A stretch of 64,000 nt of DNA. It comes from an uncultured Arcobacteraceae bacterium (GTDB taxonomy: Bacteria > Campylobacterota > Campylobacteria > Campylobacterales > Arcobacteraceae). The notes beneath the pieces are model-generated. The model made no database searches and was not told the DNA's origin. It saw only the letters and a program-made list of their open reading frames with translations. The stretch lies in NCBI GenBank assembly GCA_964022095.1, contig CAXHZO010000002.1:64001-128000 (forward strand), in the 5' to 3' direction. Made by a program: the position numbers and the translations under genes. Shown here in pieces: positions 1-64,000 of the stretch (positions within the stretch are counted from its first letter, which is position 1; each line of letters begins with the position of its first letter).

Positions 1-1628
1 TTTGGGAACATAAATTTCATTCTACCTAGTGGGTTTTGGTTGCTTGGTATTTGAATAAATCTTAAATTTGGTAAAGTTAGTATCTCTTCACTAACAACCA
101 TAGGTTCTACTGGTTTTCTTTTTCTTATGTCTTCTAAGTTTTGTAAATAAGCTAAATATTCATTCCAGTTTATTGATAATGAATCATATTGTAAAGAGTT
201 AGGATCCCAACCTTCATGTATTCTAATACCTTTTTCATTTACATAATTAGGGTTATTTACTAGTTTTGGAATAAGCTCATTTTTTGCAATTCTTTTTGGT
301 ATTTTCCAATAAGGATTTAAAACTATATATGACATTTCATTTGAAAATATTGGTGTAGGGTGTTTTTTCTCACCTACTACAACTCTCATATCAAGTTTTA
401 TCTCACCTTGGTCATACATTTTTAATTTATAATCTGGAATATTAACTAGTAAATATTTTTCTCCTAAATTTCTAGGTAACCATCTCATTCTCTCTAGATT
501 CAATCTTATTTTTTCAATTTTATTTTTAGCAGTAATATTTAAAAATTTTCTAGTAGCAGGTCCTACTACACCATCTGCAGCTAAACCATGACTTTTTTGA
601 AAAGATATTACAGCATTTTTTAACTCTTCATCAAAAACTACTTCACAATCTTTTTGTTTAATCTCTTTTTCTTTTAAAACTGCAGTAGTAGTCTGTTTAA
701 TTTCAGTATTAATCTGTTCTTCTATTCCATTAGGAGTTTGTACTGCTTGTCTTTGAATATTATTAGTTATTATCTCATTTGCTGCAATAACTTGTTCACA
801 GTTTTTTATTAAATCATTACTTTGTAATAATCTTTGTCTTAATACTTTAACCGTTTCTGATCTATCACCTAGTCTTAGACTCTTTTTAAATGTTGGTATT
901 TTAGTGTAGTCACCATTTTCTACTACTTTTTTAAGCTCATCAATTGCTGTGATTAGTTTATCAGAGTTTGGATAAGTAAAGTTTGCTTTTGCAATTGCAT
1001 TTTCTAAGTTGTTTTGGTTTATTGCTTCAATTAAAAGTTTTCTTTTATCAACTTTTGCATTAAACTTTTCCCAATCAGCTAAAATATCTTTTCTTTTTAG
1101 AACATTTAATCTTCTTTTGAATTTTGACCAGTTTATTGTTCCTTTTGTAAGATATCTCATATATCTATCATAAATTTCAGTAAGCATAAAATCAATTTCA
1201 ATCATTGATTTATTATAGTTTTCAGGTGATTTATCTAGTTTTGATAGTGCATCTAAAACTTTATCTAGTTTAAAAGCACTTGTTGCTTTAGGTTCAATTA
1301 CTGGGTCATTTTTTATATAATCAAGTAGTTCTAATGCAATGTTTTTGATACCATCTTCATTGAACCAAAATGGTTGATATTGATTCTTTTTATAATAAGT
1401 TCTAAGATATTTTTTTGAAGTAAATAGAAATCTTCTTTTTGTTCTTAATACATCTTTAATATCTTTAGTAATTATCTCTTCAAAAGATGGTTTAGGTAAT
1501 TCAATTTCTACATTTTCATTTGTACTTGAATTTATATTTTTTTCTAAGCTATTTTTATTTTCTAAATTTGCATATAAGTTTGTCGCAGTTAATAAACAAA
1601 TTGAAAAAATAAAGGTTTTCTTTAACAT
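1..1628 (-). CDS. L,D-transpeptidase (YcbB/LdtD-like) with peptidoglycan-binding domain; runs off the left edge of the window
   Basis: Not in ORF track. Manual translation from ATG at 1628 gives MLKKTFIFSICLLTATNLYA (signal peptide), FQKSHGLAADGVVGPAT (PG-binding), LNLERMRWLP, LVNIPDY, VVVGEKKHPTP, NPYWKIP, NPLGRMKFMFP. Confidence 0.9.
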   Translation of the reverse strand, partial: MLKKTFIFSICLLTATNLYANLENKNSLEKNINSSTNENVEIELPKPSFEEIITKDIKDVLRTKRRFLFTSKKYLRTYYKKNQYQPFWFNEDGIKNIALELLDYIKNDPVIEPKATSAFKLDKVLDALSKLDKSPENYNKSMIEIDFMLTEIYDRYMRYLTKGTINWSKFKRRLNVLKRKDILADWEKFNAKVDKRKLLIEAINQNNLENAIAKANFTYPNSDKLITAIDELKKVVENGDYTKIPTFKKSLRLGDRSETVKVLRQRLLQSNDLIKNCEQVIAANEIITNNIQRQAVQTPNGIEEQINTEIKQTTTAVLKEKEIKQKDCEVVFDEELKNAVISFQKSHGLAADGVVGPATRKFLNITAKNKIEKIRLNLERMRWLPRNLGEKYLLVNIPDYKLKMYDQGEIKLDMRVVVGEKKHPTPIFSNEMSYIVLNPYWKIPKRIAKNELIPKLVNNPNYVNEKGIRIHEGWDPNSLQYDSLSINWNEYLAYLQNLEDIRKRKPVEPMVVSEEILTLPNLRFIQIPSNQNPLGRMKFMFP

Positions 1629-1815
1629 TTCATTCCCTTGGTGTAGTATAACTAGTTATTTATGATTTAAAATACCAAAATATAGATTAAAAAATACTAT
1701 TTTGTAGTTATTATTTTAGAAGTAATTCAAAAATTTATATAATTTTTTTTTAATAATTAAATGAGAATAAATTAAAAAAAAGGTATAATCCCGTTATTTT
1801 ATTAGTTAGGTTGAC

Positions 1816-3087
1816 ATGAAAATACTATACGGTTGGTTTATTTTAATTGCTTTGATCTTATTTGCATTTTATTATGTAAATTTAAATTTAGAAAAAACTG
1901 TATTAGTTGATGATTTTTTAAAACTTAATGAAACCCCCACAAATATAGCTTATTCTGTAAAAAATGTAAATAATAAATCTGAAATAATCTCTTTAAATAT
2001 TGATAAAAATAGTGAAATTATTGTATTAAGTAGCAGTGAAAAAAAAATTAAAAATAGTGAAGATGAAACATTAAAAGTAAAAGTTAACAGAGCAGGTAAA
2101 AATGTTATTTTAATCTTACTTTCATCATCTGATGTTACTTGGGAAGTTCTTCCTTCTGATAATACAAATATTGATTTGATTGTATTTAATAATCCCTCTT
2201 CAAATGTTGTGTCAAAAACTAAAATATATAAAAAATATGAAGATTTAGAGTATATTGAAAATGTAGATAAAGTAGAATTTTTACATTTAATTAGTTTTAT
2301 AAAAGAACAGTTTAAGCAGAAAAAAATATCATATTTTTATAAACAAATTAATAATGAATCTATTCTTGTAGATATCACACAGTTTAATGATAAATTATCT
2401 TTAGAATACTTATCTTCAAATAAAGTTCAAAGAGATGTTCAATTTGAACTTTTATCTAAAGACTTAAAGTTTATCAAGTTTAATTTATATGGTCCAATTG
2501 ATAAAAATAATAAAAATACATTAATAGAAAAAAATGTAACTTTTAATCCAAGTAAAACAAAAATATATAAAGTTTTAGAAAATGGAATAAAAATAAAAAA
2601 TATAAAAGAGAATAGCGAAACAATAAAACCAATACCTGTAATAAAAAAGATATTTAATTCAAAAGGTATTGCATATGATAGGTTAAATGACAGAGTTTTT
2701 GTTGCTGGTAAGTTTGGAAAATTTTATGTTTTTGATGCAAACGAAGAAAGATGGCTATCTATTAGAAAATATATTGATGATTTCGATATTAATTCACTTA
2801 GTTATGATTTAGTTTCAAATGTGTATTTATCTTCAACATGGAAAAATGAAGGAATTTTAATTTTTGATCATGATGGAAACTTTGTAAAAAGAATAGATTT
2901 AATAAATAAATTAAAAGGTCTTTCTTATTACTACGACAAAGGAATACAAGATGTGCCACAATTATATATTGTAGGTGAGGGGAATGATATAGCCTTAGTT
3001 TTAATAAATGATTTTGTTGAATTTATATGGTTGTATGATGAGTTTAGTGATAAAGTTACTTTAACTTATAATTACTACGATATGTAA
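1816..3087 (+). CDS. Hypothetical membrane-anchored protein, C-terminal half beta-propeller-like
   Basis: 423-aa ORF with N-terminal hydrophobic helix and blade-like motifs (GIAYDRLNDRVFV, SLSYDLVSNVYL); TATAAT at 1784-1789. Confidence 0.6.
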   Translation: MKILYGWFILIALILFAFYYVNLNLEKTVLVDDFLKLNETPTNIAYSVKNVNNKSEIISLNIDKNSEIIVLSSSEKKIKNSEDETLKVKVNRAGKNVILILLSSSDVTWEVLPSDNTNIDLIVFNNPSSNVVSKTKIYKKYEDLEYIENVDKVEFLHLISFIKEQFKQKKISYFYKQINNESILVDITQFNDKLSLEYLSSNKVQRDVQFELLSKDLKFIKFNLYGPIDKNNKNTLIEKNVTFNPSKTKIYKVLENGIKIKNIKENSETIKPIPVIKKIFNSKGIAYDRLNDRVFVAGKFGKFYVFDANEERWLSIRKYIDDFDINSLSYDLVSNVYLSSTWKNEGILIFDHDGNFVKRIDLINKLKGLSYYYDKGIQDVPQLYIVGEGNDIALVLINDFVEFIWLYDEFSDKVTLTYNYYDM

Positions 3088-3737
3088 TCTTTTTTAGGTT
3101 TAAATCTAATATTTTTATTAATATCTTTTATAAATTCTAACTGATAATCAACCATAGTTTCAAAGGGTTTTAAAAAATTATCTAAAGATTTATTTGATAT
3201 GTTTTCAATGTTTTTTTCATTTAATAGTTCAAGAATTACTTTAGTTGACTCAATTGTCGACAAGCAGTAGCTCTTAGGCTGTGTTTTTATTTTAAAATTT
3301 GATATTTCATTATGTGTAAAACTAAGTTTTTTTAACTTTTGTAAGTTTTCACTTAGTCGTAATATTTTTTTTGAGCAAGGCCATGTTGAATCTATTATAA
3401 ATAATAGTAAATTTTTTGATGAATCAATTTTGTCCTTGTTTAAATTTACACTATTTTCTCCTGGGTACATTACAAAAGCTTCATAACTTGAATCGTTGAT
3501 TAATTCATTTACTCTATTATGATTTGTAAAATCTATACCTATATATAATTCACTGTTATCTAAAGAGTTGTTAGTCATATGACCTGTACCATTTTTTGTT
3601 TTTTTGTACTCTTTTGGATGCATAAGAATTACAAATTTTGTTTTTGTTTTAATTGGTGTTTTAATTGAAGAGCAAATACATGATTTCTTTGGTCTATAAC
3701 ATTTATAACATACAGTTCTATTAATAGTTTTACTCAT
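3075..3737 (-). CDS. DTW-domain tRNA-uridine aminocarboxypropyltransferase (TapT/YfiP-like)
   Basis: CxxC..CxC N-terminus, ILMHPKE, IIDSTW (DTW motif), LSTIE. ORF track starts at 3746; ATG at 3737 preferred (see leaderless finding). Confidence 0.9.
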   Translation of the reverse strand: MSKTINRTVCYKCYRPKKSCICSSIKTPIKTKTKFVILMHPKEYKKTKNGTGHMTNNSLDNSELYIGIDFTNHNRVNELINDSSYEAFVMYPGENSVNLNKDKIDSSKNLLLFIIDSTWPCSKKILRLSENLQKLKKLSFTHNEISNFKIKTQPKSYCLSTIESTKVILELLNEKNIENISNKSLDNFLKPFETMVDYQLEFIKDINKNIRFKPKKDYIS

Positions 3738-3806
3738 ATTTCCCATTTTAGATAGATTTAAAATTAGTTTTTTGTTATTATATACAAAATAATTTAAAGG
3801 TAAGTT

Positions 3807-4907
3807 TTGGACTTTTTAGAAAAAAATATTGTTACAGAAAAGAATGAAGTATCAAAAGTTTATAATACTAATTTTACAGCAGCTTTTTATTTCTTTGCAT
3901 TTATGAGTTTAGTTGTATTTACATTAAGCAGTTTAAGTGACATTTTAACTCCAATTGCAATTGCAATTTTAATTTGGTTTTTAATAAATGCTTTTGCAAA
4001 TCAAATTAAAAAACTACCCTTTATGAACTCAAACTTTGGAGAACTTATTGCTATTCCTATATCTTTAATTATAATTGTATATTCAATGTTTGAAATAGGA
4101 AGTTTTATTACTAGTAGTATGGTTGAATTAAGTTCAACTATTTCTCAATTAGATAGTAAAATAAGTGTTATTTTAGAAAAAATATCAACTTTGACATCAT
4201 TTGATGTTGTAACTCCTGTTGAAAAACTTTTTGAACAGTTTAGTTTAACAACACTTATTAACAAAGTTATCTCTGCATTTAGTTCGATTTTTAGTAATAT
4301 TGTTCAGATACTTTTATATGTACTTTTTTTATTATTGGATCAAAGATTTTTTAATGCTAAAATAAATGCACTTTTTTCAAACTATGAAACAAGACAAAAA
4401 GCAAAAGAGGTTTTATCTTCAATTTCTAAAACGATTAGAATGTATCTTTCTATAACCACTATTATTAGTTTATTAACAGGTGTTTTAACATATGCTATTT
4501 GTAGTTTTTTTGGCCTTGAGGGTGCAGTTTTATGGGGATTTATTGCTTTTATTTTAAACTTTATTCCTACAATTGGAAGTATTATTGCAGTGTTTATTCC
4601 TTTAATGTTTGCATTAGTTCAATTTACTGATTATTCAGTAGTATTAATTTTATTTGTATGTTTAGTAAGTGTTCAGTTTGTTATTGGAAATATTTTATAT
4701 CCAAGATTAATGGGAAATAAATTAAATATATCTCAATTTGTTGTTATTTTATCTTTAGTTATTTGGGGAGCTATGTGGGGGACAGTGGGAATGTTTTTAT
4801 CCGTTCCTTTAATGATGATAATATTAATTATTCTTTCACAGTTTGAAAATACAAAAGCTATGGCGATTTTAATATCAGGTGATGGAAAGATTTTTAAAGC
4901 TTCATAA
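3807..4907 (+). CDS. AI-2E family transporter
   Basis: Polytopic membrane protein with LNFIPTIGS and ILSLVIWGAMWGTVGMFLSVP motifs; TTG start. Confidence 0.9.
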   Translation: MDFLEKNIVTEKNEVSKVYNTNFTAAFYFFAFMSLVVFTLSSLSDILTPIAIAILIWFLINAFANQIKKLPFMNSNFGELIAIPISLIIIVYSMFEIGSFITSSMVELSSTISQLDSKISVILEKISTLTSFDVVTPVEKLFEQFSLTTLINKVISAFSSIFSNIVQILLYVLFLLLDQRFFNAKINALFSNYETRQKAKEVLSSISKTIRMYLSITTIISLLTGVLTYAICSFFGLEGAVLWGFIAFILNFIPTIGSIIAVFIPLMFALVQFTDYSVVLILFVCLVSVQFVIGNILYPRLMGNKLNISQFVVILSLVIWGAMWGTVGMFLSVPLMMIILIILSQFENTKAMAILISGDGKIFKAS

Positions 4908-4914
4908 TAATTTT

Positions 4915-4942
4915 TTGATTATTAATAAAAAAGTTGTATAAT
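4915..4942 (+). promoter_or_regulatory. Putative sigma70 promoter of sodN
   Basis: TTGATT (4915-4920), 16 nt, TATAAT (4937-4942), about 30 nt before the sodN ATG. Confidence 0.5.
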
Positions 4943-4972
4943 AGTTTTAGTCTTAAAAAAAAGGATTAAATT

Positions 4973-5440
4973 ATGAAAAATTTATTTAAAATTGATACAG
5001 TAAAAGCTCATTGTGATGTTCCTTGTGGAATTTATGATCCAATTACAGCACAGATTGCTGCACTTTCTGTTATACGAATGGTTGACCTTATGGAAGGTTT
5101 AGAAAAGTCTGACTCTTTAGAGTATTCAAACACTATTTCAAGACACATCGCCGTTAAAGAAGAAGAAGCTGAAAAAGTAAAACATGAAATTAGAATTATT
5201 TGGGGTGATTTTATTAAGCCTCCTCAAATTGAGAAATATCCTGAAATTCATAAAATAGTACATAATATTATGATGCTAGGTAGTGAAAATAGACAACATG
5301 TATCTAGAGACAAAGCTCTTGAATTACTAAAAGAAGTAAATAAATTTGCTCAAATTTTTTGGGAAATCAAAGAAAAACAAACAAAAACGGTTAAAGCACC
5401 ATATGCACCAAATGAGGATATTGTAGTACCAGTATTATAA
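4973..5440 (+). CDS. sodN: Nickel superoxide dismutase precursor
   Basis: Nickel-hook motif HCDVPCGIYDP after a 12-residue pro-peptide; VKHEIRIIWGDF and FAQIFW helices. Confidence 0.96.
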   Translation: MKNLFKIDTVKAHCDVPCGIYDPITAQIAALSVIRMVDLMEGLEKSDSLEYSNTISRHIAVKEEEAEKVKHEIRIIWGDFIKPPQIEKYPEIHKIVHNIMMLGSENRQHVSRDKALELLKEVNKFAQIFWEIKEKQTKTVKAPYAPNEDIVVPVL

Positions 5441-5721
5441 TGTTTAAACTTTTTAAATGTGAGGGAAATTCACTTTTCCCTCTATATAAAGATTCTCAAA
5501 CTATACTTACAATTAAAAAAAATAGATTTCTTAGTTTTAAAGTAGGAGATGTAGTTGTGTTTTTTCATAAAGATTATGGATTGATGATTAAAATAATCAA
5601 AGAAATAAAAGATAATAGTTTTTATGTAATAGGAACAAGTCCTGATAGTATAGATAGCAGAAACTTTGGATATATATCAAAAAATGATATAAAATACAAA
5701 GTTTTGTTTAAAATTTTCTAA
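5440..5721 (+). CDS. sodX: Ni-SOD maturation protease (S26/S24-like peptidase)
   Basis: GNSLFP (Ser), GDVVVF, LMIK (Lys), DSIDSRNFG motifs; TAATG coupling to sodN. Confidence 0.88.
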   Translation: MFKLFKCEGNSLFPLYKDSQTILTIKKNRFLSFKVGDVVVFFHKDYGLMIKIIKEIKDNSFYVIGTSPDSIDSRNFGYISKNDIKYKVLFKIF

Positions 5722-6230
5722 CTATTTTTACCATGGCCTTTACTATGTCCATGTCCACTTTGACCTTCTCTTTGTAAAAGTTCATCAAAGTTTTCTCCAC
5801 CAATATTATATGCTTTCCCAAATCCAAATACTGCTTCGCCATAAGTTGGTGAAAATTCAAATATATAGAAATCAGCCATACTTGATAAAGTATTTATCAT
5901 ATCTTCATCAAATTTAATTTTAAATTGCTCTAAAACTTCTTTTTCTTCACTACTTTCTTGCTTGAATCTTTTAGAATAACATTGCAGTGAAACTCTTTTT
6001 CTTGCAAATATATTTTTACACTCATTTTCATCTTCAATTAATAAAAGAGAACACTTATTATTAATAATAAGATTTTGAGAGTGTTTTGCCATTAGTGACA
6101 AATATACATAATATTTGCTATTGTATTTTACAAAAGGTGCATATGATGAAAAAGGAAACTCTTTATCATCTAGAGAGTTTATACAAACACTTTTTATTGA
6201 GTCTATAAACTCATTTAATTCTTTACTCAT
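5718..6230 (-). CDS. HutZ/HugZ-like split-barrel protein (pyridoxamine 5'-phosphate oxidase-like, putative heme-binding)
   Basis: SSYAPFV, AKHSQNL, LLIEDE, NIFARKR, GFGKAY; His-rich C-terminal tail. Confidence 0.85.
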   Translation of the reverse strand: MSKELNEFIDSIKSVCINSLDDKEFPFSSYAPFVKYNSKYYVYLSLMAKHSQNLIINNKCSLLLIEDENECKNIFARKRVSLQCYSKRFKQESSEEKEVLEQFKIKFDEDMINTLSSMADFYIFEFSPTYGEAVFGFGKAYNIGGENFDELLQREGQSGHGHSKGHGKNS

Positions 6231-8620
6231 TACTCTTCACTCCATAATAATTCTATTTCTAAATCAAATATATCTTTTCTTCTTGGTTTTATAAATATCT
6301 CTTCAATTTCATAATTTGAGATTTTATACTCTTCATTAATCTCTTCAATACTAGTTTCTAACTCTTTTTGAAGACCTACAATTTCATCTTGCATAACTTG
6401 TATATCTTCTTTTACATATTTAACATCATTTCTTTCTTTCATGATTTTACCAGCTTTTCTAGCACTTGTAGCAACTTTTCCTATATTAGTCTTAGAAACT
6501 AGTGACTTACCAAAAAATGCTCCTATAATTGATGTACCAATAGATATAATTGTATCAGTTGTAGTTGAACTTGCTTGTGCTTCTTCTTTTTCTAATTTAT
6601 CATATAAAGACTCTAGTTTTTTCTCTAATGATTTTTCGTTTTTTTCAAACTTTTCTTGAAGCTTTTCTACTTGTTCATCTATTGATTCATTTAATCTATC
6701 TTGCATTCTAATTTTAAAATCTTCATATGATTCATTTTGTTTTGAAACTAATTTTAATTTTTTGTTTGAAAATAGAGTTAATTTTTTATTTCTATAAATA
6801 AAATTACTAAACTCTTTTTGTAAAGCTTTTATTTCACTATCATTTTGAATAAATGTAGGAATATCATAAAAGTTTGAATTAGGTCTATTTTTACTTTCAT
6901 AATTTAAAGACTCTAAAGTTTCTAATTCCTCAAAATTTAACTCTTGTACTTTTTTATTAAGATAGTATTTATATTTAAACTCTTGTTTGTCATCTATATT
7001 TTTTGAAGTATTAACAAAATGAACTTTACAACATAGTGTTAAATAAGGCTGTAAATAGTAACTATCACTTTGAGATACATAATTATACTTTTGAGGTAAA
7101 TTATTAGCAAGAATAGGCTTTATTGTGTTTTTAGACTCATGATTTGGTGCTTGTCTTTTTATATCTTGTTTTTCTTGAATATTATTTGAACTAGGGGCTA
7201 TAAATGATTTGATTTTTTCAATCTTTTCACTCATTAGTTTTTTTATATCATCTTTTGAAATAGGACCTTTTAGATATGATAGAACCCATCTTGTTTTAAA
7301 TATTTTAATTCCATCTTCATTTATATTTTTCATTATAAAGGTTCTTTTTTCTAAATTAGAAATTAGTTTTGAGATTTCACTTTTATTAATAGCACCTTCA
7401 TTTGCTGAACTTAGTCCATCTATAACTTTTTCAATGTCTTGTTTTGTTTGTAGTCTTCCTATAAACCAAGTACCAATATTTGATAAACCTTTGTAATCTA
7501 TATCAACAGGGTTTTGTGTTGATAAAATAACACCAATACCAAAAGATCTAGCTTGTTTTAAAAGAGTAAGCATTGGTTGTTTAGATGGTGGGTTTTTTGA
7601 AGGTGGAAAGTATCCAAATATTTCATCCATATAAAGTAGGGCTTTTAATGAACTGGTACCTTCTTGTCTTCTCATCCATGAAACCATTTGATTTAATAAA
7701 AGTGAAACAAAGAACATTCTTTGGGAATCATTTAAATGTGCAATTGAAAAAATTGATACTTTTGCTTTTCCATTTTCGTCATATAATAAATTTGAAATAT
7801 CTAAAGGCTGACCTTCAATCCATTGTTTAAATGATGGGTTTGCAATAATTGTATTTAGTTTTAATGCAAGTTTTAATCTATCATCTTGTGTAAAGAACGT
7901 TTCTAAATCAAATATTCCCACTTTTGAAAAAGGAGGAGTAACTATAAGTGTAATTAACTCTTCTAAACTTAAGTCTTTGTTTTGTGTGTAGTAATTCATA
8001 AATATTGAAGATATTAGTATAAACTCTTTTGATGTAGTGTCATTTTTTTCATCAATTAATGAAAGAATAGAAGATACAGTTGAATTAACTAATGAAACTA
8101 ATAAGTCGTGATCTTGTAAAACTTCATTTGATGGAGATTTAAAAGTAGAAAGAATTGATATTTGAACACCTGAACTACTTCCTGGAGTATAAATAGTAAA
8201 ATCAGCACTATCTTTTAGTTTTTGAATTCTACTTTTATTTTGATGATCTCCTGTAATTCCTTTTTCCCAAAGTTGAGCAGTTTTTTGTGCTTGCTCTTGC
8301 AGTGTAACACCATTGTTTATTGCATCTTGCTCTTCTATCCAAGGTTCAAAGTCACTACCTTTTAGTTGAGGAAATGTCAAAAGTAAATTCCCCATATCAC
8401 CTTTTGGGTCAATAATAATAGAAGGTATATTATCAATAGCAGCTTCTTCTAATAATGAAATACCAAGTCCAGTTTTACCACTACCTGTCATACCAATAAT
8501 AGCTGCGTGTGTTCTTAAGTCTTTGTTTTTATAAACTAGTGGAACAGTTGTTTCATCATCTAGTTTTTCTTTTCCTATGTAAAAAAGTTTTAGTTTTTCA
8601 TAGTCAAATGTGCTACTCAT
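6230..8620 (-). CDS. HerA/FtsK-superfamily P-loop ATPase (DUF87/DUF853-like) with C-terminal coiled coil
   Basis: Walker A GMTGSGKT, IIDPKGD, Walker B LLYMDE, KQARSFGIGVILSTQNP. Confidence 0.85.
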   Translation of the reverse strand: MSSTFDYEKLKLFYIGKEKLDDETTVPLVYKNKDLRTHAAIIGMTGSGKTGLGISLLEEAAIDNIPSIIIDPKGDMGNLLLTFPQLKGSDFEPWIEEQDAINNGVTLQEQAQKTAQLWEKGITGDHQNKSRIQKLKDSADFTIYTPGSSSGVQISILSTFKSPSNEVLQDHDLLVSLVNSTVSSILSLIDEKNDTTSKEFILISSIFMNYYTQNKDLSLEELITLIVTPPFSKVGIFDLETFFTQDDRLKLALKLNTIIANPSFKQWIEGQPLDISNLLYDENGKAKVSIFSIAHLNDSQRMFFVSLLLNQMVSWMRRQEGTSSLKALLYMDEIFGYFPPSKNPPSKQPMLTLLKQARSFGIGVILSTQNPVDIDYKGLSNIGTWFIGRLQTKQDIEKVIDGLSSANEGAINKSEISKLISNLEKRTFIMKNINEDGIKIFKTRWVLSYLKGPISKDDIKKLMSEKIEKIKSFIAPSSNNIQEKQDIKRQAPNHESKNTIKPILANNLPQKYNYVSQSDSYYLQPYLTLCCKVHFVNTSKNIDDKQEFKYKYYLNKKVQELNFEELETLESLNYESKNRPNSNFYDIPTFIQNDSEIKALQKEFSNFIYRNKKLTLFSNKKLKLVSKQNESYEDFKIRMQDRLNESIDEQVEKLQEKFEKNEKSLEKKLESLYDKLEKEEAQASSTTTDTIISIGTSIIGAFFGKSLVSKTNIGKVATSARKAGKIMKERNDVKYVKEDIQVMQDEIVGLQKELETSIEEINEEYKISNYEIEEIFIKPRRKDIFDLEIELLWSEE

Positions 8621-8647
8621 AATATACCTTTGAAAAAATTTGATTTG

Positions 8648-8656
8648 ATTATAGCA
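8648..8656 (-). promoter_or_regulatory. Extended -10 promoter for the ATPase-hutZ-like pair
   Basis: Minus-strand TGCTATAAT about 28 nt upstream of the ATG at 8620. Confidence 0.6.
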
Positions 8657-8692
8657 AAAAAAAAGTGAATGCCTAAATAGACATTCACTTTT
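8656..8692 (-). terminator. Intrinsic terminator after yegP-like gene
   Basis: Minus strand AAAAGTGAATGTCT-ATTT-AGGCATTCAC followed by a T9 run. Confidence 0.85.
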
Positions 8693-8714
8693 ATGTATTG
8701 TGTTTTATTAAGAC

Positions 8715-9041
8715 TTATTCTTCAATAATCTCTGCATCTGCACTATCAGCTTTTAATTCAGCAATTGCAGCACTTCTTTCAGATTCATCAGCAAATAAAG
8801 CACTAGTACCTACTATTTGACCATTTGTTGATTTGATGTTAAAAAATGCTTTTCCATTTGATGACTCTTTTAACTCATATCTTGCATCTTCTTGACAGTT
8901 TTTCTTAACTGATTCAATACCATTTTTAGCACTAGCTTTTTGAGCATAGTTTTCACTCTTTACAATTGTTTTACCTTCTGCATTTACAAATATAAATGAA
9001 AATGGCTCTTTCGCATCACTTTTTCTAAGTTTAATTGTCAT
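8715..9041 (-). CDS. YegP family protein (two DUF1508 repeats)
   Basis: SENYAQKASAKNGIESVKKN and FNIKSTNGQIVGTS repeats typical of DUF1508. Confidence 0.88.
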   Translation of the reverse strand: MTIKLRKSDAKEPFSFIFVNAEGKTIVKSENYAQKASAKNGIESVKKNCQEDARYELKESSNGKAFFNIKSTNGQIVGTSALFADESERSAAIAELKADSADAEIIEE

Positions 9042-9114
9042 CGTATTTCCTTGTAATTAAATTTATAACTATTTTATTTAAACATAATTTAAAAAGTTCT
9101 TATTTTAATAGTAA

Positions 9115-9645
9115 TTAAAAGAACTTTTTAGCCATTCCCATTAAATCATCAACAACATCACCATCTTTATCTTGGTCAATAAAGTTTGTAAGCATTGAAG
9201 TTATATTATTTGTATTTGATGTATCCATTGCTCCTAAGTTAGTTTGTTTATTTAGTGCTCCCATAACAATAGGTGCAAGCATAGGAATTAATGAAGATAT
9301 AGATGATGCATCAACTCCACTTTTAGAACTAAGATTATTTACAACATCACTCTCATTTTCATCTAATGAAGAAAAAAGTTCACCAGTCATATTAGTAGTA
9401 TCAAGATTTTCAATCTCTTGTGGATTTGAAGCGAGGTTATCTAGATTTACATTTGAAATCATATCAATTAAGTTTGATGAGTCCCCATCACTTGCTAGAT
9501 TTGCTTTAGCACCATTTAATAATTGTGGTGCTAAATCTTGAACTAGACCTTGTAGTGAGGCTGTATCAATTCCTGTTTTTGATGATAAAGAATTAACAAC
9601 ATTATCACTTAATCCTGATTCTAAAATAGTATTAAGAATATTCAT
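9115..9645 (-). CDS. DUF937 domain protein
   Basis: Internal repeat LSSKTGID/LSSKSGVD, LIPMLAPIVMGAL, C-terminal DQDKDGDVVDDLMGMAKKFF. Confidence 0.8.
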   Translation of the reverse strand: MNILNTILESGLSDNVVNSLSSKTGIDTASLQGLVQDLAPQLLNGAKANLASDGDSSNLIDMISNVNLDNLASNPQEIENLDTTNMTGELFSSLDENESDVVNNLSSKSGVDASSISSLIPMLAPIVMGALNKQTNLGAMDTSNTNNITSMLTNFIDQDKDGDVVDDLMGMAKKFF

Positions 9646-9740
9646 TTTATATGCTCCTTTAAGTTTATAATTATAAAAATTATATCATAAAAGACAATAA
9701 AGTAGAGAAGTTTAACTGTATATTTTGAAGTTTTAGGGGG

Positions 9741-9777
9741 ATAAAAATATATAGAAAAAATTTCTATATATTTTTAT
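9741..9777 (-). terminator. Perfect 17-bp hairpin, probable terminator of the CNNM-carbonic anhydrase operon
   Basis: ATAAAAATATATAGAAA-AAA-TTTCTATATATTTTTAT immediately after the stop at 9779. Confidence 0.7.
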
Positions 9778-9778
9778 A

Positions 9779-10543
9779 TTAGTCTAAGATATATCTAGAG
9801 TTAGTCTCTTGGATAGGTCTATTGTTTTTAGGCATAGCATTTTGAAAGTCTGCTAATTGACTTTTTGAAATTGTAACTGAATCTTTTAATACAACCCATC
9901 TAACACCTTCACTACAAGGAGGAGTTGTTAAAGAACCTAAGAATGTATAGTAGTCTTTGCTTTGAGGTAACATTTCATAACCTTCAACAACAGATTTAAT
10001 CTCTTTAGATACTTTTTCACCATCTTCACTTAGTTCTGGTAGGTTTCTTAATAATTTATTTAAAGTAATGTTATCTTCATTAGACTCTTCAAACATTACA
10101 CCAATTACTGCTAAATTATTGTATGAATCAGCATGTACAAAATGCGCTTCCATTGGGTATGATTTACCATCTATTTGGTTTTCACTTGGAGTATGGAAAT
10201 GAACTTGTTTTAAAGAGTATTTACTATCATCAATTGTTAAATAGTTTCCACTATTAAAATTAACTTGAACAGTATGCCCATTATTTACAAAAGTAGATGC
10301 TTTAGCTTCTCCTTGTAATAAAAGTGGGCTTAAGTTTGCATCAATAGAATTAGTTATATTTATTGGTGATTGAATAACTCCATCAGCACACATATGATAT
10401 CTCTCATCTAAGCTTGCCCATTCTTTTGGACCTTCATCTTCACCATAGTTCCAATGTGCATACTCTTTTGGCTCTCCCTCACTTAAAAGTAAAGCAGCAA
10501 CAAAAACAACAAAAATAGCTATAATAGTGTTTTTTTGACTCAT
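9779..10543 (-). CDS. Alpha-class carbonic anhydrase, periplasmic
   Basis: HWNY, QSPINI, NNGHTVQV, QVHFHTPSE, EAHFVH, GSLTTPPCSEGV, NNRPIQ; signal sequence. Confidence 0.96.
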   Translation of the reverse strand: MSQKNTIIAIFVVFVAALLLSEGEPKEYAHWNYGEDEGPKEWASLDERYHMCADGVIQSPINITNSIDANLSPLLLQGEAKASTFVNNGHTVQVNFNSGNYLTIDDSKYSLKQVHFHTPSENQIDGKSYPMEAHFVHADSYNNLAVIGVMFEESNEDNITLNKLLRNLPELSEDGEKVSKEIKSVVEGYEMLPQSKDYYTFLGSLTTPPCSEGVRWVVLKDSVTISKSQLADFQNAMPKNNRPIQETNSRYILD

Positions 10544-11586
10544 TTAATTTCCTTTTCTTTTTCTTTTCTTTTAGCTTTCATTTTATTTAATGCAAGTCTT
10601 CTCATATCAGCAGTCGTATCTGACTCATCCATGATTTCAAGACCTAGCAGTGTCTCAATACAGTCTTCTAATGTAACAATCCCTTCAGTTTGATCATATG
10701 AATCATGTACTATGAACATATGCTCTTTTTTCTGGATAAACATGTTTAATGCTTTTGAAACAGGTATATTCTCATGTAAAGAAATTACAGGTTTCATAAT
10801 ACTTTCAATCACAGTGTGACTGTCATTAATTGCATGTTTAAATAGTTTTTTTGTTAAAACTATTCCTACAATATTATCAACACTACCATCATAAATAGGA
10901 ACTCTAGAAAATTTAAAAGTTCTTTTATCTTCAGTAATATCTTTAATAATTGCCTCTTTAGGTATTGCATACATAACAGACCTAGGAGTTAAAATATCTT
11001 TAACTTTAATATTGTTTAATGTTAAAGTATTTTCAATAATATCAGATTCTAAATCACCGATAATTCCTTCTTCTTCACTAAGTAAAGTAGAGTGAATTAA
11101 CTCCTCTCTAGATATTGTATCATTATTTTCTTTACCTATTTTCTTTGTAACGAATTGTGTCATAATAATTATTGGATATGTTACGAAAATAAAAAAATTT
11201 ATGATTCTTGCTGCATATGGAGCTAATTCTTTCCAATAAACTGCACCAATAGTTTTTGGTATTATTTCTGCAAAAAATAAAATCATGAATGTTAATATAA
11301 TAGATACAACCATAACTAAAGTTTTATCACCATCAAAAACATTTTGAGCTTGTACACCAATAGCAGTTGCACCTAAAGTGTTAGCAATTGTATTAAGTAT
11401 CAAAATTGAAGCAATAGAACTATCTATGTCTGTTTTTAATTTTTTTAGAAGTTTACCAGCTTTGGGATTATTATCCTCTAATACTGATATGTAAGAAATG
11501 TTCGTAGATAATAGAATAGATTCTAAGACTGAACATAAGAACGATGTACCGATAACCGCAACAAATAGTAAGACTAAAATTTCCAT
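10540..11586 (-). CDS. CNNM/DUF21 plus CBS-pair protein (CorB/hemolysin-like family, putative Mg2+/Co2+ transporter)
   Basis: SFLCSVLES, ILILNTIANT, FAEIIPKTIG, TPRS, FSRVPIY, GIVTLED. Confidence 0.92.
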   Translation of the reverse strand: MEILVLLFVAVIGTSFLCSVLESILLSTNISYISVLEDNNPKAGKLLKKLKTDIDSSIASILILNTIANTLGATAIGVQAQNVFDGDKTLVMVVSIILTFMILFFAEIIPKTIGAVYWKELAPYAARIINFFIFVTYPIIIMTQFVTKKIGKENNDTISREELIHSTLLSEEEGIIGDLESDIIENTLTLNNIKVKDILTPRSVMYAIPKEAIIKDITEDKRTFKFSRVPIYDGSVDNIVGIVLTKKLFKHAINDSHTVIESIMKPVISLHENIPVSKALNMFIQKKEHMFIVHDSYDQTEGIVTLEDCIETLLGLEIMDESDTTADMRRLALNKMKAKRKEKEKEIK

Positions 11587-11633
11587 TTTATCTCACCTTT
11601 AAATAAACTGCACCTCGGGGAACTATCTTCCAA
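11574..11633 (-). CDS. Putative leader peptide (uORF) MEDSSPRCSLFKGEIKWKF overlapping the CNNM gene start
   Basis: SD AAGGAG (11645-11640), 6 nt, TTG at 11633; stop TAG at 11576-11574, out of frame inside the CNNM gene. Confidence 0.5.
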   Translation of the reverse strand: MEDSSPRCSLFKGEIKWKF

Positions 11634-11711
11634 TCACTACTCCTTGTTTTTATAAATTTAATTACTAATAATATCAAAAAATACTTAATATTATTGTTTA
11701 TTTTAAAACTT

Positions 11712-11741
11712 TTGACAAAAATCACATTTTTTTTGTATAAT
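11712..11741 (+). promoter_or_regulatory. Consensus sigma70 promoter of flaG-like gene
   Basis: TTGACA (11712-11717), 18 nt, TATAAT (11736-11741). Confidence 0.8.
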
Positions 11742-11781
11742 TTCATTAGAGGGGTTATTTTTTTATTGAAAGGAGTACGTT

Positions 11782-12135
11782 ATGGAATATGGATTAATAC
11801 CAAATATTGATCAGTATACAGACAATAAATCTTTAGAAATTCAAAAAATTCAACCAAGTAATGAAACTTCAGAAGTAAGTTCAAAAAAACAATTAGAACA
11901 ACTTCAAGAAACAGTGATCCAAAAAGAAAAAGAGGTTTCAAAAGCTGAAAAAATTGAATCTCAAAATTTAAATAGTCAATACGAAGTCGTATTAGCTAAT
12001 ACAAATTTTGGATTTAATAATCAGTCTAAAGATTTTTATGTAAAAGTTCAAAGAGGAGATATTGAAAATCAGTATCCTACTGAACAAATGATGAAAATGA
12101 AAGCCTTTATGATGAATTTAGATTCTGCATCATAA
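11782..12135 (+). CDS. FlaG-like flagellar protein
   Basis: C-terminal TNFGFNNQSKDFYVKV...QYPTEQMMKM resembles the FlaG pattern; SD AAGGAG. Confidence 0.6.
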   Translation: MEYGLIPNIDQYTDNKSLEIQKIQPSNETSEVSSKKQLEQLQETVIQKEKEVSKAEKIESQNLNSQYEVVLANTNFGFNNQSKDFYVKVQRGDIENQYPTEQMMKMKAFMMNLDSAS

Positions 12136-12146
12136 AATGGAAGAAG

Positions 12147-13526
12147 TTATTTTAAGCTAGATGCATTGATAACTTGGTTTCTTCCACTTTGTTTTGCATT
12201 ATACATTGCAATATCTGCATTGGCTAACACTTCTTTAATTTCACTATGTTTATGGGCTTCACTAACACCAAATGATGCAGTTATTTGTCGTATTTCAAAG
12301 TTTTCATTTTCTATTAATTCTTTAAGTCTTTGAGCAATTATATTAGCTTCACTTTCATTTGTATTTTTACAAATTACTAAAAACTCTTCACCACCCCATC
12401 TTCCTAAAATATCATTAGAGTTTGTATTTTCTTTTAATAATTTTGCAAGACGAATTAATACTTTATCTCCCTCTAAGTGCCCAAAAACATCATTTATTTC
12501 TTTAAAGTTATCAATATCTAATAAAATTAAAGAGTACTTTTTGTTTTTTAATTGATTTAAAATCTCATCTATTTTTCTTCTATTGTAAAGTTTTGTTAAT
12601 GAGTCGGTTGTTGATAGCTCTTGTAACTGTTTATTATACTTTTTTAAATCTTTTTGTTTAAATATATAAAAGAGTATTAAAAGTATTAGTAAAATTATTA
12701 TTTGATAAAAGTATTCATAGTCTACAAATCTTTTATCAAACTTTACAGTTAGCCATTGATTGATTAAATCAGCTTTATCTTTTAGTGTTATTTGTGCAAT
12801 ATGTTTATTTATGACACTTAGTAGTTCTGGGTAATCATTTCTTACCATAAAAGAAATATTTACTTTTTCATCACTAGTCCCAGAAATTTTAAGATTATAG
12901 TACCCATTTAATGATATTAAGTGTGCAATTACAGGTAAAATGTCAATTACTGCATCAACTTTTCCTGCACTTAGTAGTTTCATCGCTACTTCAGTGTTTT
13001 TTACAAGTATAAAATTAATTTTCGGATATCTTTTTTTCATAATTAAGTAAGAACTATAGTTTTCACCCACTGCAACTCTTTTACCTTCTAAAAAAGAACC
13101 ATTTGGTATAAATCTTTTATCAAATAGTGTTGCAAAGGCAATAGGAAAAGAGATATAAGGGGTTGAAAATTGAGCATAAGATTTCTTTTGACTATCATAT
13201 GTTGTTCCTAACGTTATATCAGCTTCTTTCTTCTTAATTGAATCTAAAACATCATTCCAATCTTTAGCAATAATTGTATCTGATTTAATTCCTGCTCTTT
13301 GAGAAATTAAGTTCCAAAAATCAACAGCAATTCCTGATAATTTTTCTTCTTTATTATTCATGTTTATAGGTGCCCAAGTTTTCGAAGAAATTACTTTTAT
13401 ATTGGTATTTTCAATAAAACTTTTTTCTTCATTCGATAGTGAAATATATGATGCTACATCTTCTTGAGAATAGGCTATATTTATAAGAATCAATAAAGAA
13501 CTAATTAATTTAGTAAAACTTTTCAT
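12147..13526 (-). CDS. Diguanylate cyclase with periplasmic PBPb sensor domain
   Basis: Signal peptide, PBP domain, TM helix, TDSLTKLYNRR, DIDNFKEIND, RWGGEEF. Confidence 0.95.
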   Translation of the reverse strand: MKSFTKLISSLLILINIAYSQEDVASYISLSNEEKSFIENTNIKVISSKTWAPINMNNKEEKLSGIAVDFWNLISQRAGIKSDTIIAKDWNDVLDSIKKKEADITLGTTYDSQKKSYAQFSTPYISFPIAFATLFDKRFIPNGSFLEGKRVAVGENYSSYLIMKKRYPKINFILVKNTEVAMKLLSAGKVDAVIDILPVIAHLISLNGYYNLKISGTSDEKVNISFMVRNDYPELLSVINKHIAQITLKDKADLINQWLTVKFDKRFVDYEYFYQIIILLILLILFYIFKQKDLKKYNKQLQELSTTDSLTKLYNRRKIDEILNQLKNKKYSLILLDIDNFKEINDVFGHLEGDKVLIRLAKLLKENTNSNDILGRWGGEEFLVICKNTNESEANIIAQRLKELIENENFEIRQITASFGVSEAHKHSEIKEVLANADIAMYNAKQSGRNQVINASSLK

Positions 13527-13536
13527 GTGTGCCTTT

Positions 13537-13881
13537 TTATAATATCTTACTGTTTAAATCTATTAAAATATTTTTAGCTTTATAGTATTTGTCTTTTTCT
13601 TCAAAATCTACATCATCCAACAAAGGAACATATTTTTCAAAAGCAGGCCAAACTTTTTTATATCCATTTGGTCTTTTTTTTATATGATATAAAGCAAGTG
13701 CTGTTGCACCATTTATTAAACCTTTTAAAACAAGGGCTTTATTTTTTAAGCCTTGTTTTTTATACTTATTCCAATCATCTTCAAGTAATTCATGGGCCTG
13801 TACATAATAGCCATTTTGTATTGCAAATATAAATCTATCAATTGCAGTTTTTTGTTTAAAAATTGTATAGTCTATTTTCAT
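13537..13881 (-). CDS. DUF309 domain protein
   Basis: YYVQAHELLEDDW and LKGLINGATAL motifs. Confidence 0.8.
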   Translation of the reverse strand: MKIDYTIFKQKTAIDRFIFAIQNGYYVQAHELLEDDWNKYKKQGLKNKALVLKGLINGATALALYHIKKRPNGYKKVWPAFEKYVPLLDDVDFEEKDKYYKAKNILIDLNSKIL

Positions 13882-13885
13882 AAAA

Positions 13886-16702
13886 TTACTTTATACTTAA
13901 CTCTTTTTCTAAATAATATCCAGTATATGAACCAGATTTTTTGTGATTTTTAGCTAGATTTTCAGGAGTTCCTTCATCAACTATCATACCACCTTTACTT
14001 CCACCTTCAGGACCCATATCTATAACCCAATCAGAATTTTTAATTACATCTAAATTATGCTCAATTACAAGTACAGAGTTTCCAACTTCAACAAGGTGAT
14101 GTAAAACTTTTGTAAGTCTATCAACATCTGCAAAGTGAAGTCCTGTTGTTGGCTCATCTAATACATAAAGAGTATTTCCAGTATCTTTTTTACTTAACTC
14201 TTTTGATAGTTTGATTCTTTGAGCTTCTCCTCCTGAAAGTGTTACAGCATTTTGACCAAGAGTAATATATCCAAGTCCCACATCGCTTAAAGTTTGAAGT
14301 TTAGCTTTAATTTTTGGAACTTTTATAAAGAACTCTAAAGCTTCATCAACACTCATACTTAATACTTCAGATATATTTTTCCCTTTATATAAAATCTCTA
14401 ATGTTTGAGCATTATATCTATGTCCACCACAGTCATCACACTTAACCATAATATCTGGTAAGAAGTGCATTTCAATTTTTATTTCACCTTCACCTTGACA
14501 TTTTTCACATCTTCCACCTTTAACATTAAATGAAAATCTACCTATTTTATAACCTCTAAGGCTAGCTTCTTTTGTTTTAGAAAATAGTGTTCTAATTTCA
14601 TCCATTAAACCTGTATACGTTGCAGGGTTAGATCTTGGAGTTCTACCAATTGGTGATTGGTCTAAGTAGATCACTTTATCAAGTTTTTCAAGTCCAGTTA
14701 TTTCAACTCCATCAACTTTGTTTACTTTTCTAGCATGATTTAATAACTCTTTTGCTACTGGAAGTAGGGTTTGTAAAATAAGTGAAGATTTCCCACTTCC
14801 ACTAACCCCTGTAATTGCACAAAGGTTTTTTAGTGGAATTTGAACATTTAGATTTTCAATATTATTTATCGTTACATTTTTTATTTCAATAAACTCTTCT
14901 TGGGGTCTATTGTGTGCATAATCGATTTTCTTTTTTCCATTCATGTACTGTGCAGTTAGTGTTTTTGCTTTGTTCATTTGAGGAAGTGTTCCTGCAAATA
15001 CAATTTCTCCACCATATTTACCTGCATTTGGACCAATATCAACTATATAATCAGCAGCTTCAATTGTCTCTTTATCATGCTCAACTACAATTACAGTATT
15101 ACCTTTTTCTTGTAAGGCTTTTAGTGTTTTAATAAGTTTACTTGTATCTCTTTCATGTAAACCAATTGATGGCTCATCAAGTACATACATTACACCAGTT
15201 AATCCAGAACCAATTTGTGAAGCAACTCTAATTCTTTGAGCTTCTCCCCCTGAAATTGTTCTTGCATCTCTTCCTAGTGTTATATATCCAAGTCCTACAT
15301 CATGTAAGAAGAAAATTCTCTCTTTTATCTCTTTTAAAATTGGTTTTGAAATCATTTGATTTTGTTCATTAAAGTATTCAAAGTTTTTTTCATCTTGGAA
15401 AAATGCATGGGCATCTTCAATTGGTTGGTTTATAATATCTGAAATGGTTTTTTGAGCTACAAAAACACTTTGAGAAGATGGTTTTAATCTATTTCCATTA
15501 CAGTCACTACATCTTTTTTCAGTCATGTATTCAGCCATCTCTTTTTCATCTTTGATCATGTCATATGCTAGCTTTATTACACCTTCCCATTTTCTTGTAA
15601 GTTTATGTCTTTTCCATGTAAATTTTGCTTCTTCTACCCCACCATGTAAAATTGCTTTTTGTTTATGAGAGGGTAACTCTTTAAATGGTATTTTAATATC
15701 AATATCAGCTGCTTCACAATAAGCCATAAGCATTTTGAAATAAAAACCTTTATTAAATCCATAGATGACTTTAATTGCACCATCTTCAAGTGGCAACTCA
15801 TCATTAACTACTTTTTTCATATCAAGTGCATATCTAATACCAAGTCCATCACAAGAACTACAAGCTCCTTTTGGTGAGTTAAATGAGAATGATAATGGCT
15901 CTAATGGTTCAAAAGATATTTTACAATCAAAACAAGCCATGTGCTCACTATAGTGAATATGTTTATCCGTTCCAACTTCCTCATGATTCATAACTTCAAC
16001 TTCAAGCTCTCCAAAAGATTCTTTTAAACCTTTCTCTACATCTTGTGCAATTCTATCTTTGTTTTCTTCTTTGATAACTACTCTATCAATTACTACTTTG
16101 ATAGTATGCATTTTATTCTTTTCTAATTCTATGTCTTCATCAAGTCTTGCCATAACTCCATCAATCATGGCTCTTACATAACCTTTACCTCTAAGACTTT
16201 CAAGTAAATCAGCAAATGTTCCTTTTTTCCTATTTATTAATGGTGCTAAAATAACTATTTTTGAATTATCAGGTAATTTCAATACTTGATCAATTACATC
16301 ACTTGCACTCATTTGTGAAATAGGTTCGCCACATTTATGACAATGTTGTTTTCCAACTCTTGCATATAGTAATCTTAAGTAATCATATACTTCTGTAATC
16401 GTTCCAACAGTTGATCTTGGATTTTTAGAAGTTGTTTTTTGATCAATTGCAATTGCAGGAGTTAAACCTTCAATTCTTTCAACATCAGGTTTTCCTACTT
16501 TGTCCAAGAATTGTCTAGCATAAGCAGAAAGTGATTCTATATATCTTCTTTGACCTTCTGCGTATAATGTATCAAACGCTAGTGTAGATTTACCAGAACC
16601 AGATAGTCCTGTAAAAACTATTAGCTTGTTTTTGGGTATTTCTAGATTTATATTTTTTAAATTATTTTCTTTTGCATTAAATATTTTGATTGAATCTTTC
16701 AT
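13886..16702 (-). CDS. uvrA: Excinuclease ABC subunit A
   Basis: Two ABC cassettes (GLSGSGKS, GVSGSGKS, SGGEAQR twice), zinc fingers, LYAEGQRRY. Confidence 0.99.
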   Translation of the reverse strand: MKDSIKIFNAKENNLKNINLEIPKNKLIVFTGLSGSGKSTLAFDTLYAEGQRRYIESLSAYARQFLDKVGKPDVERIEGLTPAIAIDQKTTSKNPRSTVGTITEVYDYLRLLYARVGKQHCHKCGEPISQMSASDVIDQVLKLPDNSKIVILAPLINRKKGTFADLLESLRGKGYVRAMIDGVMARLDEDIELEKNKMHTIKVVIDRVVIKEENKDRIAQDVEKGLKESFGELEVEVMNHEEVGTDKHIHYSEHMACFDCKISFEPLEPLSFSFNSPKGACSSCDGLGIRYALDMKKVVNDELPLEDGAIKVIYGFNKGFYFKMLMAYCEAADIDIKIPFKELPSHKQKAILHGGVEEAKFTWKRHKLTRKWEGVIKLAYDMIKDEKEMAEYMTEKRCSDCNGNRLKPSSQSVFVAQKTISDIINQPIEDAHAFFQDEKNFEYFNEQNQMISKPILKEIKERIFFLHDVGLGYITLGRDARTISGGEAQRIRVASQIGSGLTGVMYVLDEPSIGLHERDTSKLIKTLKALQEKGNTVIVVEHDKETIEAADYIVDIGPNAGKYGGEIVFAGTLPQMNKAKTLTAQYMNGKKKIDYAHNRPQEEFIEIKNVTINNIENLNVQIPLKNLCAITGVSGSGKSSLILQTLLPVAKELLNHARKVNKVDGVEITGLEKLDKVIYLDQSPIGRTPRSNPATYTGLMDEIRTLFSKTKEASLRGYKIGRFSFNVKGGRCEKCQGEGEIKIEMHFLPDIMVKCDDCGGHRYNAQTLEILYKGKNISEVLSMSVDEALEFFIKVPKIKAKLQTLSDVGLGYITLGQNAVTLSGGEAQRIKLSKELSKKDTGNTLYVLDEPTTGLHFADVDRLTKVLHHLVEVGNSVLVIEHNLDVIKNSDWVIDMGPEGGSKGGMIVDEGTPENLAKNHKKSGSYTGYYLEKELSIK

Positions 16703-16815
16703 TAATAGTTGCCTTTAAATTTTTGAAGCTAATATTATAGGGTACATTACATAATAATCTATTAAAGATAATTTAGATATTTTTTGAAAGTGACTTACAT
16801 AAAAAGGTTATTAGT

Positions 16816-19362
16816 GTGAATAGATATATTAATAATTTTAGGTTCGGTGATAATTTATTTTATTACTGTGATTTAAAAAAGCTTTATAATGATTATCCTG
16901 TTTTAGAAAAATTGCCTAATTGTTTAAAAGTATTATTAGAATCAAATGTTAGAAATAGTAATGATTATAATTTAGAATCTATTATTGATATATTTGTCTC
17001 AAAAAATAAAAATAAAAAAATTCAGTTCGAAGCAACTAGAATTATTATGCAAGATTTAACTTCAATTCCTATTTTAATTGATTTGGCTTCTATGAGAGAA
17101 GAGGCTTTAAATATAGGTGAAGATATAGATAAAATTAATCCAAACGTTATGGTCGATTTAATTATTGACCACTCTTTAGATATATCAAAAACAAGCACTT
17201 CTGATAGCTTGGAAATAAATTTAAAAAATGAAATATCAAAAAATGAAGAGAAATATGAGTTTATTAAATGGGCTTCTAATAGTTTTAAAAACTTTTCAGT
17301 AGTTCCTCCTGGTTTTGGAATATCTCATCAAATAAATTTAGAATACCTTTCTACAATGATTTGTTTAAAACAAATAGATGAAAAGGTTTTTATATATCCT
17401 GAAACCGTTGTTGGTACTGATTTACACACAAGTATGATTAACTCATTAGGTATTTTAGGATGGGAAATAGGTGGCCTTGAAGCACAATGTATGATGTTTG
17501 ATTCTCATTCATCATTCTCTTTACCTAGTATTACAGGTGTAAAGTTAGTTGGAACATTAGATCAAGGTGTTACTATAAGTGATGTTGCTTTAAGTTTTAC
17601 AAACTTTATAAATGAACTAAAAACACATCAAGAGTTTATAGAGTTTTATGGTGAAGGGATAAAAGAGTTATCCTTAGAAGATAGAGCAACAATATCAAAT
17701 ATGGCAAATGAGTATAATGTTGCAGTGTCATTTTTTGGAGTTGATGATAATACTATTTCATATATTGAAAAAACTAGAGGGGTTGATGCTTCGCTAATTA
17801 GACAATACTATACTTTACTTGGTATGTATAATAATTATGATCAACTTGATTATGATGAAAACCTAGAGTTTGATTTATCTTTAGTTAAACCAGTTGTTGC
17901 AGGACCAGCAAGTTCTGAAAATAAAGTTTTAGCAAATAAAGTTCCTAGTAAGTTAAAAAGTTTTAAAAGAGGTAATTTATTAAAAGCAAATGATATTGTT
18001 TTAGGAAGTATAACTTCTTGTATGAGTAGTTCTAATCCTAGCTTAATAATTCAAGCAGCCCTTTTAATCAAAAATGCCATAAATTATGGTTTGGAAATAA
18101 ACTCAAATATCAAAAAAGTTTTTGCACCAGGTTCATATGTAGTTAAGTCTTATTTGAAACAATTAGATTTGTTAAAATATTTTGAGCATATTGGTTTTCA
18201 TATCTCAGGCTTTGGTTGTGCTAGTTGTTTTGGAAATAGTGGAGATTTATTACCTGGAATTGTTGATGAAATTACAAAGTATGACTTAGATGTAAGTTCA
18301 GTTAGTAGCGGCAATAGAAATTTTAAAGAAAATGTAAATCCTTTAGTTAAATCAAACTGGCTAATGTCTCCTGCTTTAGTAGTTGCATACTGTTTAAAAG
18401 GAACAATTAATTGTAATATTATTGATGATGAAATTTCAAAAGGGGTATATCTTAATGATATTTGGCCTAGTAATTTAGAAGTAAATGAGTATCTAAATAA
18501 AATTGATTCTTTACTGTACTTAAAAAGTTATAACAACATTTTTTTAGGAAATAATTATTGGCAAGCTTTAAATATACACAATGAGCCAGTATATGATTGG
18601 AATGAAGATTCAACATATATTCACCCTTCAACATTTTCTAAAAATATTAATATAGAAAAAATTGAAATTAAAAACGCTAGATTATTAGCAGTTTTAGGTG
18701 ATGATATATTAAATGAAGATATTTCTGCAATGGGGAAGATTAGTGAGAACTTAATAGCTAGAGAGTACCTTTTAGAAAAAGGAATTTCCGTTTCACAGCT
18801 TGGAACTTTTGAAAATAGAAAAGGGAATGTTGATTTAATGATAAGAGGAATTTTATCTTCCCCTAATTTAAAAAATAGAATTATATCTCCAAAAGAGGGC
18901 AGTTTGACAAGAGATTATGAAACAAATGAAATAATTTCAATATTTGAATTCTCAAAGAAAATGAAAGCTAAAAACACTCCTTTAGTTCTTTTTGTAGGAG
19001 ATAATTTTGGAGGAGGAGTTATTAGAGATTGGGCATCAAAAGGTTTAAGTATGTTAGGAGTTAAAGCAATTGTTGCAAAATCTTTTGATCATAACTTTAA
19101 ACTAAATTTAGTAAGAGTAGGAATACTACCTTTAGAGTTTGATAAAAATAATGTGGATTCTATAGAGTTTAGTGGAGAAGAGAAAATATCAATTAAAAGG
19201 GAAAATTTAATACCTAATGAAAAAATTGAATTAGATATTGAAAAAAATGGTTTTATTAAAACAGTTATAGTTCAATCTAAATTAGAAAACTTACAAGAAA
19301 TTGATTATTATAGAAGTGGTGGGGCTTTATCTTATATATTTAAAAACATTTACTCTTTTTAA
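16816..19362 (+). CDS. Aconitase A-like protein with degenerate active site
   Basis: Colinear with AcnA (IDHS, HQINLE, ITSC, GCASCFGNSG, SGNRNF, RDWASKG) but several catalytic residues are replaced; GTG start with AAGG SD. Confidence 0.88.
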   Translation: MNRYINNFRFGDNLFYYCDLKKLYNDYPVLEKLPNCLKVLLESNVRNSNDYNLESIIDIFVSKNKNKKIQFEATRIIMQDLTSIPILIDLASMREEALNIGEDIDKINPNVMVDLIIDHSLDISKTSTSDSLEINLKNEISKNEEKYEFIKWASNSFKNFSVVPPGFGISHQINLEYLSTMICLKQIDEKVFIYPETVVGTDLHTSMINSLGILGWEIGGLEAQCMMFDSHSSFSLPSITGVKLVGTLDQGVTISDVALSFTNFINELKTHQEFIEFYGEGIKELSLEDRATISNMANEYNVAVSFFGVDDNTISYIEKTRGVDASLIRQYYTLLGMYNNYDQLDYDENLEFDLSLVKPVVAGPASSENKVLANKVPSKLKSFKRGNLLKANDIVLGSITSCMSSSNPSLIIQAALLIKNAINYGLEINSNIKKVFAPGSYVVKSYLKQLDLLKYFEHIGFHISGFGCASCFGNSGDLLPGIVDEITKYDLDVSSVSSGNRNFKENVNPLVKSNWLMSPALVVAYCLKGTINCNIIDDEISKGVYLNDIWPSNLEVNEYLNKIDSLLYLKSYNNIFLGNNYWQALNIHNEPVYDWNEDSTYIHPSTFSKNINIEKIEIKNARLLAVLGDDILNEDISAMGKISENLIAREYLLEKGISVSQLGTFENRKGNVDLMIRGILSSPNLKNRIISPKEGSLTRDYETNEIISIFEFSKKMKAKNTPLVLFVGDNFGGGVIRDWASKGLSMLGVKAIVAKSFDHNFKLNLVRVGILPLEFDKNNVDSIEFSGEEKISIKRENLIPNEKIELDIEKNGFIKTVIVQSKLENLQEIDYYRSGGALSYIFKNIYSF

Positions 19363-20099
19363 GAGATAAATGTTTTATATACCATTGTAATTAAAATTAC
19401 AATATTTAAAATTAGGATATATTTTTTATATGAAGTTGAATTAATAGTATGTTTAGCTTTAATACCAAAAAATACTCCAATAAGTGAAGCAATACCTACT
19501 ATTGCACCTTCTAAAAATAGCATATGTCCATGCAGTGACATAGATGTAAATCCTGCAATTGAAGAGAATATTACAAAGAATAGTCCAAGTGAAGTCGCTG
19601 ATTTTAGGTCATATCTTAAGAATCCTACTAAAATAGGAGTTAATAGAATTGATCCTCCAACACCTATACTCATAGCAAAAATACCAATGAAAAAGCCAAT
19701 TACAAATAAAACAAACTTATTATGAGTTTTCGATTCTTGATTATGTTCTGCAGGTGAGAAAAATATTTTAACAATAGAGAAAATCAATATAGCAATAAAT
19801 ATATATTGTAAAGTTTCATTAGAAACATTAGAAACAATTAAACCACTTTGAAGACCACCAACAAAACCTCCAATACCAATAATTATTCCATCTTTTAAAA
19901 CATTTTTTGCTTTTTTCGCATTTAAAAAAGAGCCATAAATTGAACTAAATACCATTTGCATTATAGATATTGCAATTGCTTGTTTCATAACAAAACCAGC
20001 AACAAGTAGCATTGGAACAAGTACCATTCCTCCTCCAACTCCAAAAAAGCCAGAGATAAAACCTGTTAATACCCCAAATAGTAAAAGTTCAAGTATCAT
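19359..20099 (-). CDS. Sulfite exporter TauE/SafE family protein
   Basis: GFFGVGGG and IGVGGS repeats, about 8 TM helices. Confidence 0.92.
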   Translation of the reverse strand: MILELLLFGVLTGFISGFFGVGGGMVLVPMLLVAGFVMKQAIAISIMQMVFSSIYGSFLNAKKAKNVLKDGIIIGIGGFVGGLQSGLIVSNVSNETLQYIFIAILIFSIVKIFFSPAEHNQESKTHNKFVLFVIGFFIGIFAMSIGVGGSILLTPILVGFLRYDLKSATSLGLFFVIFSSIAGFTSMSLHGHMLFLEGAIVGIASLIGVFFGIKAKHTINSTSYKKYILILNIVILITMVYKTFIS

Positions 20100-20845
20100 T
20101 ATTTTTTCTTAATAGAATTCATAGCATTAATGAATTTATTATAATCCTCTTCTAATTTCTTATCTTTATCACTAACATCAATTCCATCTTGCTCTTTTAG
20201 GGCAATTTCAAGTACATGAATTCTTTCAATTAAATACTTGAACATCTCTTTATTTATATCTGGTAAGTCACCATGGTCAAGTTTACAGTTTTTATTATCT
20301 TTTTTGATTATTCTAGCTGGAACACCAACTGCTGTACTATTTTTTGGAACATCACAAACTACAACAGAGTTTGCTCCAATTTTAGAGTTTTTGCCTATTG
20401 TGATATTTCCTAAAACTTTTGCACCACTTCCAATAACTGCGTTTGATTTAATAGTAGGGTGTCTTTTCCCCTTATCTAAACTAACACCACCTAGTGTCAC
20501 TCCTTGATAAATTAATACATCATCTTCAATAATTGTCGTTGCCCCAATTACAACACCAATTGCATGATCAATAAACACTCTTCTTCCTATTGTCGCTGCT
20601 GGGTGAATATCTGTTTTTGTAAATAGTGATGAAAATCCAGTTAATGCTCTAGATAGTTTCTTCCAGCCTCTATTATATAATCTATTAGCGATTCTGTGAT
20701 TAATTATAGCCCAAACACCAGGATAGTTAAAAAATAGTTCAAAGCTTGAATCTAGTGCGGGATCATTTAATTTTGGTACAGAAAAATCCTCTTTTATTTG
20801 TTTCCAAAGTGATAAATCTTTTGGTTTTTTTTCTTCATTCGTCAT
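20099..20845 (-). CDS. cysE: Serine O-acetyltransferase
   Basis: DIHPAATIG, FIDH, QGVTLGG, KRHPT, hexapeptide repeats. Confidence 0.96.
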   Translation of the reverse strand: MTNEEKKPKDLSLWKQIKEDFSVPKLNDPALDSSFELFFNYPGVWAIINHRIANRLYNRGWKKLSRALTGFSSLFTKTDIHPAATIGRRVFIDHAIGVVIGATTIIEDDVLIYQGVTLGGVSLDKGKRHPTIKSNAVIGSGAKVLGNITIGKNSKIGANSVVVCDVPKNSTAVGVPARIIKKDNKNCKLDHGDLPDINKEMFKYLIERIHVLEIALKEQDGIDVSDKDKKLEEDYNKFINAMNSIKKK

Positions 20846-22643
20846 AATAACTCCAAATTGTTTTTAAATAACTGTTTTCATTTAAATATTTTTCTAAATT
20901 TTTATAAATATCTGTTGATAAGTTTTTTTGTAATATTTTTTTCATATTATTTGTATCATAGTCAATATCTTCTAATATATCTATTACTTTTTGTGATTCT
21001 AATATCTTTTCTAATACAACTTCATCATTATTAAATACAACATTAACTTCAGTAGGGTGAGAAAATAAATTATGTTTCATCCCTAAAGTATCTTGATATG
21101 CTCCAACATTGAAAAAACCTATAAAGTAATCTTCTTTATTTAAATTTATATCATGTAGATATAAAGGTTTTTTCATATCAAATGGTAACTCTCCATCACT
21201 ATCACATGTAATATCCCATAGTGATGCACTTCTTGTTGGTTTTTTGTCAAGATGTGTTATTGGCATAATAGGAAACTCTTGATCTATTCCCCAATAATCA
21301 GGGAGTGATTGAAACATAGAAAAGTTTAGTAAATACTTTTCTTGAATATTTTCATCAATTCTTTGTAAATCTTTGAAGTCATCAATTTCAAGTAAATAAA
21401 TAGCTTTTTTTATAATTTGATGAGTTAAGATTTCGGCATTTGATCTATCTTGTAAATCAATATACCCTAAATCGAAAAGTGTAAGTAATGACTCCATATG
21501 ATCAGTACTATCATGCATATATTCATAAGCAGTTTTTTTAGTCATATCTCTATGTAAATAAAATAGCTCTTGAATTAAAGGAGGATTTTCATCTTTAAGT
21601 TTTAAATGTTCTAATTCATACTCTGATGAAAATAGTTCTAATACAGGTGCAATTAGAACTGTTGAAGCAGCTGATATAAATCTTCCTGATTCAGTGAAAA
21701 TATTAGGTTCATCTACACCTTTTTGCTTAGCAATCTCTTTTAATGTATAAATAACATCACTTGCAAACTCTCTTAATGAGTAAAACCTTGTTCTTTCATA
21801 GGCACTATATTCAATAGCTAATCCTCCACCAATATTAATTGATGTTAAACCTTTAGCTCCAAGGTTTTTAAGTTCTGCATATATATGTCCAGATTCTCTT
21901 AATGCTTTTTTTAATGGTTTAATAGAGTTCATTGCTGAACCTATATGAAAATGAATCATTGTTAAACTATTAACTATATTATTATCTTCCATTAGTTCAA
22001 AGGCTTCAATTATTTCAGTTGATGTTAATCCAAATTTTGAATTAATACCTCCACTTTTCGCCCATAAGCCACTTCCACCACTATGTAGTCTAACTCTTAA
22101 TCCTATATTAGGACATTCCAATTTGTATTCTTTTAATACCTCTATAATTATTTCCAATTCATTAAGACCTTCAATAATTACAGTAATGTCATGTCCCATA
22201 CTTTTAGCGATAAAACAAAGGTGAATCATCTCTTTATCTTTAAAACCATTTACAGTTATAGGTGAACCAATATTATTATATGTCATAGCTATAAGAAGCT
22301 CGGCTTTACTACCAGCTTCTAATCCATAATTAAACTCTTTACCATTTTTTATTAAAGGGTGAATAAAGTTTGGAAGTTGATTTACTTTTAGTGGAAAAAC
22401 TGCATTGAAACTTCCCTTGTAATCATATTGTTTAATGCTTTCTTTAAAAGTATCATACAAAGTTGAAATTTGTTTTTTTGTAATATGTGGAAATCTTAGT
22501 AGTAAAGGTCCTTTGAAGTCTTGGTCTCTTATTTCTTTAACTAAAGAAATAAGTGATGGTTTAGAATTATAATTAACTTTTGCTAAACCATCTTCAATAA
22601 TAAAGTTATCATCGCTCCAGATGTCGATACCATAGTTTGTCAC
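20835..22643 (-). CDS. speA: Biosynthetic arginine decarboxylase
   Basis: FPLKVNQ (PLP Lys), GLEAGSKAE, HFHIGS, FQSLPDYW, DITCDSDG; GTG start. Confidence 0.96.
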   Translation of the reverse strand: MTNYGIDIWSDDNFIIEDGLAKVNYNSKPSLISLVKEIRDQDFKGPLLLRFPHITKKQISTLYDTFKESIKQYDYKGSFNAVFPLKVNQLPNFIHPLIKNGKEFNYGLEAGSKAELLIAMTYNNIGSPITVNGFKDKEMIHLCFIAKSMGHDITVIIEGLNELEIIIEVLKEYKLECPNIGLRVRLHSGGSGLWAKSGGINSKFGLTSTEIIEAFELMEDNNIVNSLTMIHFHIGSAMNSIKPLKKALRESGHIYAELKNLGAKGLTSINIGGGLAIEYSAYERTRFYSLREFASDVIYTLKEIAKQKGVDEPNIFTESGRFISAASTVLIAPVLELFSSEYELEHLKLKDENPPLIQELFYLHRDMTKKTAYEYMHDSTDHMESLLTLFDLGYIDLQDRSNAEILTHQIIKKAIYLLEIDDFKDLQRIDENIQEKYLLNFSMFQSLPDYWGIDQEFPIMPITHLDKKPTRSASLWDITCDSDGELPFDMKKPLYLHDINLNKEDYFIGFFNVGAYQDTLGMKHNLFSHPTEVNVVFNNDEVVLEKILESQKVIDILEDIDYDTNNMKKILQKNLSTDIYKNLEKYLNENSYLKTIWSYYDE

Positions 22644-23875
22644 TAAAAATCCTCAAGTTTAATATTTTTATCTTCTTTAGCTATTAAATCTTTAACAAAA
22701 ATTGTGCCTTCTTCAAGCTCTTTTTCTCCAATAAGTGCAACAATATTAGCTCCTGCTTTTTCTGCAAGTTTAAAGTGCTTACCAAAACTTCTAGGAGTGT
22801 ACTCAACATAAGTTTTAGTAGTTTTTCTTTTTTTATTTGCAGTTTTTAGTACAGTATTTAGAGATTTTTCATCTAGTGCTCCAATATATACTATATCTTC
22901 ATTTGATTCTTTCATTTTTACAAGTTCTAAAAGTCTTTCAATTCCTATTGCAAATCCAATACCAGGTGTTGGTCTACCACCTAAGAACTCAACAAGTCTA
23001 TCATATCTTCCCCCACCTGCAATTGCACTTTGTGCACCAATCTCATCACTTACAAATTCAAATGCAGTTTTTGAGTAGTAATCTAAACCTCTAACTAAAC
23101 TTGTATCAACTTCATATTTTACTTTATTAAAATCTAAAATCTCTTTTAATTTCTCAAAATCTGTATCACAGCTCTCACATAAATTATGAGTGATTCTTGG
23201 GGCATCTGTTAAAAGCTTTTGACAGTTTTCATTTTTACAGTCTAAAACTCTGATTGGATTTGTATCAATCCTTCTATTACAGTCTTCACAAAGATTTTCT
23301 TTAAAATTTGTTAAATACTTAACTAGATTTTCTTTGTATGGAGGCATACATACATTACAACCTAGTGAATTTAGTTGAAGTTTAAACCCAATTCCAAAGA
23401 AGTCTAAAATATCTTTTATCATCATAATTATATTTGCATCTTCTAAAACAGAATCAACTCCAAATACTTCACAACCAAATTGATGAAATTCTCTTAATCT
23501 TCCTTTTTGAGGTCTTTCATATCTAAACATTGGTCCATAGTAATACCATCTATAGTTTCCACCAGCTCTGTCTAATTTATGTTGTACAAAATGTCTTACA
23601 ACACCAGCTGTTCCTTCTGGTCTTAGACAAACATCATTTTCACCTTTATCAATAAATTGGTACATCTCTTTATTTACAATATCACTACTTTCTCCAACTG
23701 ATCTTTTAAAAAGTGCAGTCTCTTCTAAAAGTGGTGTCTCTAAATAGCTAAAACCATAGTTTTTTACTATTTGTGAAGCATTTTCTATAAAATAAGTAAA
23801 TAAAGTACTCTCTTCATTTACGATATCTTTCATCCCTCTTAGGCTTTGAATAGTTTTATTGTTCTCTTTAGACAT
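22643..23875 (-). CDS. hisS: Histidine--tRNA ligase
   Basis: LRPEGTA, FRYERPQKGR, LVRGLDYY, AGGGRYD, GIERL. Confidence 0.99.
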   Translation of the reverse strand: MSKENNKTIQSLRGMKDIVNEESTLFTYFIENASQIVKNYGFSYLETPLLEETALFKRSVGESSDIVNKEMYQFIDKGENDVCLRPEGTAGVVRHFVQHKLDRAGGNYRWYYYGPMFRYERPQKGRLREFHQFGCEVFGVDSVLEDANIIMMIKDILDFFGIGFKLQLNSLGCNVCMPPYKENLVKYLTNFKENLCEDCNRRIDTNPIRVLDCKNENCQKLLTDAPRITHNLCESCDTDFEKLKEILDFNKVKYEVDTSLVRGLDYYSKTAFEFVSDEIGAQSAIAGGGRYDRLVEFLGGRPTPGIGFAIGIERLLELVKMKESNEDIVYIGALDEKSLNTVLKTANKKRKTTKTYVEYTPRSFGKHFKLAEKAGANIVALIGEKELEEGTIFVKDLIAKEDKNIKLEDF

Positions 23876-24434
23876 TTAAAAAATCCTCTATTTTCTTTTC
23901 AATTTCTTTAATTTTTAAACTTGCATCAATTGCAATATAGTTTATATTTAGTTTCTCAAGTGTTACTTTCATTCTGTTTTGAATATTTATTAAGTAGTCA
24001 ATTCCTCTTAATTCAATAGAATCATTCTCTTTTTGAGATAATCTATATTTTAACTCTTCAGGTGTTAATTCTAATAAAATCACATGACTTGGAAGTATAT
24101 TTTCTGTAGCAATTAAATTTAAATCTATTAACTTATCTATATCAAGTTGTGAAGCATAAGCAATCCCCGATATTACAGACCTATCTGATATTACTGTATT
24201 GTTCTTATTGGGCTTTATTACTTCTTCAATATGTTCAGCTCTATCGGCTAAAAAAAGAAACATCTCTGCAATTTTAGATTTTGCTTCACCACTTAATGCC
24301 ATAGCTCTAAGCTTTAATCCAATATCTGTTCCACCTGGTTCTTTTGTGAAAATTGCATCTTTAAATTTTTTTTGAAGTAAATCTAATTGTGTTGATTTAC
24401 CAGCAGTGTCAATACCTTCAATAACTACATACAT
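23868..24434 (-). CDS. tmk: Thymidylate kinase
   Basis: EGIDTAGKSTQ, TKEPGGT, LFLADRAEH, SDRS. Confidence 0.97.
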   Translation of the reverse strand: MYVVIEGIDTAGKSTQLDLLQKKFKDAIFTKEPGGTDIGLKLRAMALSGEAKSKIAEMFLFLADRAEHIEEVIKPNKNNTVISDRSVISGIAYASQLDIDKLIDLNLIATENILPSHVILLELTPEELKYRLSQKENDSIELRGIDYLINIQNRMKVTLEKLNINYIAIDASLKIKEIEKKIEDFLNV

Positions 24435-24922
24435 TTTATAACCTCATTAGGTACTAAATGCTCAAACTTTCCATTAAATCTAATGATTTCTCTAACAATA
24501 GTTGAAGATACAAATGCATTTTCAAGTGTAGGCATTAAATAAAGTGTTTCAATTTTATTATTGATTGATGAGTTAGCATAACCCATTTGTAATTCAAATT
24601 CAAAATCAGATACAGCTCTTAAGCCCCTAATAATAGTATTTACATTAAGTTCTGTAGCTAAATCTACTAATAATGTATCGAAACCTACTACCTTAACCCC
24701 AGGTATATCTTTCGTTGCAGCTATTACAAACTCTTCTCTTTGGAAGTGTGAAAACATTGGTTTTTTCATTTCACTTTTTGCAACAGCAATAATTACTTCA
24801 TCAAAAATATTCGAAGCTCTTTTAATAATATCTAGATGACCATTTGTTATAGGGTCAAAAGTACCACTGTATATCGCTTTTTTGTGTGATTTTACACACT
24901 CTTTATTTATTAGATCAGACAT
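24425..24922 (-). CDS. coaD: Phosphopantetheine adenylyltransferase
   Basis: GTFDPITNGHLD, IRGLRAVSDFEFE, VSSTIVRE. Confidence 0.98.
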   Translation of the reverse strand: MSDLINKECVKSHKKAIYSGTFDPITNGHLDIIKRASNIFDEVIIAVAKSEMKKPMFSHFQREEFVIAATKDIPGVKVVGFDTLLVDLATELNVNTIIRGLRAVSDFEFELQMGYANSSINNKIETLYLMPTLENAFVSSTIVREIIRFNGKFEHLVPNEVIKCM

Positions 24923-24923
24923 C

Positions 24924-25478
24924 TTACTCCCATCTTTTATATAGATTATTGTTTATTTTTAACATATCTAACCATTTACCAATCATGAAGTTTTCCATAT
25001 CATCAAGTGACTGTTGATTTGAATAATACCCAAGAATTGGAGGGGCTATAGTAACCCCCATTTTACATAGTTTCAACATGTTTTCTAATGCTATTTGATT
25101 TAAAGGCATTTCTCTAGGAGAAAGAATTATCTCCCTTTTTTCCTTTAACATAACAGTAAATGCTCTTGTAATTAAGGAATCTGATATTCCTACTGCACAT
25201 TTTGCAAGTGTATTCATTGAGCATGGAAGAACAATCATTTTATCAACTTTGAATGAACCTGAAGCTATACATGCACCTATATCACTATCTTTTAAAATAG
25301 TAATATTTTCATAATCATCAAACATTTTTCTTGCAGATAGGTTAGTTTCAAGCTTTAGTGCTCTTTTCGCACTGTTTGAAAATACTAAAAAAACCTCAAT
25401 ATCTTTTGGTAGCTGTTTTACAAATTTAATAGCTAAATTAGTTCCACTAGCACCAGAAATAGCAACTGTTAGTCTCAA
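24924..25478 (-). CDS. ubiX: UbiX family flavin prenyltransferase
   Basis: ISGASG, IASGS, PCSMNTLAK, LKEKR, PREMP; TTG start. Confidence 0.93.
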   Translation of the reverse strand: MRLTVAISGASGTNLAIKFVKQLPKDIEVFLVFSNSAKRALKLETNLSARKMFDDYENITILKDSDIGACIASGSFKVDKMIVLPCSMNTLAKCAVGISDSLITRAFTVMLKEKREIILSPREMPLNQIALENMLKLCKMGVTIAPPILGYYSNQQSLDDMENFMIGKWLDMLKINNNLYKRWE

Positions 25479-25690
25479 AAGAAAGCCTTTTTATTTTATT
25501 AAGATAATCAAGATAATAGCAAAAAAAAACTTTGAATTCAATCTTCTTTTTTACCTATGTTTTTCATAGTATCTTAAGTTAATTTTAATAAATTAAATGT
25601 TAACATTATGTATAATTATAAAGTATATTAAATAAAACAATATGTTTATTTATATAATTTATATATCATATTATGTAAAAGGAATTTATT

Positions 25691-26332
25691 ATGTCTCATG
25701 TTTATTCGTATGTTAGAGTTAATAAAAATAATGAATCATATACTCAAAACCAAAAGGTCTCAATTAGCAATTATATTGATGAACATAATATTTCTATTTA
25801 TAAAGAGTTTGAGATAGAAATTTCAAGTTCACATGAAGAGAAAAATATCTTAGAACTTTTAAGAAATAGTGAAAAAAATTCAACATTAATTGTTTCTGAT
25901 TTAAATGTATTTGGTAGAACAATTGAAACAATTTTAGAAATTGTTAAATTCTTGCTTTCTAATAAAGTTAGAATAATAGCTATAAAACAAAACCTTGAAT
26001 TAGTAGATGATAAAGACATGTTAACTCAAATGATTTTAGGCGTTATTTCAATGACTATGAATTTAGAAAAAGATTTAATGAGTCTAAGAACAAAAGAAGC
26101 TTTAAGTGTAAAAAAACAAAATGGAATTGCCTTAGGTAAACCAAAAGGTACAATTCAAAAGTCAAAATTTGATGATCAAAGAGATAAAATTGAAGAGTTA
26201 TTACAACTTGGTTTATCTGTTAGAAAAATTGCAAAACTTCTTGGTTATAACAATCATATTGGATTAAATAACTATGTTAAGAAGAGAAAGATAAGAGAAA
26301 ATTTGCCTAATACTCTTAATATCGCTAGCTAA
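25691..26332 (+). CDS. Serine recombinase (resolvase/invertase) family protein, predicted catalytically inactive
   Basis: Resolvase fold motifs (YVRV, LIVS.L..FGR, RTKEAL, LGKPKG, C-terminal HTH) but catalytic Ser replaced by Asn. Confidence 0.85.
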   Translation: MSHVYSYVRVNKNNESYTQNQKVSISNYIDEHNISIYKEFEIEISSSHEEKNILELLRNSEKNSTLIVSDLNVFGRTIETILEIVKFLLSNKVRIIAIKQNLELVDDKDMLTQMILGVISMTMNLEKDLMSLRTKEALSVKKQNGIALGKPKGTIQKSKFDDQRDKIEELLQLGLSVRKIAKLLGYNNHIGLNNYVKKRKIRENLPNTLNIAS

Positions 26333-26426
26333 TAAATTTTAACAATAGTATTAATAGCTATTTTATAATTTCTAATTAATAGTTGCTATTGTAGAATATC
26401 ACCAATAAAATAGAATTGGAGATATT

Positions 26427-26876
26427 GTGAAAGTATTATTAATTAAAGATGTTAAGAGTTTAGGAAAAGCTGGAGAAATAAAAGAAGTTAAAGATGGATA
26501 CGGAAAAAACTTTCTAGTTGGAAAAGGTTTTGCTTTACATGCGACTGATGAAGTAATTGCAGAATTTGAAGCAAAACAAGCTGAACTAAAGAAAATTGAA
26601 GCTCAAGAGATAGCAGAAGCTACTGAATTAGCAGAAAAATTAAATACTACAAAATTAACTATTAAGCATAAAATTGGTGCAAATGGACATTTAATTGGTT
26701 CTGTAACTAATAAAGAAGTTAGTGAATCATTAAAAGAGCAATTTGATATTGAAATAGATAAAAAAAGTATTTCATTAAAAGAAAAAATAAAAGCTGCAGG
26801 AATTTTTGAATCTGATTGTAAGTTAGGTCATGGAATTCACGCAACACTAAAAGTAGATGTAATTGGAGTTGAATAA
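26427..26876 (+). CDS. rplI: 50S ribosomal protein L9
   Basis: KVLLIKDVKSLGKAGEIKEVKDGYGKNFL, GSVT; GTG start. Confidence 0.98.
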   Translation: MKVLLIKDVKSLGKAGEIKEVKDGYGKNFLVGKGFALHATDEVIAEFEAKQAELKKIEAQEIAEATELAEKLNTTKLTIKHKIGANGHLIGSVTNKEVSESLKEQFDIEIDKKSISLKEKIKAAGIFESDCKLGHGIHATLKVDVIGVE

Positions 26877-27413
26877 ATGTTTGACGCTACTACGATACTT
26901 GCTTATAAAGGCCCAAATAAAGCTGTAATTGGAGGTGACGGACAAGTTACTTTTGGAAATGCAATTTTAAAGGGAAATGCAACAAAAATCAGAACACTTT
27001 ATAATGGAAAAATATTAGCAGGCTTCGCTGGAAGTACTGCTGATGCATTTAATCTATTTGACATGTTTGAAACACACTTAGAAAATAAAAAGGGCGATTT
27101 ATTAAAAGCTGTTATTGAATTTTCTAAAGAGTGGAGAAAAGATAAAGTTTTAAGAAGATTAGAAGCTATGATGATTGTATTAAATAAAGATCACATTTTT
27201 ATACTTTCAGGAAATGGAGATGTAGTTGAACCAGAAGATGGCTCAATTGCTTCTATTGGTAGTGGTGGAAACTTTGCTATTAGTGCAGCTCGTGCATTAG
27301 CAAAGCATGCAAAAATGGATGAAGAAGATCTTGTAAGAGAATCACTTATGATTGCAGGTGAACTTTGTATTTACACAAACCAAAATATTAAATTATTAAA
27401 ACTAGAGGATTAA
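26877..27413 (+). CDS. hslV: ATP-dependent protease subunit HslV
   Basis: [29 protein letters not shown]. Confidence 0.99.
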
Positions 27414-27419
27414 TAAGAT

Positions 27420-28748
27420 ATGGATTTAACACCAAAACAGATAGTAGAATATTTAGATGATTATATTATTGGTCAAAATAATGCTAAAAAAACAATTGCA
27501 TTAGCCTTAAGAAATAGGTTTAGACGAATGAAAGTTGAACCAGTTTTACAAGAAGAAATTATGCCAAAAAATATTTTGATGATTGGTAGTACAGGAGTTG
27601 GTAAAACTGAAATTGCTAGAAGATTAGCAAAAATGATGGGTTTACCTTTTGTAAAAGTTGAAGCTAGTAAATATACTGAGGTAGGTTTTGTAGGAAGAGA
27701 TGTTGAATCTATGGTTAGAGACTTAGTTTTTGAATCAATAAGTTTAGTTACAAAAGAGTATGAAGATAAAATAAAAGATAAAATTGAAGAAGAAGTAAAT
27801 AAAAAAATTATTGAAAAACTAGTTCCTCCTTTACCTGAAACTGCAAGTGAAAGTGCAAAAGAGTCTTTTATAAAAACGTATAATACTATGGAAAAAAAGC
27901 TTTTAGATGGTGATTTAGATGAAAAGAAAATAGAAATAGAAATTCCCAAAAAAGCACATGTAGAAATTTTAGATTCAAATATGCCTTTAGATATGACTTC
28001 TATGCAAGAAAGCCTAAACAAAATGTTAGGTGGACTTAATAAAGAAAAAATAAAAAAAGAAGTAAAAATTAAAGATGCGAAAATTTTATTAAAATCAAGT
28101 GCAAGTGAATCATTACTTGACCAAGAAGCTATTAAAATTGAAGCTATCAAAAGAGCAGAATCAGGTGGAATCATTTTCTTAGATGAAATTGATAAAATTG
28201 CTTCTGGTAAATCAAATCAAAATCAAGATCCTTCAAAAGAGGGTGTTCAAAGAGATTTACTTCCAATTGTTGAAGGAAGTTCTGTTCAAACAAAATTTGG
28301 TCATGTAAAAACTGATCATATTTTATTTATAGCAGCAGGGGCATTTCATGTTAGTAAACCAAGTGATTTACTTCCTGAGCTTCAAGGAAGATTTCCTTTA
28401 AGAGTTGAGTTAGAAACACTTGATGAAGATGCATTATATAAAATTTTAACAAACACTAAAAACTCTTTATTAAGACAATACAAGGCTTTATTAGAGGTTG
28501 AAAATGTTACTTTAGAGTTTGATGATGAATCTATAAAAGCATTCGCAAAATATTCAGTTACAGCAAATAACAAAACTGAAGATATAGGTGCTAGAAGACT
28601 TCACACAGTAATTGAAAAAGTAATTGAAGATATTTCATTTAATGCAGATGAAATGAGTGGGGAAAAAGTAATAGTAACAAAAGAACTAGTTGAAGAAAAA
28701 TTAGATACAATTGTTGAAGACGATGATTTAGCTAAATATATATTATAG
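27420..28748 (+). CDS. hslU: ATP-dependent protease ATPase subunit HslU
   Basis: PKNILMIGSTGVGKTE, EVGFVGRD, LDEIDK, GVQRDLLP, GARRL. Confidence 0.99.
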   Translation: MDLTPKQIVEYLDDYIIGQNNAKKTIALALRNRFRRMKVEPVLQEEIMPKNILMIGSTGVGKTEIARRLAKMMGLPFVKVEASKYTEVGFVGRDVESMVRDLVFESISLVTKEYEDKIKDKIEEEVNKKIIEKLVPPLPETASESAKESFIKTYNTMEKKLLDGDLDEKKIEIEIPKKAHVEILDSNMPLDMTSMQESLNKMLGGLNKEKIKKEVKIKDAKILLKSSASESLLDQEAIKIEAIKRAESGGIIFLDEIDKIASGKSNQNQDPSKEGVQRDLLPIVEGSSVQTKFGHVKTDHILFIAAGAFHVSKPSDLLPELQGRFPLRVELETLDEDALYKILTNTKNSLLRQYKALLEVENVTLEFDDESIKAFAKYSVTANNKTEDIGARRLHTVIEKVIEDISFNADEMSGEKVIVTKELVEEKLDTIVEDDDLAKYIL

Positions 28749-28808
28749 ACTTTTAAATTAATAATTTTTTAGCTAGAATATATCAATCTATAATTTGGGG
28801 AGTAAATT

Positions 28809-29114
28809 ATGAATATAATTACATTTAATCAGATTGATGAGTCATTATTTAATGATGAATTTAATGTTGAGCATTTTCATACAGGAACTAGTGAAAAAGC
28901 TGATATTGTTATATTAGACATAGATACAATTTTTGAATTTGAAGAAAATAAAGCAGAAGTTACTAAAGATAAATATGTTTCAATAGCTGTTATTGAAGAT
29001 GAAAGTGATTATGATGCTTTCAAAAACTTTGGTATTGATGCATGGATTTTAGGAAGTGAGCTTTCTCAAGTTAATAACATTGTAAATTTAGTTAATAAAA
29101 GATTTTTATCGTAA
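28809..29114 (+). CDS. Hypothetical protein, possible degenerate receiver (CheY-like) domain
   Basis: 101 aa; ADIVILDID and FGIDAWI segments resemble receiver beta3 and beta5; SD GGAG. Confidence 0.55.
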   Translation: MNIITFNQIDESLFNDEFNVEHFHTGTSEKADIVILDIDTIFEFEENKAEVTKDKYVSIAVIEDESDYDAFKNFGIDAWILGSELSQVNNIVNLVNKRFLS

Positions 29115-29124
29115 GGAATAAGTT

Positions 29125-29913
29125 ATTATTTTAGATACACACTGTCATTTAGACAATGAAAAGTTTTATGAAGATATTGATGCTGTAATTAAAAATGCAC
29201 TTGACCATGGAGTTAAAGGTTTTTTAATTCCTGGTGCAGACTTTAAAGACTTACCTCAAGCTATTAAACTTGCAGAAAAGTATGATGAAGTATTTTTTTC
29301 AGTAGGAATTCATCCTTATGATTGTGATTCATATGATGAATCAGTCATGGAAAAGTATGTTAATCATCCTAAATGTATTGCAATAGGTGAATGTGGTTTA
29401 GATTATTTTAGACTTCCAGAAGACGAAGAAGAAAAAAAAGCTAATGTAGCAAAACAAAAAGAGGTCTTTATCTCTCAAATAGAGTTTGCTAAAAAAGTAA
29501 AAAAACCTTTAATTGTACATATTAGAGAAGCTTCAGATGATTCAAGAACAATTCTTATGGATTATAATGCAAAAGAAGTAGGAGGGGTTTTACACTGTTT
29601 TAATGCAAGTGAACATCTATTACCATTAGCAGATCATGGGTTTTATTATGGAATAGGCGGAGTTTTAACTTTTAAAAATGCGAAAAAATTAGTTGATGTA
29701 TTACCTAAAATCCCACAAGAAAAGTTAATAATTGAAACTGATGCACCATATTTAACCCCGCACCCTCATAGGGGAAAAAGAAATGAACCTTACTACACTG
29801 TTTTTGTTGCAGATAAAATGGCTGAATTACTTAATAAATCTAGAGATGAGATAGAAGAGTTAACTACAAACAATGCGATAAAATTATTTAATGAGTTTTC
29901 TAGTATATCTTAG
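29125..29913 (+). CDS. tatD: TatD family hydrolase, probable ATT start
   Basis: Open frame from 29125 encodes (M)ILDTHCHLD, VGIHP, IGECGLDY, IETDAPYL; the ORF track (29347) misses the N-terminal metal-binding HxH. Confidence 0.92.
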   Translation: MILDTHCHLDNEKFYEDIDAVIKNALDHGVKGFLIPGADFKDLPQAIKLAEKYDEVFFSVGIHPYDCDSYDESVMEKYVNHPKCIAIGECGLDYFRLPEDEEEKKANVAKQKEVFISQIEFAKKVKKPLIVHIREASDDSRTILMDYNAKEVGGVLHCFNASEHLLPLADHGFYYGIGGVLTFKNAKKLVDVLPKIPQEKLIIETDAPYLTPHPHRGKRNEPYYTVFVADKMAELLNKSRDEIEELTTNNAIKLFNEFSSIS

Positions 29914-29949
29914 ATAAAATATATACTATTTCAAATTTTAGGAAACTCA

Positions 29950-31302
29950 TTGAAAAAAACTTTTGTACTATTTTTTTTCACATTAAATATTTTATATGCT
30001 AACATAAATTTAAATTATTCATCAAAAGATTTAAAAATATTAAAAAATTTAGATATTAATGAATCTTTTTTATATGATAAAGAATTGAAATTAATTTTTG
30101 AGAAATACTCTAGAAAGTCTCATTTAAGAACATATGTAAAAAATATTAAAAATGCGAAACATTATGTATCATCAATTGAAAATATTATTGAAGAAGAAAA
30201 CTTACCTAAAGAATTACTATTTATGCCAATGGCAGAATCAAATTTTAAAGTAAATGTTAAATCAAATGCAAAAGCTGCTGGTATTTGGCAGTTTATTCCA
30301 AGAACTGCAGAAAAATTTAAATTAAGAAATGATGATTATGTAGATGAAAGATTAGACTTTATTAAATCTACTAAAGCTGCAATAAGTTACTTAAAAGAGA
30401 ATCATAATCGTTTTGATAAGTGGTATTTATCAGTTTTAGCTTATAACTGTGGCGAAGGCAGAGTTATTGAAGCCATCACTAGAGCAAAAATAGATAAATA
30501 TGTAATGTTAAATCCAGAAAAAAAGAACTCAAAAACAATAAAAGATTTTAGAAAGACTTTAAAAGAGTTTTTTGAAACAAAAAAGAATTTTAATAAAGTA
30601 AATAAAATTTATAAGAAAGTTTCTAAATGGAATATTAAATTAACAGCAACTGATCTTATGAATGTTCAAGATAGAATTTTTAGACAGTACTTACCACAAG
30701 AGAGTAGAATTTATTTAAAAAAGATTCTTGCTTTTAACATGCTTGGTAATCGAAATTTTTATGAAAAAGAACCTTTATTTAAAAAAACAAATGAAGTTGT
30801 TACAGTTCAAGCTAATGGGGGCTTACATATAAGAGATATTGCTAATAGTATTAACATTGATTCAAAAAAATTAAAAAAATTAAATTTACATTTAAAAGAA
30901 GATATATTACCAAATAATGTAAAACTTTATGACATAAATATTTTAGAAAATAAAGTTAGTTTATTTAATAAAAACATTTCAAAGATTGAAAATAAATCAT
31001 TTACGATACATAAAGTAAAAAGTGGTGAAACATTGTCTTCTATTGGAAGAAAGTATAAGATTAGATATGGAATAATTAAAGATTATAATGAAATGAAAAA
31101 TAATAGATTAAAAGTTAATCAAGAACTTATTATTCCAGTTAAAAGAGAATATTTAGTTCATAAAGTTGAAAGTGGAGATACTCTTTACGATTTAGCAAAA
31201 GAATATAATATTACGTACAAAAGAATAAAAGAGAAAAATGATTTAAAAACAAATAGGCTTTCTATAAATCAAAAGCTTATAATACCAATTGCTAATAATT
31301 AA
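29950..31302 (+). CDS. mltD: Lytic murein transglycosylase D-like protein with two LysM domains
   Basis: MAESNF, AAGIWQFIP, LAYNCG, HKVKSGETL and HKVESGDTL. Confidence 0.9.
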   Translation: MKKTFVLFFFTLNILYANINLNYSSKDLKILKNLDINESFLYDKELKLIFEKYSRKSHLRTYVKNIKNAKHYVSSIENIIEEENLPKELLFMPMAESNFKVNVKSNAKAAGIWQFIPRTAEKFKLRNDDYVDERLDFIKSTKAAISYLKENHNRFDKWYLSVLAYNCGEGRVIEAITRAKIDKYVMLNPEKKNSKTIKDFRKTLKEFFETKKNFNKVNKIYKKVSKWNIKLTATDLMNVQDRIFRQYLPQESRIYLKKILAFNMLGNRNFYEKEPLFKKTNEVVTVQANGGLHIRDIANSINIDSKKLKKLNLHLKEDILPNNVKLYDINILENKVSLFNKNISKIENKSFTIHKVKSGETLSSIGRKYKIRYGIIKDYNEMKNNRLKVNQELIIPVKREYLVHKVESGDTLYDLAKEYNITYKRIKEKNDLKTNRLSINQKLIIPIANN

Positions 31303-31314
31303 CAGGAGATAGAT

Positions 31315-32211
31315 TTGAATAGTATATTAAAAAACTTTGTTTATACATTTTTTATGATTATAATTTTAGGATTAGTTTTCACTGGATGTTCATCTAAGAA
31401 AACAAAACTTGCAAGTAATTCTACAATTAATAAATTTTATAAGAATACTAACAACACTAAAATAAAAAATTCAAAAAACATGCATAAATATACATTAAGA
31501 CCTTATAGTGTGTTCGGGATTAGATATTATCCTTTTGTAGCTAATGTTGGAGATCAATTTAGAGGAATTGCATCTTGGTATGGCCCAGATTTTCATGCAA
31601 AAAAAACTTCAAATGGTGAAATTTACAATATGTACGCTTTAACAGCAGCACATAAAACACTGCCTATGAATACAGTAGTAAGAGTTGATAATCTTGAAAA
31701 TGGTAAATCTGTAGTTGTTAGAATTAATGATAGAGGGCCTTTTGTAAGAGGTAGAATTATTGATTTATCAAATAAAGCAGCCCATGCAATTGATATGGTT
31801 AGAAAAGGCACAGCTAAAGTAAAAGTTACTGTATTGGGGTATAATGGAGAAATAGAAAACTATAATGCACCAATAATGGCAACAACTCCTAAACCAGTTG
31901 TAGTAAAAAAAGAGAAAAAAGTAACTCAAGTTGAGCCTTTAAAACCATTAAAAATAAAAAGTAATGTTACTCCTGTTTTAGATGGTAATTATAGTTTACA
32001 ATTAGGTGCTTTTTCACAAGCTAGTGGAGCAATAAGTACTAGGGATAAATATCAGAGTTTATATCCATCTAATAAAGTTGAGGCAATTAGAATCTTCTCA
32101 AATGGTAAATACTATTTCAAAGTATTTATTAGAGGGTTCTCTTCAAAATATGATGCTGATGTATTTAAATTAGAAAATGGTTTAAATAGTTCAATGATAG
32201 TAAAAGATTAA
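31315..32211 (+). CDS. rlpA: Septal ring lytic transglycosylase RlpA lipoprotein with SPOR domain
   Basis: Lipobox [32 protein letters not shown]. Confidence 0.95.
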
Positions 32212-32222
32212 GGAAAAAATTA

Positions 32223-32795
32223 ATGGTAGAAGTTAATAGAAAAACAAAAGAAACAGATATTAAATGTAAAATAGATATTAATGGAACAGGTAAATCTAAT
32301 ATAAATACAGGTGTTGGTTTTTTTGACCATATGCTAGAAGCTTTATCAAAACATAGTGGAGTAGATATTAATTTATCATGCGATGGTGATTTACATATCG
32401 ATGCTCATCATACAGTAGAAGATTGTGGTATTGTTTTAGGAAAAGCCCTTAAACAAGAGATTTTCCCTATTGAAGCAGTTGAAAGATATGGAAATGCAAC
32501 AGTTGTTATGGATGAAGCTTCTACTACATGTGCTTTAGATTTATCTAATAGACCTTTTTTAGTATATGAAGTAAATGTAAGTGGAAAAGTAGGTGATTTT
32601 GATGTAGAACTTGCAGAAGAGTTTTTCCATGCCCTTTCTGGAAATGCTGGGCTTACTGTTCATATTATAAATGAAAGAGGAAGAAATAAACATCATATTT
32701 TAGAAGCAAGTTTCAAAGCATTTGCAGTTGCCTTAAGACGTGCATTAGTAAAAAATGAAAAATTGGGAATCCCTAGTACTAAAGGTGTTTTATGA
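32223..32795 (+). CDS. hisB: Imidazoleglycerol-phosphate dehydratase
   Basis: RKTKETDI, GFFDHML, HHTVED, NKHHILE, PSTKGVL. Confidence 0.98.
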   Translation: MVEVNRKTKETDIKCKIDINGTGKSNINTGVGFFDHMLEALSKHSGVDINLSCDGDLHIDAHHTVEDCGIVLGKALKQEIFPIEAVERYGNATVVMDEASTTCALDLSNRPFLVYEVNVSGKVGDFDVELAEEFFHALSGNAGLTVHIINERGRNKHHILEASFKAFAVALRRALVKNEKLGIPSTKGVL

Positions 32796-33289
32796 TTAAG
32801 TTAATTGTTTTAGATGTAGATGGTACATTAACTGATGGAAAAATCACATATTCTAATAGTGGAGAAGAGACTAAGTCTTTTGATGTAGCAGATGGTTTAG
32901 CAATTGCTGTTTGGACTAAAAAGTTTGGAAATAAAGCTGCAATTATTACTGGAAGAAACTCTTCAATTGTTGAAAAAAGAGCAAAGGAATTACAAATATC
33001 TCATCTTCATCAAGGCATTAAAAATAAACAAGAAGTTTTAGAAAAAATCCTAGAAGAAGAGGGTATTGATTGGTCTGAAGTTGCAGCTATTGGTGATGAT
33101 TTAAATGATTATCATATGCTAAAAAAAGCTGGACTTTCATTTACTCCTGCAAATGGCAGTCATTACATCAAAGATATTGTAAATGTAGTTTGTGAAAACA
33201 AAGGTGGGCAAGGTGCTGTTAGAGAGATGATGGAGTATATTTATAAAGAAGATGGATTAGAAGAGGATTTTCTTAACGCATGGATATAA
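32792..33289 (+). CDS. kdsC: KDO 8-phosphate phosphatase
   Basis: LDVDGTLTDG, AIITGR, IGDDLND, GGQGAVRE. Confidence 0.95.
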   Translation: MIKLIVLDVDGTLTDGKITYSNSGEETKSFDVADGLAIAVWTKKFGNKAAIITGRNSSIVEKRAKELQISHLHQGIKNKQEVLEKILEEEGIDWSEVAAIGDDLNDYHMLKKAGLSFTPANGSHYIKDIVNVVCENKGGQGAVREMMEYIYKEDGLEEDFLNAWI

Positions 33290-33810
33290 AGCTATTTATC
33301 ACTGCACTTTTAGGTGTTTCTGCAATTGCATATTTTATTCCAGTTGAAAACATGAAGAAAGTTAGTGCAGATAAAGATATACCATTAGTAATTTTTGAAA
33401 AACCACTAATGTATACTTTAACACAAGAGGGTGTTAATAGAATTATCAAGTCATCACAAGCTGTTAGATATAATAGTAGAGATGAACTATTTGATGCAAA
33501 TATATTAATAAAAAATGAAGAGCAAAAGAAAGATTTTCAAATAGAAAAGTTCAATGCTGATATAATTATAAAAAAAGATAATTTGTACAAATTAGTTGAT
33601 AATGTTGAATATCAAAGAGATAGTTTTGTATCTTTAAAAACAAATCAAATGTTTTATAATGATGATGAAAATATAGTTTACAATAGTAAGCCATTTGAAG
33701 GTTATTACTATGACAGTAAATTAAAAGGTACAGACTTATATTTAGATTTAAACAACAAAACTTTAAATGCAAAAAATACTCATTTTGAAATAGATATGAA
33801 AAAGAAATAA
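33280..33810 (+). CDS. lptC: LPS export protein LptC-like
   Basis: N-terminal TM plus beta-rich periplasmic domain, located between kdsC and lptA. Confidence 0.7.
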   Translation: MDIKLFITALLGVSAIAYFIPVENMKKVSADKDIPLVIFEKPLMYTLTQEGVNRIIKSSQAVRYNSRDELFDANILIKNEEQKKDFQIEKFNADIIIKKDNLYKLVDNVEYQRDSFVSLKTNQMFYNDDENIVYNSKPFEGYYYDSKLKGTDLYLDLNNKTLNAKNTHFEIDMKKK

Positions 33811-33819
33811 AGGAAAAAA

Positions 33820-34296
33820 ATGAAATACTTAGCTGGTTTGGTTATAAGTTCAGCACTTTTATTTGGTGCAAGTGAACAGTTGATAATAGATGCAAAAAAC
33901 TTTGAAGCAAGTGATAAAAAAGGTGTTTCGTCTTTTAGTGGAAATGTGAAAATTCAAATGGGTAAAGATAAATTAAATGCTGATAGAGTAAGTGTTTTTT
34001 TTAGTTCAAATGGTAAAACACCAACTAAATATGAAGCTTTTGGTAATGTAAATTTTGAGTTAAATACTAAAACAAAAAAGTACATTGGAAAGGGTAATAA
34101 AGTAGTTTATTCTCCTTTAAAAGAAGAGTATACGATTCTAGGGAATGGTTTTTTACAAGAAAAAAATGATGATAGAAAAATATATGGTGAAAAAATATAT
34201 GTAAACCAATTAAGTGGTGAAGCAAAAGTTAGTGGTAGTGAAAATAAACCAGTAAGATTTATTATAAATGTAGAAAGAGGACAGGGTAATAATTAA
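33820..34296 (+). CDS. lptA: LPS transport periplasmic protein LptA
   Basis: Signal peptide, FSGNVKI, LNADRV, GEKIYVN, PVRFII (OstA-like). Confidence 0.88.
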   Translation: MKYLAGLVISSALLFGASEQLIIDAKNFEASDKKGVSSFSGNVKIQMGKDKLNADRVSVFFSSNGKTPTKYEAFGNVNFELNTKTKKYIGKGNKVVYSPLKEEYTILGNGFLQEKNDDRKIYGEKIYVNQLSGEAKVSGSENKPVRFIINVERGQGNN

Positions 34297-34907
34297 TGAA
34301 AATAGTTGATGCACAATTTTTACAATCAGCACAAAGTGTAAATGATTCACCAAGTCCTGATAGAGCAGAAGTGGCTTTTTTAGGAAGATCAAATGTTGGA
34401 AAGTCTTCACTATTAAATACATTAACAAATAGAAAAGGTTTAGCTAAATCTTCTTCAACACCAGGGAAGACACAACTTATTAATTATTTTGAAATTAAGT
34501 TTAAAACACAAAATGAAGAGTTGCCATATCTTTATGCTAGATTTGTAGATTTACCTGGATTTGGTTATGCAAAAGTTGCAAAAACACTAAAAGCAGCATG
34601 GAATAAAAATCTAACTGGATATTTAGAACAAAGACCAAATTTACAGATCTTTGTACATTTAATCGATTCAAGACATCCTGAGTTAGCTATTGATAAAAAT
34701 GTTGATTCATTTTTAGAAGAGATAAAAAGAGGTGACCAGATTATAATTCATGCTTTTACAAAAATTGATAAATTAAAACAAAATGATTTACAGAAATTAA
34801 AAAGAGCATATCCAGAAGGAATCTTTATTTCAAATCTTAAAAAACGTGGTATGATAGACTTACAAAATAGAATTACAGGATATTTATTTGGAAATCAAAT
34901 TTTATAA
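34296..34907 (+). CDS. engB: Ribosome biogenesis GTPase YihA/YsxC
   Basis: GRSNVGKSS, STPGKTQ, DLPGFGYA, TKIDK. Confidence 0.97.
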   Translation: MKIVDAQFLQSAQSVNDSPSPDRAEVAFLGRSNVGKSSLLNTLTNRKGLAKSSSTPGKTQLINYFEIKFKTQNEELPYLYARFVDLPGFGYAKVAKTLKAAWNKNLTGYLEQRPNLQIFVHLIDSRHPELAIDKNVDSFLEEIKRGDQIIIHAFTKIDKLKQNDLQKLKRAYPEGIFISNLKKRGMIDLQNRITGYLFGNQIL

Positions 34908-35349
34908 GCCAACTGTGGCTGATATTTCTACTATGCAAGAACTCGTAAAAGAGGAAGTAGAAAATGGAAATATTTTACTAAGAACAGAAGATGAAATGGC
35001 TACAACTATTAGATCATATACAATAGCTTCTGTTGATGGAAAAATGGCTGGTTTTACAGCAACTCACATTCACTCTCCAAGACTAGCTGAAATTAGAAGT
35101 TTAGTAGTAGGAAAAGATTTTCGAGGTTTAAAACTTGGGAAGAAACTTGTAGAAGCTTGTATAAGTGAAGCGAAATCTTATGGTATTGAGCAAGTATTAT
35201 CACTAACTTATGAAAAAGGTTTCTTTGAAAGCTGTGGATTTAAAGAGATCTCAAAAGAAGAGATTCCTGAACATAAGATTTGGGCAGATTGTATTAGATG
35301 TAAGCACTTTCCAATTTGTGATGAAGTTGCAATGGTTATTGATTTATAA
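34888..35349 (+). CDS. GNAT N-acetyltransferase, short ArgA-like N-acetylglutamate synthase
   Basis: LAEIRSLVV, RGLKLG, LSLTY..FF, KIWADCIRCKHFPICDE; TTG start. Confidence 0.8.
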   Translation: MEIKFYKPTVADISTMQELVKEEVENGNILLRTEDEMATTIRSYTIASVDGKMAGFTATHIHSPRLAEIRSLVVGKDFRGLKLGKKLVEACISEAKSYGIEQVLSLTYEKGFFESCGFKEISKEEIPEHKIWADCIRCKHFPICDEVAMVIDL

Positions 35350-35373
35350 ACTAAATAGGATTAAGTAAATACC

Positions 35374-35652
35374 TTAATCCTTTAGTTTCAGTCTTAAATA
35401 CACTTTATATTTTAGTTGATCTAGTTTAATGGATAGATCTTCAATATTTTTAGCATCTAATAACACTAACATTTTTTTATAATCTCTGATTTTTTCATCA
35501 GTAATATCAACAATTAATAAATCTTTACTTGAAAATGACTTACAATTAACAACATCAATCATCTCTTGAATACTATCTTTTGTTACTTTTTTGTAAAGTC
35601 TTCCTTTTCTATGATAAACTTTATCAAAGTATCCTTGTTCTTCAAAACTCAT
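35374..35652 (-). CDS. Hypothetical protein
   Basis: 92-aa ORF with SD AAGGTG; fills the gap between genes. Confidence 0.65.
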   Translation of the reverse strand: MSFEEQGYFDKVYHRKGRLYKKVTKDSIQEMIDVVNCKSFSSKDLLIVDITDEKIRDYKKMLVLLDAKNIEDLSIKLDQLKYKVYLRLKLKD

Positions 35653-35685
35653 TATTACACCTTTTTGTTAAATATTTTATAAGTT

Positions 35686-36180
35686 TTATTTAGCCCACCA
35701 CAATTTTAGTTTTAGACTAAAGCTAGAAGTATATCCTACATCACTAAACTTTAAATTTCCATTTTTATCATAAATTAATGTTGTTGGATAAGCTTTAATA
35801 TTAAATCTATATGCAAAATCATTGTAGATATCATCAATTACTTTAAATGAAAAGCCATTTTCTTTTAAATAGTTTTCTATCTCTTTTTTTGTTCCTGATT
35901 GACTTGCTATTGTGATAACTTGATAATTTTTTGATAATTCTTGAATATTTGGTGATTGAAATTTACAAATAGGGCACCATGTAGCCCAAAAGTATATAAG
36001 TAAGGGTTTATCCTTAGATACTGTATGATTTGAACCATCAATAAGCTCAAAAGCTTCATATGGAAATTTTTCTTTATTTAAATCTTGTGATTTATAATAA
36101 CTTATTACATTTAGTGCAATTATTATGATAATTGAGTATTTAACAATCTCTTTTATATATTTTTTTACTTTTTCATTCAT
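35686..36180 (-). CDS. Membrane-anchored thioredoxin-like redoxin (TlpA/ScsD-like)
   Basis: FWATWCPIC, cis-Pro motif AYPTT, N-terminal TM. Confidence 0.9.
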   Translation of the reverse strand: MNEKVKKYIKEIVKYSIIIIIALNVISYYKSQDLNKEKFPYEAFELIDGSNHTVSKDKPLLIYFWATWCPICKFQSPNIQELSKNYQVITIASQSGTKKEIENYLKENGFSFKVIDDIYNDFAYRFNIKAYPTTLIYDKNGNLKFSDVGYTSSFSLKLKLWWAK

Positions 36181-36224
36181 GAAATGATTTTAGCTTTTTT
36201 ATATACAGAGATTGTTAAATGTAT

Positions 36225-37883
36225 TTATAAAATCTTTTTTAACTGACTTTTAATAGTCACTGGTACAAAAAACATAGAAACTACATAAGAGATCAAAGTA
36301 CCTCCAATAAGAGCAACTCCTAGTCCTCCAAATACAGCATCAGTTGCAAGTAATGATGAAGCAAATACCATTGTTAAAACAGTTAGAATAATAGGCTTTG
36401 ATCTTTGTGCTGTTGCTTGTGCTATTGCTTCATTTATTCCCATTCCTTCTTCTTTTACTAATTGTTTTGAGAAATCAATAATAAGTGTTGAGTTTCTTGA
36501 GTTTATTCCAATTAATCCTATAAACCCTATAAGTGAAGTTGCTGTTAAATAAAAAGTATCAGTAGTAATTAAATCCATAACAATATGTGCAAAAATTACT
36601 CCGATAATAGAGACAAAACTAGCTAATACAATACCACCTGAAATAGCAAAGCTTTTATAATACATTACCATTAAAAAGAAAATCAATACAAGTGCGATAA
36701 TAAATGCTCCACCTAAATCTCTAAATGTATCTAATGTAACTTTTAATTCACCATCAAAAACTAGCTCAAATCTTTCATTTGTATTTTTATCTACAAAAGC
36801 TAGATTTAGCATATTTGTTTTGATAACTTCATAATCTTTTGATAGATCTTCTAACATATCATTTCTGGCATCTAATAGTGGATATATTTGGCTATCTTTA
36901 TTTGTTTCTGCAATTACATTTATCATTTGATTTAAGTTTTTAGATGTAATTGTTGGCTCTTTTACTATTTCTTTTATTGTTACAAACTCAGAAATACTTA
37001 CTGTAAAACCTTGGTTATTTACTACTTTTAGCGTTTGAAGTCTATTTAGTAAATCTTCTTTTGAAGATTTATTTAAAAGCCTACTATCATCAAGTCTTAA
37101 AAATATTGGTATTTGATTTTCTGCATTGTTCTCATTTATAACTGAAATCTCCATACCTTCATAGGCTAAAAATAGTATATTTTTAATTTGCTCCAAACTA
37201 ACAGCACTTTTTATAGCTTTATTATTATCAAGCTCTAACTCATACATAGTATAGTCATCATCTGCCATAACATCAATATCTACTAAAGTTGCTTGTTTTT
37301 CAAGTATTTTTGCAATTTTCTTTGAAAAGTCTCTTCTATTTTCAAAACTATTTCCACCATAGATTTCTGCAACTATTGAAGCCAAGACAGGAGGCCCTGC
37401 TGGAAGTTCAATTAATTTTATAGTTGCTTCATAATCTGTACATTTTTTTTGAATATTTTTTCGCAAGCTTGATACTAAATTATAACTTGTGATATCTCTA
37501 TTTTCAGCTTTTTTAATATTTACCATAATTTCAGCTTGAGATTCTTTATCTTTTAGTGCACTTTGTTTTACTAATGCTGCAAAATCTAGGGGCTGACCTT
37601 CACCTAAAAACACTGAAATATTTGTTACATTTTCATTTCTTTGAAGCTCATTTGAGATACATCTGGTTACCTCTTTTGTTTGATTAATACTTGAGCCGTC
37701 TTTTAAATCAACATACACAGAAAAGCTATTCGAGTCTTTACTTGGTAGCATTTTTGCTTTTACTATTTCAGTTGGAAAAGTGGCTACTGAAAGTATAAAT
37801 AAAACTAAAGTGATAAGATAGACCATTAAAGATTTTGATTTACTATTTAAAATACTTAATATAAATTTTTCTAATTTCATCAC
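36225..37883 (-). CDS. RND efflux permease, C-terminal half (TM7-12)
   Basis: PAGPPV, GLIGINSRNSTLIIDF, RSKPIILT; own SD AGGA and GTG/ATG start. Confidence 0.88.
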   Translation of the reverse strand: MMKLEKFILSILNSKSKSLMVYLITLVLFILSVATFPTEIVKAKMLPSKDSNSFSVYVDLKDGSSINQTKEVTRCISNELQRNENVTNISVFLGEGQPLDFAALVKQSALKDKESQAEIMVNIKKAENRDITSYNLVSSLRKNIQKKCTDYEATIKLIELPAGPPVLASIVAEIYGGNSFENRRDFSKKIAKILEKQATLVDIDVMADDDYTMYELELDNNKAIKSAVSLEQIKNILFLAYEGMEISVINENNAENQIPIFLRLDDSRLLNKSSKEDLLNRLQTLKVVNNQGFTVSISEFVTIKEIVKEPTITSKNLNQMINVIAETNKDSQIYPLLDARNDMLEDLSKDYEVIKTNMLNLAFVDKNTNERFELVFDGELKVTLDTFRDLGGAFIIALVLIFFLMVMYYKSFAISGGIVLASFVSIIGVIFAHIVMDLITTDTFYLTATSLIGFIGLIGINSRNSTLIIDFSKQLVKEEGMGINEAIAQATAQRSKPIILTVLTMVFASSLLATDAVFGGLGVALIGGTLISYVVSMFFVPVTIKSQLKKIL

Positions 37884-37889
37884 TTAATC

Positions 37890-39467
37890 CTATAAAAATT
37901 TCTTAACAAAATATGGCATAAATGCATAAGCAACAAATAGTGAAACTACAAGTGATATAGGCACAAATACAGGAAGAGGGTGCATAAACTGACCCATCAT
38001 CCCACCAACAAAAAACATTGGTATAAATGTCATTATAATTGCTACTGTTGCAATATTAGTTGCATTTCCTATTTCATTTGTAGCATTTATAGATATAACT
38101 TTTATATCTGCATCTAGGCTTAATTGTCTGTGTCTGTGAATATTTTCAATTACTATAATTGCAGCATCTACTAACATTCCCAAACTTACAATAAGTGCAA
38201 ATAGTGTGATTCTATTTACTGTTTCATCAATCATAAACCCAATAAATAGTGTCAATGATAAAATCATAGGAACAGCAAGTGATACAACCATTGCTTCTTT
38301 AAACCCAAGTGTAAAGATAAGTAAAATTGCTATAATTACAATTGAGATTAACAAGTTTTGAACTAAACTATTAACTGCATTATTTGCTGTATATCCATCA
38401 TCTCTAGTAATTGTATATTTTATGTTTTTATTTAGTAGTTCTTGTTGTATGCTATTCATATATTCAAATACTTTTTCATTGATTGTTACTGAGTTTGCAC
38501 CCTTTAGTTTTGAAACTGTCATTGTAAGTTGTTGAAGTTCTTCATATTTTTCATCTTTATCTTTTTGGTAAAGTAAGGCTTCTTTTTTATTTTGAATATC
38601 GAAGCTTCTATTAACGCTAGCTATATTTTTTAGATAAACAGGAACTCCAAAGTTATATGAAACAATGATATTTTCTATATCACTAGCACTTTCAATTGCT
38701 TGTTTTATTCCAAATATTACTATTGAGTTACCTTTTGTATTACCTTTAATACTTGGTGTTTTATATGAAAGAGATTGAATTTGTTTCATAACTTGCCCAA
38801 GGGATAGATTATAAGCTGAAAGTTTATTTGAATCTACTAATACATTGTATTGCTCTTTTTTCTCACCTTTTAAATCAACTAAGGCTACATTATCAATTTT
38901 ATTTATTTCTTTAGTGATTTTATTTACTTGTTTGTAAAGTTCTGTTTGACTTACTAGGTCAACTCCATCTTTTTTTGCTGAATAAAAAGCAATTGTAGCT
39001 ATTGGAATATCTGTATCAATATCCATTGTTTTAATAATAGGTTGCATAGCACCAGTTGGCATTAAATCCATATTTCTCATAACTTGGTCATATAGTTTTA
39101 AATTTGATTCTTCTTTATCTTGACCTATGTAGTATTGAGCTTGAACAATTCCAACTGAATCTTTTGCATAAGAGTAGATATTTTCAACACCTTTTATCTC
39201 TTTTATTTTCTTTTCAAGTGGTTCAATTATTACTTTTTGAATCTCACTTGGTTTTGCTCCAGGAAGTGCGACAATAACTGCACCTCCACTTACTTTAATT
39301 TGAGGGTTCTCTTCCCTTGGCATAAATACAAGTGAAATATATCCAAGAGCAAGAATGAAAAATCCTAAAATTAGTGTTAAAGGATGATCTATAAATCCAC
39401 TTGCAAGTTTTCCTGCAATGTTTTGTTTTTTTTCTATTTTATTAGCAAATTTTTTTTCGTCGTGCAT
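37890..39467 (-). CDS. RND efflux permease, N-terminal half (TM1-6)
   Basis: PREENPQI, LPGA, NRITLFAL, LGMLVDAAIIVIENI, FVGGMMGQFM. Confidence 0.88.
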   Translation of the reverse strand: MHDEKKFANKIEKKQNIAGKLASGFIDHPLTLILGFFILALGYISLVFMPREENPQIKVSGGAVIVALPGAKPSEIQKVIIEPLEKKIKEIKGVENIYSYAKDSVGIVQAQYYIGQDKEESNLKLYDQVMRNMDLMPTGAMQPIIKTMDIDTDIPIATIAFYSAKKDGVDLVSQTELYKQVNKITKEINKIDNVALVDLKGEKKEQYNVLVDSNKLSAYNLSLGQVMKQIQSLSYKTPSIKGNTKGNSIVIFGIKQAIESASDIENIIVSYNFGVPVYLKNIASVNRSFDIQNKKEALLYQKDKDEKYEELQQLTMTVSKLKGANSVTINEKVFEYMNSIQQELLNKNIKYTITRDDGYTANNAVNSLVQNLLISIVIIAILLIFTLGFKEAMVVSLAVPMILSLTLFIGFMIDETVNRITLFALIVSLGMLVDAAIIVIENIHRHRQLSLDADIKVISINATNEIGNATNIATVAIIMTFIPMFFVGGMMGQFMHPLPVFVPISLVVSLFVAYAFMPYFVKKFL

Positions 39468-39475
39468 TTATTAGC

Positions 39476-40231
39476 CTATTTTATATCTATTAAAAGTTTA
39501 GAGTACATACCTGGATAGATTGTGCTATCACCTTTTTCAAAATCAATTTTTAGTGTAAAAGAGTGAGTTGTTGTATTTACATTTGGAATTATTGATTGAA
39601 TTTTTCCAATTGTTTCAAAGTTAATTGATGGAATTGAAACTTTTACTTCATCTCCTATTTTCACACTATTTAGATTTGACTCACTAATATTTGTTTTAAT
39701 TTTTAAACTACTTAAATCTGAAAGGATTATTGCAGGAACACTTGGCATTGCCATTTCACCTGCTTTTATTGATTTTTTTATCACTAAACCATCATTAGGT
39801 GCTTTGATTTTTAAATAATCATACTGAGTGTTTATCTCTTTTAGTTTTGCTTTAGTTATTGAGATCATATTTTTTGTATTCATTAGATTTAATTCAAGTT
39901 GTTCTACATCATATTTTGGAACTAAATCTTGTTTATATAATCTTTTGTATCTATTATAGTTTGTTTGAATGTTGTTTAATTGGTTTTGTTGGATTTGTAA
40001 GTTCAGTAAAATCTCTTTTTTATTAGAGTCCATATTTGATGAATCAATAGTATAAAGAAGTTGACCTTTCTTTACAAAAGAGCCTTCTGATACATATACA
40101 TTCTCAACATAACCCATATTTCTAGAACTTATAACTTTTTCATTATCTGAAATTACAGTTCCAGATAATTCTATTTCTTGAGAAAATAAGCTAAGTGCAA
40201 TAGAAGATATTATTAATAGTTTTTTTATCAT
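39476..40231 (-). CDS. RND periplasmic adaptor (membrane fusion protein)
   Basis: GYVENVYVSEGSFVKKGQLL, IKAPNDG, YPGMY. Confidence 0.93.
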   Translation of the reverse strand: MIKKLLIISSIALSLFSQEIELSGTVISDNEKVISSRNMGYVENVYVSEGSFVKKGQLLYTIDSSNMDSNKKEILLNLQIQQNQLNNIQTNYNRYKRLYKQDLVPKYDVEQLELNLMNTKNMISITKAKLKEINTQYDYLKIKAPNDGLVIKKSIKAGEMAMPSVPAIILSDLSSLKIKTNISESNLNSVKIGDEVKVSIPSINFETIGKIQSIIPNVNTTTHSFTLKIDFEKGDSTIYPGMYSKLLIDIK

Positions 40232-41568
40232 AGTTTGTTTCCTAATACTAAATTTAATTTTGCAAGAGCAAGTGATTTTTCATATTTTGCTACTATTAAT
40301 TGAGCTTGAGTATTTCGTAAATTTGATTCTTGCTCTAGTAGACTTGTCATTGGGATTAGATGGTTTTTATACATTAGCTTTGATTGTTCAAAAACTTCAC
40401 TTGCTAAATTTTTAGCTTCAATTTTTTCTTTTAATATTTTTCTTTTTGCTTTTAAAGTAAGTAGTGCATTATTAAGCTCTAGTTTTATTGCATCTTTTAA
40501 TTTTTCATCATTTAAAGTTGCTTTTTGAAACTGAATTTTAGATTTTTGTTTTTGTATACTTCTATTTGAATCAAATAGCGTAAAATTAATTCCAAGCATT
40601 GCCATGTAATAGTCTTTATCATCATCGAGTGTAAATTTGTCATCATTAAAACCATACTCTAAGTGAGAGTAAATATTAGGATAATATTCAGCATTTGCTA
40701 CATCAATATTTTTTTTCATAGCATTTATTTGAATATTTTGCATTTTTACTTCATCTCTATTTTGAAGAGCTGTTTTGTAAAGTTTTTCTAACTCTTCTTT
40801 ACCATTTGAAATGTTTTCTAAACTCTTTACATCTTTTATTTTATCATTTGAAGTTAAAAACCTAAGATAAGATAGCGCTAATTCAAATTTATTTTGAGAT
40901 TGTATTAAATGCGAGTTGACATTTAGTTCATGTACCTTTGCTTGCTTAACATCTATCTTTGTTACAAGTCCTTCATTATGAAATGCAGTTGCGCTTTTTA
41001 CAACTAGCTCAATTGCTTCTTTTGCTTTTTGTGTTGCACTTATAAATTCTTTTGCTACAACTGCACCATTATATGCTTTTAAAACTTCGTAAGATAGTTC
41101 TTTTTCATTTAGGTTGTATTTTAGCTCTTGAGCTTTTTGTTGAAGTTTTAAAATATCTTTTTGATTTGATAGTTTAAATCCAGTGAAAAGTGGAATATCA
41201 TATGTAACTTTTGTTGTGAAGTTGTTTCTTGGATCTGGATTGTTTAAATTATCTGGAATTACATTTATATCAGCAGGTGTTTGAAATTGTAATGCACCAA
41301 AATCATCAAAACTAGCTTCTCTAGAAGATAGTTTTGAATTAAATACATATCCTGGATGATTTGTTCTTGATATCTCTTCACTAAGTGTTAATTTTCCATA
41401 AGAAAAAGAGTCAACACTTTTTATATCAAGTTTTGAATTTTCTATTTGAAGTTTTTGGTTTTTTAAATCTTTATTATTTTTTAAGGTCATATTTAAAGCT
41501 TCATCAAAACTTATAGTTTGTGCATAAGTTAGTGTTGCTAATAATAATGATAAATAAATCTTATACAT
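40228..41568 (-). CDS. TolC family outer membrane efflux protein
   Basis: Signal peptide, IPLFTGF, two OEP-like repeats; first gene of the RND operon. Confidence 0.92.
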   Translation of the reverse strand: MYKIYLSLLLATLTYAQTISFDEALNMTLKNNKDLKNQKLQIENSKLDIKSVDSFSYGKLTLSEEISRTNHPGYVFNSKLSSREASFDDFGALQFQTPADINVIPDNLNNPDPRNNFTTKVTYDIPLFTGFKLSNQKDILKLQQKAQELKYNLNEKELSYEVLKAYNGAVVAKEFISATQKAKEAIELVVKSATAFHNEGLVTKIDVKQAKVHELNVNSHLIQSQNKFELALSYLRFLTSNDKIKDVKSLENISNGKEELEKLYKTALQNRDEVKMQNIQINAMKKNIDVANAEYYPNIYSHLEYGFNDDKFTLDDDKDYYMAMLGINFTLFDSNRSIQKQKSKIQFQKATLNDEKLKDAIKLELNNALLTLKAKRKILKEKIEAKNLASEVFEQSKLMYKNHLIPMTSLLEQESNLRNTQAQLIVAKYEKSLALAKLNLVLGNKL

Positions 41569-41651
41569 AGCCCGTCCTATAGTAGTTATATGATTATATT
41601 ATACTATAAGGTATCCAAAACCTTTATAAGAATTTATTATAATTTAAAAAT

Positions 41652-42380
41652 TTAATATCCATTGCTTTCTAAGATTTTTGAATTTCTACAAGCTCTATCG
41701 TAATTTAGATTACAAGCTTTTTCAAAAAAAAGTTTAGCTTTATGGTAGTCTTGCTTTATTCCTTCTGCATTTACATAAGCTATTCCAATATTATAACAAG
41801 CATGATAATTACCTTTTTGACAGGCCTTATTATAGTAGTAAAGAGCTTTTTTATAGTCTTTTTCAACTCCTTTACCATTGCTATACTTTACTCCTAAATT
41901 ATAACAACCAACACTTATATTTTCTTCACAAGTTTTTTTATAAAGGGCAGCTGCTTTTTCTTGGTCTTGTTTTACTCCATCACCTTTATCATACATTGCT
42001 CCTAAATTGTAACAACCATTTATATTTCCATTTTCACAAGCTTTACCATAATAATATGCTGCATTATTATAACTTTGTTCAATATCTTTTCCCTTGTCAT
42101 ACATTACTCCAAGATTGTAACAACCATTTCCAATACCATTTTCACAAGACATTTTGTATAATTTGGCTGCTTTTTTTGAGTCTTTTTTTATTCCCTCTTT
42201 TAAATCGTACATTACAGCAAGATTGTAACATCCGTTTGGATTTTTTAGTTTGCAAGATTTGCTAAAGATTTCAAATGCTTTACTATAATTTTTTTGATTT
42301 AATGCATTTAATCCATCTTTTACACTTATTGCAAAAGAAAAATTAAAACAAATCATAATTATAATTATATTTTTAATCAT
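41652..42380 (-). CDS. Secreted Sel1-like repeat protein with Cys pairs (Hcp-like)
   Basis: Six 36-aa repeats with C-X7-C pairs and CYNLG; signal peptide. Confidence 0.92.
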   Translation of the reverse strand: MIKNIIIIMICFNFSFAISVKDGLNALNQKNYSKAFEIFSKSCKLKNPNGCYNLAVMYDLKEGIKKDSKKAAKLYKMSCENGIGNGCYNLGVMYDKGKDIEQSYNNAAYYYGKACENGNINGCYNLGAMYDKGDGVKQDQEKAAALYKKTCEENISVGCYNLGVKYSNGKGVEKDYKKALYYYNKACQKGNYHACYNIGIAYVNAEGIKQDYHKAKLFFEKACNLNYDRACRNSKILESNGY

Positions 42381-42527
42381 TTTTTTGCTCCTTTATTTAT
42401 TATTTTAAGTAGTTTTTTCATCAATTATGTATTTTAACATATTTAAAAGTAATCTATAATATTATAAATAAACTTAAATTTACTTATTTATTATTAATAA
42501 TTTTATAATATAATATAAAACTTTTTA

Positions 42528-42555
42528 TTAATTACTTTTTTATAAAAGTAATTAA
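42528..42555. repeat. Perfect 12-bp inverted repeat in a divergent intergenic region
   Basis: TTAATTACTTTT-TTAT-AAAAGTAATTAA. Confidence 0.6.
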
Positions 42556-42655
42556 AAAGTGTATATTTGAACTCAGTAATATTATTTGTGTTAAAATTAT
42601 TACAACTTAATCATTCTAATAAATTATTAGGTAATCTATTTGATAGGGATAGGTC

Positions 42656-43504
42656 TTGAAAGTTATTATTTACTTACTTTTAATTATAAATACTTTAATA
42701 GCAACTCAAAAAGAGACTATTACTTGGCTTGTAAATGATGCACCACCTTTTTATATTTTAAATGGAAGTTTAAAAGATGGTGGGATAGGTGATATGACGC
42801 AAAAACTCATAATAAATGATTTAAAACAATATAATCATGAAATAAAAAAGACAACTTTAAAAAGAGCAATGAAAGATTTTAAATATAATAAAAAAGTCTG
42901 TTTTTCCACATGGATATATAATTCAACTCCAGATTTAGTAATCACTTCAAATCCAAATATTTATTATCCTCCTTTAGGTATTATTACAACTTCTAAAAAT
43001 AAAAAGTTATTAAAAGAAAAAGTTCTCTCATTAGATAAGCTATTACAAAACAAAAAATTTGTTTTTGGAAAAGCAAAAGGAAGAGGATATGGTGAACCTT
43101 TAGACAGTATTGTAAATAAATATAAAAATCAAAAAAATTTTAAAATAAGAAACTCTTCAACTCATTCAACAAAAGGAATTTTTGAGATGATAAAAAGAGA
43201 AAGAATTGATTATACAATTGATTATTACAGTTCTTTAGTATATTCTCAATTAGGAAAAATCAATAGGGGAGATAAACTAGTATTTATCCCTATTTTAGAA
43301 ACAAAGAATGAAGGAGTTTTAGGATCAATTGCATGTTCCAAAACACCATGGGGTGAAAAGGTTATTAGTGATATTAATATTAGTATTGATAAAATTAAAT
43401 ATAAAAATCAATATATGCAAATTTTAAATGAATGGCTAGTTCCTATTGACGATAAAGGTGCTTATTGGGAAAAATATGAAAGAAAAATTAAGAACTTCAA
43501 ATGA
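42656..43504 (+). CDS. Periplasmic binding protein-like, TIGR02285 family
   Basis: ITWLVNDAPPFYI..G...GIGD, GRGYGEPLD, IACSKTPWG; TTG start. Confidence 0.8.
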   Translation: MKVIIYLLLIINTLIATQKETITWLVNDAPPFYILNGSLKDGGIGDMTQKLIINDLKQYNHEIKKTTLKRAMKDFKYNKKVCFSTWIYNSTPDLVITSNPNIYYPPLGIITTSKNKKLLKEKVLSLDKLLQNKKFVFGKAKGRGYGEPLDSIVNKYKNQKNFKIRNSSTHSTKGIFEMIKRERIDYTIDYYSSLVYSQLGKINRGDKLVFIPILETKNEGVLGSIACSKTPWGEKVISDINISIDKIKYKNQYMQILNEWLVPIDDKGAYWEKYERKIKNFK

Positions 43505-46500
43505 TTAAAATACTATTTTTATGTATCTCTTTATTGTCTTTTTCTTTTGCTTCTTCTAGTAGTAATACAGATATTGCAAATATAAGCGCAAAGCCTCTTT
43601 TTGAATTAGATAAAGATGGTCTTGATAAAGTTTTAATCCCTTATATTAAGAATTCAAAAGCAATCTCTTCTGTAAATATAACTGATTTATCTTACGATGA
43701 AATATACTGGTCATACCCATTGGGAAAGCCAGGTTTAAATTGTAATAGTGATGAATTAAAGCAAAGTACTTTTATATTTTTTGAAAATGAAAAAATTGGT
43801 AAAGTTGATGTATGTTATAAAAAAGAGTTATTCAAAGCTACAAAAGACTTAGTCTTTACACAAGAAGAAAAACAGTGGTTAAATAATAACCCTGTAATCA
43901 AAGTAGCATATATGTCTCATTTTACAAAAGATATTTATGACAAAAATATACATATTGACTATGCAAACTTACTAAGCAGATTTGGTGAAGTGAATTTATC
44001 ATTAGTAAATTATGATAATTGGAATAAAGCATTAGAAGATGTTACTTTAGGAGAAGAAGTTCAAGGGGTTCTTGATTTAAGTTGGAGCAAAAAAAGAGAA
44101 GATAACAACTTTGATTATATTGAGCCATATTTTTATACACCTCTTTATATATTAGTTAAAAATAGTGATAATAAAATTAATAATATCGAAGACTTAAAAG
44201 ATAAATCCGTATATTTAGAAAAAGGTTCAATTTCAAATGAAATAATTAATCAATTAAATTTAAATATTACTCCAATAGTTTTGAAAAACAATCAAGAGAT
44301 GATAGAAAACTTATCAGAACCTAATTCTAGTGGTGATGCAGTTTTAACATATCTTCTAGATGAAAATTTATTAGAAAAATATGATTTAAAAGTTGCCAAT
44401 AAGTTTTATAACAAATATGGTCAGGTCTATTTAGGTGTGACGAAAAAGTATTCATTACTAAAATCAATTTTGACAAAAGCACATAATAAAATTCCAAAAA
44501 GTGAATTAGAGTTTATTCAAAATAAAGTATACAAATTTGAAAAAGATAGTAGTTTAAAATTAAGCTCAAAAGAGAAAAAATGGATTGAGAACAATAAGAC
44601 TGTTACCTTTGTTGGACATCCCTTAAGAATGCCTTTTGAAGGTTTTGATGAAAAGAACAATTACATTGGTTTTGTATCTGAATACTTAAAAATATTTGAA
44701 GAGAAAACAGGTATAAACATAGATATTATTCAAACTAATAATTGGGATGAATCTTTAAGTCTTGTTCAAGAAGGAAATATTGATCTTTTTTCAGATGATA
44801 TATTTGAAAATGATACTAGAGTAAATGAACAATATAAAGCTGTAAAATCATATTTATCAAATGATATTGTAATTGTTATGGGTGAAGATGCCTCATATAT
44901 TGATGATTTAAATTTACTAAAAGATAAAAAAATAGCAGTAATAAAAAAATATGCTTATGTTAATGAGTTATATAAAAAATATCCTGCTTTAAATTTTACT
45001 GAAGTTCATAATGTACAAGAAGCTTTGAGTGGCCTATCTTCTCAAAAGTTTGATGCTATCTTAGGTAGTGTTGGATTGATGAGTTATTCAATAAAAAACC
45101 TTGGATATTACAATCTTAGAATAGTTGGATCAACAAATTTAAAAATGAAATTAACATTCTTTATCAAAAAAGATAAAGAGCACTTATTCAATATTTTTAC
45201 AAGATTTAGTGATTCTTTAAGCCCTTTAGATCACTTAGAAATAAAAAATAAATATACACAAGTCGAATTTGAAACAGTCGTTGATTATACAATTATTTGG
45301 TACATAATTTTTATTGGTTTAGCTCTTTTAACAATAGTGGGCTTAATAAATAGAAGATTACAATTTTTAGTTGAAGAAAAAACTTTAGAATTAAAAGAGC
45401 TGAATAAAAGTCTTGAACAAAAAGTAAAAAATAGAACAAAAGAACTCACTGAAGAGAAAAATCATGTAGAAAATTTAAATGATGAATTAAAAGAAGAAAA
45501 AAACAATATTGATAAATTAAACAAAGAGCTAAATATCGCAAAAGAAAAAGCTGAAAATGTATCTAAACAAAAAAGCGAATTTTTAGCAAATATGAGTCAT
45601 GAAATTAGAACACCTATGAACTCAGTAATTGGCTTTACAGAAATACTTGAAAAAGAGCTAAGTGATCCTGTCCATAGAGACTACTTAAGTAGTATTAAAA
45701 AAGGTGGTATTTCTCTTTTAAGAATTATTAATGATATATTAGATTTATCTAAAATAGAAGCAGGAAAATTAGAAATTAAAAATGAGTCTATTAATCCAAA
45801 ATCACTATTTTTAGAAATAGAGTCTATTTTTCATTCAAAAATTATTGCAAAAAATATTAGTTTTAAATTAGATATTGATAAAACTTTACCTCAGTATATA
45901 ATACTTGATGGAGTAAGATTAAGACAGATATTATTTAATCTTATTGGAAATGCAATAAAATTTACAGAGCAAGGCTTTATAAAAGTAAAAGTAGAAAATA
46001 TTTATAAAGATAACATTAAAAGTAAAGTTGATTTGATATTTAGTGTTGAAGATACTGGTCTTGGAATTGAAGAAAAAAGTTTGAAAAATATTTTTAAAGC
46101 CTTTGAACAACAAGATAACCAAGATGTCTCAAAATATGGTGGTACAGGTTTAGGTTTAGCTATTTGTACTAAACTTGTGAAAATGATGAATGGAAAAATT
46201 GCAGTTGAAAGTGAAAAAAATAAAGGAAGTAAATTTACAGTTGAACTTCATGATATTGCTGTTGGGGCATTAGCTCAAGAAGAATCTACAAGTAAAGTTA
46301 GTTTATCATCAGTAGAGTTTGAAAATGCTTCTATATTGGTTGTTGATGATATTGAAGAGAATAGAAAACTTGTAAAAGCTGCATTAAAAGATTTTAATTT
46401 TAATTTAATAATGGCAGAAAATGGACAAGAAGCAATCGATAGATTGAAAAATATTAATGTTGATTTAATTTTTATGGATTTAAGAATGCCTGTAATGGAT

Positions 46501-46998
46501 GGATATGAAGCTGTAAGTATAATCAAAGAAGATAATAAGTTATCAAAAATTCCAGTTATTGCTTTAACTGCTTCAGTTATGGGAAAAGATTTAGAAAAAG
46601 TTTCTCAATATGGTTTTGATGGATACTTAAGAAAGCCAGTAATTTTTGAAGATCTCCTAGAAGAAATGTGCAAATATTTAGATTATAATATTAAAACAAG
46701 TGAACCTTTACAGATAAAAGATGATAATATTAACATAAATGATTTATCAGAAGTTATAACTATTCTTGAGTCACAAATGAAAGAAGAATGGAAAACGTTA
46801 AAAGACTCAGGTGATTTCACTTTAATTGAAGAGTTTAGTATTAAACTTAAAGACTTGGCACTTGATAAAAAAGTTAAATTATTAGAAAACTACGCTGATG
46901 AATTAATGAAAAATATAAACTCTTTTGATATTGAAAAGATTGATTTTCTATTAAATTCATATTTAGAATTAATTGACGATCTAAGAAAAAAAGTTTAG
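43501..46998 (+). CDS. Hybrid sensor histidine kinase with two PBPb domains and a receiver domain
   Basis: FLANMSHEIRTP, NLIGNAIKFT, DTGLGI, GGTGLGL, LVVDD..MDLRMP..RKP. Confidence 0.95.
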   Translation: MIKILFLCISLLSFSFASSSSNTDIANISAKPLFELDKDGLDKVLIPYIKNSKAISSVNITDLSYDEIYWSYPLGKPGLNCNSDELKQSTFIFFENEKIGKVDVCYKKELFKATKDLVFTQEEKQWLNNNPVIKVAYMSHFTKDIYDKNIHIDYANLLSRFGEVNLSLVNYDNWNKALEDVTLGEEVQGVLDLSWSKKREDNNFDYIEPYFYTPLYILVKNSDNKINNIEDLKDKSVYLEKGSISNEIINQLNLNITPIVLKNNQEMIENLSEPNSSGDAVLTYLLDENLLEKYDLKVANKFYNKYGQVYLGVTKKYSLLKSILTKAHNKIPKSELEFIQNKVYKFEKDSSLKLSSKEKKWIENNKTVTFVGHPLRMPFEGFDEKNNYIGFVSEYLKIFEEKTGINIDIIQTNNWDESLSLVQEGNIDLFSDDIFENDTRVNEQYKAVKSYLSNDIVIVMGEDASYIDDLNLLKDKKIAVIKKYAYVNELYKKYPALNFTEVHNVQEALSGLSSQKFDAILGSVGLMSYSIKNLGYYNLRIVGSTNLKMKLTFFIKKDKEHLFNIFTRFSDSLSPLDHLEIKNKYTQVEFETVVDYTIIWYIIFIGLALLTIVGLINRRLQFLVEEKTLELKELNKSLEQKVKNRTKELTEEKNHVENLNDELKEEKNNIDKLNKELNIAKEKAENVSKQKSEFLANMSHEIRTPMNSVIGFTEILEKELSDPVHRDYLSSIKKGGISLLRIINDILDLSKIEAGKLEIKNESINPKSLFLEIESIFHSKIIAKNISFKLDIDKTLPQYIILDGVRLRQILFNLIGNAIKFTEQGFIKVKVENIYKDNIKSKVDLIFSVEDTGLGIEEKSLKNIFKAFEQQDNQDVSKYGGTGLGLAICTKLVKMMNGKIAVESEKNKGSKFTVELHDIAVGALAQEESTSKVSLSSVEFENASILVVDDIEENRKLVKAALKDFNFNLIMAENGQEAIDRLKNINVDLIFMDLRMPVMDGYEAVSIIKEDNKLSKIPVIALTASVMGKDLEKVSQYGFDGYLRKPVIFEDLLEEMCKYLDYNIKTSEPLQIKDDNININDLSEVITILESQMKEEWKTLKDSGDFTLIEEFSIKLKDLALDKKVKLLENYADELMKNINSFDIEKIDFLLNSYLELIDDLRKKV

Positions 46999-47019
46999 AA
47001 GATTATAAAAAGGTTAAAA

Positions 47020-47199
47020 ATGCTTAAGTTTGTTATTCCAGTGATTATTGCTTTTATGTTTACTGGTTGTATTGTTGGGGATGTTGTTGCTCTTCCATTT
47101 AGAGTTACAGGGGCTGTTGTGAATGTTGTTGCTCCAGATGTAGTAGGAGATTCTATTTCAGGTACAGGGGATGTATTAGATACAGCAATACCTTTTTAG
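47020..47199 (+). CDS. Small lipoprotein, 59 aa (DUF6726-like)
   Basis: Not in ORF track. MLKFVIPVIIAFMFTGCIVGDVVALPFRVTGAVVNVVAPDVVGDSISGTGDVLDTAIPF; SD AAGG, lipobox FTGC. Confidence 0.85.
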   Translation: MLKFVIPVIIAFMFTGCIVGDVVALPFRVTGAVVNVVAPDVVGDSISGTGDVLDTAIPF

Positions 47200-47219
47200 T
47201 AATAAGATTATAAGCCCAG

Positions 47220-47951
47220 CTATTTAAAGGACTGGGCAAGGTTTCCAATAATTAGTTGCCAACCATCAATTACAATAAAAAAGATGATTTTTATAGGCAG
47301 TGATATCATTACTGGTGGTAACATCATCATACCTAGAGACATTAAAATTGATGCTACAATAATATCAATTACTAAGAATGGTAAGAATATTAAGAATCCA
47401 ATTTCAAAAGCAGTTCTAAGTTCACTTACTATAAATGCTGGCATTAAAATCGTCATAGAAACATCATCTATATTTTTTGGATTTTCTTCTTTTTTTATTC
47501 TGTAAAATAGTGCTAAATCATCTTCTCTAGTATTTTTTATCATAAACTCTTTGAATGGTTTTATCCCTTCTTCAAATGCTACTTCATATCCAATTTGTTC
47601 ATCCATATAAGGTTTTACACCATTTTCCCATGATTTTTTTGCATATGGCTCCATAATAAAAATTGTCATGATAAGTGCTAGTGATATAACTATTTGAGTT
47701 GGAGGGGTTTGTTGTAATCCCATAGCTTGTCTAAGAAGTGAAAATACGATTACTATTCTTGTGAACGAAGTAACCATCAAAATTAAACTTGGAGCTAAAA
47801 CAAGTAGGGCAAGAATTATCGCTATATTAATTGTTTTTACAAACTGTGCAGGGTCATCTAATGCTGCAACAGATAGGTTTACTATAGGAGGTGCAGTCTC
47901 TTCTGCAAATAAAGATATTGAAAATATTAAAAGTGTTAGAAGTAACTTCAA
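47220..47951 (-). CDS. fliP: Flagellar export gate protein FliP
   Basis: TSFTRI, LRQAMG.QQTPP, PAFIVSEL, MGMMMLPP-like motif, DGW. TTG at 47951 after SD AGGA preferred over ORF-track 47990. Confidence 0.96.
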   Translation of the reverse strand: MKLLLTLLIFSISLFAEETAPPIVNLSVAALDDPAQFVKTINIAIILALLVLAPSLILMVTSFTRIVIVFSLLRQAMGLQQTPPTQIVISLALIMTIFIMEPYAKKSWENGVKPYMDEQIGYEVAFEEGIKPFKEFMIKNTREDDLALFYRIKKEENPKNIDDVSMTILMPAFIVSELRTAFEIGFLIFLPFLVIDIIVASILMSLGMMMLPPVMISLPIKIIFFIVIDGWQLIIGNLAQSFK

Positions 47952-48016
47952 AAAAAATCCTATAAAAAATTTAAAAAATATGATATCCAAAAAATATTTA
48001 AAGTGGTATTATCACT

Positions 48017-49795
48017 TTATTTAAGGGATTTAATATAACCTAACTCATAAAGTTTATCATATATTTTACTTGTGATTCCACCAGCTGCTTCTCCACCATG
48101 CCCACCATGTTCAACTAAAACTGTTACAACATATTTTGGGTTTTTATATGGTCCATAAGTTGTAAGCCATGCATGGGATCTTTGAAAGTATTTTAATTCA
48201 CTTTCTTTCATTCTTACTTTTTCAGATTGTGGTATTGTAACAACTTGTGCAGTACCTGTTTTTGCTGCAATTGCAACTTTTGTCTTAATATATTTTTTAG
48301 CAGTTCCTTTTATGTGATGAGCCACATCATACATACCTCTTCTCATCATATCTAGATGCTTTTCTGGAATATCCAACTTTTTTGGTTCTTCATAGTTTGC
48401 TTTATAAAAATGAGGCTTTGGTAGCTTACTAGTTGCTAAATATGCAGTATATCTAGCCATTTGCATTGGTGTTACTAACATATTTCCTTGCCCAATTGAT
48501 GTAATTACTGTTTCACCTACATACCATGGTTGTTTGTATTTCTTTTGTTTCCAATCTTTATTTGGATTAATTCCAAAAAATTCATTAACTTGATCAACTC
48601 CAGATTGTTGACCAAATCCAAATTTATCTAAAGTTGCAGAAATTTTGTTGATACCAACTCTTAAACTACCTTTATAAAAAAAGTCATCACAACTCTCTCT
48701 TATAGCTTTTCTAAAATCGACTTTTCCATGTCCCCATGTTTTCCAACATCTAAAATTTCTATTTCCAATTCTAATTGAACCTGAACAGTTAACTGTATAA
48801 TCTTCTTCAATCCCATTTTCTAAAAAAGATAATCCAACTCCCATTTTTATAACTGAACCTGGAGGATAAAGTCCATTAATAAGTTTGTTTGTAAAAGGAT
48901 GATTTAAATCATTTCTCATTTTATTCCACTCTTTTACAGAAATACCTCTTGCAAATATATTGTTATCAAACTCTGGGAAAGAAGCACTAGCTAGAAGCTC
49001 TCCATTATTTGCATCCATTACAATAATTGCACCACTTTTTTTAGTAAATATTTTTTGAATATACTCTTGTAATTCAATATCTAAAGAGATTTTTATACTA
49101 TTATCTATTGTTGGTTCTTTCTCTTCTAAAATCTCTATTTCTTGGTTTAGAGCATTTACTTTTACATCTTTGTATCCCATGTTTCCTTGTAGCTTGTCAT
49201 TGTAAAATTTTTCTAATCCATTTTTACCAATAATTCCATTATGAGATGAAATTTCATTATTTACAATATCAATTCTAGATGCTTTCCCCACATACCCGAT
49301 AACATGCGAAGCTGTTTCTCTATATGGATAGAACCTTTTTGTAGATGATTCAACTTTTATCTCTTCTTTTGATGCAAATATTGTATATTTTGTAAAGAAC
49401 TCTTTGTATGGAATATATTCAATAACTTCAACAAAATCGTGATTATATGGCGAGTCATTTCGTTTATATTTTTTAAGTAATTTTTCTTTTGTATAATCGG
49501 GAAAATGTTTTACTATTAAATCAATGGCTTCATTTAGTTTTGCTCTATTTTTATGTGTATTTAAATGAGGTTTTATAAGTACAGAAAACCCCATTTCATT
49601 AATTGCAAGTTTTTTGCCATTTCTATCTTCAATAACACCTCTTACAGGTACTTTATAAACTCTATTGATGTAGTTGTTTTTAGATAATTCTTCATAATAA
49701 GTATTTGATTTAATACTTAAAAAATAAACCCTAGAAAGTAGGGTAACCATGATAACTAAAATCACTAAAAATATAATATTTAATCTATTATTCAT
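48017..49795 (-). CDS. mrdA: Penicillin-binding protein 2
   Basis: RGVIEDRNG, YPPGSVIK (SxxK), SCD, KTGTAQ, VEHGGHG. Confidence 0.96.
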   Translation of the reverse strand: MNNRLNIIFLVILVIMVTLLSRVYFLSIKSNTYYEELSKNNYINRVYKVPVRGVIEDRNGKKLAINEMGFSVLIKPHLNTHKNRAKLNEAIDLIVKHFPDYTKEKLLKKYKRNDSPYNHDFVEVIEYIPYKEFFTKYTIFASKEEIKVESSTKRFYPYRETASHVIGYVGKASRIDIVNNEISSHNGIIGKNGLEKFYNDKLQGNMGYKDVKVNALNQEIEILEEKEPTIDNSIKISLDIELQEYIQKIFTKKSGAIIVMDANNGELLASASFPEFDNNIFARGISVKEWNKMRNDLNHPFTNKLINGLYPPGSVIKMGVGLSFLENGIEEDYTVNCSGSIRIGNRNFRCWKTWGHGKVDFRKAIRESCDDFFYKGSLRVGINKISATLDKFGFGQQSGVDQVNEFFGINPNKDWKQKKYKQPWYVGETVITSIGQGNMLVTPMQMARYTAYLATSKLPKPHFYKANYEEPKKLDIPEKHLDMMRRGMYDVAHHIKGTAKKYIKTKVAIAAKTGTAQVVTIPQSEKVRMKESELKYFQRSHAWLTTYGPYKNPKYVVTVLVEHGGHGGEAAGGITSKIYDKLYELGYIKSLK

Positions 49796-50232
49796 ATAAA
49801 AAGTCCAAAGAATATTAAGTCAATAAGCATATTAAATAAAAGCACACTAGTAATATTATTATCTGTAGTAAAATTAAATTGCCAAATAACCATTACTCCA
49901 ATATAAAATAAAAGTATAAATAAATAGTTATTTATTTTAGAAAAAGATACAAATTTCTCTAGTCTAGGGATTATAAATACATAAAGAAAAAATGATAATA
50001 ATACTAATGAAAATGGTTTAAGGCCAGAGTTTATTTCTACAAATAAAAATGTAACTATTACTGCAAAAAGTGAATAAAGATATCTTTTTTTTAGACAAAT
50101 ATAAAATGCATTAAATAAAACACCAGCAAGCATAATCAATAAAAAATGAATAGATGATATTGTATTAATTGTAACAATTAAAATTAATAATATATATAGG
50201 AAAATAGGGTTTTCTAAGTTGTTTCGTATCAT
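49792..50232 (-). CDS. Integral membrane protein, MreD-like
   Basis: About 5 TM helices; overlaps the mrdA start, as in other Campylobacterota. Confidence 0.6.
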   Translation of the reverse strand: MIRNNLENPIFLYILLILIVTINTISSIHFLLIMLAGVLFNAFYICLKKRYLYSLFAVIVTFLFVEINSGLKPFSLVLLSFFLYVFIIPRLEKFVSFSKINNYLFILLFYIGVMVIWQFNFTTDNNITSVLLFNMLIDLIFFGLFI

Positions 50233-50298
50233 TATACTTTAGTACTTTGCTTTGCTTATTTTGATTTGGATTATATTATAAACTATCTTATAGCAATA

Positions 50299-50619
50299 TC
50301 AATTTTTATTAAATACTTTGTTTTGGATTTTTTTATCAATATCTTCTTTATTATTTGACATTTCATAAATAAAAGTGAATATCTCTGCAACAGCTTTAAA
50401 CATACTTGGTGGAATCTCTTTATCTATATCTAGTTTTGAAAGTAATTCAACTAAATCTTCATCTTTTTTAATAGGGATATCATTCTCTTTTGCAATTTTT
50501 ATAATGTTATTTGCTGTTTCACCTTGACCTTTAGCCGTTATTGTAGGTGCATTGTCTTTTTCAATGTCATATTTAAGTGCAATTGCTTTTGAATCATTTA
50601 GTTTGTTTTTATTTTCCAT
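50299..50619 (-). CDS. FlhB C-terminal-like (FlhX/EscU-YscU-HrcU switch domain) protein
   Basis: KAIALKYD...APTITAKGQG..A..II..A, EIPPSMFKAVAEI. Confidence 0.92.
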   Translation of the reverse strand: MENKNKLNDSKAIALKYDIEKDNAPTITAKGQGETANNIIKIAKENDIPIKKDEDLVELLSKLDIDKEIPPSMFKAVAEIFTFIYEMSNNKEDIDKKIQNKVFNKN

Positions 50620-50620
50620 T

Positions 50621-52582
50621 TTAAACTCTTATATCAAATCCTAAGTCTATATTTTTTTCTTCACTATTTGTATAGACAGTTGTTTTACTACTTTTTTGTA
50701 ACTCATCTGTATTTTTTAAATCCAATAATCTAATATTAACTGGAATTAAATCTACTTTATTTAAGGCTTGTCTTAATTTAACCAAGTTCTCTTTTAATTT
50801 ATCTTTAAAATGTTCTCTTTGAGCTTGAATAGTTAAGTCAAGTTTATTATCATCATAAAGTGATAACATTAAGTCCAGTTTACCATGATCTTTTAACGTT
50901 AAGTTTATTTGACAGTAAAATTTATCTTCATCAGTTTTTTTCATATTAATAGTTCCATCTTCAAGCATTTCCCAAAAAAATGGAATATATACAAAATTAG
51001 AATTAGAGTTCAAAGAGTTTAGTTGGTGATAATCTATTTGAGTTAATAACCTCTCTGCTTGTTTTAATATATCTTGGCTATTTGGGTCTGTTTTCCCTGC
51101 TATTTCTTGTGTTAATTGTAATAATGCACCTTTCATATCATTATTCATTGAAGGGTTATTTTTTAGGATATTTGGGTTTGAGATTAAATCTTTAATTATT
51201 GTTTCTATTTTATTTATGTTTTTTTGTAGTTCATTTTGTATATTAAGATTTGATGGATTTGATTCACTCGAAGTAATACTTTCTTTTAAATTTAGTAATA
51301 AACTATTTATATTTGAGGCAAAATTACTTAGAAAGTTACTTTGAAGTAAGTTTTGAAAATTTTGAATTATAGGATTATTTGGAATTTCAATTTTTGAAAA
51401 TAGTGTCTGTAGATTATCAAGTTTTGATATTAATTGATTTAAGTTTGTTGTATCTAACCCTTTTATGTTTGAAAGTTCAACTCTCAAACTATCTACTGTT
51501 TGTTTTATATTTTCTAGAACTGTCGTTTTTTGCTCTGTAATATTTTGCAAGTTTAAAGTTTTTGATTCTAAAGTATTGATGTTTTCTACAATATTTTTTA
51601 TATTTAAAACAAGATTAGAGATATTTTGATTTGTGCTACTAAGATTTTTAAGTTCATTTGAATTTGCAAGGGAACTTAAAATATTTTTTGGTTCGATAAA
51701 GTTGCTATTTTTACTAAATATATCATTTGTATTTAATAGTTTATCAACTTGAGATAATAGATTTTTACTATTTTGCAAAGTGGGGTTTTGAGCAATTTCA
51801 TTTTTTATTTGTGTTAATAGATCTTTTGTTTGTGTATTTAATTGCTCTTTTATATTTGAACCTAATAGATTATTTTGGATTTTTGATTCTATTAGTGTTG
51901 AGTCTTTTATTATATTTTGAAGTTGGCTTGTTAGTTTATTCAAAGATTGTGTTTCATTTGAGCTTAAACTATTTGACAAATTTAAAAGATTATTTAAAAG
52001 AGATTTTAAGTTTACTAGTTGTTCATTTGGTTTTAAATTTGGATTTTGAAGTTTAGTTAAAAGTTCATTTATCACTTTAGTTTGTGGTGAGTCTATATTT
52101 TTTACTAAATTTTGAATTTGATTTAATAGATTATCTAAAGTTTTAGTATTCTGTAAAGTATTGTTTTGTCCTATTTTTGACTCTAAGAATACACCTGTTT
52201 TACTAATTTGTTCTTTTAAATTTGTTGCATCTAAATCTTTGATATCTTTAAAAAGATTTTGAATAGTACTTTGAAAATTTTTTAAGTTGTTGTTTGAATT
52301 GTTTTGCTCTAGTGTATTTAATAATGTTGATATATTTTTATTAAAACTGCCTAATTCTTTAAATACATTAGAGTTTTTTAGAATATTTTCAATATTTGAA
52401 TTATTGTTTTTACCATTTTTTAATTGTTCAAATAAGTTTTTTATTACATCATTTACGTTAGTTGATTTATTATTAATCATTTGCTCTAAAGTCTTTGTAT
52501 CTGCTTGTTTTAGCACATCTTTTAAAGCTTTATTATCATTTGGAAGTAAAATATTTAATAATGAATTATTTAAAACTTGCAT
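50621..52582 (-). CDS. fliK: Flagellar hook-length control protein FliK-like
   Basis: Long N/Q/L/S-rich region plus C-terminal FYCQINLTLKDHGKL domain ending FDIRV; next to flhX-like gene. ATG 52582 preferred over ORF-track 52615. Confidence 0.75.
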   Translation of the reverse strand: MQVLNNSLLNILLPNDNKALKDVLKQADTKTLEQMINNKSTNVNDVIKNLFEQLKNGKNNNSNIENILKNSNVFKELGSFNKNISTLLNTLEQNNSNNNLKNFQSTIQNLFKDIKDLDATNLKEQISKTGVFLESKIGQNNTLQNTKTLDNLLNQIQNLVKNIDSPQTKVINELLTKLQNPNLKPNEQLVNLKSLLNNLLNLSNSLSSNETQSLNKLTSQLQNIIKDSTLIESKIQNNLLGSNIKEQLNTQTKDLLTQIKNEIAQNPTLQNSKNLLSQVDKLLNTNDIFSKNSNFIEPKNILSSLANSNELKNLSSTNQNISNLVLNIKNIVENINTLESKTLNLQNITEQKTTVLENIKQTVDSLRVELSNIKGLDTTNLNQLISKLDNLQTLFSKIEIPNNPIIQNFQNLLQSNFLSNFASNINSLLLNLKESITSSESNPSNLNIQNELQKNINKIETIIKDLISNPNILKNNPSMNNDMKGALLQLTQEIAGKTDPNSQDILKQAERLLTQIDYHQLNSLNSNSNFVYIPFFWEMLEDGTINMKKTDEDKFYCQINLTLKDHGKLDLMLSLYDDNKLDLTIQAQREHFKDKLKENLVKLRQALNKVDLIPVNIRLLDLKNTDELQKSSKTTVYTNSEEKNIDLGFDIRV

Positions 52583-52666
52583 TTGAAGATTATAACATAA
52601 AATAGTACTTATCAATTATTTAAGAAGTTTTATGTAAAATTATTCATCACTTAAAAAGGTTTTTGA

Positions 52667-53041
52667 ATGATATTTGAAGTAGTTGTACCAATTGATGGTT
52701 TTGAAAAAGAAAAAGAGTTTAGTTTTGAAAAAGTAGATGATTTCTTTTCTATAATTACTGCACAAGAGTCGCAAAAACAACTAAGACTTATGAATTTTGG
52801 TGCTTTAAAATCACTTCCTTTTGAATTTCCAGAAGAGTTTGCTTCTAAATTGAATATAAATAGTTTAGATGATATCTCAATATTTTATATTTTTGTTCTT
52901 CAAACACAAACAAGTCAAAACACTTTAAATACATTCTCACCAATTATTTTAAATCATAAAAACAATAAAATGGGACAAATCCATTTAAATTTAGAAGAGT
53001 TAGGACTTGAGAGTCTAAATAATATACTCCCATCTTTTTAA
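52667..53041 (+). CDS. fliW: Flagellar assembly factor FliW-like
   Basis: PIDGFE, KVDDFF, TLNTFSPIILNHKNNKMGQI. Confidence 0.8.
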   Translation: MIFEVVVPIDGFEKEKEFSFEKVDDFFSIITAQESQKQLRLMNFGALKSLPFEFPEEFASKLNINSLDDISIFYIFVLQTQTSQNTLNTFSPIILNHKNNKMGQIHLNLEELGLESLNNILPSF

Positions 53042-53093
53042 TTATTATTTATCCAAAATTGGGTATCATATCTTAATTTTATTGGAGAAGTTT

Positions 53094-54044
53094 ATGAAAA
53101 AAGCAATTTTATTAGGTTTAGTTACATCATCTTTTTTATTTGCAAACGATTATTTACCTTTAAGTAAGATATCGAAAGACAAAAAGCTAGAGTATAATTT
53201 TATTACATTAGATAATACAATTATACAAGCAAGTGAAATTAATACGAAATCTTCTATTACATCAGATGGTTATGAAACTGTACAAGAGGCTGATATTGTT
53301 ATTCCTCAAAAAGTTGAAGAAAAAGTACAAGTAAAAGTAAAAAAGAAAATAGCTCAAAAAGTTATTGTAGAACCTGAAATTAAACAAGAAAAGATAAAAC
53401 CTAAAAAAACTGAACTTCCAAAACAAAGTAATCTTATATTAAAAGATGAAGTAAAATTAAATCCTGAGAAAACAAATGTTCAACTTCAAAGGGATTTATT
53501 TTTTACTGCTAAGATTACATTCTCTCCAGTTACTGCAGATTTATCAGGATTTGGTACATCATTATCAGATAAATCAAATGTATTTATTCCTGAAGCTAGA
53601 ATTGATATAAATGATCATAGTTTTACAGCAGAATATTTTACAAGTAAAAATGAATTTTCAGGAATTAATACAACTACAATTGAAACTCAAATCCAATGGT
53701 TCAAAGGTGGTTATAGATATAACATTGATAATTTAAGTATTGGTGCTGATTTAAACTATGCTGTTTTAGATGTTAACTCAGAAGAAGATTATAATGAGTT
53801 ATATCCATCATTAGAAATCGATATGAATCATAATATTGATAATATCAGTTTAAATTATGGTGCAGGTTTTGGTAAAAACAATAATATTGATTATTCATAT
53901 GATTATTTCTTAAATGTTGGAATCAAGCCTTATGCTCTTAGTGAGGCATCATTGGTAGCTGGATATAAAAATAGAACTATAAAAGATGAAGACACAAAAT
54001 TAGAGTTTAGTGGTCCTTATTTAGGAGTAAGCTCAACTTTCTAA
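53094..54044 (+). CDS. Putative outer membrane beta-barrel protein
   Basis: Signal peptide, Lys/Glu-rich linker, alternating beta strands, C-terminal EFSGPYLGVSSTF; ATG 53094 with SD GGAG. Confidence 0.65.
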   Translation: MKKAILLGLVTSSFLFANDYLPLSKISKDKKLEYNFITLDNTIIQASEINTKSSITSDGYETVQEADIVIPQKVEEKVQVKVKKKIAQKVIVEPEIKQEKIKPKKTELPKQSNLILKDEVKLNPEKTNVQLQRDLFFTAKITFSPVTADLSGFGTSLSDKSNVFIPEARIDINDHSFTAEYFTSKNEFSGINTTTIETQIQWFKGGYRYNIDNLSIGADLNYAVLDVNSEEDYNELYPSLEIDMNHNIDNISLNYGAGFGKNNNIDYSYDYFLNVGIKPYALSEASLVAGYKNRTIKDEDTKLEFSGPYLGVSSTF

Positions 54045-54125
54045 AATATTACACTTTGTAATATTTTATCCTATATAAAAAACTTTTTGATATAATATCT
54101 CAAATTTAAAATGAGGTATTATTTT

Positions 54126-54476
54126 ATGCAAGATATTCAAATATGGCATAATCCAAGATGTTCAAAATCAAGAAATGCATTAAATCTATTAGAAGAAAAA
54201 GGTATTAAAGCGCAAGTTGTGAAATATCTTGATGACACACCATCAAAACAACAAATAATAGATGTTCTTAAGATGTTAGGAATAAGTGCAAAAGAGCTAC
54301 TCAGAGAGAGTGAAAATGAGTATAAAACACTAAATCTAAAAGAACAAAATAATGAAGATATAATTATAGAAGCCATGGTAAATCATCCAAAACTAATACA
54401 AAGACCTATAATTATTAAAGATAAAAAAGCAGTTATTGCAAGACCTATTGAAAACTTAGAAAAGCTTCTTAACTAA
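54126..54476 (+). CDS. arsC: Arsenate reductase (glutaredoxin-type) ArsC/YfgD family protein
   Basis: HNPRCSKSR, YL..P, HPKLIQRPII; ATG 54126 with SD GAGG. Confidence 0.88.
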   Translation: MQDIQIWHNPRCSKSRNALNLLEEKGIKAQVVKYLDDTPSKQQIIDVLKMLGISAKELLRESENEYKTLNLKEQNNEDIIIEAMVNHPKLIQRPIIIKDKKAVIARPIENLEKLLN

Positions 54477-54832
54477 TGCAACATGAAAAACAATTAAGAA
54501 TAAGATATATAAGAGTATTAGATAAGTTTCTAACAAGAACTATGTCTTTACTAAAACTAGATAATTTCAATTATGAATTATTCAAAGAAAGAACTTTGAA
54601 AAATTATGCTGATATGAAAAAAGTTGATCCTGTGGATCTTCATTCTCCATACTACACACAGTTGAAAAACTTTATTGATAAAACCTTAATGTATGTGGAA
54701 AATCACTCAGATACTTTTGAAACAGAAAGATCAAACTTATTAAAAGATGCTAACTTATTGCAAAAAGAGAAAAAGAAAAACGCATATAGTAAAGATAAAC
54801 ACAAACATAAAAAATTTGATGATGGATATTAA
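54476..54832 (+). CDS. Hypothetical protein
   Basis: 118-aa ORF with TAATG coupling on both sides. Confidence 0.75.
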   Translation: MQHEKQLRIRYIRVLDKFLTRTMSLLKLDNFNYELFKERTLKNYADMKKVDPVDLHSPYYTQLKNFIDKTLMYVENHSDTFETERSNLLKDANLLQKEKKKNAYSKDKHKHKKFDDGY

Positions 54833-57138
54833 TGTCTGAGCAAGAGTATAAAACCTTTAAACTATCAGGTGTAATTAAAAAAGTACTTTATAAAAATGAT
54901 GAAAATAAGTATGTTATTGCTGTACTTGAAAATAATCAAAAAGTTTGTGGGACTTATTTTGATACTGATATTGAAAAAATAGTTGGGGAAGAGGTTATTT
55001 TAGTGGGTAATTGGACTACTCATAAAAAATATGGAGTTCAATTTGAATTTGATACTATTGAGCTAAAAGAAGCTGAACTTTTCTTTTTTTTAACAAAAAT
55101 AGTTAAGGGTGTTGGAAAAAAGTTTGCCCATGAGCTTTTAGAAAAGTACACAGAAGAGAAATTAATTGAAATATTAAATAACAATCCCGATGAATTATTA
55201 GATTTTAAAGGTATTAAACAAAAAAAGTTAGAAAAAATAGTTACTTCTTGGCAAAAGTTTAAACACTTAAGAGAACTTGGTTCTTTTTTGGCAAAATATG
55301 GTGTTACTTCAAATCTAATTACAAAAATATACTCATCACTTGGTGAAGTTGATAACTTGATAGATAAGATAAAAGATAATCCATATATTTTAATAAATAT
55401 TAGAGGCATAGGATTTAAAAAAGCTGACGAAATAGCAAAAGCTTTAGGAATTGATCCTAGAAGTGAATTTAGAATTATGGCTTGTTTAAATTATACTTTA
55501 AGGGAATTTTGTGATAACAATGGAAACTCTTCAATAGACAAATATCATTTATACAAGCTATTAGATGAATCTTTGAGATTTAGTGATGAAGAAGCACTTT
55601 ATGAACAAGCAGTTTCAAAAATGCTTGTTGATGAAGAACTTTTTGTTACAAGTGAAAATAGATATGCTCTTTCTATGCTTTATTATGCAGAGAAAAATAT
55701 ATTGGATTTTTTTATAAGACGTGCAAATGAAAAAAATAGAATCATAACTGCTAATTTTGATGATTATGTTCAAAAAAAAGAAAAAACTTTAGGTTTTGAT
55801 TTAAGTGTTGAACAAAAACAAGCAGTTGAGTTAATTAATGATGGTCATAAAACACTGTTTTTGATTGGTTATGCAGGAACTGGTAAGTCAACTTCAAGTA
55901 GGGCAATACTTGAACTTCTTGAAGAGGTAGTATCTTATGATGATATTATGACTATTGCATTAAGTGGAATAGCCAGTCAAAGAATTGCTGATACTACTGG
56001 ATACAGCTCTTCTACTATTCAATCTCTTTTAGTAAAACATAAAGAAAAAGACTTTTTCCCTTATAAGGTTATTTTATTAGATGAAGCTTCAATGGTAAAT
56101 TCTGTAACTTTTTATCAAATTATTTCAAAAATAGATGATGATACAGTTTTTATAATTGTAGGAGATGATGGACAATTACCAGCAATTGGAGCTGGTAATA
56201 TTCTTGCTGATTCTATAAAGTATGAATTAGCTCCAATTTGTAAACTTACAAAGATTTATAGACAAAATGAAAATCAAGCAATTGCTGTAATTGCAAATGA
56301 TATTAGAAAAGGTGAGCTACCTGAATATAAAGAGCAGTATGAAGATTTTAAGTTTGTAGATGTCTCTATTGCAAATTATTATTCACAAAAAAACTCTATT
56401 GCACCCACTGATTTTTCAGATATTAGAAGTGAAAATAGTGAATTAATTTTAAATAATATTCTAAATATTTCAGCTGGGTATATTCAAGAGTATTATGATT
56501 TTATAAAAAGTAAAGATATCTCAAAAGCACTGATTTTATTCCAAGTTATTACACCTATGAAAGGTGGATTATTAGGAGTTGATAACTTAAATATGCAGCT
56601 TCAAAAACTTTTTAACCACTCAAAAGGTAAGGCTTATAAAACAAAACTTTATGAGTTTAAAATTTCTGATAAAGTTATACATATAAAAAATGAAAATATG
56701 AAAGCCCAAACTATGAGTATGTACAAAAGTGGCTCTACAGATTTTTTAGAAAGAAGAGTTTATAATGGTCAATTAGGTTTGATTATTAAGTTAGATTTTG
56801 ATGAAGAAAAGTGTATTGTTTTATATCCAAATGACGATATGGTAGTGTTTTATGATTTTGATTCTTTATCAAACCTTTTATCACTTGCATATTGTTTAAC
56901 TATTCATAAAACTCAAGGAATGGAGTATGAACATGCATTAATTCCTATGAGTTTTTCTCACTATATTATGCATAATACTAAGCTACTTTATACTGCAATT
57001 ACAAGGGCGAAAAGAATGTGTTTTATTGTTGGTGAAGAAGAAGCTTTTAAAAGTGCTTGTAAAAAACTAGAAATAACTATAAGAGAGTCTGTAATCAATG
57101 ATTTAATGACTAATATTCAAGCAAAAAAAAATAATTAA
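54832..57138 (+). CDS. recD2: RecD2-like SF1B DNA helicase
   Basis: HKKYGVQF, GIGFKKAD (HhH), GYAGTGKS, DEASMV, VGDDGQL, AYCLTIHKTQGMEY, LYTAITRAK. Confidence 0.93.
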   Translation: MSEQEYKTFKLSGVIKKVLYKNDENKYVIAVLENNQKVCGTYFDTDIEKIVGEEVILVGNWTTHKKYGVQFEFDTIELKEAELFFFLTKIVKGVGKKFAHELLEKYTEEKLIEILNNNPDELLDFKGIKQKKLEKIVTSWQKFKHLRELGSFLAKYGVTSNLITKIYSSLGEVDNLIDKIKDNPYILINIRGIGFKKADEIAKALGIDPRSEFRIMACLNYTLREFCDNNGNSSIDKYHLYKLLDESLRFSDEEALYEQAVSKMLVDEELFVTSENRYALSMLYYAEKNILDFFIRRANEKNRIITANFDDYVQKKEKTLGFDLSVEQKQAVELINDGHKTLFLIGYAGTGKSTSSRAILELLEEVVSYDDIMTIALSGIASQRIADTTGYSSSTIQSLLVKHKEKDFFPYKVILLDEASMVNSVTFYQIISKIDDDTVFIIVGDDGQLPAIGAGNILADSIKYELAPICKLTKIYRQNENQAIAVIANDIRKGELPEYKEQYEDFKFVDVSIANYYSQKNSIAPTDFSDIRSENSELILNNILNISAGYIQEYYDFIKSKDISKALILFQVITPMKGGLLGVDNLNMQLQKLFNHSKGKAYKTKLYEFKISDKVIHIKNENMKAQTMSMYKSGSTDFLERRVYNGQLGLIIKLDFDEEKCIVLYPNDDMVVFYDFDSLSNLLSLAYCLTIHKTQGMEYEHALIPMSFSHYIMHNTKLLYTAITRAKRMCFIVGEEEAFKSACKKLEITIRESVINDLMTNIQAKKNN

Positions 57139-57211
57139 TTCCTCTTCATTTAACTAAGATAAAAGCAACTATTAAGTAATATATCTAAAATTTTTAAGAG
57201 GGTATTATTTT

Positions 57212-58675
57212 ATGATAAGCTGGATGCAAAGACACAAAAAGTGGCTAGTAATAACAATTTGGATTAGTACAATAGCGTTCGTTGGAGCAGGATTTGTAGG
57301 TTGGGGTTCTTATGACTATGGAAAACAAGGTGGCGTAGTAGCTGTTGTTGGAGATAGAGAAATATCTGTTGAAGAGTATCAAGAAGAGTATTCAAATATT
57401 TATGATCAGTATGCAAGAACATTTGGTTCAATGTTTAACCAAGAGATGGCTGATAAAATGAATTTAAAAGATGTAGCATACAACCAAGCAATTCAAAAAA
57501 ACTTAATTTTATCATATGCAGATAGATTAGGTTTAGATGTTACAAATGAAGATATTGCAAAACAGTTAGTAAAATATAATGCATTTTTAAAAGATGGAAA
57601 ATTTGATAAAGATACTTATGTAAAAGTATTAGCTCAAAATAGAACAACTCCTGCTAAATTTGAAGATGGTCTAAAAAGAGGTATCTTATTACAAAAAGTT
57701 CAAGCTTTATTTGAAGTAGAACCAACAAAAGTTGAAATTGAAAACTTAAGTAAAGTTTTATTTATTGAAGATGATATTGAGTATAAAGTAGTTTTTACAA
57801 AAGATATCAATGTTGAAATAAATGAAGAAGAGCTAAAGAAATACTGGTCTGAGCATAAAAACTCTTATATGTCTGAGCGATCATATGATTTATTAGTTGC
57901 AACTGTTCCTTTAGAATCATCTAACCCAAGTGATGAAGATATAAAATCTCACTATGACAAATTTAAATTAGATTACAAGAAAGAAGATGGAAAAATTAAA
58001 TCTTTAGAAGAAGCAAAAGATGAAATTATCAAATCTTTAGACGCAAAAGCAACAAAAACTAAAGCCTTAAAAGAGTACTTAAACTACAAAAAAGGTGAAT
58101 CAACACTTTCAACTACTGCTTCTTTCTTAGAATCAAAGTTACCTTATGGTGCTGAAAACAATACAAGAATTACTCAAGCTAAACAAGGTGATTTAATCAA
58201 ACCATTCTTAGTTGATGGTGAATATATTATCTCAAAAGTTGTTAAGACAGTTGGGCCAAAGCCATTAAGCTTTGAAGATGCAAAAGCATCTGCAACTAAT
58301 GATTATTTAGTAGTTTTAAAAGCAAACAAGCTTGATGAGTTAACTAAAGAGCAAGTAAAAACATTTAAAGGTAAAGTAGCTAAATCAATCACAAGAGAAT
58401 CTATTGATAAAATTGATTTAGATGAAGCTAAATCAGCTCAATTTTTATCTCAACTATTTGCTGCAACTTCAAAAGAGGGTGTGATTAAATTTGATGATAG
58501 TGCAGTTTTATATAGAATTTTAGATTCTAGATTAGGAAAATACGATACATCAAAAGATGATTTAGTAAAACAAACATTAGTTCAGATGCAAGATCAAGAA
58601 TTAATGACAAATTTAATTAAGAGATTAGAAGATAGATTTGAAATACAATCATCAATTCAAACAAAGGATCAATAA
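57212..58675 (+). CDS. ppiD: PpiD-like membrane-anchored periplasmic chaperone (SurA N-terminal domain)
   Basis: MISWMQRHKKWLVITIWISTIAFVGAGFVGWG N-terminus typical of Campylobacterota; upstream of ftsA. Confidence 0.88.
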   Translation: MISWMQRHKKWLVITIWISTIAFVGAGFVGWGSYDYGKQGGVVAVVGDREISVEEYQEEYSNIYDQYARTFGSMFNQEMADKMNLKDVAYNQAIQKNLILSYADRLGLDVTNEDIAKQLVKYNAFLKDGKFDKDTYVKVLAQNRTTPAKFEDGLKRGILLQKVQALFEVEPTKVEIENLSKVLFIEDDIEYKVVFTKDINVEINEEELKKYWSEHKNSYMSERSYDLLVATVPLESSNPSDEDIKSHYDKFKLDYKKEDGKIKSLEEAKDEIIKSLDAKATKTKALKEYLNYKKGESTLSTTASFLESKLPYGAENNTRITQAKQGDLIKPFLVDGEYIISKVVKTVGPKPLSFEDAKASATNDYLVVLKANKLDELTKEQVKTFKGKVAKSITRESIDKIDLDEAKSAQFLSQLFAATSKEGVIKFDDSAVLYRILDSRLGKYDTSKDDLVKQTLVQMQDQELMTNLIKRLEDRFEIQSSIQTKDQ

Positions 58676-60079
58676 TTGAATAATACTTTATTAGCTATTG
58701 ATATAGGTTCAGCTTTTATTCATGCTGTTATTGCAAAGCATGATTTAGAAAATAATATTAATATCTTAGGTACTGGAACTCAAAAAAGTACTGGAGTAAA
58801 CAAAGGTTTAATAGTAGATATTGAAGAAGCATCAAAGACTATTAAAAGTGCAGTTTCTTTAGCCAAAAAAAGTACTACTGAACAAATTGATAATTGTGTA
58901 GTATCAATTTCTGGTAGTTATTCAAAAAGTTTAAGAAGCTCAGGTTCTGTAAATGTACCAAATGGCTTAATTACTGAAACAGAAATAAACCAAGTAATGC
59001 AAATGGCACTATATAATGCTACTATAGTTCCTGAGTATGAAGTAGTACACGTAATACCAATTTATTTTAAAGTTGATGATTCAGTTGAAGTGGATAACCC
59101 TTTAAATATGAATGGTTCTAGATTAGAAGTTTCAGTTTTTATTGTAACTGCTAAAAGAACTGCATTAACAAATATTAAATCAGCACTAAACGTAGCTGGG
59201 TTTGATATGGTTAAATTTGTTTTAGATGGATATGCTTCAGCAATTGCAGTATTAGATGACCAACAAAAGAAGTTTGGTTCAACTGTAATTAACATGGGTT
59301 CAACTACAACTGAATTTATTACATATAAAGCTAGTTCGTTAGTTCATAATGGATTTGTTCCTGTTGGTTCAAATCACATTACAAATGACTTATCTGTAAT
59401 GCTTCACACACCTCCTGGTGCTGCAGAGAAAATAAAACTTGAATATGGTTCTATTACAAAAGATTACACTCCAAATAATGAACTTGGTATTACTAAAGTT
59501 AAAATACCAAGAATAGGTGATGAAGAGACAACTTCTGAAGTTGCCCTTGATTATATTCAAACTATTATTCATGCAAGAGTTGAAGAGGATTTAGTATTAG
59601 TTAAAAACCAACTAAAGAAAAGTGGTATTTTAGATAATATTGGTTCTGGTATTGTAATAACAGGAGGATTAAGTAATCTTGATGGTATAAAAAAACTTGC
59701 AGAAAAAGTTTTTGATGGTATACCTATTAGTCTTTCAATGCCTAGAAATATAAAAAATGGGTTTATTAATTTTGATGAGCCTAGCTTATCAACTATTATG
59801 GGATTATTACTTTATTCTTTAGGTACAAATAGAAGCTATCAATTAGATTCAAGTAAAAAGCTTGTTAAACCTATCAAAAAAGAAGTTTATAAAGAGCAAA
59901 GAGTTGAGACTTCTAATTTAAATAATCAACAATCAGGACAAGCACAAGCAAAACAATCTTCACCTTCTCAAAAAGAAGATTTTGAAATAAAAGACAATTC
60001 AACAGTATTAACTCCTTTAAATAAAGAGAAGAAAAAAGGCGTTTCAAGATTCTGGAATAAAGTATCGGAGTGGTTTTAA
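58676..60079 (+). CDS. ftsA: Cell division protein FtsA
   Basis: AIDIGS, HITNDL, AEKIK, GIVITGG, C-terminal amphipathic FWNKVSEWF; TTG start. Confidence 0.97.
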   Translation: MNNTLLAIDIGSAFIHAVIAKHDLENNINILGTGTQKSTGVNKGLIVDIEEASKTIKSAVSLAKKSTTEQIDNCVVSISGSYSKSLRSSGSVNVPNGLITETEINQVMQMALYNATIVPEYEVVHVIPIYFKVDDSVEVDNPLNMNGSRLEVSVFIVTAKRTALTNIKSALNVAGFDMVKFVLDGYASAIAVLDDQQKKFGSTVINMGSTTTEFITYKASSLVHNGFVPVGSNHITNDLSVMLHTPPGAAEKIKLEYGSITKDYTPNNELGITKVKIPRIGDEETTSEVALDYIQTIIHARVEEDLVLVKNQLKKSGILDNIGSGIVITGGLSNLDGIKKLAEKVFDGIPISLSMPRNIKNGFINFDEPSLSTIMGLLLYSLGTNRSYQLDSSKKLVKPIKKEVYKEQRVETSNLNNQQSGQAQAKQSSPSQKEDFEIKDNSTVLTPLNKEKKKGVSRFWNKVSEWF

Positions 60080-61245
60080 TGGATGATTTATTTAATGTAG
60101 ATGATATAAAAGTTGATATGCCAAATAAGGTTTTATCTGATAATGTAGCTAAAATCTCTGTAATTGGAGTAGGTGGTGGTGGTTGTAATATGATTAACCA
60201 CATGATTAATGAAGGTTCTCATAAAATTGATTTAATTGCTGCAAATACAGATTTACAAGTTCTAAATATTTCAAAAGCACCAAAAAAGATTCAACTTGGA
60301 GTTAAACTTACTAAAGGTTTAGGTGCAGGAATGAAGCCAGAAATTGGTAGAGATTCTGCAGTTGAGTCTTTTGAAGAAATCAAAGGTATTTTAAAAGGTG
60401 CTGATATTGTATTTATTGCTGCTGGACTTGGTGGAGGAACTGGAACTGGGGCTGCTGCTATTATTGCAAAAGCAGCAAAAGAGATCGGCGCACTTACTGT
60501 TTCAGTTGTTACTAAACCATTTACTTGGGAAGGTAAAAAAAGAGCTGGATTAGCAAACTTAGGATTAGAAGAATTAAAAAAAGTTAGTGATTCAATTATT
60601 GTTGTTCCAAATGATAGATTATTAGAAATTATTGATGAAAATGTTGGTATGAAAGACGCCTTTAAAATCATTGATAATATTCTATATCAAGCTGTTAATG
60701 GTATGTCAGAAGTTATTTTAAATCCAGGTAATTCTGATATTAATACTGACTTTGCTGATGTAAAAACTATTATGCAGCACAGAGGTATGGCATTAATGGG
60801 TATTGGTAGAGCAAAAGGTGAAGAAGCCGCTCAAAGAGCTTTAGAAGATGCTATTGATTCTCCATTACTTGATAAAGTGTCATTAAATGGTGCAAAAGGT
60901 ATTTTAATTCACTTTAATATTCATCCACAAGTTTCACTATTTGCTATTAACAGTGTTATGGGTTCTATTAATGATAGAATGGATTCTAATGCTGAGATTA
61001 TCTTTGGTACAACTTCAGATAGCACTTTAGAAAAAGATGAAGTAAAAATTACAATTGTTGCAACAGGTTTTGAAACTAAAAACGAAGAGTTTGAAGATGA
61101 AGGTGAAGAAAGCGAAGAAAAAACTTCAGTAAAGTCTGATAATGAAAATCATTTAGATGTACCACCTTTAATGAGAGATTATGTTGTTCAATATCATGTT
61201 GTTCCCACTCAACAACATTCTCAACCTCAAATAATTCAAGAATAA
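60079..61245 (+). CDS. ftsZ: Cell division protein FtsZ
   Basis: GVGGGGCN, GLGAG, GGGTGTG, NTDFADV; ATG 60079 overlaps the ftsA stop (TAATG). Confidence 0.99.
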   Translation: MDDLFNVDDIKVDMPNKVLSDNVAKISVIGVGGGGCNMINHMINEGSHKIDLIAANTDLQVLNISKAPKKIQLGVKLTKGLGAGMKPEIGRDSAVESFEEIKGILKGADIVFIAAGLGGGTGTGAAAIIAKAAKEIGALTVSVVTKPFTWEGKKRAGLANLGLEELKKVSDSIIVVPNDRLLEIIDENVGMKDAFKIIDNILYQAVNGMSEVILNPGNSDINTDFADVKTIMQHRGMALMGIGRAKGEEAAQRALEDAIDSPLLDKVSLNGAKGILIHFNIHPQVSLFAINSVMGSINDRMDSNAEIIFGTTSDSTLEKDEVKITIVATGFETKNEEFEDEGEESEEKTSVKSDNENHLDVPPLMRDYVVQYHVVPTQQHSQPQIIQE

Positions 61246-61250
61246 AGAGA

Positions 61251-61646
61251 TTAATTCTCTTTTTTCTTACTTTCTACTATAACCATATCAAAAGAGGTCT
61301 TTTTTACTACTAAAGCTTTTGTATCAGGAACTACTGACATATTATTGATTTTTTGTATTTTTGTTTTATATAGTTCTACATGAGTTTCTAATTCATTTAT
61401 TCTAGAATTTAATTTTAAAATAATATCAACTCCAGCAAGATTTACTCCTAAGTCTCTAGTTAATGTTAAAACATATTTTATATGGTCAATATCTTTTTGT
61501 GAATATAGCCTTATTTTTCCATTTGTTCTTGAGGGTTTTATTAAACCCTCTCTTTCATATTGTCTTAAAGTTTGAGGATGTATATTTAGTATCTCTGCAA
61601 CTGCTGAAATTAGATATACAGGCTCTTTATAGCTATTTTTATCCAT
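61251..61646 (-). CDS. hspR: Heat-shock repressor HspR (MerR family)
   Basis: EPVYLIS..A.IL.IHPQTLRQYEREGL, LTRDLGVNLAGV; downstream of cbpA. Confidence 0.97.
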   Translation of the reverse strand: MDKNSYKEPVYLISAVAEILNIHPQTLRQYEREGLIKPSRTNGKIRLYSQKDIDHIKYVLTLTRDLGVNLAGVDIILKLNSRINELETHVELYKTKIQKINNMSVVPDTKALVVKKTSFDMVIVESKKKEN

Positions 61647-61657
61647 GATAAACCTTT

Positions 61658-62521
61658 CTAGTTTTCAGGTAGTTTCTCTTCAAGAATTTTTACAAAATCT
61701 TCATCTAAATCTTCAACTTTAGGTAATACAATATTTGCTTTTAAATATAAATCACCCTTAACTCCTGCTTTTCTATTTAGTATTCCAAGCTCTTTAACTC
61801 TAAATCTTTGATTTTGTTTAGTATTTTGGGGAACTTTTAGTGTTATATCTTTATGAATTGTACTTATTTGTACTTTACCACCAAATAGTGCTGTTTTTAA
61901 TGGAACATCAAATGCTTTAATTAATGTATCATCGTCTAACTCATAATCAGGACTTGATGAAACATTTATTTTGATAATTAAATCACCTCTTTGTCCTTGA
62001 TAAGATTTTCCTTTCCCTTTTGCTCTAATTTTTTGTCCATCTCTAATTCCCTCTGGAATCTTGATATCAAAAGACTCATTGTTTAAACTTATGTGTTGTT
62101 TACCACCTACAACTGCTGTTGTAAATGGTATAGTGATTTGTGCACTCATATCTAAATCTGGTTCATTAAAACCACCAAAGCCACCTTGATTAAAACCGCC
62201 TCCGCCAAAGCCACCTCCGCCTTGACCAAACATTTGTCTTAATATTTCATCTAAATCAACACCTTGACCTTGACCTCTTGCAAAGTCATGGAAGTTTTGA
62301 CCTCCAAACATTGAATCACCATATTGATCATATTGTTGTTTTTTTTCTGGGTCACTTAAAACTTCGTATGCACCGTTGATCTCTTTAAATTTTTCTTCTG
62401 CACTAGCTTCTTTATTTACATCTGGATGATATTTTCTTGCTAGTTTTCTATACGCTTTTTTAATTTCATCTGCTGATGCAGTATCTGAAATTTCAAGTGT
62501 TTCATATAAACTTTTTGCCAT
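61658..62521 (-). CDS. cbpA: DnaJ-like co-chaperone CbpA
   Basis: J-domain with HPD, G/F-rich linker, DnaJ C-terminal domain, no zinc finger. Confidence 0.93.
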   Translation of the reverse strand: MAKSLYETLEISDTASADEIKKAYRKLARKYHPDVNKEASAEEKFKEINGAYEVLSDPEKKQQYDQYGDSMFGGQNFHDFARGQGQGVDLDEILRQMFGQGGGGFGGGGFNQGGFGGFNEPDLDMSAQITIPFTTAVVGGKQHISLNNESFDIKIPEGIRDGQKIRAKGKGKSYQGQRGDLIIKINVSSSPDYELDDDTLIKAFDVPLKTALFGGKVQISTIHKDITLKVPQNTKQNQRFRVKELGILNRKAGVKGDLYLKANIVLPKVEDLDEDFVKILEEKLPEN

Positions 62522-62565
62522 ATTTTTTCCTAATTAATAATAATTTCATAATTTAAATTTTTAAA

Positions 62566-62574
62566 ATTATATCA
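62566..62574 (-). promoter_or_regulatory. Extended -10 of cbpA-hspR
   Basis: Minus-strand TGATATAAT about 45 nt upstream of the cbpA ATG. Confidence 0.7.
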
Positions 62575-62603
62575 TAACCTTGAGTCAAAGTCAATCAAGG
62601 TTA
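62575..62603. promoter_or_regulatory. HAIR element (HspR operator)
   Basis: TAAC-CTTGAGT-CAAAGTC-AATCAAG-GTTA; one mismatch to the HAIR consensus CTTGAGT-N7-ACTCAAG; directly upstream of cbpA-hspR. Confidence 0.9.
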
Positions 62604-62653
62604 GGAATTTATCTAGCATTTAGTATAATACTTTAACAAGAAATAGGATTAAC

Positions 62654-62980
62654 ATGTTTGAAAAAGATGAGTGGACTCAACCTGAATTATTTAAATACGT
62701 AAAAGAGTTAGAAAAGCAAGGTATAAAGGTTGTTTTAATAGACACAATTTTAAAGCCACTTGATAATATTGAGACAATTACATACAATCCTTTTGAAATG
62801 ATAAACTATCCAAAAGATTCAGTTTTTGTTTTTTACTGTGATACAGGTAAGAGTACTAAAGAGAGACTAAACTATTATAAAAAGAAGTTCCCAGATTATA
62901 AGTGTATTAGTTTAAAAGGTGGAAGAGGTTATTGGAGACCAAACTATCAATTACTAGATGAAATAGGTAAAAATGTCTAA
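62654..62980 (+). CDS. Rhodanese-like single-domain protein
   Basis: VFVFYCDTGKST active-loop-like motif and SLKGG...W. Confidence 0.7.
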   Translation: MFEKDEWTQPELFKYVKELEKQGIKVVLIDTILKPLDNIETITYNPFEMINYPKDSVFVFYCDTGKSTKERLNYYKKKFPDYKCISLKGGRGYWRPNYQLLDEIGKNV

Positions 62981-64000
62981 GAAACAGTATGAGAATATAA
63001 TTATTGGTGCAGGAATTGCCGGTAGCTGTTTAGCTTATTTTATAAGTAAATATAGCGATGATGTAATTTTAATTGATAAAAATGAAGATGTAGCATTTGG
63101 TGCAAGTGGTGCTGCTGGAGCTTTTTTATCTCCACTACTTGGAAAGCCTAATAACTTCAAAGACTTAATAACAAGCTCATTAAAGTTTTCAGTTGATTTT
63201 TATAGAACAAACTTTAGTGAAGATATTACAAGTTGTGGCACATGCAGAATTCCAAAAGATCAAAAAGATAAAGAAAAATTTGATTCATACAAACCTTATA
63301 TGGATTTTGATTATAAAGAGTTTGAAGATGGATATTTTTTTGAAATAGGCAGTGTTGTTAACTCTTATAACATTTGTAAAAAATTAACTAACAATATTCA
63401 AAAGCTTCTAAATTATGAAGTAACTAGTATTGAAAAAATAGATGAATTTTGGATTATTAATAATGAATTAAAAGCTAAAAATCTTTTTTTATGTACAGGT
63501 GCTGATGTTTCATTGATTAATGAAAAGTATGTAAAAATTAGAGCTGTATGGGGTCAAAAAATTGATGTTAAAACAAGTAATACAATAAATGTAAATTATC
63601 ACAAAGCTTGTTCAATTTCTGTATCAAAACCTCTAGCTAATGAGAATAAAAGTCTCATTTCAATTGGAGCTACCCACAATAGATTTGATAAAGATATGTC
63701 AAATAGTAGTTATAACTTAAAACTTAAAAATATTAATAAAATAGACCATGATAGTAATACCCAATCAATTATGAAAGAAGATTGCGAAAAACTATTAGAG
63801 TTAGCAAATGATATAAAGCCATTAAAAAATGTTGAAATTGTTGATATAAAAATTGGTGCAAGGGCTTCAAGCAATGATTATTTTCCTGTAGTTGGAAAAC
63901 TTGTTGATTCTAAAAGCTCTTTTGATAATTTTCCACATTTGATTAATGGTTCTTTTATTAAAGATGACAAGTTAAAAATGATAGATAATTTATTTATATT
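62973..64000 (+). CDS. FAD-dependent oxidoreductase (MnmC oxidase-domain-like); runs off the right edge
   Basis: Not in ORF track. ATG 62973: MSKKQYENIIIGAGIAG, GASGAAGAFLSP, AVWGQ, IGATH, GARASSNDYFPVVG. Confidence 0.85.
   Translation, partial: MSKKQYENIIIGAGIAGSCLAYFISKYSDDVILIDKNEDVAFGASGAAGAFLSPLLGKPNNFKDLITSSLKFSVDFYRTNFSEDITSCGTCRIPKDQKDKEKFDSYKPYMDFDYKEFEDGYFFEIGSVVNSYNICKKLTNNIQKLLNYEVTSIEKIDEFWIINNELKAKNLFLCTGADVSLINEKYVKIRAVWGQKIDVKTSNTINVNYHKACSISVSKPLANENKSLISIGATHNRFDKDMSNSSYNLKLKNINKIDHDSNTQSIMKEDCEKLLELANDIKPLKNVEIVDIKIGARASSNDYFPVVGKLVDSKSSFDNFPHLINGSFIKDDKLKMIDNLFI

Follow-up and report, generated by a model that had tools for sequence, protein, structure and literature searches.

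The window, a stretch of 64,000 nucleotides from the genome of an uncultured Arcobacteraceae bacterium, carries at positions 16816-19362 of the plus strand a gene (here called pAcn) for an 848-residue, non-catalytic paralogue of the AcnA/IRP-type aconitases. We propose that its product is a pseudo-aconitase: an aconitase fold that would still bind a cluster, would be dead as an enzyme and would serve as a sensor or regulator through partner binding, much as IRP1 and IRP2 do. We put this reading, taken as a whole, at slightly under even odds (roughly 0.45), and we are highly confident of the broader statement that pAcn is a functional protein and not an aconitase. The gene is one of 71 non-redundant degenerate AcnA paralogues that together form a monophyletic clade.

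The gene reads without interruption from a GTG start codon to a TAA stop over 848 codons; since about 8% of random codons would be stops at the local G+C content of about 27%, a frame of this length is not a matter of chance. Its translation contains both Aconitase (PF00330, E 3.5e-110) and Aconitase_C (PF00694, E 2.5e-21) in one chain and has the four-domain fold, which places it in the AcnA/IRP branch of the aconitase superfamily, defined by these two domains in a single chain of roughly 850-900 residues with that fold. pAcn and the AcnA/IRP1 proteins are of the same length class and align from end to end, IRP1 included, at 33-40% identity. The AlphaFold2 model is confident (pLDDT 89.6, pTM 0.90) and superimposes on AcnA (9a4j, TM 0.90) and on IRP1 (2b3x, TM 0.85), while a search of the ESM Atlas returned aconitase clusters only. 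The frame, the Pfam matches, the alignment and the model thus bear out the original prediction of a full-length AcnA homologue that has lost catalytic residues, and every coordinate which that prediction gave for a pAcn residue is correct (codon n begins at 16816+3(n-1)).

The active site has been altered in part. Using the numbering of pig mitochondrial aconitase (mAcn), checked on that chain (S642/S643/R644 = V735/I736/R737 of pAcn; D165/S166/H167 = D202/L203/H204; C358/C421/C424 = C402/C468/C471), we find 14 of 19 active-site positions kept. Like AcnA and IRP1, pAcn has the cysteine triad, formed by Cys402 (18019-18021, plus strand; mAcn C358, IRP1 C437) and the Cys468-x-x-Cys471 pair (18217-18228, plus strand), and most of the cluster-side residues; the IIDHS, ISHQ and GNRNF motifs are intact as well. 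Unlike them, it has lost the catalytic serine pair, Ser166, Arg452 and Arg580, all by substitutions on the plus strand: (i) Val735-Ile736 (19018-19023) replace Ser642-Ser643, so that pAcn reads GGGVIRD where mitochondrial aconitase has GEG(A/S)SR and IRP1 GAGSSR, with the adjacent Arg644 retained; (ii) Leu203 (17422-17424) replaces Ser166, turning GTDSHT into GTDLHT; (iii) Asn506 (18331-18333) replaces the substrate-binding Arg452 (IRP1 R541; NRNFEGR to NRNFKEN), an arginine found in 11 of the 71 clade members; and (iv) Lys669 (18820-18822) replaces Arg580 (IRP1 R713; SRRGN to NRKGN), which is invariant in canonical AcnA and present in 37% of the clade. The last of these comes in addition to the substitutions listed originally, all of which hold. 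Two carboxylate arginines, R447 (R501 in pAcn) and R644 (R737), therefore survive and two do not; set against the residues expected of an EC 4.2.1.3 enzyme, pAcn has the cysteine triad, and lacks both the Ser642-Ser643 base and the full set of four arginines. The otherwise invariant TTDHISP and SFERIHRSNL motifs have been rewritten to LNEDISA and SFDHNFKLNL, and retention of the arginine of ERIHR among clade members stands at 0%.

Public records name the homologues of pAcn 'aconitate hydratase AcnA', which implies a still working aconitase with a different base, and the 848 bits that pAcn scores against the NCBIfam AcnA subfamily model NF006757 (cut-off 686) agree with that name. Its score against the AcnA equivalog TIGR01341, however, is 821 bits, below the cut-off of 945, and 25 of 25 canonical AcnA sequences have each of Ser642, Ser643, Ser166, Arg452 and Arg580, so their replacement lies beyond the ordinary variation of the family. 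The column of IRP1 R699 (Lys655 in pAcn) is one that does vary in canonical AcnA (K in 13, R in 3 and L in 3 of 25). S642A and R644Q mutants of mitochondrial aconitase, according to the titles of their PDB entries, served to trap bound substrate or inhibitor. A bona fide AcnB was also found when the genome was checked for an intact acnA or acnB; it scores 1412 bits against TIGR00117 (cut-off 1287), is intact, and is the protein to which citrate-isocitrate isomerisation in this genome can be assigned. The residue pattern supports the view that pAcn would be unable to act as a normal aconitase, and we consider a surviving aconitase activity extremely improbable.

The Arcobacteraceae possess another AcnA-like protein, AcnD, which occurs in most genomes of the family and is 33-35% identical to pAcn. 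In Arcobacter butzleri, AcnD is described as the Fe/S-dependent 2-methylisocitrate dehydratase of the AcnD/PrpF methylcitrate route, and the passages on aconitases in the same paper deal with AcnB and AcnD and with no third aconitase (PMC2147049). We rejected the identification of pAcn with AcnD: pAcn scores 518 bits against TIGR02333, far from the cut-off of 1420, and its neighbours are uvrA, a TauE-like gene and cysE, not prpF or prpBC. AcnD also differs from pAcn in keeping all catalytic residues except Gln72 (which is His) in three of three sequences, and it forms a separate branch. A search of genome G000 gave a single match and none of the AcnD class. In the literature, searched outside subscription-only papers, we found no account of a bacterial AcnA paralogue that lacks catalysis, nor of such a clade in the Arcobacteraceae.

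What had been predicted as a single pseudo-aconitase is real, but it is no one-off: it belongs to a syntenic clade that runs through the family. In a tree built with FastTree only, 71 of 99 non-redundant rows fall on one branch (SH-like support 100, stem 0.42), which emerges from inside the diversity of canonical AcnA and adjoins canonical AcnA from two Arcobacteraceae genomes in which pAcn is present as well. Among the Campylobacterota genomes sampled, the clade is present in 37 of 121 from the Arcobacteraceae and in none of 285 from outside the family. This placement identifies pAcn, as judged from its sequence relationships, as a paralogue of canonical AcnA that arose within the Arcobacteraceae. 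One contig bearing pAcn is recorded as 'Candidatus Paceibacteria' even though its uvrA and that of the window share 89% identity.

pAcn evolves far faster than AcnA and IRP1. Mean pairwise identity per domain is 44-52% within the pAcn clade, which is confined to one family; canonical AcnA compared across many phyla reaches 54-60% in each of the four catalytic domains and 37% in the linker. We looked for one domain more conserved than the rest and rejected that idea, as the four have been relaxed to a similar degree, so that no single surface stands out. Several short deletions separate pAcn from canonical AcnA, the longest being of 10 residues after position 381, and E196, R321, N429, I432 and K755 are conserved residues specific to the clade.

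The original prediction had also read the unbroken frame as a sign of selection rather than decay, and this was upheld: neither frameshifted nor neutrally evolving orthologues came to light. Purifying selection acts on pAcn, with dN/dS between 0.056 and 0.31 in 14 of 14 pairs, lineages poor in cysteine ligands included, values that are rough because dS nears saturation in several pairs. Against a congener (G018) dN/dS is 0.19, as compared with 0.045-0.055 for three neighbouring genes. Identity between relatives is 40-72% for pAcn and 88-97% for the neighbouring genes. A decaying relic, its frame open by chance or its inactivation recent, would fit the roughly fivefold faster change at non-synonymous sites (dN 0.184 against 0.033-0.044 for the neighbours) and the progressive erosion of active-site residues across the clade. 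Yet all 29 complete orthologous frames, from several genera, are open at about 27% G+C, conservation across the clade reaches 90% or more in 140 columns, the model is confident and the context of the start codon is conserved, and together with the dN/dS values these observations make decay a most improbable account. pAcn combines the marks of a pseudoenzyme, namely loss of catalytic residues, a frame and fold maintained under purifying selection and an active paralogue elsewhere in the genome; it probably has no enzymatic activity.

The cluster ligands have had a different history from one part of the clade to another. Cys402 is present in 46 of the 71 members, Cys468 in 28 and Cys471 in 12; 12 keep the whole triad, 23 keep no ligand cysteine, and the triad has been lost at least five times. 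Members with three cysteines retain 7.6 of 8 cluster-side residues and those with none 3.5 of 8. In the eight-member subclade to which the window belongs, the three ligands are invariant together with D100, H101, D165, H167, N258, E262 and N446, so that 10 of 13 cluster-side sites are invariant versus none of the five substrate or base sites (Fisher p 0.0065), against a background invariance of 23% of all columns and 44% of the columns invariant in canonical AcnA. The substrate side drifts even among these eight, which have R,R,R,I,R,R,Q,Q at the position of R447, N,N,R,K,F,T,H,Y at that of R452, V,V,N,S,K,K,Q,E at that of S642 and R,R,V,R,L,S,C,F at that of R644. In the clade as a whole the catalytic serine is rare: Ser642 is found in 3 of 71 members versus 25 of 25 canonical AcnA.

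These patterns bear on the possibility, also raised originally, that pAcn is an enzyme with a new substrate, that is, an Fe-S (de)hydratase or isomerase that acts on a less charged compound with another base in a more hydrophobic pocket (Leu203, Val735, Ile736) while keeping D100/H101, D165/H167 and E262. Retention of 14 active-site positions, the cysteine triad, R447 and R644 among them, and of an invariant cluster side in the subclade would suit such an enzyme, and titles and abstracts on AcnX, AcnD and homoaconitase indicate that the superfamily has moved to other substrates before. However, neither position 642 nor those next to it hold a conserved base, the substrate side has no invariant site even among the closest relatives, and the ligands are missing from most of the clade; the neighbouring genes offer no pathway context, and model confidence is lowest in loop 502-505. 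We regard a new enzymatic activity as decidedly unlikely.

We lean, if only slightly, towards cluster binding by pAcn in the lineage of the window, as the invariant pocket suggests. Retention of cysteines is no proof of a cluster, because IRP2, which is not known to carry a cluster, keeps all three as well. The Fe-S sensor of the original prediction remains plausible for this subclade, where triad and pocket are invariant, but does not extend to the clade: with so few members holding the triad and 23 holding no cysteine, Fe-S sensing cannot be the common function, and whatever maintains these genes needs no cluster.

The chromosomal setting of the gene is well conserved. pAcn usually lies between uvrA (13886-16702, minus strand; NF001503, 1383 bits), which is transcribed divergently, and a convergent operon on the minus strand that consists of a gene for a TauE/SafE-like membrane protein (19359-20099) and cysE (20099-20845). 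These served as synteny markers: uvrA adjoins the pAcn orthologue in 16 of 30 loci, and the TauE-like gene does so in 20; uvrA and/or TauE/cysE flank 26 of 30, and two further loci (L044 and L045) share both the uvrA adjacency and this flanking. In a genome without pAcn (locus L039), TauE directly abuts uvrA. The stop codons of pAcn and the TauE-like gene overlap in the TTAA at 19359-19362, with no intergenic space, and a promoter/terminator scan found no terminator-like site in 16500-19600. Upstream (16760-16815, plus strand) lie a block, ATTAAAG..AATTTAGATAYTTTT (16760-16785), with an extended -10-like element, and a Shine-Dalgarno-like AAGG at 16804-16807. Orthologues in another genus (loci L020, L024, L026 and L027) share this block in their upstream regions, and we infer that it is the promoter; a consensus promoter scan around pAcn gave 23 sites versus 22 expected from shuffles. 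Most pAcn loci have an AGG/GGA motif 5-10 nucleotides before the start codon, which is TTG in 22, GTG in 2 and ATG in 5 of the 29 complete orthologues. The conserved TTG/GTG start would fit a low-abundance regulator better than a bulk enzyme. No Rfam family matched 16400-19800 at E values up to 1, and a search for RNA sequencing runs over 16000-20200 listed none.

A non-catalytic protein need not be a regulator. pAcn might instead be a scaffold or partner of TCA-cycle enzymes, a holder or buffer of Fe-S clusters, or a protein associated with DNA, as yeast Aco1 is with mitochondrial DNA, and its cluster might be incidental or structural. Such a role would accommodate the persistence of the clade under purifying selection after loss of the cysteines, the even conservation over four domains, as of a fold kept whole, the conserved divergent adjacency to uvrA and the acidity of the protein, as well as the fact that the closest structural match to the model, 9a4j, is the AcnA chain of an AcnA-IDH assembly model. 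On the other hand, pAcn lies monocistronically between its divergent and convergent neighbours, so that operon structure indicates no partner, and an incidental cluster would leave the invariant cluster-side residues of the subclade unexplained. We think a non-regulatory role rather unlikely.

The reading that we prefer, the pseudo-aconitase acting as a sensor or regulator, would work as follows. pAcn would still hold a [4Fe-4S] cluster, though no defined substrate would be converted in its pocket any longer; the presence, loss or oxidation of the cluster would shift the protein between closed and open states, and this shift would control binding to a partner, be it RNA, DNA or protein, as in IRP1. 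Clade members without the cysteines would be cluster-independent, IRP2-like versions doing the same non-enzymatic job. The regulatory part of this scheme we hold tentatively, at somewhat less than an even chance.

An RNA partner in particular, suggested by analogy, seems doubtful. The IRE-contacting residues of the IRPs given in passages of PMC3048577 and PMC4184891 are R269, S371, K379, T438, N439, S681, P682, R713, R780, D781 and W782, a set drawn from IRP that may not be that of bacterial aconitases; of these 11 positions pAcn keeps five (K370, S636, R737, D738 and W739), changes one conservatively (R713 to K669) and has lost five (R269 to N266, S371 to A362, T438 to M403, N439 to S404 and P682 to A637). 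R269 is found in 4% of clade members. We also considered whether a basic charge might point to RNA binding and rejected this, the proteins being acidic (median pI 5.45); at pI 5.1 and a net charge of about -23, the predicted properties of pAcn itself do not favour binding to nucleic acids.

A parallel is offered by IRP2, a regulator without catalysis. Both are paralogues of a working aconitase-type protein that have kept the fold and the three cysteines, and in the alignment with 6vcd the catalytic serine of IRP2 is replaced by Asn and its active-site arginine R536 by Lys. Unlike pAcn, IRP2 has retained the residues that contact the IRE as well as motifs of the TTDHISP and ERIH type; pAcn, for its part, is without the IRP2-type insertion in domain 1. 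IRP2 is, moreover, controlled by FBXL5-dependent degradation, as the title of 6vcd states, a control that has no bacterial counterpart, and the two proteins have independent origins. Among bacteria, where aconitases that have lost the cluster regulate mRNAs (AcnA and AcnB of E. coli, CitB of B. subtilis, AcnB of H. pylori), these regulators are bifunctional, active enzymes, whereas pAcn would be dedicated and enzyme-dead. The aconitase of S. aureus is likewise counted among these precedents in a published abstract. Pushed further, the comparison yields a dedicated bacterial counterpart of IRP1 and IRP2, an enzyme-dead aconitase kept only to regulate, post-transcriptionally or through another kind of partner, whose cluster would be an iron or oxidant switch in lineages like that of the window and which would have become cluster-free and constitutive independently in at least five others. 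That pAcn overlaps the cysE/TauE-like operon tail to tail and shares its promoter region with uvrA hints at cysteine supply or the repair of oxidative DNA damage among its targets. We offer this extended version as speculation, with the odds clearly against it.

Because these genes are annotated as 'aconitate hydratase AcnA', metabolic reconstructions of Malaciobacter, Halarcobacter, Poseidonibacter and related MAGs probably over-count aconitases. The clade is a previously undescribed group of fast-evolving 'dead' aconitases found at one shared chromosomal position in many Arcobacter-like marine bacteria, and because Fe-S ligands have been lost repeatedly from one and the same fold, it is useful for the study of pseudoenzyme evolution. 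In textbooks, aconitases exemplify the enzyme with a second job as a regulator. Bacteria that have dropped catalysis and yet long kept the protein would separate the two functions naturally, and what bacterial aconitases do apart from catalysis would thereby become open to a direct test.

The pseudo-aconitase gene (pAcn; window 16816-19362, + strand) runs unbroken for 848 codons from a start GTG, which an AAGG precedes by 8 nt, to a TAA stop; neither strand has another ORF of ≥80 aa that overlaps it. Its acidic product, P0001, matches the Pfam families Aconitase (E 3.5e-110) and Aconitase_C, and scores 848 bits against the NCBIfam AcnA subfamily model NF006757, above the cut-off of 686; it falls below the cut-offs of the AcnA equivalog TIGR01341 (821 bits against 945) and of the AcnD equivalog (518 against 1420). 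The closest solved structures by sequence are IRP1 (E 7e-166) and IRP2. An AlphaFold2 model made from an alignment of 85 sequences is confident (mean pLDDT 89.6, pTM 0.90; residues 502-505 weakest), and fits closed AcnA (TM 0.90) or IRP1 (0.85) best and IRE-bound IRP1 worse (0.71).

The original prediction described an AcnA homologue that had kept its Fe-S cysteines and lost its catalytic residues. With mitochondrial aconitase and IRP1 chains as a numbering check, every one of its residue calls proved correct at its coordinates, and the TTDHISP and SFERIHRSNL motifs are indeed both rewritten. In mitochondrial aconitase numbering, P0001 keeps Q72, D100, H101, H147, D165, H167, N258, E262, C358, C421, C424, N446, R447 and R644, that is, 14 of 19 active-site positions; S166 has become L203 (P0001 numbering), R452 N506, S642-S643 V735-I736 and R580 (IRP1 R713) K669, this last change being absent from the original list. 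The same positions are invariant in 25/25 canonical AcnA of the alignment. The residue labels are those of the mitochondrial aconitase literature. Two of them agree with the PDB titles S642A:citrate and R644Q:fluorocitrate.

P0001 is not alone. Many of its best 120 database homologues, proteins of 806-857 aa with 40-72% identity to it, have degenerate active sites. The sources named are Malaciobacter pacificus (72%), Aliarcobacter sp., Poseidonibacter, Halarcobacter and Arcobacter species, and the annotation reads 'aconitate hydratase AcnA' except for a single 'aconitase family protein'; the canonical AcnA (880-946 aa) ranked below them retain every motif. We found pAcn in 37 of 121 Arcobacteraceae genomes and 7 of 22 genera (38-100% identity, open frame 801-861 aa), with pieces in 3 further fragmented assemblies, and with an E cut-off of 1e-150 nothing matched in the 285 Campylobacterota genomes sampled outside the family. 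Most Arcobacteraceae genomes carry a second class (~865-880 aa, 33-35% identity to P0001) that branches as AcnD, and two carry a canonical AcnA of ~890 aa. In a FastTree phylogeny built from the 99 rows that remained after 90% dereplication and removal of those <780 aa, the 71 degenerate sequences form a single branch (SH-like support 100, stem 0.42) adjoining the canonical AcnA of those two genomes; since both also have pAcn, it is a paralogue and not a diverged AcnA orthologue.

The clade is family-restricted, syntenic and fast-evolving. In the 30 loci examined from the 37 genome matches, pAcn adjoins uvrA in 16, a TauE-like/cysE pair in 20, both in 10 and either in 26; the other 4 have neither within 1.5-kb flanks, one of them being truncated by a contig end. 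Identity to the window's copy is 87-97% for uvrA, 73-93% for cysE and 60-94% for the TauE-like gene, and 40-72% for pAcn. In two metagenome contigs, a Cys-less 832-aa form has the same divergent arrangement with a uvrA that shares 89% identity with the window's. In a genome without pAcn (locus L039), the TauE-like gene directly abuts uvrA. In locus L041 (G009, of a genus without pAcn), ~1.5 kb of other sequence (3492-4996) separates these two genes, and tblastn found no similarity between it and pAcn. One of the two metagenome contigs with the Cys-less form (JBGSBO010000069.1; 27.7% G+C), filed under 'Candidatus Paceibacteria bacterium', looks like Arcobacteraceae DNA put in the wrong MAG.

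At window 19359-19362, TTAA forms the overlapping stops of pAcn (+) and the convergent TauE-like gene (-), and no terminator-like site was found at this junction; transcription of both genes must hence run into the other's 3' end, and antisense coupling of pAcn with the speA-cysE-TauE-like operon is possible. Close tail-to-tail spacing is seen again in several orthologous loci. Just past the ubiX-coaD-tmk-hisS-speA-cysE run, a gene for a 213-aa Mpi-family serine recombinase (DNA invertase; window 25691-26332, +) is a possible sign of an invertible or mobile segment. On the other side, directly downstream of uvrA, come the gene of a 459-aa protein with a periplasmic substrate-binding-like and a GGDEF diguanylate cyclase domain (window 12147-13526, -) and, following it, a 114-aa ORF that matches no family.

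The 29 complete orthologues start with TTG (22), GTG (2) or ATG (5), a few of which may be wrongly placed by the 'first start' rule; an AGG/GGA motif precedes the start in most, and a conserved AAT-AGA/AAG-TAT/TTT follows it directly. A non-ATG start conserved over several genera is unusual, and would suit a low-abundance protein.

All 29 complete frames are open, and the stops flagged in the genome survey are terminal. By pairwise Nei-Gojobori estimates, with dS close to 1 in some pairs, dN/dS between the window's genome and a congener is 0.19 for pAcn and 0.045-0.055 for three neighbouring genes; across the clade it is 0.056-0.31 in 14/14 pairs, among them some whose dS is not saturated (0.37-0.45) and some from lineages that keep at most one Cys. 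Because the frames are open and dN/dS is low, pAcn is under purifying selection, relaxed several-fold, and not in neutral decay; the original preference for selection thus stands, with no broken frame among the 29 and no neutral dN/dS among the 14 pairs.

In the 71 pAcn members 140 columns are ≥90% conserved, versus 255 in canonical AcnA; most of the 140 are core positions with Gly, Pro, aromatic or aliphatic residues, and they are spread over all four domains. Ser642 is kept in 3/71 members, R447 in 12, R452 in 11, R644 in 27, R580 in 37%, the His of TTDH in 7% and the Arg of ERIHR in 0%. The Cys triad is complete in 12/71, with two Cys in 14, one in 22 and none in 23; its loss takes at least five changes on the tree, and cluster-side residues follow it (7.6/8 kept in 3-Cys versus 3.5/8 in 0-Cys members). 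In the window's subclade (8 rows, support 99, mean pairwise identity 53%, 23% of columns invariant), 10 of 13 cluster-side sites are invariant, namely D100, H101, D165, H167, N258, E262, N446 and the Cys triad, versus 0 of 5 substrate-carboxylate/base sites (Fisher p 0.0065); the probability of 10/13 by chance is 6e-5 when all columns serve as background and 0.018 when only those invariant in real enzymes do, all three values being no more than indicative since the sequences are related. Constraint in this lineage acts on the cluster pocket and not on the substrate side. The original prediction had also allowed for an enzyme with a new substrate; such an activity is unlikely, since even the closest relatives vary at every substrate-side residue.

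The window's genome (2.57 Mb) has two further aconitase-family genes, a LeuC-type large subunit and AcnB; the original prediction had proposed looking for an intact acnA or acnB, and this AcnB scores 1412 bits, above the equivalog cut-off of 1287. The assembly, 99.99% complete yet in 31 contigs, has one AcnA-like and no AcnD-class match; AcnD does occur in the congener and in most of the family. This genome may lack the AcnD/PrpF methylcitrate route.

A non-catalytic aconitase paralogue is already known in animals (IRP2), as is moonlighting by bacterial aconitases. A full-text literature search turned up no bacterial clade of dedicated, enzyme-dead AcnA in which Fe-S ligands were lost repeatedly, and the passages on aconitases in the A. 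butzleri genome paper (PMC2147049) describe only AcnB and AcnD. Very probably (about 85%), pAcn is an AcnA/IRP-fold protein that is functional and not an aconitase. Like pAcn, IRP2 combines catalytic-site changes (Ser to Asn, R536 to K) with three kept Cys; substitutions of the same kind support the analogy, and since IRP2 retains the three Cys, the cysteines alone are no proof of a cluster. The shared job of the clade would be non-enzymatic binding to some partner, for which RNA would be a candidate by analogy only. Of the 11 IRE-contact residues of IRP1 given in PMC3048577 and PMC4184891, P0001 keeps 5, has 1 conservative change and has lost 5, and R269 is retained in 4% of the clade; its acidity, too, does not favour nucleic-acid binding. 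The window's protein would still bind a [4Fe-4S] cluster, as a switch instead of a catalyst, and the cluster-free members may be IRP2-like derivatives.
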